From NCBI GenBank assembly GCA_951406725.2, contig OX597827.1, positions 47,554,001 through 47,618,000 of the forward strand: 64,000 bases of DNA. The letters run 5' to 3'. The DNA comes from Octopus vulgaris. Its lineage: Eukaryota. The notes under the pieces were generated by a model, which was given only the letters and a program-made list of their open reading frames with translations, was not told where the DNA came from and searched no databases. Positions 1 through 64,000 of the stretch are shown here, piece by piece. The position numbers and the translations under genes are program-made. The number at the start of each line of letters is the position of its first letter. The first letter of the stretch is position 1.

Positions 1-157
<157 letters not shown>

Positions 158-169
158 GTGCGTATTTGT

Positions 170-385
170 GTGTGTGTCTTCGTGTTAGTCCACCCAACTA
201 TCACTTGGCAACCGATGTTGGAGTGTTTATGTTCCCGTAACTTACCAGTTCGGCGAAAGTGTCTGATAAAATACCTGCTAGACTTACAAAGAATAAGTCC
301 TGGGGTCAATATCTTCGATTATAAGACCACGAAAAGGCGGCGCTCCAGCATGGCCGCAGTTAAATGACTGAAATAAGTAAAAGAC
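170..385 (+). mobile_element. 3' half of tRNA-derived SINE family C
   Basis: Matches reverse complement of fuller copies at 17222-17580, 29424-29823, 63241-63650 (..ctccagcatggccgcagt..aaatgactgaaa..agtaaaaga tail). Confidence 0.8.
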
Positions 386-469
386 TAGGGAAATAAAAAA
401 AAAATGTCTCGTATAGAAACAAACAGTAAAACAAAACTTAGGGCAAAAAATTACGATGACGAAATTTGT

Positions 470-686
470 AAGAAGGGCTAAACACAGAGAGGACAAACAA
501 TGACAGACAAACGGATTAAGTCGAATACATCGACCTCAGTGCGTAACTGGTACTTATGTAATCGACCCCGAAAGGGTAAAAGGCAAAGTCGACCTCGGCG
601 GAATTTGAACTCAGAACGTAGCGGGAGACGAAATACTGCTGAGCATTCCGCCCGACGTGCTAACGTTTCTACCAGCTCGCCGCCTT
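470..686 (-). mobile_element. tRNA-derived SINE family A (Nin-domain-like core)
   Basis: Reverse complement of the 14728-14960 copy: ggcggcgagctgg head, B-box-like gagttcaaattcc, gtcgactttgccttt..cctttcggggtcga core. Confidence 0.85.
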
Positions 687-3560
687 GGTACGCACATATA
701 CCAAAATCGTGAAGAATTAGTAATATTATTTATAATTAGGAAAGTTATTTATTAAATTTCTAGCTATGGGGCTTGAGAAATCTTCCGGCTCATCCACCAA
801 GAAGAAAAGAAAGCAAACAAAACACGTGGTTACAGAAGAAACAAAAAAAAACTTATAATTAAACTACAGAGCTACAAGTGCTCTTAGTCCCTCAGATTAT
901 GAATAAACATGTCGTAAACCAATGTATTACTCGAAGAAGTTGCAAAAGCTTATGTGATTTTTACGATAACTTAGTAAGTAATCAACGAAGCTACAACCCA
1001 TAATTGCTGAAAACAAAGAAACATTTACGTAGTGCATGAATTAACCAAGAAAAAGATTGTGCTCACCGTGCATACTTCATGAAAAAGTTACTAATAATTA
1101 TTTTAGTGCCAGTAATAAACAAGTCATAATTTAATGGCAAACGTCTACAGATATAAACAAAAATTATCCAAAATTTCTATTAGAAGAGGGTATATTTAAA
1201 AGCGCTCAGTCCACAACCCATTTCGGTCTTGCACAATAAGATTTCATTTGCCTAGCTTATTTAAATAGAATGAACTCAGACACAACTATTTGCAAAAACG
1301 TCAAGCCATCTTTTGGAATCCGACGACTCGACGTCAAGATGTATATTGTAGACGACTTATGACTAAAAACTTTACATTATTTCAAGTCGTAGAGTAACAG
1401 TCTAGCTGCAGAGAAACAATGAAACTGAATAGAAAAACATACTACGCAGGAAAGAGTAAAGTGATTAGCTATGATTAGTATCATTTTCGGATTAGAAAAA
1501 AAATGGCGATATCAGCGTCGAAGAGAGGAAAATTAATTACGAACGTTAATAGCATGATAATAAAACAGAGAGAGAATGAGAGAGAGAGAGCGAATTGCAG
1601 CAAACTCATATATACGGATAATTCGGAATCAATGAAACAAACAATGAAAGGAAAGATTAGGAAAGAATATTCTAGACGCAGTTGACTAATGTATAAAGCA
1701 ACCTAAATGCTAACATTTTAGTAAGCAGCGTATCAGTACTTCAGATGTTCCTTCAATGTTTGACAATAACAATATTTTCAGCTGGACGTTAATTGAAGTA
1801 AGAAGATTAATCAAAATAAAAGAAAAAGAATATGAAAATATTGATTGCATTTATAATAAACCACCCGAATTCTGGTATTGAAAGTATTTATTTCTTACGA
1901 ATACTGGGACCTGGGAGGTAATATGGGACTGTTAAAATAGCTTTGTTAAAATAGCCAGTGGTCAACAACAGAAACATCTATCATTTAAGAATTTTTTCAA
2001 AATGTTTCTATATCTATATTTTTTGGTACTGGTTGGGTGGTTCTATGCATCTTTGAGTTCATAAACGCCCTCTGTGACAGGTTGACGGGTACCACCACAG
2101 TGTTACAAGGCAATTTCAGCACAAGAAACTTTGGCGGTTTCCAACCAGAAATATATGCTTCACTCTCGAAAATAATTTATTGCAATAAAGATACTGAGCA
2201 CAAAATAACGGACACACATCGTATAGCTACGCTTATGTCAACAGACGATAGCTATAAACATGGTGAGTGTTTTAATAAAACGTATGTTTCTTTGTTTAAA
2301 ATGTCGACAACAGAAACCATTTTAAAATAAGCACCTTTTCAAGATATTTCTAAAATTAAGCAAAATAAATTCTTCGTCAGATATTCGATAACTTGCATAT
2401 ATCATCGTTTCTGAAAGCATATGACCACATACAAATTTCGTTTGAAGTGTGTGTATGCGCCTGAAACCCTGTGTATATATGCTTGTATATATAGTGTGTA
2501 GTAGTCGGTGGTCATCACACAATCACCTTTCCTCTCCTTGTTTGGTCTCTCTCACACATGACTGAAACAAACATACCATTTCTCCCTCTCTCCCTTTCTC
2601 TCTCCTTCTATATGTGTGCGTGTGTGTTTGTGTGTGTAACACGTTCACACAAACATATCACAATTATCCGCATAAAATCCCTAAGTGTTTACTTAAAGGA
2701 TGTTTATGTTCCTAACATTAAATAAACGGACATTATCGTTTGTAAAGCTTTTAAATTGGAATATTATTACGACTCACATCGTAGTATTTATCAGGAATGG
2801 CATTTTGCATTGCAAAACTGGGTTCTAAAACACTTAATGGGAAATGTAATTTATGGTGTAGTTTGAGTGAAGTAAAGTTTGGTATTACGAAACATTAAAC
2901 ATATAAATATACATATTGTTTGTTGAGCTCTCCAAATGATTGAGTAATGTGAATTATAAATGAGTGCGTACGTCTAGTAGCACATACATTTACATATACA
3001 TACAGTGTGTGTATCCTTCTCTACTCTACTTTTACCCGATGCCACCTTGAATACTGTTGCCCACTGTGGTTTCTCCACACGAAGCAACTCATTATGAAAG
3101 AGGTATATAACGAGAAAGATAGACGGCATGACAGGCATTGACTATTGGGGTCGACTAAAAAAATTCAATCTCTACTCTCTGCAACGCCAACGGGAGCGCT
3201 ACATTATTTGTGTGATGTAGAAAATATTCCATCAATATTGCACAAATTATGTTGGCATCAATTTTAAAATCAACTCAACATTTGGCCCTCGTGCTATTCA
3301 ACCACAACAAGAATCGAACTCAGGACATACAGCGACATTACGCCACAACTACTTTAACTTAACCGGTCTAGCTCTCTATAATTCCATATCAAAATTTGTC
3401 AAAAAAATCTCCTACACGCGGATATGTCCACAACAAAAATAAATCTTTGCTAGGGTGAGCCATGGTACCACATATATGATTTAAAGACATTACCAGGCGG
3501 TGCTATTAAGTCAGACATGGACTGGACCTATACTGGGCGAAACACATCAAAGCTAGCAAA

Positions 3561-3608
<48 letters not shown>

Positions 3609-3610
<2 letters not shown>

Positions 3611-4791
3611 AGGGCCGTTCAATAAGTAATGCCCCTGACCCACTTGCATTTGCTTGATCTAGCAGGTGTTTGAACTGAGTCAAGTGTGAAATGGAGCTGG
3701 TTGAGTGTCGAGCTGTGATCCGGTTTTTGTATTTTAAAGGATGCACACCACGGGAGACTTTTGATGAAATGAAAGTAACTTATGGTGATGAAGCCCCATC
3801 ATATGACCTTGTAAAATGCTGGCATCGTGAATACAAACATGGTCGGAACTCTCCCAGATCTGGTCGCCCCCCTTCTGCCATTTCTGAGGCATCTGTCTGT
3901 CAAGTTGAGGCTGCCATTTTGGAAGATCGACGCATAACTATTCCCCAAATAGCCCATGAGTTCAAGATTAGTACCGGTTCTGTGGAAACTATCATTCATG
4001 ACGATTTGCATATGCAAAAGGTGTCTGCCAGATGGATTCCCATGTTGCTCACACTTTTCCAGAAGCAAGAACGCGTCGAGTGCTCGAGGATGAATTTGGA
4101 GATGTGTCAAGAAGATGAGTCAAAATTTTTCAAAAGATTGATTACACAGGATGAAATCTGGTCCATCACTATGATCCAGAGACCAAAGCCCAGTAAATGC
4201 AGTGGAAGAACCGTGACTTATCTCCTCCAAAGAAGGCAAGGGTGCAGCCTTCCGTTGGCAAGGTCATGCTCACAGTCTTCTGGGACCAGGACGGAGTAGG
4301 GATGACAGATTTCCTGGAAAAGGGTACCACAATTGCAGGATCCTATTATGCTTCACATTTGAGGAAATTAAGAGAAACTATGAAAATCAAGAGGCGGGAC
4401 AAGATCACAAAGGCATCCTCCTCCTGCAGGACAACGCTCCGGTCCACAACTCGCGTGTCGCCAGATCAGAAGCACAGGCGTGCGGCTATAAACTCCTCCC
4501 CCACCCCTACTCTCCTGACCTTGCACCCTCTGATTTTCACGTCTTCCCAGTCATGAAGTGGTTTTTGAAAGGAAAGCGTTTCCCAGATGATGCAGCCTTG
4601 ATTTCTGAAGTCACGTCGTGGTTGGAGGACCAAGCTGGAGTCTTCTACAAAAACGGTCTCCAGAGCTGCATCAAACGACGAGAGAAATGCGTAACACTGG
4701 ATGGTTCCTATGTAGATAAAGACTAGTAACTGTGCCAAGTTTCGTTGCTCTAGGAAGTGGGTCAGAGGCATTACTTATTGAACGCCTCTCG
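3609..4791 (+). mobile_element. Full-length mariner (Tc1/mariner) DNA transposon with irritans-like CGAGGG ends
   Basis: ~37-bp TIRs cgagggccgttcaataagtaatgcccctgacccactt / aagtgggtcagaggcattacttattgaacgcctctcg followed by TA; sits between (TA)n tracts; encloses transposase. Confidence 0.93.
3691..4726 (+). pseudogene. Frameshifted mariner transposase
   Basis: HTH N-terminus (RAVIRFL..APSYDLVKCW..GRP), WIPMLL (WVPHEL variant), ITQDE, KVMLTVFWD, QDNAPVH and YSPDLAPSD motifs spread over different frames. Confidence 0.92.
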
Positions 4792-4792
4792 T

Positions 4793-4843
<51 letters not shown>

Positions 4844-4904
4844 TACATATATATCTATATATGTATGTATATATATGTATATATATATATGTATGTATAT
4901 ATAT

Positions 4905-4974
<70 letters not shown>

Positions 4975-4975
4975 G

Positions 4976-5810
4976 ACATTATATAATTAGGGCTTAGTAA
5001 AATAAATTACTTTGCCACATACTGAACTTAGTAGAAATAGCAGCCCAAAAAAATTTTCTTAGCATTTCTACTACTTAAAGAAAATTTCTCTCAGATAATG
5101 TTTACTCCAGACAGCTCACGAAGGTTTGGGGGTAAATACAGAAAAATATCACAAGTACATAGATCGTTTGAGTACGTCAAGGTTTCAAGATTAGCCAAAT
5201 AAAATCAGCATTTCTTTCGTCAGCTCAAAATTTCTTAATTTGGATTTGGAAACACTAAAAAGAAGGAACTTTACCCATCAGCGTACTTGTCGCTTCAGAT
5301 GTAATGTTTGCTAGATAGACCACGTGGGTGGAATGGGGAGTGCAGAATTTTACGCCTGCGCATTTTGAATTTGTTGACACTGTTTAGTTAGAGTGGTTCA
5401 TCTGAAGCGACAAGTACGCTGATGGGTAAAGTTCCTTCTTTTTAGTGTTTCCAAATCCAAATTAAGAAATTTTGAGCTGACGAAAGAAATGCTGATTTTA
5501 TTTGGCTAATCTTGAAACGTTGACGTACTCAAACGATCTATGTACTTGTGATATTTTTCTGTATTTACCCCCAAACCTTCGTGAGCTGTCTGGAGTAAAC
5601 ATTATCTGAGAGAAATTTTCTTTAAGTAGTAGAAATGCTTAAGAAAATTTTTTTTGGCTGCTATTTCTACTAAGTTCAGTATGTGGCAAAGTAATTTATT
5701 TTACTAAGCCCTAATTATATAATGTAATATTTTGAATTCGCCTTAAATGGTCCTTTTACATACTGAACACTTGGTGAAATTGATTAATTAATTAATTTTA
5801 CCCTCAATTG

Positions 5811-5811
<1 letters not shown>
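4976..5811. mobile_element. Long foldback element (arms 4976-5301 / 5399-5725) with hammerhead motif; Penelope pseudo-LTR-like
   Basis: ~325-bp near-perfect inverted arms, 97-bp spacer, unpaired ~85-bp tail, flanked by (TA)n. Confidence 0.85.
5471..5533 (+). ncRNA. Type I hammerhead ribozyme motif
   Basis: stem I tttgag/ctcaaa, core CTGACGA, stem II aaga/tctt, GAAAC, stem III acg-ttga-cgt, GTA cleavage triplet. Confidence 0.8.
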
Positions 5812-5873
<62 letters not shown>

Positions 5874-6147
5874 ATATATATATAATTGTATATATATATG
5901 TATACAAGTTTGGTCAAATGTTACCCGACAGTAATTCAAATTTACGTAAATTCAATCTGTGATCCTGTATTGACAGGAATGGGAAAATGTGTCGCTCAAG
6001 AAGGATTTCAATTTAAAAAAATTTCGTGATGTTTCATATTTATGTGCTATAATTAAATTCATTCAGTTGTTAAGCAACTTGCAATAAAATCGGTTTGATT
6101 TGCTGCCAGGTGACTTTTGGCCAACCATGTATATATGGGTGTATATA

Positions 6148-6248
<101 letters not shown>

Positions 6249-6336
6249 AGTATATATAGATGCCAGCTCCAAATACCCTTTTATCTATAAAATCTCTTAT
6301 TTATTTACTATTTCAACAATTTTTTTTTTATAATTA

Positions 6337-6660
6337 TGAGTATAATTATAATTAGGGTTCAGCAAAAATTTACTTCAACACATACCGAAATTTAGAAATA
6401 GCAGTAATAAACAAACTATTTTTCTACCATAAGAAAATCTCCCAGACAGCAATACTCAACAACCGACGCAGAAACGCGTATACAGTTAATCGAAGCCAGG
6501 TGGATTCATAATTTTTTTCACTTTAGCTGCGTGGATTGTTGAGTATTGTTATCTGGGAGATTTTCTTATGGTAGTGAAATAGTTAGTTTGAACTGCTATT
6601 TCTAAATTTCGGTATGTGGGGAAGCAAATTTTTGATGAACCCTAATTATAATTATACTCA
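6337..6660. mobile_element. Diverged foldback element related to 4976-5725
   Basis: Arms 6337-6471 / 6527-6660; share ataattaggg..cacatac.gaa..tagaaatagcag with the larger hairpin. Confidence 0.8.
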
Positions 6661-6750
6661 AAATATAAAAACTTATATATATATATAATAATAATAATGA
6701 TATATATATATAATAATAATAATAATGATATATATATATATATATATATA

Positions 6751-6957
6751 TTTCTTTACTACCCACAAGGGGCTAAACACAGAGGGGACAAACAAGGACA
6801 GACAAAGGGATTAAGTCGACTACATCGACCCCAGTGCGTAACTGGTACTTAATTTATCGACCCCGAAAGGATGAAAGGCAAAGTCGACCTCGGCGGAATT
6901 TGAACTCGAACGTAACGACAGACGAAATATGGCTACGAATTTCGCCCGGCGTGCTAA
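6751..6957 (-). mobile_element. SINE family A, head-truncated, inside (TA)n
   Basis: Matches 14728-14960; intact tail gtcccctctgtgtttagccccttgtgggtagtaaagaaat. Confidence 0.88.
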
Positions 6958-7428
<471 letters not shown>

Positions 7429-8145
7429 GTATGTATTTAAATGTGTTTGTGTGTGTGTGTAAGATTGAACTCAAAACCCTCTTCCCCAAAAGAATTCAGG
7501 AAAAAGATGGGCTAAGATTGAAATATAGATTTCAAATTTTGGCATAGTGCCAGCAATTTCGGGGACAAAACATGTCGATTACATTAACCCAAACACTCAA
7601 ATGGAATTTATTTTATCGAACCCGAACGACTTAAAAGCAAAGTCAATCTAGGCGCAAGTTGAAAGCAGAATATGAACAGGGACGAAAATGCTGTCAATCA
7701 TGTCAGCCCAACGTCATAAGATTGAAATGTTGGATTGCAGAGTATATAAGTGAAAAGCCTCGATCTTTATCATTCTTTGTGAAATGTATTAATAAGAAAT
7801 GTAAATACAAACACAGGTGTGTGTGTATGTTTGAGTGTATATTTGTACGTGCGTGTATGCCCATACATGTGTATATGTGATAGTTGTGTCACTTTGTGTG
7901 TTACTGTTTATATATATTGTATTACATTACATATAAATATTTATGGGCATACGTACATATAGACACAACCATATATATATATGCGTCTATGTATGCATAT
8001 ACCTATGTATGTATGTATGTATGTATGTATGTATGTATGTATGTATGTACGTAGGTAAGTATGTATATATATATACATAGGTAGGTACGTACATACATAC
8101 ATAGACGCATATTCATATATATATATATATATATATAAATACATA

Positions 8146-8379
8146 GTAAAGCCAGTCGTCACATCAAAATTGCTGTTAATTTTTACTACTAGCTTAACCC
8201 TTGGCAGATTCTGCTCCAGCTGGTTAGCGTTGCAACATTCTCCTCTCTTTATATACAATATATATATGGTATATACAGGGTGCAGAGTGTTGCGCCGATA
8301 ACCTGCTGGTGGGGAATCTGCCAGAGGTTAAACTAGTAGTAACATCCAGCAGCCATTTTGATGTCGCAACTGGCTTTAC
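8146..8379. repeat. Imperfect inverted repeat (~95-bp arms) between TA-rich tracts
   Basis: gtaaagccagt..acatcaaaat..tactactag.ttaacc..tggcagattc..gcaaca mirrored at 8285-8379. Confidence 0.75.
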
Positions 8380-9329
8380 CGTTTAGTATCTGTTATCACT
8401 CTATATCTTCTCAAGATTTTATAACTAGCTACTTCGCTTATAAACACGCACACACACACATATATACACACACACACACACATGTATATATATAAACATG
8501 CATATACATACATAGATATATATTTATATATATATATATAAATATATCCATATATATATATATATATATATATTGACAGATATCTGTGTGTGTGAGTGTG
8601 TGTGTGTATGTATACTCACAAGGAACACCATGTACTTCTAAATTAGGCTAATTCTGGGATTTCCATTACAATTTAAAATTCTGTTCATGCAGAACTAATT
8701 ATTTCTACAGTGGCAGTTCATTTGAATACGAACAGCGTGAATGATAAATCACGTATCTAAACTGGGAAACGATACTTAGAAAAAATATTCAGTTTGTTTA
8801 ATGATAACTTACAAAATATAATAGAGTTTAGCAATGCGTTTGATCACTGTATAGGTTAGCATAATCGAAAAATTCGCTTTACATTAAATAAATATGCTAT
8901 AAAGATCACAGTAAGGAATTTAAATAAACTGCCTGATGGAAACTGCATAAAAGTAACATTAAAATGCAGATTGTGATGAAGGAATATGTGTAAATTAAAT
9001 GTAGTTACAAGTGGAACAGTTTACAATATATTTATGACTAGTTTCATTTTGATGGAAAGCACATTGAAAATCTAAACAAAGTGAAAATGAGGTATCGCGT
9101 GTCTAATGTATTGTAATTTACGTGCATATATCTTAGGTATATATGTGTGTATATTATATATATAAATGTATATATATATATATATACTTATACATGTACA
9201 TATATATGTATGTATATATATATATATATACGTATATATATATATATATATATATATATGCATATAAGTATATGTGTGTGCGCGTGTGCGGGACTGTGAA
9301 CTTTGGATTTGCGCCATATTAAAGCATCC

Positions 9330-9469
9330 ATATGAAGTTTGCTTCCCAGCCACATGATTCCGGGTTCAGTCCTTGCCTCAGGCAAGAGTTTTTTCCTATA
9401 GCCACGAGCCGGACTTGGTACATGGAAATTGAAAGAAGCACGTCGCATATATTATCTATTTATCTATCA

Positions 9470-9563
<94 letters not shown>

Positions 9564-9756
9564 CTGTCTGTATCTGTGTGTCTGTGTGTCTGCGTCTTTG
9601 TGTTCGGTTTTGCGGCCGCGTATCCTAGTGGTGCGGCAAAAGAAACCGAGTGAATACGTATAAGGCTTAAAAAATACGCACTGGTGTAGATTCCTTCGAA
9701 TAAATAATTCAAGGTGGTACCCAGCATGGTAACAGTCTAATGTTTGAAACAAGTAA
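9330..9756 (+). mobile_element. Decayed SINE family C interrupted by (TATC)n
   Basis: ccacatg.ttccgggttcagtcc head and ccagcatgg..tgaaacaagtaa tail. Confidence 0.7.
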
Positions 9757-10262
9757 TGATTGATAAACAAAAAAGAAATGGTTTTTGATATGTGAGAACA
9801 ATAATAATTATTATAATAATAATTGAATTAAAGGGTTGAGATAATTGAGTCATGCAAAACTATTTAAAATACGGAGAGTAAATTGTTCATACAAGCAAAT
9901 ATGAACACACATGCATGTGTATTTATAGCTATGAATGAATCTGTATTACCGTATCTGTAGTAAAAGGTTAGATTCGCCAGCTGGGAAAATAAATACCGGA
10001 ATACGGTAAAGTGGATAGTGTTCAGAACCGGTACAGAACCGGTACAGGTGTATTTGTGTGGTAAGAAATTTGCTTCCTTACCACATTATTTCTTGCTATA
10101 CATATATGTATATTGTTATCATTGTTTTATTTAGAAATAAATAGACTTAATATAATGTCTAAAAGTTGATGAATACCACCTCGTGATCCCCTCCATTTTC
10201 TTATTGCTGCATATATATATATATGTATGTATGTATGTATGAATGTATGTATGTATGAAATG

Positions 10263-10324
<62 letters not shown>

Positions 10325-10914
10325 TGTACATCTTTTGACGCATGCATACTCAAACAAATGTGTTCACATATGTTCCCTTCTTGGAGCTGTTTTCCATTAT
10401 ATATTAACACCTATTTTTCTCTAATTACCAATTACCCAAAATGAATTTCTAATTTCAAGATATATTTCTATTTCATTTTTAAGTTTTGTGTAACTCAACA
10501 ATTTAATAATACATGGCCAACTTCCCACTTCGTTTCCTTATCCGCGTACCTATGACTGTAATTGATAACCCAGGCTAACACACACACACATGCGCGCGCG
10601 GACGCATTTATACTTATATATGCTTGTACATTTCATACATAGACAACAGTTATTTTAGGGAAAATTTAAGAGTGACAATTGTTGAAGTATAACTCCATAA
10701 TTAAAAAACAAAAAAAATGACTGTCTATTAATCCGTTAGTATTAACGTTTCGTCTACTACAGCTGTTTCCCCTTTCCTCACGTGCTTTATAAATATCGTA
10801 CAGCACCAATGAAATACCAGGTGTTTTAAATGAAAAAAAAATATCTGTTCCGAATATAGTAACAAATTAATATGTGGCACAATGACTAGTGGTTGTTTTT
10901 TATTTATTCATGCA

Positions 10915-11140
10915 CCCATTACAGGCTCATGGGTCCTGTTTCCCAGCTTCTGTGGCGTATGTGTCCCCTGCCCAGCTGGATGGGACGCCAGTCCATCGCA
11001 ACGTTACCCAAGAAGCTGGAAGAAAGAGTGAAAGAAAGCTGGGGTGAAAGAGTACAACAGGGGTCGTCACCCCCCTGCCGGATCACGCGGAGCTTTAGTG
11101 GTTTTCGCTCAATAAACACACACATCGTCCGGTCAGGAAA
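10915..11140 (-). mobile_element. SINE family B fragment
   Basis: Matches 13993-14298 (ggctcatgggtcc..cccagctggatgggacgccagtccat..aaagagtacaacaggg). Confidence 0.75.
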
Positions 11141-11251
11141 ACACACAATATAGCATACCCGACATTCCTTACATGTCTTGAGTTCGTTGCACTGAAGAGT
11201 ATAGAATGCATATTCTGCATTGATTGCGAAATCACAGGTGATATGTAACTA

Positions 11252-11880
11252 AATTCTGTTTTTAAATGACTTGCTTTGAAGTTTTGCATTCGGTACAATT
11301 TGTTTATTTTAGTAGTTTTGACTGCAAGAGTCACTTCTAGCGTGCGGTACCTATGAATAATAGTACCCTCCATATAATATAAATAAATATTTTCAAAGTG
11401 GAAACATTTACAGATTTTTTCTCTTACGAGGTTTTTCACGCTAACTATTGATAATTTCTTATAAAGATTATATCCTTAATTTTAAATTTATATTTTTCAC
11501 CGGAATAGTTCAATACTGAATTTTTGTTCCGAATAGGCAAATTGTTACCGAAATGCATTGCGAATAAGCCCGCCATTTTCATAGATATGTAAAGATAAAC
11601 ATTTGTACATGCTACGACGGATTCTACGGTTGGCTGTCGGGTATGCTAATTCTGATTTTAAATGACTTGCTTTGAAGTTTTGCATTCGGTACAATTTGTT
11701 TATTTTAGTAGTTTTGACTGCAAGAGTCCCTTCTAGCGTGCGGTACCTATGAATAATAGTACCCTCCATATAATATAAATAAATATTTTCAAAGTGGAAA
11801 AATTTACAGATTTTTTCTCTTACGAGGTTTTTCACGCTAACTACTGATAGTTTCTTATAAAGATCTTATCTTTAATTTTA
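11252..11880 (+). repeat. ~235-bp near-identical direct duplication (11252-11491 and 11648-11880)
   Basis: aattctg.ttttaaatgacttgctttgaag...ttcttataaagat occurs twice; also gives twin ORFs MKNLVREKICK. Confidence 0.9.
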
Positions 11881-12612
11881 AATATATATATATATATATA
11901 TAATCGGCGATAAAGTATGCTAACACCGGTTGACAAGCAATGATGAAGAACGAACACAGACACACATATATAACACATATGCGTTTATAGATATATATAT
12001 ATATATATACGACGGTCTTATTTCAGTTTCCGCTAGCCAGATTCACTCAAATGGCTTTGGTTAGCTGAACATTAGAGTAGGAAGAACATCAGGTAACAGT
12101 ACGTTTCCGTAGTTGGAAATATCTATCACGTAAATCTGTTAATACATCGTATTTCCACATACGTTTAATTTCAAACGAAAATATGTGATATTCCGTTATA
12201 ATTGTGGCTGCTCAATTTGCCCTTTCCTTATATCCCAATTTTAATAAGTTGGATTATTGTGATAAAACATAACTTGAATATTCAATTAACAGAGTTAAAT
12301 GTATAATTCAAGTTGTGTTAACATCGTCTCTTTTATATCTTCGAGTTATCTGGAATTGGAATTAAAACGAAAATTGATACCATAAAACTAATATAATAAA
12401 TAATGGAAATCCAAAAGACAAAAAAAACAACATAGTAGCACAAATATAAACGAAATACGATTTAATTGATTTTGTCCACAGAATCTCAACTCTGTGAACA
12501 GCATAACTCCAACGTAATTATCTCAATGGCTTAGCTCTCTCTCTCTTTTTCATTCTCTCTCACTCTCTCTCTACACTCACACACAAACACACACATATAT
12601 ATATATATATGC

Positions 12613-12672
<60 letters not shown>

Positions 12673-13992
12673 CATATATATATACATATGACTGTGTGTA
12701 TGTATCTATGTAAATACATATGTATGCATACCCAAACATACACACTTATACATACAAGCCTATATATTCATATATTATTTGTATTACAATAGACGCTACA
12801 TTAAAGCAATTAATGCATGTCTCTAGCAGCCGTTAATAGTACATTCTGTATGTTATTTGTTCCCCTATATTTCATTCTTTTATACTTTTGAGGCAGTTTA
12901 TTTTACATAAATCTTCAATTATTTGGCGTTCAATTTTTCGCATAAACTTTATGTAACAACGTGCATTAGAATAATGAAACGTATATTAACCAATTACAAT
13001 CCTGAAAGTGTTAAATACGTATAAAAAATAAGGAAAGCTAATTATTAATTATATGAAAACTGAAATATCTCGTACATAGGTTTTATTTCAAGTTGAAAAC
13101 CTATCAATTTTACTGACGCAACTAATGTAGTCTCCATATTTACGGCCTTCAAATGGCTCCAATCTGATTTTCCAGAAATATTTTTCAAATAAAAATTTCC
13201 TATGAAAAGGAAATCAATGTTAACAGAGATATTAGTTTATCTGATATGAACCAAATTGTAACCGCTCTATTAGAGCGGCGAAAGGCATGAGCGAGTTTCG
13301 ATCCTAAGTATATTTTAATGCTCTTTTTCATATTGTCCCCAATTTTATCATTAAGATGAAAATGTAGGGATTGTTTAAGTAGCAAATATTCACTAGCTTT
13401 CAAATAATGACACGGGATCAGAAATTTCTGGAGGGTGGGTGAATCGATTACATTAAGCCCGTTGCTCAACTAGTAATTATCTTATCGACCCAGAAAAGTA
13501 AAGTCAACTTTGGTGGAATTTGAACTTAATTCAAAAAGGCGGATAAAATGTCTATAAACATTTTGTACGGTGTGCTAACGATTTCACCAGTTTACGCTAA
13601 ATACAGAATATTAATATTTACTTATGATAGCAAGAAATTTCCAATGGAATGACAATTTATAATTTCTGATAAATCATTTTAAATCCTGATAGAAAAGAAG
13701 TAATATGTTTAATGGATCTATTACAACTATGAAAAGTATAAACATTTCAATAGTCATGTCGCTATTCAATACAGGATACATCGTTGTATATATTGCAAAA
13801 TGATTTTCAGAATTTCCTATGTCTTGGCTCCCTTACGTACGTAAACCCTTAACCGCTAATCGAGCATAGACCATTGAAGATATGTCCCCATATTTCTGCT
13901 TCTCTTTAGTTAGATCTCTGCTTTCGAGGATCTTCCTCAGTATTCCGCCGTTAGATTTCTTTCGTCTGGGTGTATTTTCTAATAACATTTTT

Positions 13993-14298
13993 ATGCGCCC
14001 TTTTCAAGCCTAGCCAGGCTCGTGGGCGCGGTTTCCCGGTTTCTGTGGCGTATGTGTTCCCCCCAGCTGGTCGGGACGCCAGACCATCACAACGTTACTC
14101 AAAAAACAGGAAGAGAGAGTGAGAGAAAGTTGGGCCGAAAGAGTACGACAGGGATCACCAACACCCCCTGCTGGAGCTTCGTGGAGCTTTTAGGCGTTTT
14201 CGCTCAATAAACACACACAATGCCCGGTCTGGGAATCAAAACCGCGATCCACCGACCACGAGTCCGTTGCTCTAACCACTAGGCCATTGCGCTTCCAC
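13993..14298 (-). mobile_element. Full tRNA-derived SINE family B
   Basis: Minus strand gtggaagcgcaatggcctagtggttag (A box) ... ggttttgattccc (B-box-like) ... tail ggctaggcttgaaaagggcgcat. Confidence 0.88.
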
Positions 14299-14727
14299 AT
14301 TGTCTGTTTATATTTTTCTATAAATAATTAATTGATTCACGTTGTATTTAGTACCTCTATCTAAACAACAAAGTGCAATAATTCTCATAAATTTTCGTTT
14401 TGTAAAATTTACTCTTCAACTCAGAATTTATTACCTCATTCCTTTTGTATAATGAAAAAGAAAATAATTTGCAAAATCTAATCTCTCGTTTCTAGAAGAT
14501 ACAATTATAGGTAATATTACTTTGACACGTTATTTATTATAGTGAATGATTATTAATATAATTCATTTCATGTTGGAAAATATCTATTTCAAGCATAATT
14601 TTTAGGGAAACACTAGAACAGAAGAATTAAAGATATCTATATAATAATAACCGATATAAATGTTGGTTGGTTGATTGACTGGCAGGTTGGTTTATCCAGT
14701 CATGCTTTGTATCATATATATCTATGT

Positions 14728-14960
14728 AAGGCGTCGAGCTGGCAGAAAAGTTAGCGCGCCGGGCGAAATGCTTAGCGGTATTTGGTCTGTCATTACGTTC
14801 TGAGTTCAAATTCCGCCGAGGTCGACTTTGCCTTTCATCCTTTCGGGGTCGATAAATAAAGTACCAGTTTCGCACTGGGATCGATGTAATCGACTTAATC
14901 GCTTTGTCTGTCCTTGTTTGTCCCCTCTATGTTTAGCCCCTTGTGGCTAGTAAAGAAATA
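14728..14960 (+). mobile_element. Full tRNA-derived SINE family A
   Basis: aggcgtcgagctggcagaa head, gagttcaaattcc, gcctttcatcctttcggggtcgataaa core, gccccttgtggctagtaaagaaata tail. Confidence 0.9.
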
Positions 14961-15699
14961 CAGAGAGAGGGAGAGAGAGAGCGAGAAGCAGAGATGGTAA
15001 AAGAGAGGGAGAGAGAAAAATTAACGCATGAGGTGCAGAATAAATGCCCATGCTAGGCGTGGTGACAGGCAATGAATAAAACTCTATATACACAGTGAGA
15101 AAGAAACAGAGTGGCAGAGGAGGAGAAAGAGGGGGAAGATGAAGCGGAGAAGGAATAAATAACAAATTAGTTATGAAAAGATTTATACAAAATTGCAATT
15201 TCCCGTTGATATCACAGAACCGTTAGCGAACCGTTAGAACATCGGAGAAATTTGTTACCATAATTTCTTTCGAGTCTTTACGTCCATTTCATCAATTTGC
15301 GATCGACTATTCAATGTACCACTCTAGTACAGAGGTGAATATAATCGACTCTGATACTTTTCATAAAATTACAGGCGTTAGACTAAAATTTGAAACAAAA
15401 TTTTAATTTTATTGATAAAATAGAATTAAGATTGTATTTTAAAAAATATGCTTCGTTTGAAAATCATTATTTCGTAATTTTATTATAACTGAGAAATTTG
15501 ATGAAAGTTAAATTCTAATAATCGTACACACAAATCATTTTTCCCGATAGCGTGGTAAAACTACATCAAAAACCAAGCATCGTGGGACGGTTTATAGACT
15601 ATAGGAACGTAAGAATAACTTGCTTGAGCAAGTGCTGTCAATCGAAAGATCCACACACCTGACGTCATTATGTTTCAGTTGTTATCTGAAAAGAATGTG

Positions 15700-16340
15700 A
15701 AACGTTTCGGGATGTTCGTTTCGAAGCACTTAGTGTACCGCGGCCTCCTCGTTTATATTAATCCCAGCATATTACATCAACTGCAGTGAATCTAAAACCA
15801 TTTTCATTCACAGGTGGCTATGTAAACATTGTTTGCTTTAGCATCTCTTTTGGCGAAGAACTATTGTCACATAATTGATAGAACAAGCTTCAGTTGGAAC
15901 ATTTTTCAGGTTACCGATTTTTCTCTCCTGGTAGTATTTCCTCACCTTTGGCCGCCAGAGGACATACATCCCTTCGACCTCTACTTACACTTCTTGTTTT
16001 AATGTATCTTCAGCCTTGTTTCTGTAGAATTTTCTTACAGCATTTCTTGTATTCGTAGCCGCTTCCAAATATCCTCTATATTCCATTGTGCCATTCCTAT
16101 TTCAGGTCCAGATTATTTTCTTAAACATCCATGTTCCATTCATTTCCTATTCTTCTTCATCTCGTGCAGCCATGATATTTATTTCTGTTCACCTTCCTAA
16201 TTCTGCAAAAACGCAATTAGTAGACCTAGTACAGTCAATCTTTCATAACGTCCATAGTTTTTCCCAGTGTCAGTTCGTCTCTCCTAACAGTCCTCTTTTC
16301 TTTCTAAGGTATCTTCCAGTTTCTCCAGGTTGTCAGTGAT
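15700..16340 (-). pseudogene. Possible heavily decayed LINE ORF2 remnant
   Basis: Purine-rich minus strand with coding-like composition and a GFR-like motif; no continuous ORF. Confidence 0.25.
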
Positions 16341-17148
16341 ATCCACCACAAGTATAAGAAATACTGACCAATTTTATAGATAACGTCCAATTTTATCTCT
16401 ACACTGATATAAATCACAACGAAAATACCCTCGCCCTATGCAATTTACTTATAACTTACTGGCCTTCGTCGATAAGAATGAGATTAACGAAAGTAGTTTT
16501 ACTATATACAGTATGAACTGCGGCATTTCTGTCCACTGTAAGACTATTAATTTAATCAATTAGATATTAATCTATTTTTACTATGATATATTGCTAATCA
16601 TCAATTTCTGTATAGATCACGTAGCCAATTACACCAATTCTGTTCAATTTGTCAAGCTTCAAGGAATGACAATAAAGAGACCCGTATATCAATGTATGAT
16701 TCACTAAAATCGTGTATCCGACCATCCAGTTCTAATCTATGATTCAATCTGTGATTTAAGCGTAGTCTAACAAGCGCTCACCGCTTTTTATAAGACAACG
16801 CCGCCATACCTTTCGTTAATGAACTGCAATCTTCAACAAATAGCTCCCTCCTGACAGTTTATGATAACAGTAATGTCTTAAAAGATTCATAAACGTGATA
16901 AAATGAGTCATTATCTTTGGTAATTGGTGTCGGGTTATAACTTGCAAATGAAGACAAATTTTAAAAAATGAAATAAAGGCATAATGTGAAAACGAACCGA
17001 AAATCCTTTATTTCTGCCTAAAGAATTATAAGGTGTCATTAAATATATGAAAAGAAAGGAACACTATCAGAATCAATAAAAATACACCAACCCAGATATA
17101 TAGCTTAATCATGACCAAATTTAATTATAATATTTATGAGATAAGCGT

Positions 17149-17198
<50 letters not shown>

Positions 17199-17221
17199 AC
17201 ATACATACAAACAAACGCACA

Positions 17222-17580
17222 CTCTTTTACTCTTTTAAATTTTTACTTGTTTCAGTCATTTGACTGCGGCCATGCTGGACCACCGCCTTTAGTCGGGCAA
17301 ATCGCCCCCAGGAATTATTCTTTGTAAGCCTAGTACTTGTTCTATCGATCTCTGTTGCCGAATCGCTAAGTTACGGGAACGTAAACACACCATCATCGGT
17401 CATTAAGTGATGTTGGGTGTGTGTGTGTGACAAACACAGACACACAAACATACACAAACATATATATTTATATACAACTAGGCTATAGTAGAAGATACTT
17501 GCCCAAGGTGCCACGCAGTGGGACTGAAGCCTGAACCATGTGGCTGGTAAGCAAGCTACTTACCACACAGTCATTCCTGC
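17222..17580 (-). mobile_element. SINE family C with internal deletion
   Basis: Matches 63241-63650. Confidence 0.85.
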
Positions 17581-17899
17581 ACCTACATACATACATATAT
17601 ACATTCATATATATATATACATAAACACACACAGGCACACACACACACATACACTCACACACACACATATATATATGTATATATATACATATATGTATGT
17701 ATGTATGTATATATATGAAGGTGTGCATATGAAAATATATGCTTTATATAAAGATTTACATGCAAGCACATATACATTTATATGTCGTCGGCTCTACAAC
17801 TTTGGTAAATGGTAATTGTGAGGCTTGGGTGTAGGCTACAAGATCTAATTTTGATCTCCACCACCGATGACTTCTGATGCAGTTGAAGTTATCTAACTA

Positions 17900-18330
17900 A
17901 AAAGAAAGACATGCTTCTCATGTGCACTTCCGTATTCTCTTTCATCTCTCCTCAATGGCTGGAATTTCGAGCTTCAGCGTGTGTACCCATCATGGCACCA
18001 CAGAGCCTTCTTCTTCTACGTGTCTGGAGAAATACCAGGTTCTTCAGATGCCCCTTCAGCACATCCCTATATTGCAACCTCTGGTCACCACGGCTCCGGC
18101 CCTGATGCACATCAGCCTAAAAAACTGGCTTCGGGAGCCTGCAGTCTATCTTTGAAACGTGTCTCACCCAGTGCAGATGCGAAGAGGTAATGAGGACCTC
18201 CACACAAGCTGCACCAGCATGGCACAGGACCTCTACAGCAGGAATGCGACACCGCCATCCGATGGAGTGGGGATGGAGCAAATTTGGATGGTAGACAAGA
18301 CCGTAACAGGAACTTAAATTACCGCTTGCG
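17900..18330 (-). pseudogene. 3' fragment of RTE-clade LINE ORF
   Basis: Minus strand IGWRCRIPAVEVLCHAG..LHWVRHVSKIDCRLPKPVF*..RSRGDQRLQYRDVLK resembles the RTE/BovB C-terminal pattern (W.D.I...EVL..A..LRW.GHV.RM...RLPK..L..GG..RYKD.LK). Confidence 0.75.
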
Positions 18331-19626
18331 TCCATAGACTGGGGTAGCACCTTGGGTATGTTCTATCAACCGATTTGCATCACGTTATATAACTTACATC
18401 ACACACACATATGTGTATGTATATGCATGTATGTGTATGTGCGTGTGTGTGTATATGTATGTGTGTGTACCATAATATGCTAGCAAAATGTTAACAAATG
18501 CCCATAACAATCTCAGAATTGTAAAAAAAGATAATGACCTAACCAGTATTGGTCCTCTTTCTGAAAGGTGTTTGGAAACCAGGTATTCTATTACGTCCAC
18601 TAAAAAATTTCTCATATAGTCACTCACTGTCAACACGTTTACTACATCAATTAAATTCACCACACATTGACAAAGTTCGTGGCGAGGGACTCTCATTTCA
18701 AAATGAACAACTTTAATACAGATTTTCATTAGTAAAGTTGACCCATCAACTTCATGGTAAGTATATTTGCTGAATCTATGTTGGCTATATAAAAACTGAA
18801 ATTTAATATTGTTTTAGTGTAGATATCACATATTAATCACCCTTACCTCAGATATGAATTTAAAATTAGTGGTAGATCATTCAGGCGTAACTATGCGGAT
18901 TTACTGGAAGGGATAGGTAGCCGGGGGATTTTGATTACATACTAATATCCATTTTTGTTTGATTGCTCGCCATGAAGTCAAGGGTAACTGGTTCTCGACT
19001 CTGTGTACTGTGAGGAACTATTCTAATTGTAAACAGTTAATTAGGAAACATAATTAAGCAGGAATTGGGGGTACTTCAAACGATTGCACGATATAAATGA
19101 AACCAATACTAGTGTCAACTGGTAATAGGCTATTATTGACAAGCAAAGCAGCCCGGAATTGTTCGATATATACACGGCACTGGGCTAAGTTCTAAGTAGG
19201 TTCCTCTCACTTTCACCATCATCAGCTGTCCTGGCCATTTAATTCCAGTCAGGATTACAAGAACTTTCTCTCGAAAATAGGACACTGTATTAATTTTACA
19301 CGAAATTAATATAAAATATATTACAATAACATTTTTTTACACGTAGTTATATGTATTGATAAAATATATTTTTTCCCTATTCATTACTTATGGTAAATGA
19401 AGAAAAGATTAACATGGCGTCATAAAAATCTTTAGCCTGATAGGGAAGATCTCATTTTATATTATACAAAATTACACGTAGGACATCTATCAGAATACCT
19501 ATATAATGATGGCTTTCGTCTAGTGACACACAGGCACGCACGCACACATACACGCAAGGAAGCACATGCGTACACACAACGCACGCCTCCATCCACCCAC
19601 ATATGCCCACTCATATGTATATATAG

Positions 19627-19659
<33 letters not shown>

Positions 19660-19999
19660 TGTATGTATGTATGTATGTATGTATGTATATATATATATAT
19701 ATATATATACCTGTGTGTGCGCGTGCGTTTACCGTTTCATTTATACACCTAATTCCTTGATTATGGCTAAGATATCATTCAATGTGCTAAGCAATTTTTT
19801 TCGCGAATTAATTTCTGTGTCATATGATTTCGAATTATATATGTACGTATGTATGTATGTATGTAAATATGAATGTATGGATGTATGTATGTATGTAAGT
19901 ATGTATGTATGTATGTATGTAAGTGTATGTATGTGTATGTATGTATATGCATCTACGTATGTGTGTATGTATATATAGTCGTATTTATGTATCCATGTA

Positions 20000-20050
<51 letters not shown>

Positions 20051-20596
20051 GCACAATTTGACGAAACCTATTTCTCAGCATGCGCTTCTAATGAAATGCT
20101 ATTCAGGTTTGATTTATTACGGCTCTTGTAACTTGTCTTGATAGGCCTTAGGTTTGAGGTTCATTTACTGTAATATATGAGTGATTAACAAAGCCTGAGG
20201 CATAATTAGGGATCATTGGCCTCGAAAAGTCAACTAATTTTCGTCCCACTAATGAGAGAAGCTTTACATGGGTCACTCGAATTTCTAGACATAGCACCCA
20301 TTGATCTGTAAAAATTAAACATTTTCCTTTAATATAATAGAATTTGAATAATATAATCTGGGTTAGAGTCTATCTCTCTGTCTCTGTCTGTTTGCCTGCC
20401 TATCTCTCTCTCTTTTTTTCTCTCTCTCTCTCATACTGTTTTAATTGTTGCATTTATTGGACAGCGCCCCTGCTGTTGCACCGACTTCAACAGTTTAGTG
20501 TAACAAAGTATATGCTTGTTTCCTACTTTGTCCTTTAATTTTACTGAACGTAAATGAACCAATATCAGTGTATGGGAATATACACAAATATATTCA

Positions 20597-20679
<83 letters not shown>

Positions 20680-20726
20680 ATCTATCTGTCTATCGCTCTC
20701 CCCCTCTCTATCTCTCTCTCTTTCTC

Positions 20727-20767
<41 letters not shown>

Positions 20768-21029
20768 GAGATGTACTCGCATAGCAAGTAATTTGATCTG
20801 AGATCGTGTGCTGAAACGAAAACAATTGCAGCGTGGAAGGTGTTTATAAGCCATTTAAGAAACACACAAAAGCCGTTCGATTCACTCCAACATTTAAGTT
20901 TAATTTGTCAAAATATTTTCGTCGCTAAAATCCGCGACCTGTTCACAAATTAAACTTAAATGTTGGAGTGAATCGAACGGCTTTTGTGTGTTTCTTAAAT
21001 GGCTTATAAACACCTTCCACGCTGCAATT

Positions 21030-21033
<4 letters not shown>
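20768..21033. mobile_element. Foldback element with perfect 89-bp arms (20820-20908 / 20945-21033) in (TA)n
   Basis: Arms exactly complementary by eye; 36-bp spacer contains a gtcgc/gcgac stem next to GAAA on the minus strand. Confidence 0.85.
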
Positions 21034-21066
<33 letters not shown>

Positions 21067-21339
21067 TCCTTGCATAAATAGATACATACGTACATAGCTA
21101 CAAGTCACTGGTCGGCCCAAAGTAGAAGATACTGGCCCACGAAGAGATGCTGTAAGACGGAATTCGAAGTCACATGAATCACGTTGTTGCGAAGTAAAAT
21201 TCCTCACCGCGCTCTCATACCTATGCTTGTCTGTGTAAAAAACAAACATCGAAATAGAACAGTCTATCTACGGTGAGAATGTGATTTTATATTAGGCTTT
21301 CTTGACTATTGTTAGCAGGTATTTTGTAATTAAAAAAAA

Positions 21340-21519
21340 CCCCGAAAGAATAGATTATTTACAATACTTTCCTTTGAAAGAAATTTGTCCTCATCTTGTT
21401 TGTTGTTAACCCAACGTTTCGGCTGACGTACCCTCCGGGCTTCATCAGCTGCCTTGGAGGAATTTCGAACCAGGGTTCTCATTCCTAAGGTATTTTTCGA
21501 TGATACTATCATCATCATC

Positions 21520-21573
<54 letters not shown>

Positions 21574-21735
21574 TTTCCGGCCGCTGCTTGGAATCGAACT
21601 CGGAATCTTAGGGTTACTAGCCAGCTGTCTTAACCTCTACGGCATAAGCCCGTGATGAAGGCTGGGAGGGGGGATGTATCAGCCGAAATGTGTTAACAGC
21701 AAACAAGATGAGGATAAATATCCATCGAATGTAAA
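21340..21735 (-). mobile_element. tRNA-head element with hammerhead-bearing tail and an inverted partial tail copy
   Basis: Minus strand: A/B-box-like head 21651-21578, (AAT)n, body, CTGATGA..cagcc GAAACGTT at 21448-21413; the same tail inverted at 21652-21735. Confidence 0.7.
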
Positions 21736-22376
21736 AAAAAAAAAAAATGTTTAAAATATAGAACTGCCAAAGCAATAAGTTTGTCAACATGGGCAAGTGT
21801 CTCCCGCTGTAGGCAGCGGCGTCCAATAATACCTTGTGACAGAATTTGATGGGCAGAAACAACTGTGTGGAAGACAAATCAGAGTCGAACGTCAAGCGGA
21901 CGGGACACAAACACAAAGAAATCCGCGCACACTCACACATACACACTCACACATACACACACACACATACATACACGCAGACATATATATTCTCTAGACA
22001 TACAGACACACGTACAAACACATACAGACGCATACACTCAGATACACACGTTTACAGAGAAAAGCACATACACACTCACAAATACTAATGGCTTCCACAC
22101 AGTTCCCGAATTATTCACTCACAACACTTTGCTCGACCAAGGGCTATAACTGAAAACATTTCTACAAGTATTTCGCAGGGGACTGAAACCAAAATCATGT
22201 AACCGCGAAGCACAGTATGTCTTACGGGGAATAACATCTCCGACAACATAATTTAATATGTTCTTTCTTTTCTTGGACGACAGGCTTTCATTTCTGATAG
22301 GCATACCACTTACAGATTCTCTATATTTGTTAAGTGAACCGGCATTTGAAATAAATAACTTCAAACTCCATGAAGT

Positions 22377-22664
22377 ATATGGAGCAAATTCTGTTCAAGT
22401 GAAAGTCAAATTTTAAACATACAAATTTGAGGCTATATGCATATGTTTGAGGGAATTAATTTTACAGCCCCTCGGGTATACGGAGCCAATCCTGCTCAAG
22501 TGGAATTTCAGTTTTGAACGTAGATATACGAGGCCGCATGCATATATTTGAGGGGAATAATTTTATAGCCCCATGGGTTATATGGAGCAAATTCTATTAA
22601 AATGGAATTTGAATTTTGAACGTAGAAATATGAGGCAACATGCGCATATCTGAGGGGAATTTAT
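22377..22664 (+). repeat. ~101-bp minisatellite, ~2.8 diverged copies
   Basis: ata.ggagc.aat.ct..tcaagtg.aa..tgaggg.a.t.atttta.agcccc recurring at ~22377, 22478, 22580. Confidence 0.85.
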
Positions 22665-22941
22665 TGAAGGTGAGATCAAAATTGATATCATCTATAATAT
22701 TGATTTCCAGTATAAATTCAACAGGATTATATCCATTTCATTATTTATTATATATAATCCCAAAAGATGAAAGGCAAATAAGATGCCGTTTGGTTGTGAA
22801 CTTAGAAAGTAAAGTGATGGAATTAAATTTTATATCATATTTTAATCCGTAAATTCTGATTTTACTATACCCAGTAATAATAATGATAACGGTTTCTGAT
22901 ATCTTCTGTCCTGATAACAATACGTACAGCAACAGCAGCAA

Positions 22942-23085
22942 CAGTGGTCGTAAGAACGCCATTTCGATTCCCAGACCGGGCATTGTGAGTGTTTATTGAG
23001 CATAAGCTCCACGATGCTCCGGCGAGGCGGAGTGGTGAACCCCGCTGTACTCTCTCATCACAACTTTCCCTCACTCTTTCTTCCT
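22942..23085 (-). mobile_element. SINE family B 5' fragment
   Basis: tttcgattcccagaccgggcattgtg.gtgtttattgagc..aagctccacga is the reverse complement of 14110-14250, so the element reads on + relative to that copy; orientation call approximate. Confidence 0.6.
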
Positions 23086-23329
23086 ACATCTGCCACGAAG
23101 CAGAGGAACCATGGTGCAACCCACTATGTTGTAGTATACTTTCAGACCATAGTCTAGATTGCGAATCCTCTGTACCCCAGGATGGTTCAGCTCTACACCC
23201 GTTAAAAGCCACCGTTTACGGAATGAGGATAACAACGTAGCTTTTGCCGTGGATCTTCAAGTTGCCACACGCTTAGAGTAAGCTCCAATTAGAAATTATT
23301 CTTTGAGGCTAATGGCGTGAGTCCTGATT

Positions 23330-23830
23330 GGAAGAAGAAGAAGAAGAAGAAGAAGAAGAAGAAGAAGAAGAAGAAGAAGAAGCAGCAGCAACAACAAAAA
23401 TGGTTTCAAATTTTGGCACATGGCTAGGAATTTCGGGGGAGGAGGCAAGTTGATTGCATCGAACTCAGTATGTGATCTAATAGGAAATAGTGATGTTGTT
23501 TACGATTAGATCAGTCCTCCGCAGCGCATTTGTTTTATCGGCAACGAAATGATTAAATGCGAAGTCGACGTCGGCGGTATTTGAACTCAGAACGTAAAGA
23601 CGTGCGAAATACCGCTGATTGTTTTTTTTGCCCAACGTGTTAACGACTCTGCCCGCTCCTCGCCTTGATAACGCTGACGATGATAATGATGAAAATGATC
23701 AAGATGATGATGATGAGGATGATAATGATGTTGATGATGATAATGAGGAGGTGGAGGGAGCGGATTATCATCATGCTGTTGGTGGCAGTGATGATGATGA
23801 AGATGATGATGATAATGACGACGATGATAT
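23330..23830. repeat. (GAA)n and degenerate (GAT)n tracts around a decayed SINE A copy
   Basis: Directly visible; gaagtcgacgtcggcggtatttgaactcagaacg between them. Confidence 0.8.
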
Positions 23831-24727
23831 TTTATAACTTAGGCAAAATTAATACACATATAGAAGACACACATCATATGTAGATCATAAGAGAGGATTA
23901 AGAGGCAGAAACACAAGAATGAAATTTTAAATTACTTATGTATTGAGTCACGCCCATTTATGTTCGAAGTATAAAAATGTTGCCAAGGTTATCTTTCACT
24001 TAAATCATTCAGGCGTTTATAAAATAAGTATGATTCAAGTAGCGGGTCGATAGAATCGGCTATAAGTGCCCATCACCCAAAGTTGTGACCCTGTGGGTAT
24101 ATGAAACATAATAATCCATAAAGTGCGTAATCTGTTGAGAAATAGGATGATATCCAAAGACACTTGCGTAAATAAGTTCAATATATTGATTAGAATATTA
24201 ACTAAAGAAAAAAATTATAATTATCAGTTCGTAAAGGAATATAATGTGGAAGAAAAAGCAGAAATTAATGATGTTTATAATCTATACTTTCCTATAACAT
24301 CTGGACAATGATTTTTAGGGCATATATAAGAGTGTGCATGCAAGCATGTTGCAATATGAAAACATATTTATAGATAGATGAATAGGTAGATAGATAGGTA
24401 GATAGATAGATAGATAGAGTGTATAAATAAAATACATATAGATAACTAATAAATTACATAGAAACAAATACAGATATACACACACACACAGGCACACAGG
24501 CACACACACAGAGGCTCACGCAGATACACATGTATGGATATACGTGACAGTGTGGGAAGAAGCTTGCTTCCCAACTGCAGGGTTCAGGGTTCAGTCCCAC
24601 TACGTGCGACCATGGGTGGCTTTTATTATATACCTGTGGGCCGATCAAAGCCTCGTGGTTGGAGGCTGAAAGAGGCACGTGGTATCTATATACATACATA
24701 TATACATACATACATACAATCACACAC

Positions 24728-24802
<75 letters not shown>

Positions 24803-25282
24803 ATTAAAAATGGGGTCAACAAGAAGGGATAAAATTGGACATTTACTTTTTAAGCACTACAATTGTTTCCGCACAACGTAGTGCTCCAGGTGTGCAGGTC
24901 CTTGATTAAACAACTGTTTTCCTGCGTTAGTTGTGTTTCCTAGGGCGATTCGTAAAGATTGTCTCTGTAATTTTAAAATTCTCGACTTCAAGGACATCCT
25001 ACCTGTCTGCCATGGTCTGAATTTATTAGTAATCACTGAGCTTTGCTTGTATTCACTAAATTTGTCAGAATGTTTTGCTGCTGAAGGGCCGTTGGCAAAC
25101 TACATTGAATGACTATATAATCTGGGATGATGATTCTGGTTCTGTCAAAGTGGTTGTCATTTTAAAGGGATTGGTATTTTATTTCTTTGTACTGGTGATT
25201 TGTTCTTCATGGTTGGTTATACATGCGATTTCTCTTTATGATTCAACGCTCGGACACGTACACGCATACACAAACATACACA

Positions 25283-25336
<54 letters not shown>

Positions 25337-26793
25337 GTATATATACATGTACATATAAAGAAAGAGATAAGATGAAAAGGCACAAGATTTGTTTTACAGG
25401 ACTTAAGAGTATATTAGAGCCATGAGGATAAAGATATGAAAACAATTTTATACAAAATAAGGTTTTGTTCTTTAAACAATTGAAATACAGACCGGTTTCC
25501 CATTGATGATCTAACTGAGAGTTGAAAGAGATAAATTGCTAGCAATTTGTACAAAAGTGTTTTATATCTTTATTATCATGGCTCTAATATACTCTTAACT
25601 TCTGTAAAACAAATATTTTGTGTTTTTTCTCATCTTACCTCTTACTCTGTTTATGTCCACCATGCACCACGTTTGTTTCTCCATTAAGGTATTTTCTACC
25701 TTGCATGTATGTATATATATACTACATATACATGTTTGTGTGTCTGTGTGTTTTCGTTTTTAGCGATGGAAGCAGCATTCTGTATATTCTACTTAATGTA
25801 GGTATACTACCAGAAACATACAAAACAATAGTGTTCGTCTTCTGAAGATTTCCGTGTTGACGTATCTTGATAAAAGGAGCTCAAATGTATCAGTCGCAGA
25901 CAAAATTAAAAAATGCCATAACACACAAACACACACACACATACAAACACATACACACACGCGTGTGTGTAATTCAGACTTCGTATTAATAATTATCCCT
26001 TCCCTCTTGAGTATTGATGTTAGTCTACTTTGCCACAACTGAACACTGAATGGTTCTGACATTCTTTGTAGAGCACTGCAAAGGGACATCAAGAGGACAG
26101 TTTGATGATTCTTTTTATTTTAGCACCACAACACGGTCGTACACTGACAGCTGAAAACACCACCACCGCAGACTACAAGAATAAAAGTACATACACCCTT
26201 TCATCTTTCATAAATTTTGGAGTAATGTACGATATAACGTGCGTATCCGAATTAGCTATCACATATTTGTCTCACCTCAAGTCAGTATGAATTATCGTCT
26301 TGTGACGTGTCTGGAGATATTTTTTTTAATATCAGTTCTGGTGTCTGAGACTATTTTATTATTAATCATTTACACTAAGTAAAAGACTGACACATATTAC
26401 TGCCTTAATAAGATTTTCTATCATATCCTCACTTTATCTTATCTTTCTTTATTACAAACAAAAGCATGCTGAATTATAAATAAATAAATAAATAAATATA
26501 TACACACAAAAGAATTTCAAATCAGTCAGTCTGCCATTGATACATACATATACAGATTTCATTTTACATTTTTTAAATTTTTATATTATTACATTTCTAT
26601 GGTTTTATATTCCGAATATACTAAAGCTTTAGATTGGACAACTCTATCATAATTAAATCTATATATGTATGTATCAATCGTAGTCTGCCTGACTTGAACG
26701 ACCTCTGTGAATCTCTGTATACTTGTCTAGCGTCTCGGGTCAGACTCGAACACTCCCATGCTTTCTATGCGTTTCCATAGAAAATTTTAATAA

Positions 26794-26993
26794 TATAGAT
26801 CGTTAGCTACTACACACATTTTTTTCTCTCCTTGTTTCTCTCCTTGTATTTTTTTCTGTGTATCTTTCTGTCGAAGAGCGTAGGCTCGAAACGTAAAAGA
26901 CTTTTTCTATTCCTGAGCCCTGTACTAATACATTTGTTTGTTTGTACTCCACCTGCCTTCGTATTTTGTTTATTTTCGTAAACTTTCCCTTTA
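26794..26993 (+). mobile_element. Short Penelope pLTR-like element with minimal hammerhead-like motif (26863-26900)
   Basis: tcttt-CTGTCGA-a-gagc gtag gctc-GAAAC-GTA-aaaga; same family as 62477-62680. Confidence 0.6.
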
Positions 26994-26995
26994 TA

Positions 26996-27044
<49 letters not shown>

Positions 27045-27048
27045 TATA

Positions 27049-27460
27049 CAGAAATCCTTTTATTGCATTCTACACGTGTTTCGAAAGGGACAATTTACCA
27101 AATTCCGATTGAATAAAGAGACCATATTGTGTCTTTCTCTTTCTTTTTCCAACGGATTTCCTATTTCTTCCTGAAGAGAAAGACACAATATGGTCTCCTT
27201 ATTCAATCGGAATTTGGTAAATTGTGCCTTTCGAAACACGTGTAGAATGCAATAAAACGATTTCTGTTCAATCTTCGTTCAACTCCTTTTCTTCAATTCA
27301 CTAATAATATTAAAATTCAATTATCCGCACCAACGCACGGTTGCAACACCATATGGTTGTACCTCCAACCGTGCTGTCTTCTGCTGTGATTTTTGCTACC
27401 AAGGTATCGGTTAAACTTTTGATTAATCTGCAACAAGATTATTCATCTTTCTATTTCACA
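27049..27460 (+). mobile_element. Foldback element (arms 27049-27141 / 27174-27266) with hammerhead at 27168-27247
   Basis: ttc-CTGAAGA-gaaagacacaat..attgtgcctttc-GAAAC-acgt-GTA-gaa; flanked by (TA)n. Confidence 0.78.
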
Positions 27461-27561
27461 TATATATACATATATATATATATATACATACATATATATA
27501 TATGTATACATACACATATATATATATGCGTGTATATATATACGTATATAAACATACACAC

Positions 27562-27597
<36 letters not shown>

Positions 27598-28172
27598 GTG
27601 TCATTAAAAGCGTTTAATCCCTGATATGTTTAATGTGACACTTGGCTCTGACAGGTATATGTCATCAATATAATAGAGGATATAAGGATATAATTGAAGA
27701 TATATTTCCCTTGACACACTTAGGAAAGCCAAACAAACAGCATAAGGCTCACACATTCACAAGATATATATATATAAAGATAGAGAGAGAGAGAGAGGGA
27801 GAGAGAGAGTGAGAGAGGGAATGTAAGGGAATGATAGGGAGAGAGGAAATAGAGGGTGGGAGATGTACGTGCATCTATATCTATCATCTATCTATAAATC
27901 TATTGTGTATATATATATATGTTTGCGGGTGTATGTGAGTGAGTGTGTGTCTGTATGTGTGTGCATGTGCGTGTGTGGGTGTATGGGTGTTCATAGATTT
28001 ACATAAACGTTAGCTGGAAGACTGAAGTACAAGGTAAGGTCGTCTAGACGGTTTAATAATAACTGAGCAATAAAGTGGCTATTGCTTTTAAATAAGTATT
28101 CTTCACATTCAGCCATGCACTTCACATTGACCACGTCTCCTTTAGCTTCTAACAATACATAGCTTTTCGTTG

Positions 28173-28228
<56 letters not shown>

Positions 28229-28287
28229 TAGTATGTATTTTGGCCAGTGTATATATGTATGTACATATATATATATAATAATTATAT

Positions 28288-28343
<56 letters not shown>

Positions 28344-28362
28344 GCATGTATGTATTGTGGCA

Positions 28363-28480
28363 GTGTCTATATTATTGTTGACTATGCGCGTGAATATATG
28401 TTTTAGAGTATGTGCGTGTGTGTCTATATAATTGTTGACTATGCGCGTGAATATATGTTTTAGAGTATGTGCGTGTGTGT
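28363..28480 (+). repeat. 57-bp tandem duplication
   Basis: gtgtctatat.attgttgactatgcgcgtgaatatatgttttagagtatgtgcgtgt x2. Confidence 0.9.
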
Positions 28481-29423
28481 GCTCGTCCATATGGACGCAA
28501 TTTTCCATTACACATTTTGTATTGGACATACGACTCTAATGCAATTTCATTTACTTTCAATTCCATTTCCCTTCATACAGGATATATTACTATGCATACA
28601 ACTACGTGTTGTGCTCTACGAGGAAGTGGGGCCTGATTTGTTTTATTTTCTGGCATATTGTTATGTTTGTTTAATGTATCTCGACCACGCTAACGTACCC
28701 TGTCGTCACAGGCAGACATTTTCGATTTGTGATTCTCGTTAATAATGCTTTTAAAACGGAGATAAAGAAATTCTGCCATAGAAGAAACACATCCATACAC
28801 ACACACACACACGCATACACGTATACGCATATATGGATATAAGGTAAATCAGATTCTTTTCATTTTACGAATTAATTTTGGCTGCAAGTTTTGGCACAAG
28901 GCCAGTAAATTTGGAGAAGGCGTCGAATCGAATACACAGCTGTTACTTATTTTACTGACCCCAAAAGGATGAAAGGCAGAGTGGACCACAGCGGAATTTG
29001 AACTCAAAACGTTAAGACGGACGAAACGCCGGCAAGCATGGCCCGGAGGGCTAACGATTTTCACAGATCACCACTATATTTCAGTTATTCATACTGGATT
29101 CAAATTTGGGGACATGGCCAGCAATATTTGTTGGAGCGGGTACGTCGATTACACTGACCCCAATGCTCAACTGTTACTCATTTTATCGATTTCAAAACGA
29201 TGAAATGCGAATTATACCTTCAAGGTATTTGAACTCAGAAAGTAAAGACGGACGAAATGCCGCTAAGCATTTCGCTATCGTGCTACCGATTCCACCAGCT
29301 TACCAACTTATTTTAAGAAATGATATTGAAATCAAAATTCAATTGCAAAATACCAATGTTAATCAAGTAATAATATTCATTTGTCAAAATTCAAACTTTG
29401 CACCTATTTTGTACCAGTTTGCC

Positions 29424-29823
29424 ACTCTTTTACTTGTTTCAGTCATTTGACTGTGGCCATGCTAGAGCATTGCCTTAAGTCGGGCAAATCGACCCCAGTA
29501 CTTATTCTTTGTATGCCTAGTACTTGTTCTATCGGTCTCTTTTGCCGAACGGCAAAGTTACGCGGAAGTAAACACTCCGGTATCGGTTGCCATGCGATGT
29601 AGGGGTGGGGTGGGATCAAACACAGACACACAAACGTATACACACACGTACATATATATACATATATACGACGGATCTTATTTCAGTTTCCGTCTATAAA
29701 ATCCACTCACAAGGCTTTGATCGACACGAGGCTATAGTAGAGACACTTGCCCAAGGTGCAACGCAGTGGGACTGAACCCGGAACCATGTGGTTGGTAAGC
29801 AAGCTACTCACCAAACAGCCACT
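29424..29823 (-). mobile_element. Full SINE family C
   Basis: Matches 63241-63650 over its full length. Confidence 0.88.
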
Positions 29824-29962
29824 AAACAATTAGTATTCCGAAATTCTCTCAGGGTATTATTTAAAAAGAAAAAAAAAGAATGTCATTAACAGTAATATCT
29901 TTTCTTTTCAATATAAATATAATAAATATAATATAATGTAATATAAACATAATAAGTATGTA

Positions 29963-31165
29963 TTAGGTTGTCAAGAATGTTCTTGGGGTTTTTAACCTTT
30001 AAATTCAGATGCACATATCTCGAAATAAGCACCACCAGAATCAACACACTTTTGTCAACGCGAAGCAAGTATATTTATGCCAGTTTCGCAAAAATCCTGC
30101 GTTCTGGTGGCGTCTTTGTTTTGGCATCGTCTTGGTTTTGAAGCAGTTTTCGCGCAGGAACTTGTTGAGATTCTTGAAAAAGTGGTCGTCGGTAGATGAG
30201 AGGTCTGGTGAGTATGGCGGATGAGGCAGAGTTCCGTAGCCCAATTCGTTCAACTGCTGCAGAATCAGTTGTGCAATATGCGGCCGAGCGTTGCGGTGGA
30301 GAAGAACTGGTCCTCTTTTATTGGCCAGTGCTGGCTGTCGTTGTTGGAGTTTCTCATGCATTTCATCCATTTGCTGCCAGTACTTCTCCAAAGTACTGGA
30401 TCCAAAAAGCTGTAATGGATGAGACATGGCGTGGACCCTCAAACAGTCCCAATGACCTTCTTTTGGTGCAACTTTGGCTTCGGGAAGTGTCGTGGAACTT
30501 CGTCGGTGTCTAATCACTGAGCTGAGCGTCGCCGGTTGTCGTAAAGATGCCACTTTTCCTCGCAAGTCACAATCCGGTCGTTCTCGTTGCGTAAAAGAAG
30601 GGAAGACGACACTTCAGAACAGCGTTTTTTTTTGGTTGTCGTTCAATTCGTACGCCACCCATTTCTCAAGTATTTTTGTTTTTCCAATCTCTTTTAAGTG
30701 ATTGGAAATTGTCGTACAAGTTATGTCTAATTGATAAGCAAGATCTCGAACAGTTGTGCGTGGATTGGCTTCCACTAAGTCTCTTTGTTGATCGTTGCCA
30801 ACATCCATTGGACGATCACTGCGCTTATTATCTTCAAGACTCTCGTGACTTCTACGAATGTTCTTGAACCACCATTGTACCGTACGTTCATTAGGGGTTC
30901 CTGGGCCAAATGCATCGTTGATATCCCGAGCTATTTCAGCGGCTTTTCGGCCAAGTTTGAACTGGAATAGGAAAACTGTGCGAATTTGCTTTTCATCTAT
31001 GTTGTATTCAAAGTTCCGGAAAAAGAGTAACATGTTTAGGTAGAGCGTAAAACGGGCTTTAAAATGATATATAAAGTCAAAGTAATTTAACGAACATTAA
31101 TTTGAAAATATATCATTTTAAACCAAAATTAAAAATTCCCCCCAAGTATTTTCTCGATATCCTAA
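29963..31165 (-). mobile_element. Mariner transposon, Hsmar1/cecropia-like, decayed
   Basis: Imperfect TIRs ttaggttgtcaagaatgttcttgggg / ccccaagtattttctcgatatcctaa flanked by TA; transposase pieces inside. Confidence 0.88.
30041..31000 (-). pseudogene. Frameshifted mariner transposase
   Basis: IRTVFLFQFKLGRKAAEIARDINDAFGPGTPNERTVQWWF, WVAYEL, LLHRNARPH, LPHPPYSPDLSSTD. Confidence 0.9.
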
Positions 31166-32949
31166 TAACTTGCACTTCACTTTGTGACCTTTCGACCGAA
31201 AAATGCTTTAGGAATATTTTTTACCGTTATTTGAAACGACCAAATAAATGAAATTGTTCACAACGAAATTACGCCTTCACAAAGGCGTTCTGTGTTACAA
31301 GTACCTGTTATATCACTCTTAAGTCAGGAGTGCAAATAATCCCTTTCTACTATAGGCTCAAGGCCTGAAATTTTGGGGGATGGGAGTTGTCGATTACATC
31401 TTTCACTGGTACATAATTTATCGACTCCGAAAAGATGAAAGGCGAAGTCGATCCCGGCGAAGGTTAAACGCAGAAATTTGCAGCAGCAGAAATACGTTAA
31501 GCACTTAGCCTGGCATGCTAACGAATATGCCAGCTAGCCGCCTTTGTCAGGAAGGCAAATGATACCGAAACATGACCAGTATTACATTGTCCCTGTGCTT
31601 AACGTGTCACATATTAGGCCATATAGTCACTTATAATAACTTGCATCCAATTTACATTTCGGGTTCTGTTTCATTATCTTTGCAAAATGTTCCTAAATCT
31701 TATAAAATTTCTTTCTATTACAGGTTGTAATGCCACAGACGACAAATTGTTCTGATCTGAGATGTTATTTCTGTTGTCATGTAGTTCCTTTAATATTTTC
31801 ACAGTTTGAGTACACAAACTTTTAGCATTATTCTCCACACATGTCAGTCGTAAGTTACCTTAACGCACTCCGAGGCTGTCATCAGAAATTACGTCTCAGT
31901 AATACCGAGTCATTCTTTTTTAAGTCGCTCAATTATTTTATTCCACTCTGATATTCCTTTCCTTTATATTTGCAAGTGTCACAGTCGTATTCCAGATACG
32001 TCCATGGCAATTCATTTTTCTTCGTCTTTCATTGGTATATGAATTATTTGTTTCTCACTTCTCGACAAATGCATTAAATTCTTGTAAAACCAGCAGTTTG
32101 GTTCGTTCGTCCTTCCATGCAATGAGAAAATTCAGCCATAAAATCTCAATTCGAACGCTAATAATTTCATTTCAATTTTGGTTCCTCAGAAAATTGCACG
32201 GACTATTTTTACTGAAATCCATACCAATTATACGAAAGATCATCGTTATTGCTATTGCTGTCAAATGTCCCCAGGTCTAAACAAGCACAAACGTGGCGTC
32301 TAAGAATTTTGAGCTCGTACAACTTTCTCTCTAGAGAAATATCTGCGCAGAACATGCCTTATAAATCCTTTGCTAAAAATCGCATTTTGACAGTAATTTC
32401 GTTGCTATTTCTAGTACATCTATTTACCATTACACAGTCTCATGTTGGTTTAGGGATTTCTTCTTGCATTAATTAAGCACATTAAAAACGGAAATTAGAT
32501 ATTTATTATAAACGCATTTAATCTAAATAAAAACTAATAAACAATGGTCTTTACTGTCCATTATTTAATCTTAAAATTGCATATTTTCGTTTTCTCAATA
32601 ACAATTGAAAAGTATCAAAAGGCTGAAAGCTGTTACACATGTATGAACACAAACTTACATACATACATATCTATGTGTGTGTGTATATATATAAGTATGC
32701 ATGGATATAGGTATGTATGCATATGTATAATCATTTATAAATCTATCATAAAATGCGAATCGTGCTAAAAGAAACAAAATGCTATTGATCTAAGAAATCT
32801 GAAATAATGTTTGAATAGAAATAATCTAAATGCAGATAGACATCACATTTTGACGACATGATGAGGCAAGGGGAATGAACGGTAATAATTGAATATAAAA
32901 TGGAGAACTGGGTTTTTCTCTCTTCAATCTAAAATTGGAGATTTCAAGA

Positions 32950-32992
<43 letters not shown>

Positions 32993-33091
32993 TCATACAT
33001 ATATATACATGTACATACATAAACATATACACATCTATTTAAGCATGTATGTATATTCATACATATATGTATATGTATATGTATGTATATA

Positions 33092-33137
<46 letters not shown>

Positions 33138-33218
33138 TGTATTTATATGTGCACACATAATGTTTTATAATGTATATAAACACACACACACACATATATA
33201 TATATGTGCATGTAAGAA

Positions 33219-33285
<67 letters not shown>

Positions 33286-34148
33286 GTATAGATCACGTTT
33301 CGTTTAGCCTTGTTTTAATTTATTGAAACCTTCCTATGGCTTTCGTTGAAAAATGTGTAACTAAAGGATGGGAGAATATATGTTAATATTCACAGCACAT
33401 CGTATTATTTTTCATCTCAAATATAAATATAATTGAATTTAGCTGAAGATATAATGCGTTTAGAAAAAGGTTTCTAGAAGTAAATTTCAGAAGGTAATTC
33501 TATTAGCCATAAGTCAATTTTATATGTCACACACCCACAAACATGTATACTCCTAAAAACAAACACATATGTATACACAAAGACCTGTAAAGAAACATGA
33601 ATATCCATGTATATACATGTACGTACATATATATATACACACACAGATATACATACACACAGACACTCGCAATTAGGCGCACCTCTACATATTTGTCTAT
33701 AGGCTCATATATATTTATGATATATATGCTTATTGCGAATGCTTCTAAGTATATACGGTTATTTACTTGCATGTGTAAGTATATATGATTACATCTTTCC
33801 GTATACTAATCCATACAGACGCAATTTTCTATTAAGCATATGGTATTGGACGCATGATTCTAATGTAATTTCAGTCCTTTATCTTCAATTTCTTTTACCT
33901 TCATACAAGATTTAATTTGGTTGCCGTTTTGGGCCTGTGTAAGCAACATATACATTACTTGTGATATGCCTTCGTTGTTACTATGCGAAACACATTTTTT
34001 TTCTGTGTATTCTCTCCTGCAGTTTTTGTGTTTAATGCGTTTCGTGAAAGTTATTGTTCCCTATCTGGGACGATTGAAATTTTTCATTCACCATATTTTT
34101 CCTATTGCTAACATTATATATACATGTATACACATATCAGCTCCACAC

Positions 34149-34192
<44 letters not shown>

Positions 34193-34250
34193 GTGTATGT
34201 ATATATACATATACATATATGTATGAATAGATATATACATACATATATAA

Positions 34251-34291
<41 letters not shown>

Positions 34292-34351
34292 TATTTATGA
34301 AAAATGTATTTACGTGCATATGTGTATGTATATGTATGTATCCGTCTGTAC

Positions 34352-34403
<52 letters not shown>

Positions 34404-35094
34404 CTGTGAGTGTTTATGTTCGAGTGTACGTGTTTGTTTTTTGTGTGTGTTGGTGTATGCTGGCCTTCCTGATGCAATGCTCGCTGGGATTATTTATCTC
34501 CACATTTTTTGCTCCAAGAATATATTCCATTTAAGATGATAATGTATGGTTTTCGTCTTCAACGACGAAAAGTCTGAGCCCAAAGTAGCTTTATTCCCTT
34601 CATATCTATTCTTAGAGGAATGCCTGTTACTATAAAATCCGGATAACATGAAGCAATGTAAACTCTCGAATTGCTTTTTGTGATGTACATCGGTACACTA
34701 AATCGTTTGTTAAAAATATAGATTCTAGAGGGCTATTTTCCGCATCACTTAAGTGTAAAGAGCTGGTATTTTCCCCGCTATTGAATTTATCTGGTTTAGA
34801 CGTGTTAAACTAAGGTCGAACGTGGTCGATTTCTGGGTAGTGATATGAGAAAAGTTTATGGTATTTTTATAAAAATCCTCCTGACCTTTATAATGTATAT
34901 TCGAGAGATTTTGAAACTTGTTTTTGGTGAAGGAGTTATAATTGTCCTAGTTTGTTATAATTTTAGGACATTATCACTAGCTAGCTACTAAGGTGGCCTG
35001 CAGAATGTTGTTACTCCAAATCGAAGGTGACGATTTTAACAGCACTTTGACTACGCCCTATTAAACACTACTTGTCATAACTGAATACTTTGCA

Positions 35095-35640
35095 GAATGC
35101 AGTTATGACGTGACGACAGTTTGGTGGTTGGGTATGCAATACAGTTTTCTGTTGAATTGGGCAAAGGTGCAACAGAAATTTATGAAACACTCCAGAATGA
35201 TTATGGTTTAACTCCTATAAGGCGAGCGTCTGTTTTACCCTGGCCCAAAATGCTGGGCAAAGCAAGTCCACAGTCCACCAGGAAGCTCATGGTGGTACCC
35301 GTTTTCGACAGCAGGGGCATCATCTATATCCACTCGGTTCAATCAACAAAGAGTACTTTGTGGAGGTGTTGAGGGAGTTCAGGGAATGATTTCGCTTCGA
35401 AAGCCCAGAGCACCAGTCCCGGGACAATGTGGCAGGTTACAATTGACCAAGAAGGACATTAAAGCAGTCCTTCAAACTTGCTACAGTCCAGACCCTGCTG
35501 CTTGGTGTTTTCCCAAGCTAAGGGAAAACGTTAAAACATCTATGACAAGGGTCTACAAAGGTTTCCTTTGAAGGAAACCCATAGGGTCGTTACAAAATGG
35601 CTGGAACGCTAAAACAAGTGCATTAGGGCGACCAACTTTG
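35095..35640 (+). pseudogene. Highly decayed, deleted mariner remnant
   Basis: YAIQFSVELGKGATEIYETLQNDYG, KLMVVPVFDSRGII, YSPD..FPKLR fragments. Confidence 0.65.
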
Positions 35641-36323
35641 AAATCGATTAGAGCTTTAAACTTCGATGAAATTAATGTTTCTGGGAATGCAACTTCTATC
35701 GTTTTTGAGAAAATGCTTTTTTAACTGATTCTATGATGTGTTATTTAATGGTGCAGGGATAATTTTATCGAACACAGGTGAAAACAGGTAAATTTTCTTT
35801 ATCTGTTTTGCTTTAACTAGAGGAGTTAGAATTAGAAGAGTGAAAGTGCGCTCTATACAAATTCTGTGAATTAGCTGAAATTTAGGAAAGTTTAAGAGAT
35901 ATTTGATAACTTATTTTCAAACACACATCCTGAGTGCTTAGAATGTCTATGCTCTAATTAAATATCTTCTGATATGTAAGTCTATATAGGAAATTAGAAA
36001 CACGGATAGTAATAATAAGTGTATTTCAATTTTATGAACTTGGCCTATTATTCAGAAACACGGTCCATAGAACAAGTTGCTGAACATTTTACATTACAAT
36101 CTTTTGTTCTGAAGCCAACATCCATAATTATGCTTAAGTGATCGTCGTCTTCGTATAGGATGTTCATGCTTCACGGGGGCAGCCTTTCAAATTTTATTGG
36201 ATATATTAGCCAACGTTTCACTGTTTTTCTTGAGATTTGAGTACCCATATCATTGGCGTCAAGGAGCGAAAACAAACCGATTTGAGTATCATCGGATTAG
36301 AAAAGATTATTGGAAGTAGTAAG

Positions 36324-36715
36324 ACAGTGAGCTGTCAGAATCTTTAGCACGCCGTGCGAAATACTTAGCGGTGTTACGTTCTGTGTTCAAATTCTGCTGA
36401 GGTCGACTTTGCATTTCATCCTTTCGTGGTCGATAAATTAAGCACCAGTTGCGTACTGGATCGATCTAATTTACTGCCCCCCCTCCCCAAGAAATTCTGT
36501 GCCTTGTGTCTAGAGTAGAAAAGAATCGTTAGCACGGCGAGCAAAACGTTTAGCGGCATTCGGCCTGTCATTACGTTCTGAGTTCAAATTCTGCCGAGGT
36601 CGACTTTGCCTTTCAACGTTTCGGAGTCAATAAATTAAGTAGCAGTGGAGAAATGAGGTCGAATTAGTCGACTAATCACCTTCCCCCAAATTTCAGGCGT
36701 TTTACATTTGGTAGT
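36324..36715 (+). mobile_element. Two adjacent SINE family A copies
   Basis: gttcaaattctgc.gaggtcgactttgc core twice. Confidence 0.75.
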
Positions 36716-37004
36716 AAACATTATTATTGTAAATAGTAACAGCAGCTGAATTAGGAGTCGTAGTTGAAGTAATAGTAATAAAAGTGTTATTATGTTGATG
36801 TGAAATGTGATATGATTAGCGGTAAAAAAAATCTAATAAACGCGTAAATATAAACTACGAAATGAAAAAAAAAAAACCCAGTAAAGCAAATCTAAAAGTA
36901 TCGAGAAAGGAAAAACTAATAATCTGAGTTGCATTGAGCAAAATTCTATGATTGAGAAATTTTTTTATCAGTGAACTGAATAAGTGTAAGCTAAAAGACC
37001 AGAG

Positions 37005-37790
37005 GTGGAGGCGCGTCGCTTAGTGGTTAGGGTGTTTGTAAGATAGTGGTTTCGATTCCTGGATCGGGCGACGTGCTGTCTCTTTGAGCAAAACACTTCA
37101 TTTCACGTTGCTCCAGCCCACTCAGCTGGCAAAAATGAGTAACGCTGCAATGGACTGGCGTCCCATCCAGCTGGGGAACACATACGCCATAGAAACCGCC
37201 ATAGAAACCATGAGCCTGGCTAGGCTTTAAAAGGGCGCATTTGTGGAGGCGCGTGGCTTAGTGGTTAGGGTGTCAGCATCATGATCGTAACATTTTGGTT
37301 TCGATTCCTGGACCGGGCGACGCGTTGTGTTCTTGAGCAAAACACTTCATTTCAAGTTGCTCCAGTCCACTCAGCTGGCAAAAATGAGTAACGCTGTGAT
37401 GGACTGGTGTCGTCCCGTCCAGGTGGGGAACACATACGCCATAGAAACCGGGAAACCGGTCCCATGAGTCTGGCTAGGCTTTAAAAGGGCGCGAGAAACG
37501 ACCAGAGAGAAACAAAATAAGTTAATGAATAATACAATATATATGGGTGGAGGCGCGTGGCTCAGTGCTGTTGGACTCACGATCGTAAGACTGTGGTTTC
37601 AATTCCTGGACCGGGCAACGCGTTGTGTTCTTGAGCAGAACACTTCATTTGACGTTGCTCCTGTCCACTCAGCTGGCAAAAATGATAAATCCTGTGACGA
37701 ACCGGCATCCCATCCAGGGTGGGGAATTTATAGGCCATGGAGACCATAGAAACCGGCCTTATGAGTTTGTATGACTCGGAAAGGAACTTT
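37005..37790 (+). mobile_element. Three tRNA-derived SINE B-type copies (37005-37242, 37243-37492, 37547-37790)
   Basis: gtggaggcgcgtggcttagtggttag (A box)..ggtttcgattcc (B box) three times; first two directly head-to-tail. Confidence 0.9.
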
Positions 37791-38825
37791 ACTACAATTT
37801 ATACGCTGAGAAACAGCGCGAGGATAGCTTAGTTTTAAAATAACAGCCGTGATTTTTTGTCTACTATAGGCTCAAGGCCCGACGTTTTGTGGAAAGAGGC
37901 TAGCCGATTATGTGGACTCCAGTTTCCAACTCGTACTTACTTTATCGATGACTAAAGGACGAAGGGCAACGTCGAAGAAGCAATGTCGACTTCGGCGGAA
38001 ATTGTCTCAGGATGTAAAGACGGAAGAAATGCAGTAAGCATTTGTCCGACCACATAACGATTGAGCTTGCTCTCTTTATTTCTAATATAGACGCACAGAA
38101 ATTCGAGGAGAGATTGCTAGTCGATCCCAGTAAATGCAGCACTATAACGCACCGACCCCGGAAGTTTGAAAGACAAAGTTAACCACGGTATAATTCGAAC
38201 TTTGACTGTAAGGACCCGGAGTAAATACCGTGAAACATGTTTCCGACGTTCTGTTGGGCCTACCAGTGCCGATACATCATTCTAAGGATAACAACAATAA
38301 TTATTTTCTGCTATAAGGAAAAGCCCAGTGTACAGCTGGTCTTTATTTCATCTACATAGAATAAATTAAAGACAAACTCGGCCTCGGAGGAATTTGAACC
38401 GAGAATGCGTGGGACGAAATGGCGAGAAGCATTACTCTAACGATTCTATCAGCTCGTCGCCTCAAGAATTACTATGAGAAAAATTAGCATGGAATTCAAT
38501 CACCATGCGCATTGAGTTTAAGTGTCTTACTTGTTTACTGAAACTGATTAATATTTATTACCGAGAAAAAAATTAGTAGAAATGAAAAGAAGATAATTGA
38601 TCTGATGTATGTGCGGTGGAAATTACGTACATTGGAGGTAAATGTGCATCAAACGTCTATCTTTATATCATTCTCACCACAGTTTATTTCCATTTCTCGG
38701 AAAGTTCCCTCGCTATAAAACTACCAATCAGTCAACTTAAACAGCTTTGACATGCTTACGATAAAGTCAAAGAAAATAATGTTCAAATCGTATAAATAAG
38801 ATTATATTGTCATTATTATTATATA

Positions 38826-39360
38826 AGGTAGCGAAATGCTTAGCAGCATTTAGTCCGTCTTTACGTTCCGAGTTCAAATTCTGCCGAGGTGGGCTTTGTC
38901 TTCAATCATTTCATGGTAGATAAATTAAATTAAGTACCAATGAGTACTGGGTGGATAAAATAAGTACCAGCTGATTACTAGGGTCGATGTAATCGATTAC
39001 TCACCAACCGCCACATTTCAGGCCTATAATAGAAAGGATTTATTCTTCTTCTTCTTCTTCTTCTTCCGTATTTCGTCTGCCTCCACGTTATGAGGTCAAA
39101 TTCCGCCGAGGTCCACTTCACCTTTCATCCTTTCGGGGTAGATTAAATAGGTACCATTTACGCACTGGGGTCGATTTAATCGACTTAATAAGTTTGTCTG
39201 TCCTTGTTTGTCCTCTCTCTGTTAAGCCCCTTGTGGGTAGTAAAGAAATAGGCATTTCGTCTGCCACTACGTTCTGAGTTCAAGTTCCGCCGGGTTTGAC
39301 TTTGCCTTTCATCCTGCACTCTTAAATTTCGGGCCATGTGCCACTAGTGGAAAGGATTAT
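38826..39360 (+). mobile_element. Cluster of SINE family A copies and fragments
   Basis: Repeated gttcaaattccgccgagg core; tail gccccttgtgggtagtaaagaaata at 39226-39250. Confidence 0.8.
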
Positions 39361-39377
39361 TATTACTATAAATAGTG

Positions 39378-40593
39378 ATTTCTTTATTAAGATTATATAA
39401 TCTTATACATAGAATTACAAATACATAACAAACATGCAAAACAAATAATTAAGAGGTTCGCTATTTAAAAATTTTTTTTTTTTTATAACATTTGTATTAA
39501 AAATTCGTTTTTTTAAATTGTCCTTTATATAACCAGTAGCATCTTTATCACAGTTCAAACCCCGGCAATTTACAAGCCCCGCAGCTTTTATTTCCTCTCC
39601 TCCCTCCATAGTTAAGCTGGGTTTCTAACACCCACCTTTCTTTCCACTTCCTTCCATCTTTTCTCATACACGCCCCGTGGTAAGCTCCTCTTCTCCAGCC
39701 CCATTTTGCTCTTCAGATGATATCTGAAGTAAGTGAGCAAGCCGGGGCCGGAGACAAAGGTTCCTATCGCGGCTCCTTCCATTCTCGTTCTCCACATGCA
39801 TTCTTTTACTACTGCAACCGTACAGTGAAAACATGCCTCACCTTCCTTCGAGAGTCCAGTTGGCGGTATCATCTTAATCATAGACTCAGCCGACAGCTGT
39901 ACTCGTCCTAGATGCGATAACACGTGTTCTGCGTAACTTATCAAGTCTGACAACTTCCGACAGTGTACAAAGGCGTGTTGAACGGTTTCATCGTCCAACT
40001 CGCACCTTGGACACGTCGGTGGCACTGGAATTCCGTGCCGCGATAACTTCTCGCGAACAGGTAGAGCGTTCCTATAACACTGCCAGGCCAGGGATCTTTG
40101 GAAATTATCCAAGTACCCCGTCCTGAAAGTCTTTTTAAACAGGTTGGTAAGCTGGTCTTCATCAAACCCCAGAGCCCCTCCTAGGACGTCGTCGTTTTTT
40201 TCCTCTACCAGCCTTCTATAAAATACCGAGGTGGTATTTCCGCAGCCGGCCTTGCCCGCCTTGTGGATCAGCGTGAGTGCCTGTCGGCACTCCCTTTGCC
40301 ACAAAGTCAGTTTCCATCTTTTGATGCGACCGGGTTTAAAATCCGTTAAGGAGGCCAGTCTCGGGAAAAATTTCCCTGCCAGCGGACTCCACACCTTATC
40401 ACCCTCCAGGTGGTGCCAGAGATGCTTCAGCCTCAACGCATGTCTGCGCATCATCAGCCAAGGCATTCCTAACCCACCCTTTAACGGTTCCTGGCAGCAA
40501 ACGGAGCGCCTCACAAGTGGCTTTCCTCCCTTCCACAAAAAGCGGAAAAGGATTCGCTCCAACTTGTTAAGCCATGAACCGGGGCAAGGGACA
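39378..40593 (-). mobile_element. 5'-truncated L1/Tx1-clade non-LTR retrotransposon
   Basis: ORF2 C-terminal part plus 3' UTR ending aataaagagaaat; homology stops abruptly near 40593. Confidence 0.85.
39612..40562 (-). CDS. C-terminal third of L1/Tx1 ORF2 (post-RT region with zf-RVT cysteine motif), no true start
   Basis: ILFRFLWKGGKPLVRR..CCQ...GGLGMP, LAWQCYRNALPV, CPRCELDDETVQHAFVHC (CX2C..H....C). Confidence 0.85.
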   Translation of the reverse strand: MERILFRFLWKGGKPLVRRSVCCQEPLKGGLGMPWLMMRRHALRLKHLWHHLEGDKVWSPLAGKFFPRLASLTDFKPGRIKRWKLTLWQRECRQALTLIHKAGKAGCGNTTSVFYRRLVEEKNDDVLGGALGFDEDQLTNLFKKTFRTGYLDNFQRSLAWQCYRNALPVREKLSRHGIPVPPTCPRCELDDETVQHAFVHCRKLSDLISYAEHVLSHLGRVQLSAESMIKMIPPTGLSKEGEACFHCTVAVVKECMWRTRMEGAAIGTFVSGPGLLTYFRYHLKSKMGLEKRSLPRGVYEKRWKEVERKVGVRNPA

Positions 40594-41605
40594 TATGTTC
40601 ACATTCTTTGGCCATTAAGGGTGACGATATTTCATCTGCGTTTGTTCTTCGTCTTATACGTTCCCTAGAAACACTCCAGCGCGTTTGCTGCGAGTTTAGT
40701 TACCGTCAACGCGATAGTGCAACAGGCGGTTCTAGACTACGTGTTACTAGCAGTCCTTACAAAGGGGCTGGCATAGTCTCTGTATTTGGAATACCAGATA
40801 CCACAAGCAAAAATAATTTATCAGTTAATGGATTATTCAGTTTAAATATATTTTTATGAAGTTGAATCTAAGAGATTGCTTTTTGTCTTCTTCAAGAGAA
40901 ATTTTCTAAAATGGAAATGAGTTATGCATAGTTTAGAATACATCGCTGATATTATACAAACGGAATGTGCACAGAAAATTTTAATGAACGTTTTATAGGA
41001 AATACACACAAGATGATATGTGCTTCTTGGAGAAGAGGGGAAAAGGAGAGAGATGGTAATGAAATAAAGTAAATATTGGAGAAAAAATACAGCAATTTCG
41101 ATATGAGAATAGCAAACAATATTGAAAAGTCAACATCAGCGCTTTTAGAATCATTTGTGTAAGGGCCATAACGTTTTTAGACACGTTAACATTCCTTAAT
41201 TAAGTAAGGAATGAATTCATATTGCATTCATTGTGAGGACGGATTATTTGATTTAAGTTTATGAATAGCATTAAGTAGATTAAGCTGAAAAGAAAATGAA
41301 ACTGTATTGAGTAATTTAAATATGAATGCAGATATCTATTGGAGAATTTTGATTCGTCGAAATATCAAAAATAGATAAATATTATTTAAAAACGGAAGGT
41401 TACCTAAAAGTGTTAGCTACAGAAATATGTGCAAGGCTGTATAATGGAAGGTTTCTTATGAGAGATAACGGTAAAAAAGAACAAAAAGCGTTGTTGTTGT
41501 TGTGGAAATTCTGAACGGCGTTGACGCGGTTTCGCGTTTCGCTCGTTCAGCGCGTTACACTTTTTCTGTTTTGGAGGCCGTTCTCGGTCTGTCAGACAGA
41601 AGGAG

Positions 41606-43020
41606 ATGGACTATGAGTCTCTAACAGACTTGTCCACGACAGATGAGGAACTGGAACAGGCAATTGCAATGAAGCTGATGGAAGAAAAGGCTGGAGTTTT
41701 CGAGTCTTTATCAGACCTGTCTACGTCTGAGAAGGAGCTAGAAATGGCAGCAAGGAATTTGGAAGAGAAGCTGGGTTATACCTATGCCGGTGTAACCAAG
41801 AAGGCGGAAGAGAAAGGGGTCGACATGGCCAAGTTGCCAAGTTACCAGAAATACATGAAAAAGGAAAGTGGTGAGGTGGAACTATCACCGACACCCAGGA
41901 GAAAAGAATGGTATGATAAGAGGACGATTAGTTACAGGGTGTTCGCAAACGAAAGGAAGAGGGTAGAAGTTGTAACCATGGAATGGATAGAGGAAGCCCT
42001 GCGAAGAACTGAGGAGGAAATAAATTTTCTGACTCGAGGATCCAAGTACGGTACCGTAGTTGTGCATTTCAAAACTGAGTCTGCAGCGAGGAAGATGGCG
42101 GCGAAGGCGGTGAAGTCAGAAAAGGTAACCCTATTACCTACGTATTTAAACAGGAGGATTACACGAATAAGGGTGGAGGGAGTGCCACCAAACGTGGAGG
42201 CAGAATGGATTGTGGCGGCTGTGATCGGCGGCCGCGAGGACGAGGTGGATATTCTCCATGCCTCGGTTGGGTCCGAGGGCTGGAGAGGAGTAACAGTGGA
42301 GCTGAACGTACAGGCAGAGACCGAGGTACTGGTGGACCTGACGGAAAGCATCAGACTGGGAGACGTGATCATGAGAGTGTGGGTGGAGGGCAGGGCTCCA
42401 CGCTGTTACAAGTGTGGCCTGAGGGGTCACATAAGAGCCTTCTGCCCTCCCCCAGGGAAAGAAACGGATTCCGAACCAGAGAGAGAGAAGCAGAAACCAG
42501 AGGAGAAGGAAACAGAGGAAGAGAATACACAGAAATGGAAGGAAGCTGGAAGTAAGAGGAAGAGAAGAATTCATGGAAAAGAAAATAATATGGAACTTCA
42601 ATCTACCCCAAAACCACCCACACCCTCTGAGTCCCACCCTATCCATGCAGACATTGAACCCACCCGCTCCCCCCCAACAAGAAAACAAAAGAAAAAAAGA
42701 ATACACACACACAAGAGATTGAAATCGAACCCAGGCCGTACATTTGTACTATGACTGAACAGAGGGAAGTTAAAAGTCTAATGGAAGAGTATAAATGGTA
42801 TGATGTTGGAGAGACTAGGTATGCTGTGATTGAAAAGAAGAACATAGGTGAGTTTATGGGGAGGTGTGAAAGGGAGAATTGGGAGGTGAAAGATATAAGA
42901 ATGAGCGATGAATTCGTGGAAAATATGAATGAGTATTTCGGAGTAAGAATGGATATGGAATTTATTCGTATTGGCAAAGAACATTCAAGTGACTATGAAA
43001 AACAAAGGACAGGTAAGTGA
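41606..43020 (+). CDS. LINE ORF1/gag-like protein, copy 1 (~471 aa if one A-run frameshift near 42690-42710 is corrected)
   Basis: RRM-like segments (GTVVVHFKTESAA; RIRVEGVPP), CCHC knuckle CYKCGLRGHIRAFC at 42404-42445, basic KRKRR; C-terminus is in frame in copy 2. Confidence 0.8.
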
Positions 43021-43369
43021 TGCTGACGGACGGGGCCGTTGGTATCGCTTTCATTTTATCATTTTTTTCGTTTAACAATTCATGTTCATATAGTTTAATT
43101 ATAATGTTCTATGTCCCCATGTCTTTTGCTGTCCCCCTCTGTGTCGCCCCTTAGTGGGTAATAAAAAAAAAAAAAAAATAAAATAAAAAAAAAAATAAGG
43201 CTGTATAATGGAAGGTTTCTTATGAGAGATAACGGTAAAAAAGAACAAAAAGCGTTGTTGTTGTTGTGGAAATTCTGAACGGCGTTGACGCGGTTTCGCG
43301 TTTCGCTCGTTCAGCGCGTTACACTTTTTCTGTTTTGGAGGCCGTTCTCGGTCTGTCAGACAGAAGGAG

Positions 43370-44792
43370 ATGGACTATGAGTCTCTAACAGACTTGTCCA
43401 CGACAGATGAGGAACTGGAACAGGCAATTGCAATGAAGCTGATGGAAGAAAAGGCTGGAGTTTTCGAGTCTTTATCAGACCTGTCTACGTCTGAGAAGGA
43501 GCTAGAAATGGCAGCAAGGAATTTGGAAGAGAAGCTGGGTTATACCTATGCCGGTGTAACCAAGAAGGCGGAAGAGAAAGGGGTCGACATGGCCAAGTTG
43601 CCAAGTTACCAGAAATACATGAAAAAGGAAAGTGGTGAGGTGGAACTATCACCGACACCCAGGAGAAAAGAATGGTATGATAAGAGGACCGATTAGTTAC
43701 AGGGTGTTCGCAAACGAAAGGAAGAGGGTAGAAGTTGTAACCATGGAATGGATAGAGGAAGCCCTGCGAAGAACTGAGGAGGAAATAAATTTTCTGACTC
43801 GAGGATCCAAGTACGGGTACCGTAGTTGTGCACTTTCAAAACTGAAGTCTGCAGCGAGGAAGATGGCGGCGAAGGCGGTGAAGTCAGAAAAGGTAACCCT
43901 ATTACCTACGTATTTAAACAGGAGGATTACACGAATAAGGGTGGAGGGAGTGCCACCAAACGTGGAGGCAGAATGGATTGTGGCGGCTGTGATCAGCGGC
44001 CACGAGGACGAAGTGGATATTCTCCATGCCTCGGTTAAGTCCGAGGGCTGGAGAGGCGTAACAGTGGAGCTGAACCCCCAGGCAGAGACCGAGGTACTGG
44101 TGGACCTGACGGAAAGCATCAGACTGGGAGATGTGATCATGAGAGTGTGGGTGGAGGGCAGGGCTCCACGTTGTTACAAGTGTGGCCTGAGGGGTCACAT
44201 AAGAGCCTTCTGCCCTCCCCCAGGGAAAGAAACGGATTCCGAACCAGAGAGAGAGAAGCAGAAACCAGAGGAGAAGGAAACAGAGGAAGAGAATACACAG
44301 AAATGGAAGGAAGCTGGAAGTAAGAGGAAGAGAAGAATTCGTGGAAAAAAAGAAAATAATATGGAACTCCAATCTACCCCAAAACCACCCACACCCTCTG
44401 AGTCCCACCCTATCCATGCAGACATTGAACCCACCCGCTCCCCCCCAACAAGAAAACAAAAGAAAAAAAAGAATACACACACACAAGAGATTGAAATCGA
44501 ACCCAGGCCGTACATTTGTACTATGACTGAACAGAAAGAAGTTAAAAGTCTAATGGAAGAGTATAAATGGTATGATGTTGGAGAGACTAGGTATGCTGTG
44601 ATTGAAAAGAAGAACATAGGTGAGTTTATGGGGAGGTGTGAAAGGGAGAATTGGGAGGTGAAAGATATAAGAATGAGCGATGAATTCGTGGAAAATATGA
44701 ATGAGTATTTCGGAGTAAGAATGGATATGGAATTTATTCGTATTGGCAAAGAACATTCAAGTGACTATGAAAAACAAAGGACAGGTAAGTGA
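43370..44792 (+). CDS. ORF1/gag-like protein, copy 2 (frameshift near 43690, compensating indels 43815-43845)
   Basis: Same protein; reads continuously through the knuckle to ..KQRTGK*. Confidence 0.75.
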
Positions 44793-45127
44793 TGCTGACG
44801 GACGGGGCCGTTGGTATCGCTTTCATTTTATCATTTTTTCGTTTAACAATTCATGTTCATATAGTTTAATTATAATGTTCTATGTCCCCATGTCTTTTGC
44901 TGTCCCCCTCTGTGTCGCCCCTTAGTGGGTAATAAAAAATCAGAAATATGTGCAAGGCTGTATAATGGAAGGTTTCTTATGAGAGATAACGGTAAAAAAG
45001 AACAAAAAGCGTTGTTGTTGTTGTGGAAATTCTGAACGGCGTTGATGCGGTTTCGCGTTTCGCTCGTTCTGCGCGTTAAACTTTTTTCTGTTTTGGCGGC
45101 CGTTTTCGGTCTGTCAGACAGAAGGAA

Positions 45128-46559
45128 ATGGACTATGAGTCTCTAACAGACTTGTCCACGACAGATGAGGAACTGGAACAGGCAATTACAATGAAGCTGA
45201 TGGAAGAAAAGGCTGGAGGTTTCGAGTCTTTATCAGACTTGTCTACGTCTGAGAAGGAGCTAGAAATGGCAGCAAAGGAAATTGGACGAGAAGCTGGGAT
45301 ATACCTATGCCGGTGTAACCAAGAAGGCGGAAGAGAAAGGGGTCGACTTGGCCAAGCTACCAAGTTACCAGAAATACATGAAAAAGGAAAGCGGTGAGGT
45401 GGAACTATCACCGACACCCAGGAGAAAAGAATGGTATGATAAGAGGACCATTATTTACAGGGTGTTCGCAAACGAAAGGAAGAGGGTAGAAGTTGTAACC
45501 ATGGAATGGATAGAGGAAGCCCTGAGAAGAACTGAGGAGGAAATTTATTTTCTGACTCGAGGATCCAAGTACGGCACAGTAGTTGTGCATTTTAAAAGTG
45601 AGTCTGCAGCGAGGAAGATGGCGGCGAAGGCGGTGAAGTCAGAAAAGGTAACACTGTTACCTACGTATTTAAACAGAAGGATTACACGAATAAGGGTGGA
45701 GGGAGTGCCTCCAAACGTGGAGGCAGAAGTGGATTGTGGCGGCTGTGATCAGCGGCCACGAGGACGAAGTGGATATTCTCCATGCCTCGGTTAAGTCCGA
45801 GGGCTGGAGAGGCGTAACAGTGGAGCTGAACGTACAGGCGGAGAACGAGGTACTGGTGGATCTTGCGGAAAGCATCAGACTGGGAGACGTGATCATGAGA
45901 GTGTGGGTGGAGGGCCGGGCTCCACGTTGTTACAAGTGTGGCCTGAGGGGTCACATAAGAGCCTTCTGCCCTCCCCCAGGGAAAGAAATGGATTCCGAAC
46001 CACAGAGAGAGAAGCAGAAACCAGAGGAGAAGCAGAAACGAGTAGAAGAGGAAGAGAATACATAGAAATGGAAGGAAGTTGGAAATAAGAGGAAGAGAAG
46101 AATGCGAGAAAAAAAAGAAAATAACATGGAACACCAATCTACCCCAAAACCACCCACAGCCTTTGAGTCCCACCCTATCCATGCAGACATTGAACCCACC
46201 CGCTCCCCCCAACAAGAAAACAAAAGAAAAAAAAAGAATACACACACAGACAAGAGATTGAATTCGATATCAGGCCGTACATTTGTACTATGACTGAACA
46301 GAAAGAAGTTAAAAGTCTAATGGAAGAGTATAAATGGTATGAAGTTGGTGAGACTAGGTATGCTGTGATTGAAAAGAAGAACATAGGTGAGTTTATGGTG
46401 ATGTGTGAAAGGGAGAATTGGGAGGTGAAAGATATAAGAATGAGCGATGAATTCGTGGAAAATATGGATGAGTATTTCGGAGTAAGAATGGATATGGAAT
46501 TTATTCGTATTGGCAAAGAACATTCAAGGGACGATGAAAAACAAAGGACAGGTAAGTGA
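45128..46559 (+). pseudogene. ORF1/gag-like protein, copy 3 (several frameshifts or stops)
   Basis: Fragments 45128-45397, 45282-45794, 45736-46065, 46290-46559. Confidence 0.75.
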
Positions 46560-46914
46560 TGCTGGCGGATGGGGCCGTCGGTATCGCTTTCATAATATCA
46601 TTTTCTTTCACCTAACAATTCATTTTTCATAAATTTTAATTATAAATGTTCTATGTCCCCATGTCTTTTGCTGTCCACCTCTGTGTCGCCCCTAGTGGGT
46701 AATAAAGAAATTTAAAAGTGTTAGCTACAGAAATATGTGCAAGGCTGTATAATGGAAGGTTTCTTATGAGAGATAACGGTAAAAAAGAACAAAAAGCGTT
46801 GTTGTTGTTGTGGAAATTCTGAACGGCGTTGATGCGGTTTCGCGTTTCGCTCGTTCTGCGCGTTAAACTTTTTTCTGTTTTGGCGGCCGTTTTCGGTCTG
46901 TCAGACAGAAGGAA

Positions 46915-48325
46915 ATGGACTATGAGTCTCTAACAGACTTGTCCACGACAGATGAGGAACTGGAACAGGCAATTACAATGAAGCTGATGGAAGAAAAGGC
47001 TGGAGGTTTCGAGTCTTTATCAGACTTGTCTACGTCTGAGAAGGAGCTAGAAATGGCAGCAAGGAAATTGGACGAGAAGCTGGGATATACCTACGCCGGT
47101 GTAACCAAGAAGGCGGAAGAGAAAGGGGTCGACTTGGCCAAGCTACCAAGTTACCAGAAATACATGAAAAAGGAAAGCGGTGAGGTGGAACTATCACCGA
47201 CACCCAGGAGAAAAGAATGGTATGATAAGAGGACCATTATTTACAGGGTGTTCGCAAACGAAAGGAAGAGGGTAGAAGTTGTAACCATGGAATGGATAGA
47301 GGAAGCCCTGAGAAGAACTGAGGAGGAAATTTATTTTCTGACTCGAGGATCCAAGTACGGCACAGTAGTTGTGCATTTTAAAAGTGAGTCTGCAGCGAGG
47401 AAGATGGCGGTGAAGTCAGAAAAGGTAACACTGTTACCTACGTATTTAAACAGAAGGATTACACGAATAAGGGTGGAGGGAGTGCCACCAAACGTGGAGG
47501 CAGAGTGGATTGTGGCGGCTGTGATCAGCGGCCACGAGGACGAAGTGGATATTCTCCATGCCTCGGTTAAGTCCGAGGGCTGGAGAGGCGTAACAGTGGA
47601 GCTGAACGTACAGGCGGAGAACGAGGTACTGGTGGACCTGGCGGAAAGCATCAGATTGGGAGACGTGATCATGAGAGTGTGGGTGGAGGGCAGAGCTCCA
47701 CGTTGTTACAAGTGTGGCCTGAGGGGTCACATAAGAGCCTTCTGCCCTCCCCCATGGAAAGAAATGGATTCCGAACCAGAGAGAGAGAAGCAGAAACCAG
47801 AGGAGAAGGAGACAGTAGAAGAGGAAGAGAATACACAGAAATGGAAGGAAGTTGGAAATAAGAGGAAGAGAAGAATGCGAGGAAAAGAAAATAACATGGA
47901 ACACCAATCTACCCCAAAACCACCCACACCCTCTGAGTCCCACCCTATCCATGCAGACATTGAACCCACCCGCTCCCCCCAACAAGAAAAAAAAAGAAAA
48001 AAAGAATACACACAGACAAGAGATTGAATTCGATATCAGGCCGTACATTTGTACTATGACTGAACAGAAAGAAGTTAAAAGTCTAATGGAAGAGTATAAA
48101 TGGTATGAAGTTGGTGAGACTAGGTATGCTGTGATTGAAAAGAAGAACATAGATGAGTTTGTGGTGAGGTGTGAAAGGGAGAATTGGGAGGTGAAAGATA
48201 TAAGAATGAGCGATGAATTCGTGGAAAATATGGATGAGTATTTCGGAGTAAGAATGGATATGGAATTTATTCGTATTGGCAAAGAACATTCAAGGGACGA
48301 TGAAAAACAAAGGACAGGTAAGTGA
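46915..48325 (+). CDS. ORF1/gag-like protein, copy 4 (one frameshift in the A-run near 47990-48010; 3-codon deletion)
   Basis: 370-aa ORF plus C-terminal part in another frame. Confidence 0.78.
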
Positions 48326-48913
48326 TGCTGACGGATGGGGCCGTTGGTATCGCTTTCATAATATCATTTTCTTTCACTTAACAATTCATTTTTCATAAAT
48401 TTTAATTATAATGTTCTATGTCCCCATGTCTTTTGGTGTCCACCTCTGTGTCGCCCCTAGTGGGTAATAAAGAAATAAATGCCAGACAGGAAACTGAATA
48501 TTATTAAAGAATATAATCGAAGATAGAGATCCACGAACAGCATTGTGCATTACTCCATTAATAAATGGGAGTCTAGAATATCCAACCAAGAGCTTACATA
48601 CAATAATCTTCAAATATTTTATCTCACAGTTTTAGGAAGCTGCACTCGCTTTACAGCGTTCCACATTAATATGATATCACTCTACAGTGTGAAGCAGAAG
48701 AGAGAAACGAAAGATGCGTGGAGATAAATGATAATTAAGGTTTAATGTAGTAGGTAAATGTGAAGGCGGTTAATCGCCCATTTAAGTGCATATGTACCAT
48801 GATTACGAGGTTTGTATCTGAAGCGATGTGTGTGCAAATACAGAGATAGGGAACATTATATATATATTGATGAATGAATATTTAACTGGGTTGGAGTTCT
48901 GGAGATGAATATA

Positions 48914-49304
48914 TCTCTATATATATAAAGCTCAAGTTGTCTGTGTATGCCAGGTTTGGTAGCCTTCAACTAACACTATCTCCTCCGAAACCCTGCAGAG
49001 CAAGTTGACCAAAATTGAGAGTATGATAGAAGAGGGTTTTCTCTTCCTTCCGTAGAAGAACAATTTCAAATCGGACCATGTTAACACCAAAAATTATTTA
49101 CATAAATAAGGTACTTTTTACTGTGAAAATCCCTATCTTTCACGATTTTTTGACTGCTGTATCACCAGTTTTCGGTGTATTTCAACCGGAAAAAGGTTCA
49201 CTTAAAGAGAATAAGAAGCTACATAATGCAAAAGTTTTACTTTTCAAAAATTCTAATTGTAAAGGGTCGAAACAAACCCGAGCAACCCCGGGTGATATTG
49301 CTAG
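48914..49304 (+). mobile_element. Non-autonomous Helitron
   Basis: 5' TCTCTATATATATAAAG, subterminal hairpin cccgagcaaccccggg, 3' CTAG, inserted between A and T with no TSD. Confidence 0.85.
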
Positions 49305-49434
49305 TTACAAAATAAAATAATATGAATATATTATCATGATAACGACCGGGCAATTGTCTGCTTTACCAATATGATATAAAGGTGTATGGACATATGGGTA
49401 TATGTATATGTTTGTATGTATGTATGTATGTATG

Positions 49435-49487
<53 letters not shown>

Positions 49488-50707
49488 CTCGATGTCTGGA
49501 GTGAACGTCTTAGAATCTGTTAACGGATTTCATTAAACTAGTGATATTCAACAATATCACTTGGCTAGTATTTCCCGCAAAATTAATGATCAAGAGAATT
49601 CTAATGTTGGTAGAATTTACAGATAACTCCCTTTACAATATCAAGTCAGATGTTAAAAATCATAACGATAGAGGCATTAAGATAAATACTAAATAATACA
49701 AAAGTATTAAATTCATCAACCCAGTTGTGTCCTCTGCAATGAATGTGATAATCAAGAGTTTTATCCAACATGCGAGTAAACCAGAATGGGTGATATTTAC
49801 TGGTAGCTTGAAACTCACATCACATTCTAGTGTCTCATAAGAAGCAAAATAAAACTTTCCGCTGAAGACGTAGGACAGAATGGTTACAATTGCAATGATT
49901 TTGATCACAATTCCTTCGAGTTAGATCTGATTCTGGGGGGCTAGCTTCGTCATTAACTAGTTATTTTTCCAAATCAAGAAAAGAATCATAGGTTGATATC
50001 CTTTATATAACATAAATGTGTATTTTACCAGTTTTTCAATGTGTACTAACAGAAAATGTGAGCTCTGTTATTACGTTTCAAGTTAGATCGCATACTGCAT
50101 CATTTACTTGTAACCTACCATTAGGTATGAACAAAAACGTGTTCAAATTGCAAGACAGATTGAAATAAAATTTAATACTCCTTTTAATTTGGTATGTAAG
50201 TATCTATTTTAAGTGAAGAGCAATTTTATAGGTTAAGACAAATTGTGACGTTCTTCCTTCTCTGTAGAATAAACATCAATAATTTCGTTACTTAAAATTT
50301 TTAAATAGCATGTTATAATACTTTTTTTTTCATACTTTGGAAAAAAATACTTGTGTACAAAGTATAATGATCTGACATTATATATAGAAACCCATAAATG
50401 TATTTTAGCACGATTTTAAATTAAATTTACAACGAATGGTCTTATTTGGAATTCAACAATTAACCCTTTAGAACGCCTTTATTTTTAAGTTCGAGCATGT
50501 CATTCAGATCGGAAATATGCGTAAAAAATTCAGCTGTTTCGAACGCAGTTTTTATCTTTTATTAATATCTTTCAAAAATGGTATCGAGTAATAATTTTCG
50601 TTTATTCATATATTTTATTAAAAGGATGAGCGTTTACGAATGAAATTTTTTTGAAGAGTTGCAGCATGTAGTATGGTAGAAAGGCCAACGGAGCTGAGCA
50701 TTTAGGC

Positions 50708-50864
50708 CAGGGTCCTCAAGCGTTGTAGACTATCGACACTTTCATGGAATTCTTGACCCCTCACCGGCCCCCAGGCATGTACAAGAAAATAAATCTGTAA
50801 TAATAAGTAGGCGCGCATTTATCGATCCCTTGAATAGTCCCATCGACCACTTTGGAGACCCCTG
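50708..50864. mobile_element. Probable hAT (Charlie-like) MITE
   Basis: Ends cagggtcctcaa / ttggagacccctg; flanks atttaggc / acttagat only partly match as an 8-bp TSD. Confidence 0.5.
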
Positions 50865-50945
50865 ACTTAGATGATCAAATGAGTTAAATTATAAATTTTG
50901 CATTGAAAATCGCTAAATATAAGAATCGCAGTTACAAATGGAGGT

Positions 50946-51481
50946 TTGGGTTGTCCGGAAAGTTCGTGCCGATTTATAGTAGCTTACCTTTCGACTTATT
51001 TTAGAACATGGTTGAGTCCATAAAACAGGATTTGACTGCACTTCCATTTAGAGCAATGTTTAAGCTATCTTTTCGTGGAAGGAGGTTTATGTTCCTATAA
51101 CCTGTGTTAATTTTGTAATCCTTTAAAATGGAAGATAAGAAAGTTCATTTGCGGCAATTGCTGTTTTGGGAACCAGACAAAAATTGCTGCAGCTCGGCTG
51201 GAATGTGTTACTCCACCCTCCATATTTACCAGATATTGCTCCTTCGGGTTTCCACTTATTCAGGTCTCTGCAGAGTAGTCTTAATGGTAATAATTTCAAT
51301 TCCTTGGATGACGTAAAAAGATACCTAGATGAATTCTTTGCCCTGAAACCACCTCATTTCTGAGAAGATAGTATTTTCAAATTAAAGGATAGATGGAGAC
51401 GCATTGTGCAACAAAATGGTTCATATTTATCGACCTTTTTCTTTCCTTTAAAAAGTGGCACGAACTTTCCGGAAAACCCAA
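50946..51481 (+). mobile_element. Internally deleted mariner
   Basis: TIRs ttgggttgtccggaaagttcgtgcc / ggcacgaactttccggaaaacccaa; MEDKKVHLR start joined to LGWNVLLHPPYLPDIAPSGFHLFRSLQ. Confidence 0.88.
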
Positions 51482-51734
51482 TCATTTGATATCTTTTGGG
51501 CGGTAAATATATGAAGATAAGTCATAGATCTTCCAGATATTTCATTTCTGAAATATCTTAACAGTGTCGGTGTACGGCAACAAAACTATACTAGAGCTGG
51601 ATGAATGCCACGGATGAATATGTAGAAAACAATAAATTTGATGAATTTATAGCAAACATTAATAAAATAGAGATAAGATTTTGAATATTCTAATATCTTG
51701 CAATGAACGGGATTATGTTTGAAACTTTCCGGAT

Positions 51735-52168
51735 GGATCTTTTCGGTTTGAACGGCAGTTTTTAACATAATTTCTAGGTAACTAAAACATGTTAAACCTC
51801 GTATACTGGTAGAATGTGTTTATAAAACATCTTTTTCTCATGGCTTTTTTTGAAAAAATTCTATAGTTAGTAAGATATTTTTTGTTTTTTTCTTCAATTT
51901 CTTCAATTTTAACCAATCAATTTCGTCTATTGAAGTAAAAAACATTCTGTGCCGTATGAATATGTCCCTTGTTTAAGAAACAGATTGTGTTTATTTACAT
52001 TTCTGAAGAAAAAGATACCCTTCCCCATCCTCTAACCCTAACTAACCCTAATTAACCCTAACCCTAAAACAGATTGAAATGCAATAGATCGATACTAGTT
52101 TCATAATTATGGGTGACAATTTCATTTGACACCGCTAGAAAAAACTGCTGTTCAAATCGAAAAGATCC
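51735..52168. mobile_element. Merlin-type MITE flanked by a ~65-bp direct repeat
   Basis: TIRs ggatcttttcggtttgaacggcagttttt / aaaaactgctgttcaaatcgaaaagatcc; shares cgtatactggtagaatgtgt with 59274-60357. Confidence 0.75.
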
Positions 52169-53146
52169 GGGATAAGATTTTGAATATTCTAATATCTTGT
52201 AATGACTGTGATTATGTTTGAAAATTTCCAGATCTCTTCTCACAAAGAAGTGCCGGAAAATCTTTCGAAAGTTTCGAAAGAATATTTATGTTGAAACTAT
52301 TTTCACATGAAACAGTTTTCTGTGAAGTCTAGTATTTTCCCTGTTGAGTTTTTCGAATAAAATTAATTATCGAAATATATATATATTATTTATTGGAAAT
52401 CTTACATAGTTTGAACAACTGCGTAAACGCACGTGACTGGATGTCAATATCCGTCTTAAATTTCTATTATTAATAATTGGAATTTAGTATTCTATTTGCA
52501 GATTCACCTCAAACTTAATTTAACGTAATATTTATCAAAACTCTTACAATATTTGTATATTCAGGAAACATTTATCTGTGAAATTAAAGAAAGGTTTACC
52601 GATAATTCTTCACACCTTCAAGCTAAAGGCTTCTTTAAATCAAATATGACTTTTTTCTGCTTCTTCATGCTTGGTGAATGATACTAAATTAATTTATAAA
52701 GATAAGACAATTTATAAAGGTAAGTTGTGTGAATCGCTGGTGTGTCGCACAAAAAGTTTCAGCGGAATTCCGACTCTATACGTTTTGAGTTCAAATTTCA
52801 CCGAGGTCTGTTTTGATCCTTCATCCCTTCGAGATCAATAAAATAAGTATAAAATCTTTGGTGGATGTAATTGATTACCCACACTCCAAATTTCCTGGAC
52901 GTGTACCAAATTTAAAACCATTTCAGTTTATGCAGTAATTTTATTCTTCACATCTCGCTGGTTTCACACTTATTCATAATAAGGAGCCGCGTTCAAAATA
53001 TTATCTATCGGAGGCGAAACACTCTGGAAGACTATAAGATTTTTCTCGAAATTATTTCTAAAGTCAGCTAAGTAGTTTGAAGCAAAATATATATCCCTAT
53101 TCACTTTTTTATTTAGCTCGCTCATTGATGAATATTAAGTATTTTA

Positions 53147-59120
<5,974 letters not shown>

Positions 59121-59122
<2 letters not shown>

Positions 59123-60464
59123 CAGGCCTTTGCTAGTTAACCCATAGCTGGAACTCTTACAGGTGCTACCACTCTGGGCCAGAGTAGACCTGGGAACAAA
59201 GTGGCTGAAGGTTTATATATATATATGAGTCCTTTTTCCTTATATCCCCCCCCGTGATGTTTATAGTCATACCGGATCTTTTCTAAAAGATGGACATAAT
59301 TTCTACTTAACTAAATAATTTGAAACTTCGTATACTGGTAGAATGTGTCAAAAGAAAACATTAATTCCAATTAGTTTTTTTGAGAAAATTGTATTTTGTA
59401 ACTTTTACGTAGTTTAATTCTTCGAATTTTAACCAATGAAATCCCAGCATTTGAGCTAAATTCAGTTGCTGCGTCTAAGTAAACAGCAGACACACACACA
59501 CGCACACGTGTTATTCATCCATCACTTCTGTCTGCTGTCTTCTGCAGGTGCTAGAAATAACAGTTATATCTCTTAAATCGATGTATTTCGTCGCCCAATA
59601 AAAAAATTAACGATATTTTTTAAATATTTTCTTAATTTTTTTTTTCCGAAAAGGCTTCTCCCATGTTTATTTCAATGTCATCCCTGACTTACGGAACGAT
59701 TACCTGTGTGTGTGTCTTTTTGTTGTGTATGTGTGTGCGTGTGTGTGTGTTATTGTTGTGTATGTGAGTGTGTGTGTGTGTTTCTTTGTTGTGTATGTGT
59801 GTGTGTGTGTTTTTTGTTGTGTATGTGTGTGTGTGTTTTTGTTGTGTATGTGTACGTGTGTGTGTGTGTTTGTTGTGTATGTGTGTGCGTGTGAAGTATG
59901 TAAGTGGTGCGTTAGGCATGTCTTTATATGAAATAAATAACAAGACAATGCGTGGTAACCGCAACAAAAAATTGATGTCCTGCGAAAGCGGACCGAATAC
60001 GAAGGTGTTTTAAAAGTCCAAAAAATATCGTTAATATTTTTATTGGGCGACGAAATTCATCGATTTAAGAGATATAGCTGTTATTTCTAGCACCTGCAGA
60101 AGACAGAAGACAGAAGCGATGGATGAATAACACGTGTGCGTGTGTGTGTGTCTTACACGCAGCAACTGAATTTAGCTCAAATGCTGGGATTTCATTGGTT
60201 AAAATTCGAAGAATTAAACTACGTAAAAGTTACAAAAAACAATTTTCTCATAAAAACTAATTGAAATTAATGTTTTCTTTTGACACATTCTACCAGTATA
60301 CGAGGTTTCAAATTATTTAGTTAAGTAGAAATTATGTCCATCTTTTAGAAAAGATCCGTCATACCAATGTGATCTATGCCTTGACCCGAGCACTCACCTC
60401 TTGAGCTGAGGAATGAAGAGAATGCCTGGTCTGCGGCTCCTAAAACATGGGGAATAGGCCTGGG
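59121..60464. mobile_element. Short-TIR element (cccaggcct / aggcctggg) in (TA)n, hosting a MITE
   Basis: 9-bp inverted termini abutting TA repeats on both sides. Confidence 0.55.
59274..60357. mobile_element. Merlin-type MITE with ~345-bp arms and 8-bp TSD
   Basis: GGATCTTTTCT.../...AGAAAAGATCC termini, TSD gtcatacc at 59266-59273 and 60358-60365; central GT-rich minisatellite 59705-59893. Confidence 0.88.
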
Positions 60465-60656
60465 TATATATATATATATATATATATATAAATGAAAGAA
60501 TGTAGTTGAACGACGAATTAACAAAATTCCGTTATTCTCGACGTATGTTTCGAAGGCTGCATATTCCTAATTTCGAAGGAATTTTTCTGACGTGAATTTG
60601 CTACCCAGGTATCGGTTAACCGAACTATCCATAATAAGATAATTCATTCAACTACT

Positions 60657-60713
<57 letters not shown>

Positions 60714-60937
60714 ATATATGCATGTATGTATGTATGTATGTAATTAATCAACGAAAAAATTACTCAGGTACTATGATTTGCATCATTAATGTGGTTTGGT
60801 TTGCCTTTATCAGTAAATATAGGATCTAATTATTTGCTTCTTGATAAACAATCGGTAAAGAATTCAAACGAGGAATTGTATGAGTATTTGCAACGTTAGA
60901 GAAATTCTCTGATGCATATTTCCATTACTCAGGAAAT

Positions 60938-61051
<114 letters not shown>

Positions 61052-61069
61052 TGATAGATACATAGATTG

Positions 61070-61112
<43 letters not shown>

Positions 61113-61592
61113 CAAATATACATATGTGTGTGTGTGTGTGTGTTTCTGTATGTAAATGAATTCCATGTGCGGTGTGTGAGTGAAGGTTTTTTTCTAGTGA
61201 CTGAGAGGTAATATAATGTACGCATGGCAATCACGTGTTCCTTGCGTTTTTCGGTTTACATATCTTCCTATGTGTTTGCTATATCGTTCCGGACAGTAAC
61301 TGAATTCAATATTTCTAATGCATAATCAACCAGATAATAAATGTAATTTTCTATTCGATATCTAAATATTGAACAAGTTATGCTCTGCATCACTAATATT
61401 TTGGGTTTTCAATTAAGCCGATAATGTATTTTATCCTATTTACACAAGGAAGTAAAATTCTCGATATATATATATATATTTATATGTGTATATATAAATA
61501 TATATACATATGTATATATATAAATGTGTGTGCGTATGTGACTGTGTGTGCGTGTGAGTATGAGTGTGTTTGTGTGTGAGTATGAGTGTGTT

Positions 61593-61637
<45 letters not shown>

Positions 61638-61640
61638 CTG

Positions 61641-62277
61641 TATTAGACGAAATATCAAAAGTGAGGCAGAAAGGTACCTGAAGTTATTTTGAATAATTAA
61701 ATTAGAGGAAGCTTAATTTGAAGTCTTACAGGTGTTTCTGGGATAGGCCAAATGTGTTGGTTAGTATGTCCTTGTACTGGGTTTTCCGTCATCAGAGACA
61801 AGGTATGAATATTTTAGACAGGAGAAATTTACAGTTAACAAGGAATAAATTTCACAGTTTGTAAGGAATAAAACAAAAGAATAAAAAGTACAAGCATTTA
61901 GAAGAATATAAGCAGGAGAGACATGTTCAAACTCATCTTTTCCCAGAGAATATGTATGTCGGTCCGTACTTCTATGAAGGTACAGGTTTTTTCTGAATTT
62001 ACCTGGGATTTTAACTAAAATCCTGTATCTTCATAGAAATACCGATCAACATCCGCATCTTCTGGAAATTTATTCCTTGTAAACTGTACATTTTCCTCGT
62101 CTAAAATATTCATACTTTGCCTCTGATGACGAAATAACCAGTGCACGGATGTGCTAAGCATCCACTTGGGTTATACCAGAAACATCTGTAAGTCTTCAAA
62201 TTCACCTTACCCTAATTAAATTATTCTAAATGATTTGAAATATGCGTTCTGCTTTAGTTTTAATGTTTCCTCTAATA
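61641..62277. mobile_element. Old foldback element with hammerhead-like motif in both arms
   Basis: Arms ~61641-61853 / 62066-62277; ct-CTGATGA...GAAAC-atct-GTA-ag at 62121-62192 and mirror cttacaggtgtttc..tcatcagag. Confidence 0.65.
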
Positions 62278-62423
62278 TTACATATACATGCTATAACGAA
62301 ACCCTACCACGGTTCCCTAGATCCAGCCTAAGCTGTGATCTCGGAAGCTAATGTGCGACCAACTATAGCACTTACCCATGTACCTACACGTTTAGATTGG
62401 AAGTGAGCTTAGACCCTCATGTT

Positions 62424-62476
<53 letters not shown>

Positions 62477-62480
<4 letters not shown>

Positions 62481-62680
62481 TAATCCAAACAAGAAAACAA
62501 AACAACGCAAGAACGTGGAACAAATTAAGTATTATTGGACGCTCAGGAAAGAAGGGAAGAAAGAGGGCTTAACGTTTCGAGCGCAGCTCTTCGTCGGAAA
62601 CATAGGAGAAGGAAAGATCCCGAGAAGGGAAGACAGAGGAAAAAAAATCGCCGGTGGTACTCACGAGGTCACATACTGAA
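62477..62680 (-). mobile_element. Penelope pLTR-like short element with minimal hammerhead-like motif (62568-62600)
   Basis: Minus strand ttt-CCGACGA-a-gagc tgc gctc-GAAACGTT-aag; shares ttcctgagc..taatac with 26794-26993. Confidence 0.6.
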
Positions 62681-62759
62681 AGGTATATTTTTTGTTTTTG
62701 TTTGTTTTTGTTTTTCCAGTTTCAGCTCTTGAGCTGTGGCCATGCTGGGGCACCGCCAT

Positions 62760-62984
<225 letters not shown>

Positions 62985-63151
62985 AATAAAGTACTCAGAA
63001 ATCTGGATGGTCGTACACTTACAGATATTATTTAGATCTCACATATTTATTTAGATCGAGCTAATATAAGATTTATAAAAGCATGTGACATGTAAATAAA
63101 AATCTGAGTACCTTATTTTTTCAAATATGTAATACCTGTAAATCACCTCCA

Positions 63152-63238
<87 letters not shown>

Positions 63239-63240
63239 AT

Positions 63241-63650
63241 TCTTTTACTCTTTTACTCTTTTACTTGTTTCAGTCATTTGACTGCGGCCATGCTGGAGCA
63301 CTGCCTTTAGTCGAGCAACTCGTCCCCGGGACTTATTCTTTGTAAGCCTAGTACTTATTCTATCGGTTTCTTTTTGCCGAACTGCTAAGTGACGGGGACA
63401 TAAACACACCAGCATCGGTTGTCAAGCAATGCTAGGGCGACAGACACAGACACAAACATACACGCACACACATATATATATACATATATATGACGGGCTT
63501 CTTTCAGTTTCCGTCTACCAAATCCACTCACAAGGCTTTGGTCGGCCCGAGGCTATAGTAGAAGACACTTACCGAAGGTGCCACGCAGTGGGACTGAACG
63601 CGGAACCATGTGGTTGGTAGGCAAGCTACTTACCACACAGCCACTCCTGT
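63241..63650 (-). mobile_element. Full tRNA-derived SINE family C
   Basis: Minus strand acaggagtggctgtgtggtaag (A box), gttcagtccc (B-box-like), internal (TG)/(TA) tract, (gtaaaaga)n tail. Confidence 0.9.
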
Positions 63651-64000
63651 ATATAAAATATATAAAATGCATAGCACAATTGTATCAAAAAAATTAGCAA
63701 CGGCTAAACAGACAAGACGTGCATTATTTTATGTAAATATGAAATATGTAATTCGCTGACATGTAAAATAACTTTGACAAGCTAGAATTAATTAAAGAAT
63801 GCCAACCATCGGCCATGATTATTATATAACTGGGTAGATTAATAGTTAAAACATCTGTGTACAGATATGCATAGATAGTAAATAGCTGCTTTAACTTGAA
63901 TAAAAAACAATTTCTCATAATAGACAATATGTCTGAAACATACAAAGCTGGGTTCAAGAGAGCAAAATGATTATTTATTTAGGTATAATAAAGACAGTTC

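Follow-up and report, generated by a model that had tools for sequence, protein, structure and literature searches.

We found in the window a head-to-tail array of four retroelement units, each with a single ORF1, and our preferred explanation (with a probability of roughly 0.6) is that it is formed by a trans-mobilised ORF1-only retroelement and grew by three successive target-primed insertions upstream of the copy at the front. The window is the whole stretch of DNA that was analysed, 64,000 nucleotides of Octopus vulgaris contig OX597827.1. ORF1-only retroelements are known in a few lineages, and the proposed repeated insertion ahead of resident copies is the more unusual part. The units are about 1.7 kb each. 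An earlier note, made from the sequence alone, had placed the array at 41406 to 48478; the four units stand, while its start took in 63 bp of flank, the body beginning at 41469. The features are as follows.

41405 to 41468, + strand: unique left flank; its final 36, 49 and 64 bp recur in the three spacers; four genome matches, all in the array
41469 to 43196, + strand: unit 1, probably the youngest; 5' UTR 41469-41605, ORF1 41606-43020 with a frameshift near 42706-42712, then 3' UTR, hairpin-AATAA tail (AATAA end 43164) and A-rich run
42404 to 42445, + strand: zinc knuckle CX2CX4HX4C of unit 1 ORF1, after two predicted RRMs; at the equivalent place in all units
43197 to 43232, + strand: spacer 1, a 36-bp duplication of flank 41433-41468 (100% match)
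43233 to 44940, + strand: unit 2; ORF1 43370-44792, interrupted by indels at about 43691 and 43817-43846; AATAA end 44935
44941 to 44989, + strand: spacer 2, a 49-bp duplication of flank 41420-41468 (100% match)
44990 to 46712, + strand: unit 3; ORF1 45128-46559, frameshifted near 45277 and 45728, stop codon at 46063-46065; AATAA end 46705
46713 to 46776, + strand: spacer 3, a 64-bp duplication of flank 41405-41468 (100% match)
46777 to 48477, + strand: unit 4, the probable founder; ORF1 46915-48325, frameshifted once near 48008-48024 and with 9 bp deleted in frame; AATAA end 48470
48438 to 48477, + strand: 3' tail common to the autonomous partner and a SINE; GTCC-TCTGTGT, GCCC/GGGT hairpin at 48453-48465, AATAAAGAAAT

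As assembled, ORF1 is broken in all four copies: units 1 and 4 have one frameshift each near residue 369, within an A-rich stretch, unit 2 has several indels, and unit 3 has frameshifts and an in-frame stop. Much of the anatomy read earlier was borne out, since natural intact relatives encode 471-472 aa where about 470 codons had been claimed, and the 5' UTR is indeed CpG-rich (observed/expected 1.8-2.1 versus 0.6 in the ORF). The 3' end was described as about 150 nt of UTR followed by an AATAAA/A-rich end; the distance from stop to tail is 142-148 nt and AATAA is present, but the end is mostly AATAAAGAAAT and not poly(A). This end, the nested flank duplications and a missing 5' end of about 25 nt are features additional to those the note had listed.

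Each spacer repeats part of the unique left flank exactly, in nested duplications that lengthen toward the 3' end (36, 49 and 64 bp), an order that cannot arise by insertion inside existing spacers. One 5'-truncated junction is common to all four units, each of which lacks the roughly 25-nt 5' end present in copies elsewhere. The empty insertion site was found in three other sequencing runs (X4, X7 and X6), one bearing the identical organism label, and these contigs diverge from the window sequence after 41468; at the other side the tail of unit 4 adjoins the right flank, and 57 bp present at the empty site are gone. Both outer junctions were found in two independent runs. A contig of run X2 crosses 41250-41498 unbroken and run X1 breaks at 41441, which is a weak hint of variable unit number. 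The units differ pairwise by 1.3-5.4%, and the array is therefore neither collapsed nor a chance repeat. The closest relative of unit 1 is unit 2 (1.29%) and units 3 and 4 differ by 1.5-1.65%, whereas the two pairs belong to different subfamilies (4.4-5.4%). Unit 4 is nearer still to a solo copy on C7 (0.4-0.6%; 0.42% versus 1.53% to unit 3).

The same unit is dispersed across the genome, with 189 exact matches to the 3' motif of the family and copies with identical ends on 13 contigs. The tail is reached 142-148 nt past the stop in 114 of 115 copies examined, the remaining one having a variant tail, and none of the 115 continues into ORF2; such continuation is what the note had named as fatal to its reading. 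Among the first 100 of the 189 matches, 94 lie in head-to-tail trains and five are solos, all 5'-truncated, three of them with target duplications of 16-20 bp. A full-length solo at C3:135.1 has 42 private changes, 33 of them A>G on the sense strand, as would be expected of reverse-transcribed edited RNA; 5' truncation, target duplications and this RNA-edited copy show that the family moves through RNA. Together with the tail-matched partner described below, these results uphold the earlier proposal of a HAL1-analogous non-autonomous family and support one that is HAL1/HeT-A-like in its working, not a domesticated gene. Trains of this kind are annotated wrongly as hypothetical genes, with Octopus as the host label.

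The ORF1 protein is under purifying selection, with dN/dS of 0.07-0.26 in 17 divergent pairs, a comparison that the note had called for. The ORF is uninterrupted in 7 of 36 near-full-length family copies. The single knuckle and two RRM-like segments noted earlier were recovered, the former in the sequence, with its four C/H residues invariant in 30 ORF1s, and the latter by AlphaFold2 (pLDDT mostly 79-93 over residues 71-280) and Foldseek, where all 12 matches at E<=0.001, among the matches listed, are tandem-RRM proteins. Pfam gave the window ORF nothing except zf-CCHC matches below threshold, and a PDB profile search with ORF1 returned knuckle proteins, L1 ORF1p being absent. When 1.84 billion representatives were searched with a profile, 53 proteins reached E<=1e-30, without names or context. 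ORF1 aligns with the autonomous ORF1s of local octopus elements at about 28% identity to any of them found, and in an unrooted tree the ORF1-only and autonomous rows separate with a support of only 88/86. The C-terminal 90-residue domain reached a pLDDT of 85 in the best of five models and 54-68 in the others, with a best Z of 4.7, no Foldseek match at E<=0.001 and none usable in the Atlas; for a modelled domain, this lack of matches implies neither novelty nor function.

A candidate for the missing machinery is an autonomous element with Exo_endo_phos, RVT_1 and zf-RVT domains, in which ORF2 is preceded by an ORF1. Its best solved relative is human L1 ORF2p (E 1e-55), and by its domains it is classed as an endonuclease-RT element of the L1 group (L1/Tx1-type). 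The same 3' tail terminates 29 of the 30 top partner copies, and this tail, aligned across 12 examples, is the sole clear DNA match between unit and partner, at 88% over 34 nt. Partner copies lie within the same trains as the ORF1-only units, and 23 of the top 30 sit at one base position of a Helitron-like repeat. From the common tail and this co-location it is likely that the partner mobilises the units in trans. An L1/Tx1-type fragment beside the array (39612-40598, minus strand) was rejected as the partner; its family ends in AATAAAGAAAT but without the GCCC/GGGT hairpin.

Trains reach 14 or more units and mix several ORF1-only families, about 30% identical in protein, with the autonomous element. 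They are not restricted to chromosome ends, as examples on C1 (142.9 of 225.7 Mb) and C2 (138.8 of 215.6 Mb) are internal with flanks on both sides. Of the 115 family 3' ends, 92 border the 5' end of an element with the shared tail, 8 the interior of such an element, 5 the Helitron-like site, 1 a SINE and 8 other DNA, with 1 unparsed. This Helitron-like site, a single position in one repeated target, holds 23 of 35 loci; among the best 30 copies of the target, 7 are filled and 23 empty. Helitrons have a 5' TC and a 3' hairpin plus CTAG and insert between A and T, and the termini of the main landing repeat, read directly, agree with a non-autonomous Helitron. Rfam returned nothing real at this site, only microsatellite-driven miRNA matches, and nothing at gathering level in 7 loci; a 70-kb E-value scan gave no hammerhead and a focused scan gave one. 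Trains arose in apparently unique DNA too: C4:80.14 repeats the window pattern with a 27-bp flank duplication, and C4:93.63 holds two 452-bp fragments with one truncation point, the front one being a patchwork of two subfamilies.

We propose that each unit would encode its own ORF1 protein, which would coat its RNA in cis, and that the partner ORF2 would bind the hairpin-AATAA tail. The nick would fall tens of bases upstream of, or within, a resident relative, and priming would be set by a match of a few bases between the target and the RNA end. The new cDNA could then be joined through pairing with the homologous resident, so that the 5' junction of the resident is copied and all sequence from the nick to that junction is duplicated; this join is suggested by junction anatomy at a handful of loci. 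In the window unit 4 would have come first, with its 25-nt 5' truncation and 57-bp target deletion, followed by units 3, 2 and 1, and long trains elsewhere would afterwards have been lengthened by local block duplication too. The window spacers are local flank, which led us to reject a single event of template jumping between RNAs there. Several observations count against stepwise front insertion: units 1-2 and 3-4 are mutually nearest or near-nearest relatives, 40 of 100 units with a train mate have their closest relative in the same train, most loci share one target, and the C3:135.1 solo is full-length. The other 60 units, whose closest relative is in a different train, count in its favour. 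Nearest-relative distance, taken as age polarity, shows no steady rise toward the 3' end in most trains.

As the homing cue we favour recognition of the homologous resident sequence. A bolder form, which we offer tentatively as a real but minority possibility, is that the RNA, through its own body and short tags of its last target borne at the ends, pairs with matching chromosomal DNA and steers the borrowed endonuclease-RT to earlier copies. If so, the passenger RNA would pass on the choice of target, and that choice could be reprogrammed. It would explain why sister subfamilies have unrelated targets (Helitron-like and mariner-like repeats, a SINE head, hammerhead ribozymes, their own 5' ends) and how HeT-A-like mixed trains grow inside chromosomes.

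The most serious rival, which we consider rather doubtful, keeps the element and partner but has them targeted by the usual Tx1-type sequence specificity, or by a protein tethered at the element promoter: the endonuclease would cut a motif that every insertion duplicates, and the restored site would be hit again without any homology search. The fixed position of the partner in the Helitron-like repeat and the 7 filled targets fit it, as do the 14-19-bp duplicated tag on many units and the behaviour of family C, which has only about 30% protein similarity and whose insertions lie at the opening 17 bp of family-A 5' ends. Nicks fall mostly at a few 5'-end positions, close to -62 and -33 relative to where the body begins, a pattern also expected of a sequence-specific nuclease. 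Tx1-mobilised SINEU-3 makes tandem insertions sandwiching a TSD, according to the relevant passage of PMC4494074, and that of PMC3159450 describes ORF1-mediated integration of TRE5-A some 50 bp upstream of bound TFIIIB. However, the usual 5' motif is missing from the window founder, and the three nicks in unique flank have no common sequence; at 27-68 bp the duplications are longer than the 16-20-bp stagger of solos, the two fragments at C4:93.63 are entirely without 5' UTR, and related subfamilies with near-identical tails use unrelated targets (Helitron-like, mariner-like, SINE head).

An unlikely alternative is local re-insertion in cis, where read-through RNA from the locus, containing both flank and unit, would be reverse-transcribed back into its place of origin and so duplicate everything from nick to tail. 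It would account directly for the common 5' junctions and nested flank, and for neighbours often being sisters, as in units 1-2 and 3-4. Units 2 and 3, however, are of different subfamilies (5%), which means that one or more of the events had an outside source. Unit 3 also lacks the 9-bp deletion of unit 4 and has alleles in common with distant copies, both alleles occur in at least 5 copies at other loci for 7 sites that distinguish units 3 and 4 and 5 that distinguish units 1 and 2, and trains mix families of low protein identity. A single insertion that was then multiplied in tandem at the DNA level, whether by unequal crossing-over, slippage or rolling-circle copying, we hold to be very unlikely here. 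It suits the head-to-tail order, and in the long trains at C2:138.77, C8:32.27 and C4:45.68 blocks at 0.0-0.2% with repeated spacers mean that such amplification is real there, but the window spacers all differ in length and each begins directly after a tail, the tails differ, and two subfamilies are present. Least probable is an amplifying domesticated RNA-binding gene (ZCCHC3- or L1TD1-like), which the note had also entertained, or an assembly artefact: selection on ORF1, a ZCCHC3 RBD cluster at 0.90 among its language-model look-alikes, and the want of any read spanning the whole array in the data examined (collapsed contigs) are outweighed by a site empty in three runs where a fixed single orthologous locus would be expected, 189 dispersed copies, truncated solos with target duplications, outer junctions in two independent runs and units up to 5.4% apart.

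If stepwise front insertion is correct, the trains are a record of insertion order. The octopus family is a large, old radiation in which ORF1 is kept under selection beside living autonomous partners, and comparison within it can test whether ORF1 is needed in cis, how tails are recognised and how partners are switched. It is also a LINE system that would spare host genes through self-stacking, resembling Drosophila telomeric arrays yet internal, and its trains may underlie some repeat hotspots of octopus genomes. Should homology steer insertion, it would offer a natural route of RNA-directed integration, relevant to retrotransposon-based gene insertion.

Among known systems, mammalian HAL1 (half-L1) is likewise a non-autonomous L1-group derivative encoding ORF1p only, as described in passages of PMC5753468 and PMC5786205, which mention no targeted head-to-tail trains like those of the octopus. 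The octopus family has a mollusc host and an independent origin, and its tail is a stringent-looking hairpin common to partner and SINE instead of plain poly(A); its CCHC knuckle, the alignment with local autonomous ORF1s and the absence of L1 ORF1p from the PDB profile search place it outside the mammalian HAL1 lineage. Tx1-clade elements also enter non-autonomous DNA transposons (Tx1L into Tx1D, SINEU-3 into Mariner-N4; passage in PMC4494074), sharing with the octopus the fixed position in a repeated target (23/30 for the partner) and tandem sequential insertions sandwiching a TSD, but the octopus passenger encodes ORF1, mixes families in trains of 14+ units that start in unique DNA too, and shows long variable flank duplications and inherited 5' junctions. 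Dictyostelium TRE5-A.2 is an ORF1-only derivative that uses ORF2 in trans and ORF1 in cis, the cis preference having been shown for TRE5-A (PMC3159450), and it integrates a short distance upstream of a landmark; it is a recent deletion derivative with a tRNA-gene landmark, whereas the octopus ORF1 is only about 28% identical to autonomous ones and the landmark is its own family. Zepp of green algae accumulates in clusters (passage in PMC3446292), but it is autonomous and nested with one cluster per chromosome, in contrast to ordered trains of mostly ORF1-only units at many loci. HeT-A with TART/TAHRE at Drosophila telomeres offers an ORF1-only element under selection, in head-to-tail mixed arrays with additions at the 5' side (passage in PMC5537684), and the octopus element shares its selection, its mixing with autonomous partners and, probably, its 5'-side growth; the former is of the Jockey clade at chromosome ends, while the latter is of the L1/Tx1 group at dozens of internal sites, with units separated by target duplications and no known host job.

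The array of four units described in the earlier note is real. The units stand head-to-tail. Each opens with a CpG-rich 5' UTR of about 137 nt, continues with a single ORF of about 470 codons, and closes with a short 3' UTR. CpG observed/expected is 1.8-2.1 in the 5' UTR, compared with 0.6 in the coding part.

Units of the window array, head-to-tail, each about 1.7 kb
start 41469: window unit 1
start 43233: window unit 2
start 44990: window unit 3
start 46777: window unit 4

All four ORFs are disrupted in the assembly, those of units 1 and 4 by a single break each, near residue 369 in A-rich sequence. Uninterrupted natural copies of ORF1, 471-472 aa long, occur at other loci (7 of 36 near-full-length family copies). 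In an AlphaFold2 model built on a 30-sequence alignment, residues 71-280 form a confident core whose Foldseek matches are tandem RRM proteins (best E 6e-5), and the CCHC knuckle that follows is invariant among the 30 ORF1s, which agrees with the RRM-like segments and CCHC of the earlier note. Past the knuckle the model predicts a linker without ordered structure and then, at the C-terminus, a small alpha/beta domain, for which structure comparison of the predicted model gave no clear match. The nearest database proteins are Octopus vulgaris entries labelled hypothetical proteins.

We put the probability that the element is an ORF1-only, non-autonomous member of the L1/Tx1 group at about 0.95. 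A DNA search gave at least 67 matches on 13 contigs (20 of 575 candidates were scored), and a 30-nt motif across the stop codon has 189 exact matches genome-wide, against 0 for the reversed control. In the extracted regions, 114 of 115 3' ends of this family (family A) reach the tail 142-148 nt past the stop, the remaining one having a variant tail. The earlier note held that other copies continuing into ORF2 would speak against its main inference of a HAL1-analogous non-autonomous family; ORF2 was sought downstream of these 115 ends and none runs into it, so that with the dispersed copies the inference proves right.

The locus tally covers the first 100 listed of the 189 motif matches; of the other 89, those in regions extracted after the 67-match search were examined. 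The first 100 fall into 35 loci: 29 trains, or head-to-tail runs of units (94 matches), five isolated copies and one fragment pair. All five isolated copies are 5'-truncated, three with target duplications of 16-20 bp. A full-length isolated copy at C3:135.10 Mb (L047) has 42 private substitutions, 33 of them A>G and one T>C. ADAR edits A to I in RNA, which appears as A>G once reverse transcribed, and this is likely the origin of the L047 pattern. Strand-specific A>G hypermutation was also seen by eye in genomic copies L214 and L218.

Further ORF1-only families, which we label B, B2, C, D and E, have the same architecture at 30-61% protein identity; for family C, where 150 of 24,472 candidates were scored, many open frames of 430-490 codons were found. 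In the RRM-knuckle core, 17 divergent pairs gave dN/dS of 0.07-0.26, four nearly identical pairs gave 0.24-0.63 and two autonomous pairs 0.03-0.06; one pair was saturated. The pairs are non-independent and the copies were selected for open frames.

A 5.2-kb autonomous element, which we provisionally label Tx1-like, stands within the same trains. Its ORF1 has a CCHC, and its ORF2 has Exo_endo_phos, RVT_1 and zf-RVT domains, with human L1 ORF2p as the nearest solved structure (E 1e-55). The window-unit tail ends 29 of its top 30 copies, and at the DNA level unit and partner clearly match nowhere else (88% over 34 nt in the tail). An abundant repeat, which we take to be a SINE, bears this tail as well (81% over 42 nt). 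Ahead of AATAA there is a small hairpin whose sequence varies among families with the pairing, judged by eye, kept. This partner probably serves the window element. The lineage is old and not a fresh deletion, because its ORF1 is just 28% identical to that of the partner, and the ORF1s of the further autonomous families we identified are as distant from it.

Other repeats of the window
14730-14960 and 39066-39250: copies of the SINE-like repeat, 3' end matching the tail of units and partner
37004-37769: degenerate direct repeat in three copies, each ~240-270 bp, 74-78% alike
39376-40600, minus strand: 3' end, truncated on its 5' side, of a different autonomous family of L1/Tx1 type, with zf-RVT; copies of that family are arrayed head-to-tail among themselves elsewhere, in units of 5.28 kb (e.g. 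C9:59.21-59.25 Mb, C5:29.18-29.21 Mb)
53178-59120: microsatellite array of AT-dinucleotide type, 5.9 kb
59273-59621 and 60020-60358: inverted pair of ~350 bp, 94% identity, perhaps the termini of a small DNA transposon

The window array very probably arose by stepwise retro-insertion. Contigs from sequencing runs X4 and X7 (organisms B and C) join 41468 to 48478 through 57 other letters, and one from X6 (organism A) departs from the window at 41468 with the letters of X4 save one; these contigs are the empty site. The right junction of the array is present in runs X1 and X2 (organism A) and the left one in X2. Each of the three spacers repeats, without mismatch, the terminal 36, 49 or 64 bp of the left flank, a sequence that has no other match genome-wide. 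All four units share one starting base, so that each lacks about 25 nt of the 5' end found elsewhere. When an element enters a spacer that is already there, the duplication left on the 3' side is equal or shorter; the spacers lengthen 3'-ward, thus each event was at the front, and unit 4 would have inserted first, followed by 3, 2 and 1. Units 1-2 diverge from units 3-4 by 4.4-5.4%, unit 4 is nearer to an isolated copy on C7 than to unit 3, and the alleles separating neighbours recur at other loci, which argues that incoming copies from other sources took the truncated junction of the founder. A cDNA joined to a homologous resident would acquire that junction.

The pattern of the window is seen again at C4:80.14 Mb, in other unique DNA. 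At C4:93.63 Mb a 452-bp fragment that lacks the 5' UTR entirely is preceded by a second fragment, which has the same truncation point and is a patchwork of two subfamilies. A truncated unit at C4:45.68 Mb inserted 7 bp ahead of a resident and made a 16-bp duplication of the ordinary kind, so both types of join occur.

Partner copies stand in 23 of 30 cases at one position of a repeat with Helitron-like ends. The best 30 copies of this landing site are filled in 7 and empty in 23. The site lies within a decayed ORF1 remnant (profile match, iE 5e-7), and the main target is therefore a fossil of the same element group. The repeat flanks 23 of the 35 loci from the first 100 motif matches. Other subfamilies sit in a presumably mariner-like repeat (three loci) or in the SINE head, which is an insertion target at L048, L049 and L042 too. 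Trains mix families; the longest has 14 units on C2, and one on C1 has at least that many. Young family-A units are 5' of family B in all seven inspected trains holding both, and the partner is often, though not always, close to the 3' end. Of the 115 family-A ends, 92 directly adjoin an element with the shared tail at its 5' end and 8 adjoin the interior of such an element; the rest adjoin the Helitron-like site (5), a SINE (1) or other DNA (8), with one unparsed.

Older ORF1-only subfamilies with another tail hairpin (L211-L230) stand directly upstream of hammerhead-ribozyme-like motifs. The core descriptor occurs within 110 nt of 16 of 25 tails, against a background of 0.7%; most tails lacking it precede another unit, and one motif matches Rfam Hammerhead_HH9 at E 6e-8, under the gathering score. 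At L220 an autonomous RT element lies ahead of the ORF1-only unit. A literature search for LINEs targeting hammerheads turned up no report. By eye, the few bases past AATAA vary by subfamily and tend to equal the first bases of the target, which suggests that priming could involve microhomology with read-through RNA.

Insertion-site examples
L183-L210: empty Helitron-like landing sites, repeat ~1 kb
L220, 3820-3892, minus strand: example of the association with a hammerhead-ribozyme-like motif
L032, L046, L264-L278 and window 44935-44947: tail junctions with target-matching bases, e.g. an AGA end before an AGA target

Among the possible cues for homing, we favor homology as the main one at a little over even. 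Several observations weigh against the reading given here. A sequence-specific endonuclease whose target is regenerated covers two sets of cases well: nicks concentrate about 62 and 33 nt ahead of the body start (-62 and -33), and family C, which has no homology to the body of family A, strikes its first 17 bp. Neighbors are frequently sisters: for 40 of 100 units the closest relative is a mate from the same train. In long trains, blocks that diverge by 0.0-0.2% recur periodically together with their spacers, so local amplification also acts. One C2 spacer, repeated seven times, matches another target and not the DNA beside it; some spacers are thus RNA-borne tags. Age polarity in trains, by nearest-relative distance, was inconsistent. 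The amplifying domesticated gene that the earlier note had also considered is rejected, given the empty site in three runs, the dispersed copies and the truncated isolated copies with duplications.

Each ingredient of this system has precedent, as parts of the following papers describe. Known ORF1-only derivatives are HeT-A, HAL1 and Ag-Sponge (PMC5786205, PMC5753468) and TRE5-A.2 (PMC3159450). The Tx1-mobilised SINEU-3 makes tandem insertions in a DNA transposon with the TSD sandwiched (PMC4494074), Drosophila telomeres are mixed head-to-tail arrays (PMC5537684), Zepp forms clusters of nested copies (PMC3446292), and mollusc SINEs are the subject of PMC4758252. The 2026 O. vulgaris repeat annotation counts 80 L1-Tx1 families, 13 recently active (PMC13282606); ORF1-only elements and trains are absent from the first two of its three text parts and its supplement, the Zenodo consensus library aside. 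A term search of the octopus LINE paper (PMC9115989) did not find Tx1. Our literature searches, which apart from the papers cited covered listings and lay outside Repbase, where an entry is possible, found no description of the octopus trains. Nor did they show the combination published: an ORF1-only radiation of several families, old and under selection, that forms internal trains with an autonomous partner and in which resident junctions appear to be inherited. The window element probably works like HAL1 and like HeT-A, yet it lies outside the lineage of either.

What the first reader, a model, noticed from the sequence alone, without database searches (positions are those of the whole stretch)
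43110..43165. ORF1-only unit and SINE family A share the same 3' tail
Seen: unit tail TGTCCCCCTCTGTGTC--GCCCCTTAGTGGGTAATAAA(GAAAT in copies 3/4) versus SINE tail TGTCCCC-TCTGTGTTTAGCCCCTT-GTGGGTAGTAAAGAAAT (6750-6790 minus; also ~14919-14960, ~39210-39250). Known: SINEs share 3' ends with the LINE whose RT mobilises them. Inference: a three-part system of an unseen autonomous LINE, a protein-coding ORF1-only dependant and a non-coding SINE, all using one recognition stem-loop (gcccc..gtgggt).
Basis: partly seen in the sequence, partly recalled or inferred. Interest (0 to 1): 0.75.

Follow-up and report, generated by a model that had tools for sequence, protein, structure and literature searches.

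The report
Octopus half-LINE shares SINE tail
An octopus jumping element that carries only an RNA-packaging gene ends in the same 40 bases as a common short repeat, so both probably borrow the same copying enzyme from a full-length retrotransposon that has not yet been found.

Summary
Four tandem 1.7-kb units (41470-48476) and three SINE copies end in the same ~41 nt (79-86% identical; 0 of 500 shuffles reach it). The window is Octopus DNA. The unit encodes one RRM-RRM-CCHC protein (type I ORF1) and no ORF2. It is a dispersed family: its last exon occurs in O. vulgaris gene models on 12 chromosome-scale sequences, and one other locus shows the same tail in another tandem junction. The ORF1 core is under purifying selection (pN/pS 0.12). 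The array was built by serial insertion, right to left, each copy leaving a 37-65 bp duplication of the upstream flank. Two claims are not shown: no RT-coding element with this tail was found (the neighbouring L1/Tx1-type RT fragment ends differently, and no octopus genome could be searched), and the stem-loop has four pairs with no covariation. Best reading: a HAL1-like non-autonomous LINE and a tail-swapping SINE share one partner, probably L1/Tx1-group (0.6). Main rival: the unit captured a SINE tail once (0.2). Each ingredient is known; this combination in octopus was not found in the papers searched.

The parts
41405..41469 (+). Upstream flank whose last 65, 50 and 37 bases are repeated between the units (read as target sequence)
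   Evidence: Exact upstream identity of 37, 50, 65 bases before units 2, 3, 4; absent after unit 4; another locus has a different spacer before the same 5' end
41470..43196 (+). Unit 1 (subfamily A, last inserted), with the longest A-rich end
41606..43020 (+). ORF1 of unit 1: acidic N-terminus, two RRM-like domains, one CCHC knuckle, charged linker, small C-terminal domain; one frame break in an A/C-run region near 42690-42720. Same gene at 43370-44792, 45128-46559, 46915-48325, each with breaks
43130..43169 (+). Shared 3' tail, unit 1 (contains AATAAA)
43197..43233 (+). 37-bp spacer, copy of 41433-41469
43234..44940 (+). Unit 2 (subfamily A); shared tail 44901-44940
44941..44990 (+). 50-bp spacer, copy of 41420-41469
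44991..46712 (+). Unit 3 (subfamily B); shared tail 46672-46711
46713..46777 (+). 65-bp spacer, copy of 41405-41469
46778..48476 (+). Unit 4 (subfamily B, founder of the array); shared tail 48437-48476
14728..14959 (+). Near full-length SINE with the shared tail (14919-14959); A-box-like and B-box-like motifs in the head
6750..6962 (-). SINE copy with the shared tail (6750-6790)
39066..39249 (+). 5'-truncated SINE copy with the shared tail (39209-39249), between two other-tailed SINE pieces
475..686 (-). SINE copy with full head, cut inside the shared tail
39615..40598 (-). Context, not shown to belong: 3' part of an L1/Tx1-type ORF2 whose 3' end lacks the shared tail

Best explanation
The 1.7-kb unit is a protein-coding non-autonomous LINE of the HAL1/HeT-A/Ag-Sponge kind: a LINE that lost ORF2 and kept its 5' end, ORF1 and 3' end. 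It is transcribed, makes its own RNA-binding ORF1 protein (shown to be under selection; its role in packaging its own RNA is inferred), and is copied by target-primed reverse transcription with the endonuclease and RT of an autonomous LINE in trans (inferred). The SINE family swaps tails; the version with this tail took the 3' end of the same LINE lineage and uses the same RT (inferred). The partner is most likely L1/Tx1-group, from the type I ORF1 and the serial tandem insertion. The array grew right to left (unit 4, 3, 2, 1): each new copy was primed at a nick 65, 50 and 37 bases upstream of the resident copy and closed at the resident's 5' end, probably by annealing to it, which duplicated the flank in between (spacers shown; annealing step inferred). 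Recognition probably rests on the last ~41 nt; a role for the 4-bp hairpin is unproven.
For: Tail co-terminal and far above chance. No SINE body sequence in the unit; similarity fades upstream of the tail. The SINE body profile gives 22 hits in the window, 4 with this tail and the rest with other tails starting at the same body end, as expected for LINE-donated tails. Unit tails differ from all three SINE tails at the same positions (AATAAA against AGTAAA among them) and are further from the SINEs (79-86%) than the SINEs are from each other (90-95%). ORF1: confident two-domain model, Foldseek's best hits are tandem-RRM proteins (E 3e-5 to 1e-4), CCHC cysteines invariant in 21 of 21 aligned relatives. 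Subfamily differences in the RRM-RRM-CCHC core: 10 synonymous, 4 non-synonymous, pN/pS 0.12, P=2e-4. 26 of 186 fetched proteins carry the unit's last exon; the 17 looked up are all O. vulgaris gene models on 12 chromosome-scale sequences; 0 of 26 has an endonuclease or RT domain. P0043/P0159 read tail (9 of 9 residues), a different 5-residue spacer, then the unit's 5' end (14 of 14). Three different junctions and two subfamilies 4.4-5.1% apart in one array. 7 of 12 private changes in unit 1 are A>G on the sense strand against 2 of 32 in the others (P=0.0006), as an edited RNA template would give. O. vulgaris has 13 recently active L1-Tx1 families (PMC13282606). Tandem copies sandwiching a TSD are described for Tx1-mobilised SINEU-3 (PMC4494074).
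Against: No RT-coding element with the tail was seen: the only ORF2 remnant in the window has another 3' end. No fused ORF1-ORF2 protein was found (weak; only 1508-4305 aa searched). Type I ORF1 also occurs outside L1/Tx1 (PMC5203782), so the clade is not fixed. SINEs with L1-clade tails are rare (3 for over 800 L1-clade LINEs, PMC3747384), and SINEU-1 shares no 3' end with any LINE surveyed. Units 3, 4 and the SINEs have no poly(A). Duplications of 37-65 bp are long for this group (recalled). The C-terminal domain and linker show no selection (pN/pS 1.0 and 0.9). 0 of 4 units has an unbroken ORF. The hairpin has no covariation. Gene models are a poor test for a missing ORF2.
Confidence: 0.6

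Rival explanations
1. SINE-tail capture: an ORF1 retrocopy or LINE 5' half acquired the last 40-60 nt of a SINE once (insertion into its 3' UTR or a template switch). The chimera then spread as a family on whatever RT moves that SINE, which need not be of the ORF1's own clade (RTE, Dong-R4 and CR1 are also active in octopus).
For: SINEs with this tail are dense (4 in 64 kb) and SINEs make up 11.6% of the genome. The match is short and ends as the SINE ends, without poly(A) in units 3 and 4. The neighbouring L1/Tx1-type fragment lacks the tail. Weak similarity runs about 20 nt further 5' within the SINE's tail module.
Against: No SINE body in the unit. The unit tail is more distant from the SINEs than they are from each other, and carries AATAAA where these SINEs have AGTAAA. 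The SINE's tail is itself a swapped module that needs a donor.
Confidence: 0.2
2. Common descent without present function: both tails come from one LINE 3' end, but the RT recognises only the A-rich terminus (relaxed recognition), so the shared 41 nt are a polyadenylation signal and a passenger.
For: No structural covariation; folds are no better than shuffles in 9 of 11 cases; one SINE copy breaks the stem. Relaxed recognition is the rule in mammalian and most plant L1 (PMC3747384).
Against: The tail has 1 subfamily substitution in 36 bases against 8 in the 109 bases of 3' UTR before it (small numbers). Similarity stops where a recognition module would, and the SINEs have no poly(A).
Confidence: 0.1
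3. The array came from one event of RT template jumping between four RNAs, the spacers being variable 5' ends of the element itself, not target duplications.
For: All four units share 92 invariant columns across spacer and 5' end; end-to-end template jumping is known for R2 (cited title seen).
Against: At another locus the sequence before the unit's 5' end differs; the spacer runs on into unique flank only at unit 1; spacer lengths grow left to right as serial upstream insertion requires.
Confidence: 0.05
4. The unit is a host gene or DNA-level tandem duplication (or an assembly artefact) and not a retroelement.
For: Single-base indels in runs suggest long-read errors; ZCCHC3-like RNA-binding domains are among the Atlas look-alikes.
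Against: Two subfamilies 5% apart with selection, three different junctions, A-rich ends, no introns, near-identical exons on 11-12 chromosomes.
Confidence: 0.05

Closest known systems
ORF1-present non-autonomous LINEs: HAL1 (from L1), HeT-A (from Jockey), Ag-Sponge (from CR1), as listed in PMC5786205 and PMC5753468 (passages)
   Same: One ORF corresponding to ORF1p, no ORF2, spread as a family, ORF kept by selection. Head-to-tail arrays as in HeT-A (recalled).
   Different: Mollusc host; type I RRM-RRM-CCHC ORF1 rather than the mammalian Transposase_22 type; shares a specific 3' sequence with a SINE; arrays are interstitial with 37-65 bp flank duplications. The parent LINE is not identified.
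Stringent SINE/LINE pairs with a common tail (MIR/L2, eel UnaL2 pair, maize ZmSINE/L1), PMC3747384 (passages)
   Same: About 40-45 shared terminal nucleotides, SINE with exchangeable tail, possible small hairpin.
   Different: Here the sharer seen is a non-autonomous ORF1 element, not the RT carrier; no compensatory changes were found; L1-clade tails are rare among SINEs.
Tx1-clade elements and SINEU in crocodilians, PMC4494074 (passages)
   Same: Serial tandem insertions with a target duplication between copies; type I ORF1 is consistent with Tx1 (PMC5203782).
   Different: SINEU was tied to Tx1-Mar by target preference, not by a shared tail; its TSDs are about 10-16 bp; no fixed target could be shown here.
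Octopus tRNA-derived SINEs (three families, Ohshima and Okada 1994; seen only as a citation)
   Same: Abundant octopus SINE with A/B-box-like head, common body and several tails; very probably one of the described or catalogued families.
   Different: Sequences of those families could not be read here, so the family name is not assigned.

Membership tests
ORF1-present non-autonomous LINE (HAL1-like kind) | Encodes only an ORF1-type protein, no endonuclease or RT | tested here: met
   One ORF fills the 1.7-kb unit; 25 ORF2 queries give one chance-level hit inside the array (E 0.09); no RT or endonuclease Pfam match
ORF1-present non-autonomous LINE (HAL1-like kind) | Protein has LINE ORF1 architecture | tested here: met
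   Two RRM-like domains and a CCHC knuckle, type I by the scheme quoted in PMC5203782
ORF1-present non-autonomous LINE (HAL1-like kind) | Retrotransposes as a family of its own (dispersed copies, target duplications, A-rich 3' ends) | tested here: met
   Last exon on 12 chromosome-scale sequences; flank duplications; second tandem junction in P0043/P0159. Dispersed copies were seen only as gene-model proteins
ORF1-present non-autonomous LINE (HAL1-like kind) | 5' and 3' parts derive from an identified autonomous LINE | not testable with these tools
   No eukaryotic genome or repeat library searchable; the window's own RT fragment does not match
HAL1 in the strict sense (mammalian L1 derivative) | Type II (Transposase_22) ORF1 from mammalian L1 | tested here: not met
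   No Transposase_22 match in 21 of 21 aligned proteins at E<=1; CCHC knuckle present; host is Octopus
Tx1 clade | RT sequence groups with Tx1 | not testable with these tools
   The unit has no RT and the partner is unknown
Tx1 clade | RRM/CCHC (type I) ORF1 | tested here: met
   necessary-looking but not exclusive to Tx1
Tx1 clade | Target sequence preference | tested here: inconclusive
   Repeated insertion at one site and next to other ORF1-family elements elsewhere (P0001, P0152, P0032), but flanks not identified
Stringent SINE/LINE tail pair | SINE 3' end shared with an RT-coding LINE | not testable with these tools
   Shared only with the ORF1-only unit in this window
Stringent SINE/LINE tail pair | Conserved stem-loop with compensatory changes | tested here: inconclusive
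   4 pairs, 3 invariant, 1 broken once, none covarying, 6 distinct sequences only
tRNA-derived SINE | tRNA-related head with A and B boxes | tested here: inconclusive
   A-box pattern matched in 2 of 2 full heads, strict B-box pattern in 0 of 2 (one extra base); ARAGORN and Rfam found no tRNA
tRNA-derived SINE | Short (about 230 nt), non-coding, dispersed, head-body-tail build | tested here: met

The most novel reading that the evidence does not exclude
A cross-clade parasite: an L1/Tx1-type ORF1 gene that took its 3' end, through a SINE, from a LINE of another clade that has no ORF1 of its own (RTE or Dong-R4), rides that RT, lends ORF1 protein to same-tailed SINE RNAs and so helps drive the octopus SINE expansion, stacks beside its own kind by homology, and writes A-to-I edits of its RNA back into the genome.
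Probability: 0.12. Interest if true: 0.8.

Novelty: new variant of a known kind. Interest (0 to 1): 0.5.

Why it matters
SINEs are 11.6% of the O. vulgaris genome and most recently active families are unclassified (PMC13282606); in the papers searched no partner LINE is named for them. A 41-nt tail tied to a type I ORF1 gives a direct handle for finding that partner, and would add one of very few SINE tails from the L1/Tx1 group. ORF1-only LINEs are known from mammals and insects; a selected, still recent one in a mollusc, beside a non-coding user of the same tail, lets one ask what ORF1 is worth to a parasite of a parasite. The array is also a dated stack of four insertions with long flank duplications, and the unit's last exon leaks into many octopus gene models (CFAP65 among them), which matters for annotation.

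Tried and rejected
Word-index search with unit 1 ORF1: nothing among 3075 candidates, although the exhaustive search then found 232 relatives, so that tool is insensitive here. Search for ORF1 fused to ORF2: none, but only 1508-4305 aa was covered. Pfam on 48 of the 150 listed ORF1 hits: no RT or endonuclease. The neighbouring RT fragment as partner: rejected for now, its 3' 315 nt match the tail no better than shuffles (21 and 27 of 300); the one better match there (1 of 300) is to another SINE tail and comes from a SINE piece inside the tested stretch. Tail pattern in bacterial and archaeal genomes, in case of host contamination: 0 matches. Rfam and ARAGORN: nothing. VIA-align: best Z 7.8, ACT/RRM-like folds, not decisive. 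The second model gave the C-terminal domain pLDDT of about 50-60, so it was not searched. Atlas look-alikes (CCHC-type and ZCCHC3-type clusters, 0.90-0.94) are leads only. Other tail-like peptides among 186 proteins: only P0043 and P0159 hold; 6 other rows were short chance matches. The idea that the array sits in a decayed RT gene: profile search negative, frameshift-aware alignment 1 of 8 tests above all 60 shuffles and in another register, fixed-segment test negative on the left flank (181 of 300) and weakly positive on the right (2 of 300, post hoc); not accepted. Literature searches that found no description of this element; none for edited retrocopies in cephalopods. Not readable: Bao and Jurka 2010, Albertin 2015, SINEBase supplements; the Zenodo repeat library of PMC13282606, Repbase and Dfam were out of reach and may already hold these consensus sequences. 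Viral and metagenome contig collections stayed unchecked.

Full report
1. What is there. Self-comparison shows four head-to-tail units of about 1.7 kb between 41405 and 48476, and several families of short dispersed repeats. The closest proteins to the unit's ORF are Octopus vulgaris gene models, with more distant ones from O. sinensis, O. bimaculoides and Argonauta, so the window is Octopus DNA; the species was not settled.

2. The shared tail is real. The last 40-41 nt of each unit align with the last 41 nt of three SINE copies at 33-36 identities in 41-42 columns, in 12 of 12 pairs. It is the best match between whole unit and whole SINE, it is terminal in both, and 0 of 500 and 0 of 1000 shuffles reach the scores. 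A tail profile finds only the four units and four SINE copies in the window (8 hits at E<=10), the fourth SINE being cut inside the tail. Upstream, similarity continues loosely for about 20 nt and then ends; no SINE body is present in the unit. Units have AATAAA where these SINEs have AGTAAA. Unit 1 ends in an A-rich run of about 30 nt, unit 2 in a short one, units 3 and 4 and the SINEs in AAAGAAAT.

3. The stem-loop is not established. The alignment fold gives four pairs, GCCC with GGGU around a 5-6 nt loop, at -3.7 kcal/mol. Three pairs never vary, one is broken in one SINE, none covaries (6 distinct sequences). Single-sequence folds show this hairpin in 5 of 11 cases and two more in a shifted register; 2 of 11 have z below -2. 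The data neither support nor exclude it.

4. The unit is an ORF1-only element. One gene runs from the ATG at 41606 to the TGA at 43020 in unit 1. In 0 of 4 units is it unbroken; most breaks are single-base indels in base runs, which may be read errors. An exhaustive search found 232 relatives at E<=0.001. Three cysteines of a CCHC knuckle are invariant in 21 of 21 aligned sequences, and 17 of 21 match Pfam zf-CCHC at E<=1. The AlphaFold model is confident over about residues 71-280 and its best Foldseek matches are tandem-RRM proteins. RRM plus CCHC is the type I ORF1, which PMC5203782 (passages) calls consistent with Tx1 in non-mammalian animals while noting that Jockey-group elements hold every ORF1 type. 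Twenty-five ORF2 proteins give four weak hits (E 0.04-0.09) over 40801-48900, three in the right flank and one inside unit 1 on the minus strand; there is no room for an ORF2.

5. It is a family under selection. Units 1 and 2 are 98.8% identical, 3 and 4 98.6%, and the pairs 94.9-95.6%. Of the substitutions between the pairs, the RRM-RRM-CCHC core has 10 synonymous and 4 non-synonymous (pN/pS 0.12, P=2e-4), the N-terminus 5 and 5 (0.27, P=0.04), the linker 2 and 7 (0.9) and the C-terminal domain 1 and 5 (1.0). So the core was translated and needed while the subfamilies diverged; the C-terminal part shows no constraint. Of 186 proteins fetched, 26 carry the unit's last exon; 17 of the 26 were looked up and all are O. 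vulgaris gene models, on 12 sequences of 78-226 Mb (11 without the 61%-identical P0023). None of the 26 has an RT or endonuclease domain, while two control ORF2 proteins did; this is weak evidence, since gene models avoid repeats. Two models with consecutive accessions, P0043 and P0159, splice into the tail (9 of 9 residues as in unit 4), read five residues not found at any junction here, and then the unit's first 14 codons (14 of 14, 41470-41511). This places the tail and a tandem junction at another locus, puts the 5' end near 41470, and implies a spacer of about 16 nt there if no intron intervenes.

6. How the array formed. The bases before units 2, 3 and 4 are exact copies of the last 37, 50 and 65 bases of the flank before unit 1, and nothing like them follows unit 4. 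An insertion into an internal spacer can only leave an equal or shorter spacer on its right, so spacers that grow to the right fix the order 4, 3, 2, 1, each copy landing in the original upstream flank (inference). This fits the subfamily order B, B, A, A and the longest A-run in unit 1. Tandem copies around a TSD are described for Tx1-mobilised SINEU-3 (PMC4494074, passages). The unusual lengths are best explained if the new cDNA end anneals to the resident copy's 5' end; the first 55 bases of the unit are invariant in all four. Such joining to a resident copy is recalled from L1 work and was not read here.

7. The SINE. It is about 230 nt with an A-box-like and a B-box-like motif (the latter with one extra base); ARAGORN and Rfam see no tRNA. 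A profile of head and body gives 22 hits in the window; 4 carry this tail and are the closest to each other, the rest continue into at least two other tails from the same body end. Tail exchange is the usual sign that tails are LINE-donated recognition modules (PMC5786205, PMC4758252, passages). The family name could not be assigned.

8. The missing partner. The only ORF2 remnant in the window lies at 39615-40598 on the minus strand (zf-RVT, E 8.5e-11; 50-52% identical to RT proteins P0160 and P0161; relatives carry endonuclease, RT and zf-RVT). Its 3' end lacks the tail. O. vulgaris has 80 L1-Tx1 families, 13 of them recently active with 421 insertions, besides active RTE, Dong-R4 and CR1 (PMC13282606, parts 1-2 of 3 and a supplement search), so candidates exist, but no octopus DNA outside the window could be searched. 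The autonomous element therefore remains inferred.

9. Weighing. Descent of both tails from one LINE is favoured by the absence of SINE body in the unit, the modular SINE tails, the fixed differences and the polyadenylation signal. Capture of a SINE stub is not excluded: the match is short, SINEs are dense, and L1-clade tails are rare among SINEs (3 for over 800 LINEs; PMC3747384, passages). I give 0.6 to a shared L1/Tx1-group partner, 0.2 to capture, 0.1 to a passenger tail, 0.1 to the two non-serial readings of the array.

10. Known and new. ORF1-only LINEs (HAL1, HeT-A, Ag-Sponge) and SINE/LINE tail sharing are both known. The unit works like HAL1 but is not HAL1: its ORF1 is of another type. 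Five searches of the held library (listings, and passages of the papers named above plus PMC4824008, PMC3531059 and PMC8967140) found no description of an octopus ORF1-only element or of a partner for octopus SINE tails; subscription papers and repeat databases were not seen and may hold it. Verdict: a real new variant of a known kind, interest 0.5.

Noticed in passing
window 42227, 42234, 42244, 42269, 42270, 42764, 42765: 7 of 12 substitutions private to unit 1 are A>G on the sense strand, five within 44 bases, against 2 of 32 in units 2-4 (Fisher P=0.0006). This looks like A-to-I editing of a template RNA written back to DNA (heavy editing in cephalopods is recalled). The pair at 42764-42765 also shows in P0001, P0004 and P0005, so it is not only read error; long-read A/G confusion is not excluded for the rest.
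   Followed up: partly
window 43010-43020 and equivalents: The ORF ends on a splice-donor-like site (CAG/GTAAGT). Many O. vulgaris gene models use the last 88 codons as an exon joined to unrelated exons, including a CFAP65 model (P0004).
   Followed up: partly
P0001, P0152, P0032, P0002 (gene models on three chromosomes): These models join the unit's exon to another copy or to a different ORF1-family member, so mixed tandem arrays seem to recur; P0001 and P0152 have the same linker on two chromosomes.
   Followed up: partly
window 28923-29305(-), 36322-36681(+), 38831-39345(+): SINEs with the same body sit head to tail in pairs or a triple; at 39066 and 39251 two successive copies start at nearly the same point of the head.
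   Followed up: no
window 40990-41469 and 48477-48640: By eye the flanks hold RT-like words in order (YTQDD, NIEKS, PLINGSLEYP), as if the array sat in a decayed LINE gene; formal tests were negative on the left and weakly positive on the right.
   Followed up: partly
window 39470-40800(-): 5'-truncated L1/Tx1-type ORF2 with an open 328-codon stretch and a poly(A) near 39474-39485, head to head with the array.
   Followed up: partly
window 3679-4726(+), 30041-31096(-), about 50940-51480: Mariner-type transposase remnants (HTH_48, DDE_3 for the first two); the third judged by eye.
   Followed up: no
window 59273-60358 and 61641-62277: Two inverted repeats (349 bp at 94%, 215 bp at 80%), probably MITEs; related pieces at 51765-51920.
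   Followed up: no
window 53100-59150: About 6 kb of mixed (TA)n, (TG)n and (CATA)n microsatellite with extreme GC skew.
   Followed up: no
one search hit list: The ORF1 family is very diverse in octopods (232 clusters at 50% identity), so several other ORF1-only families may exist; P0158 (861 aa) lies on a 6159-nt contig, just long enough to hold a 1150-aa ORF2 as well (arithmetic only).
   Followed up: no
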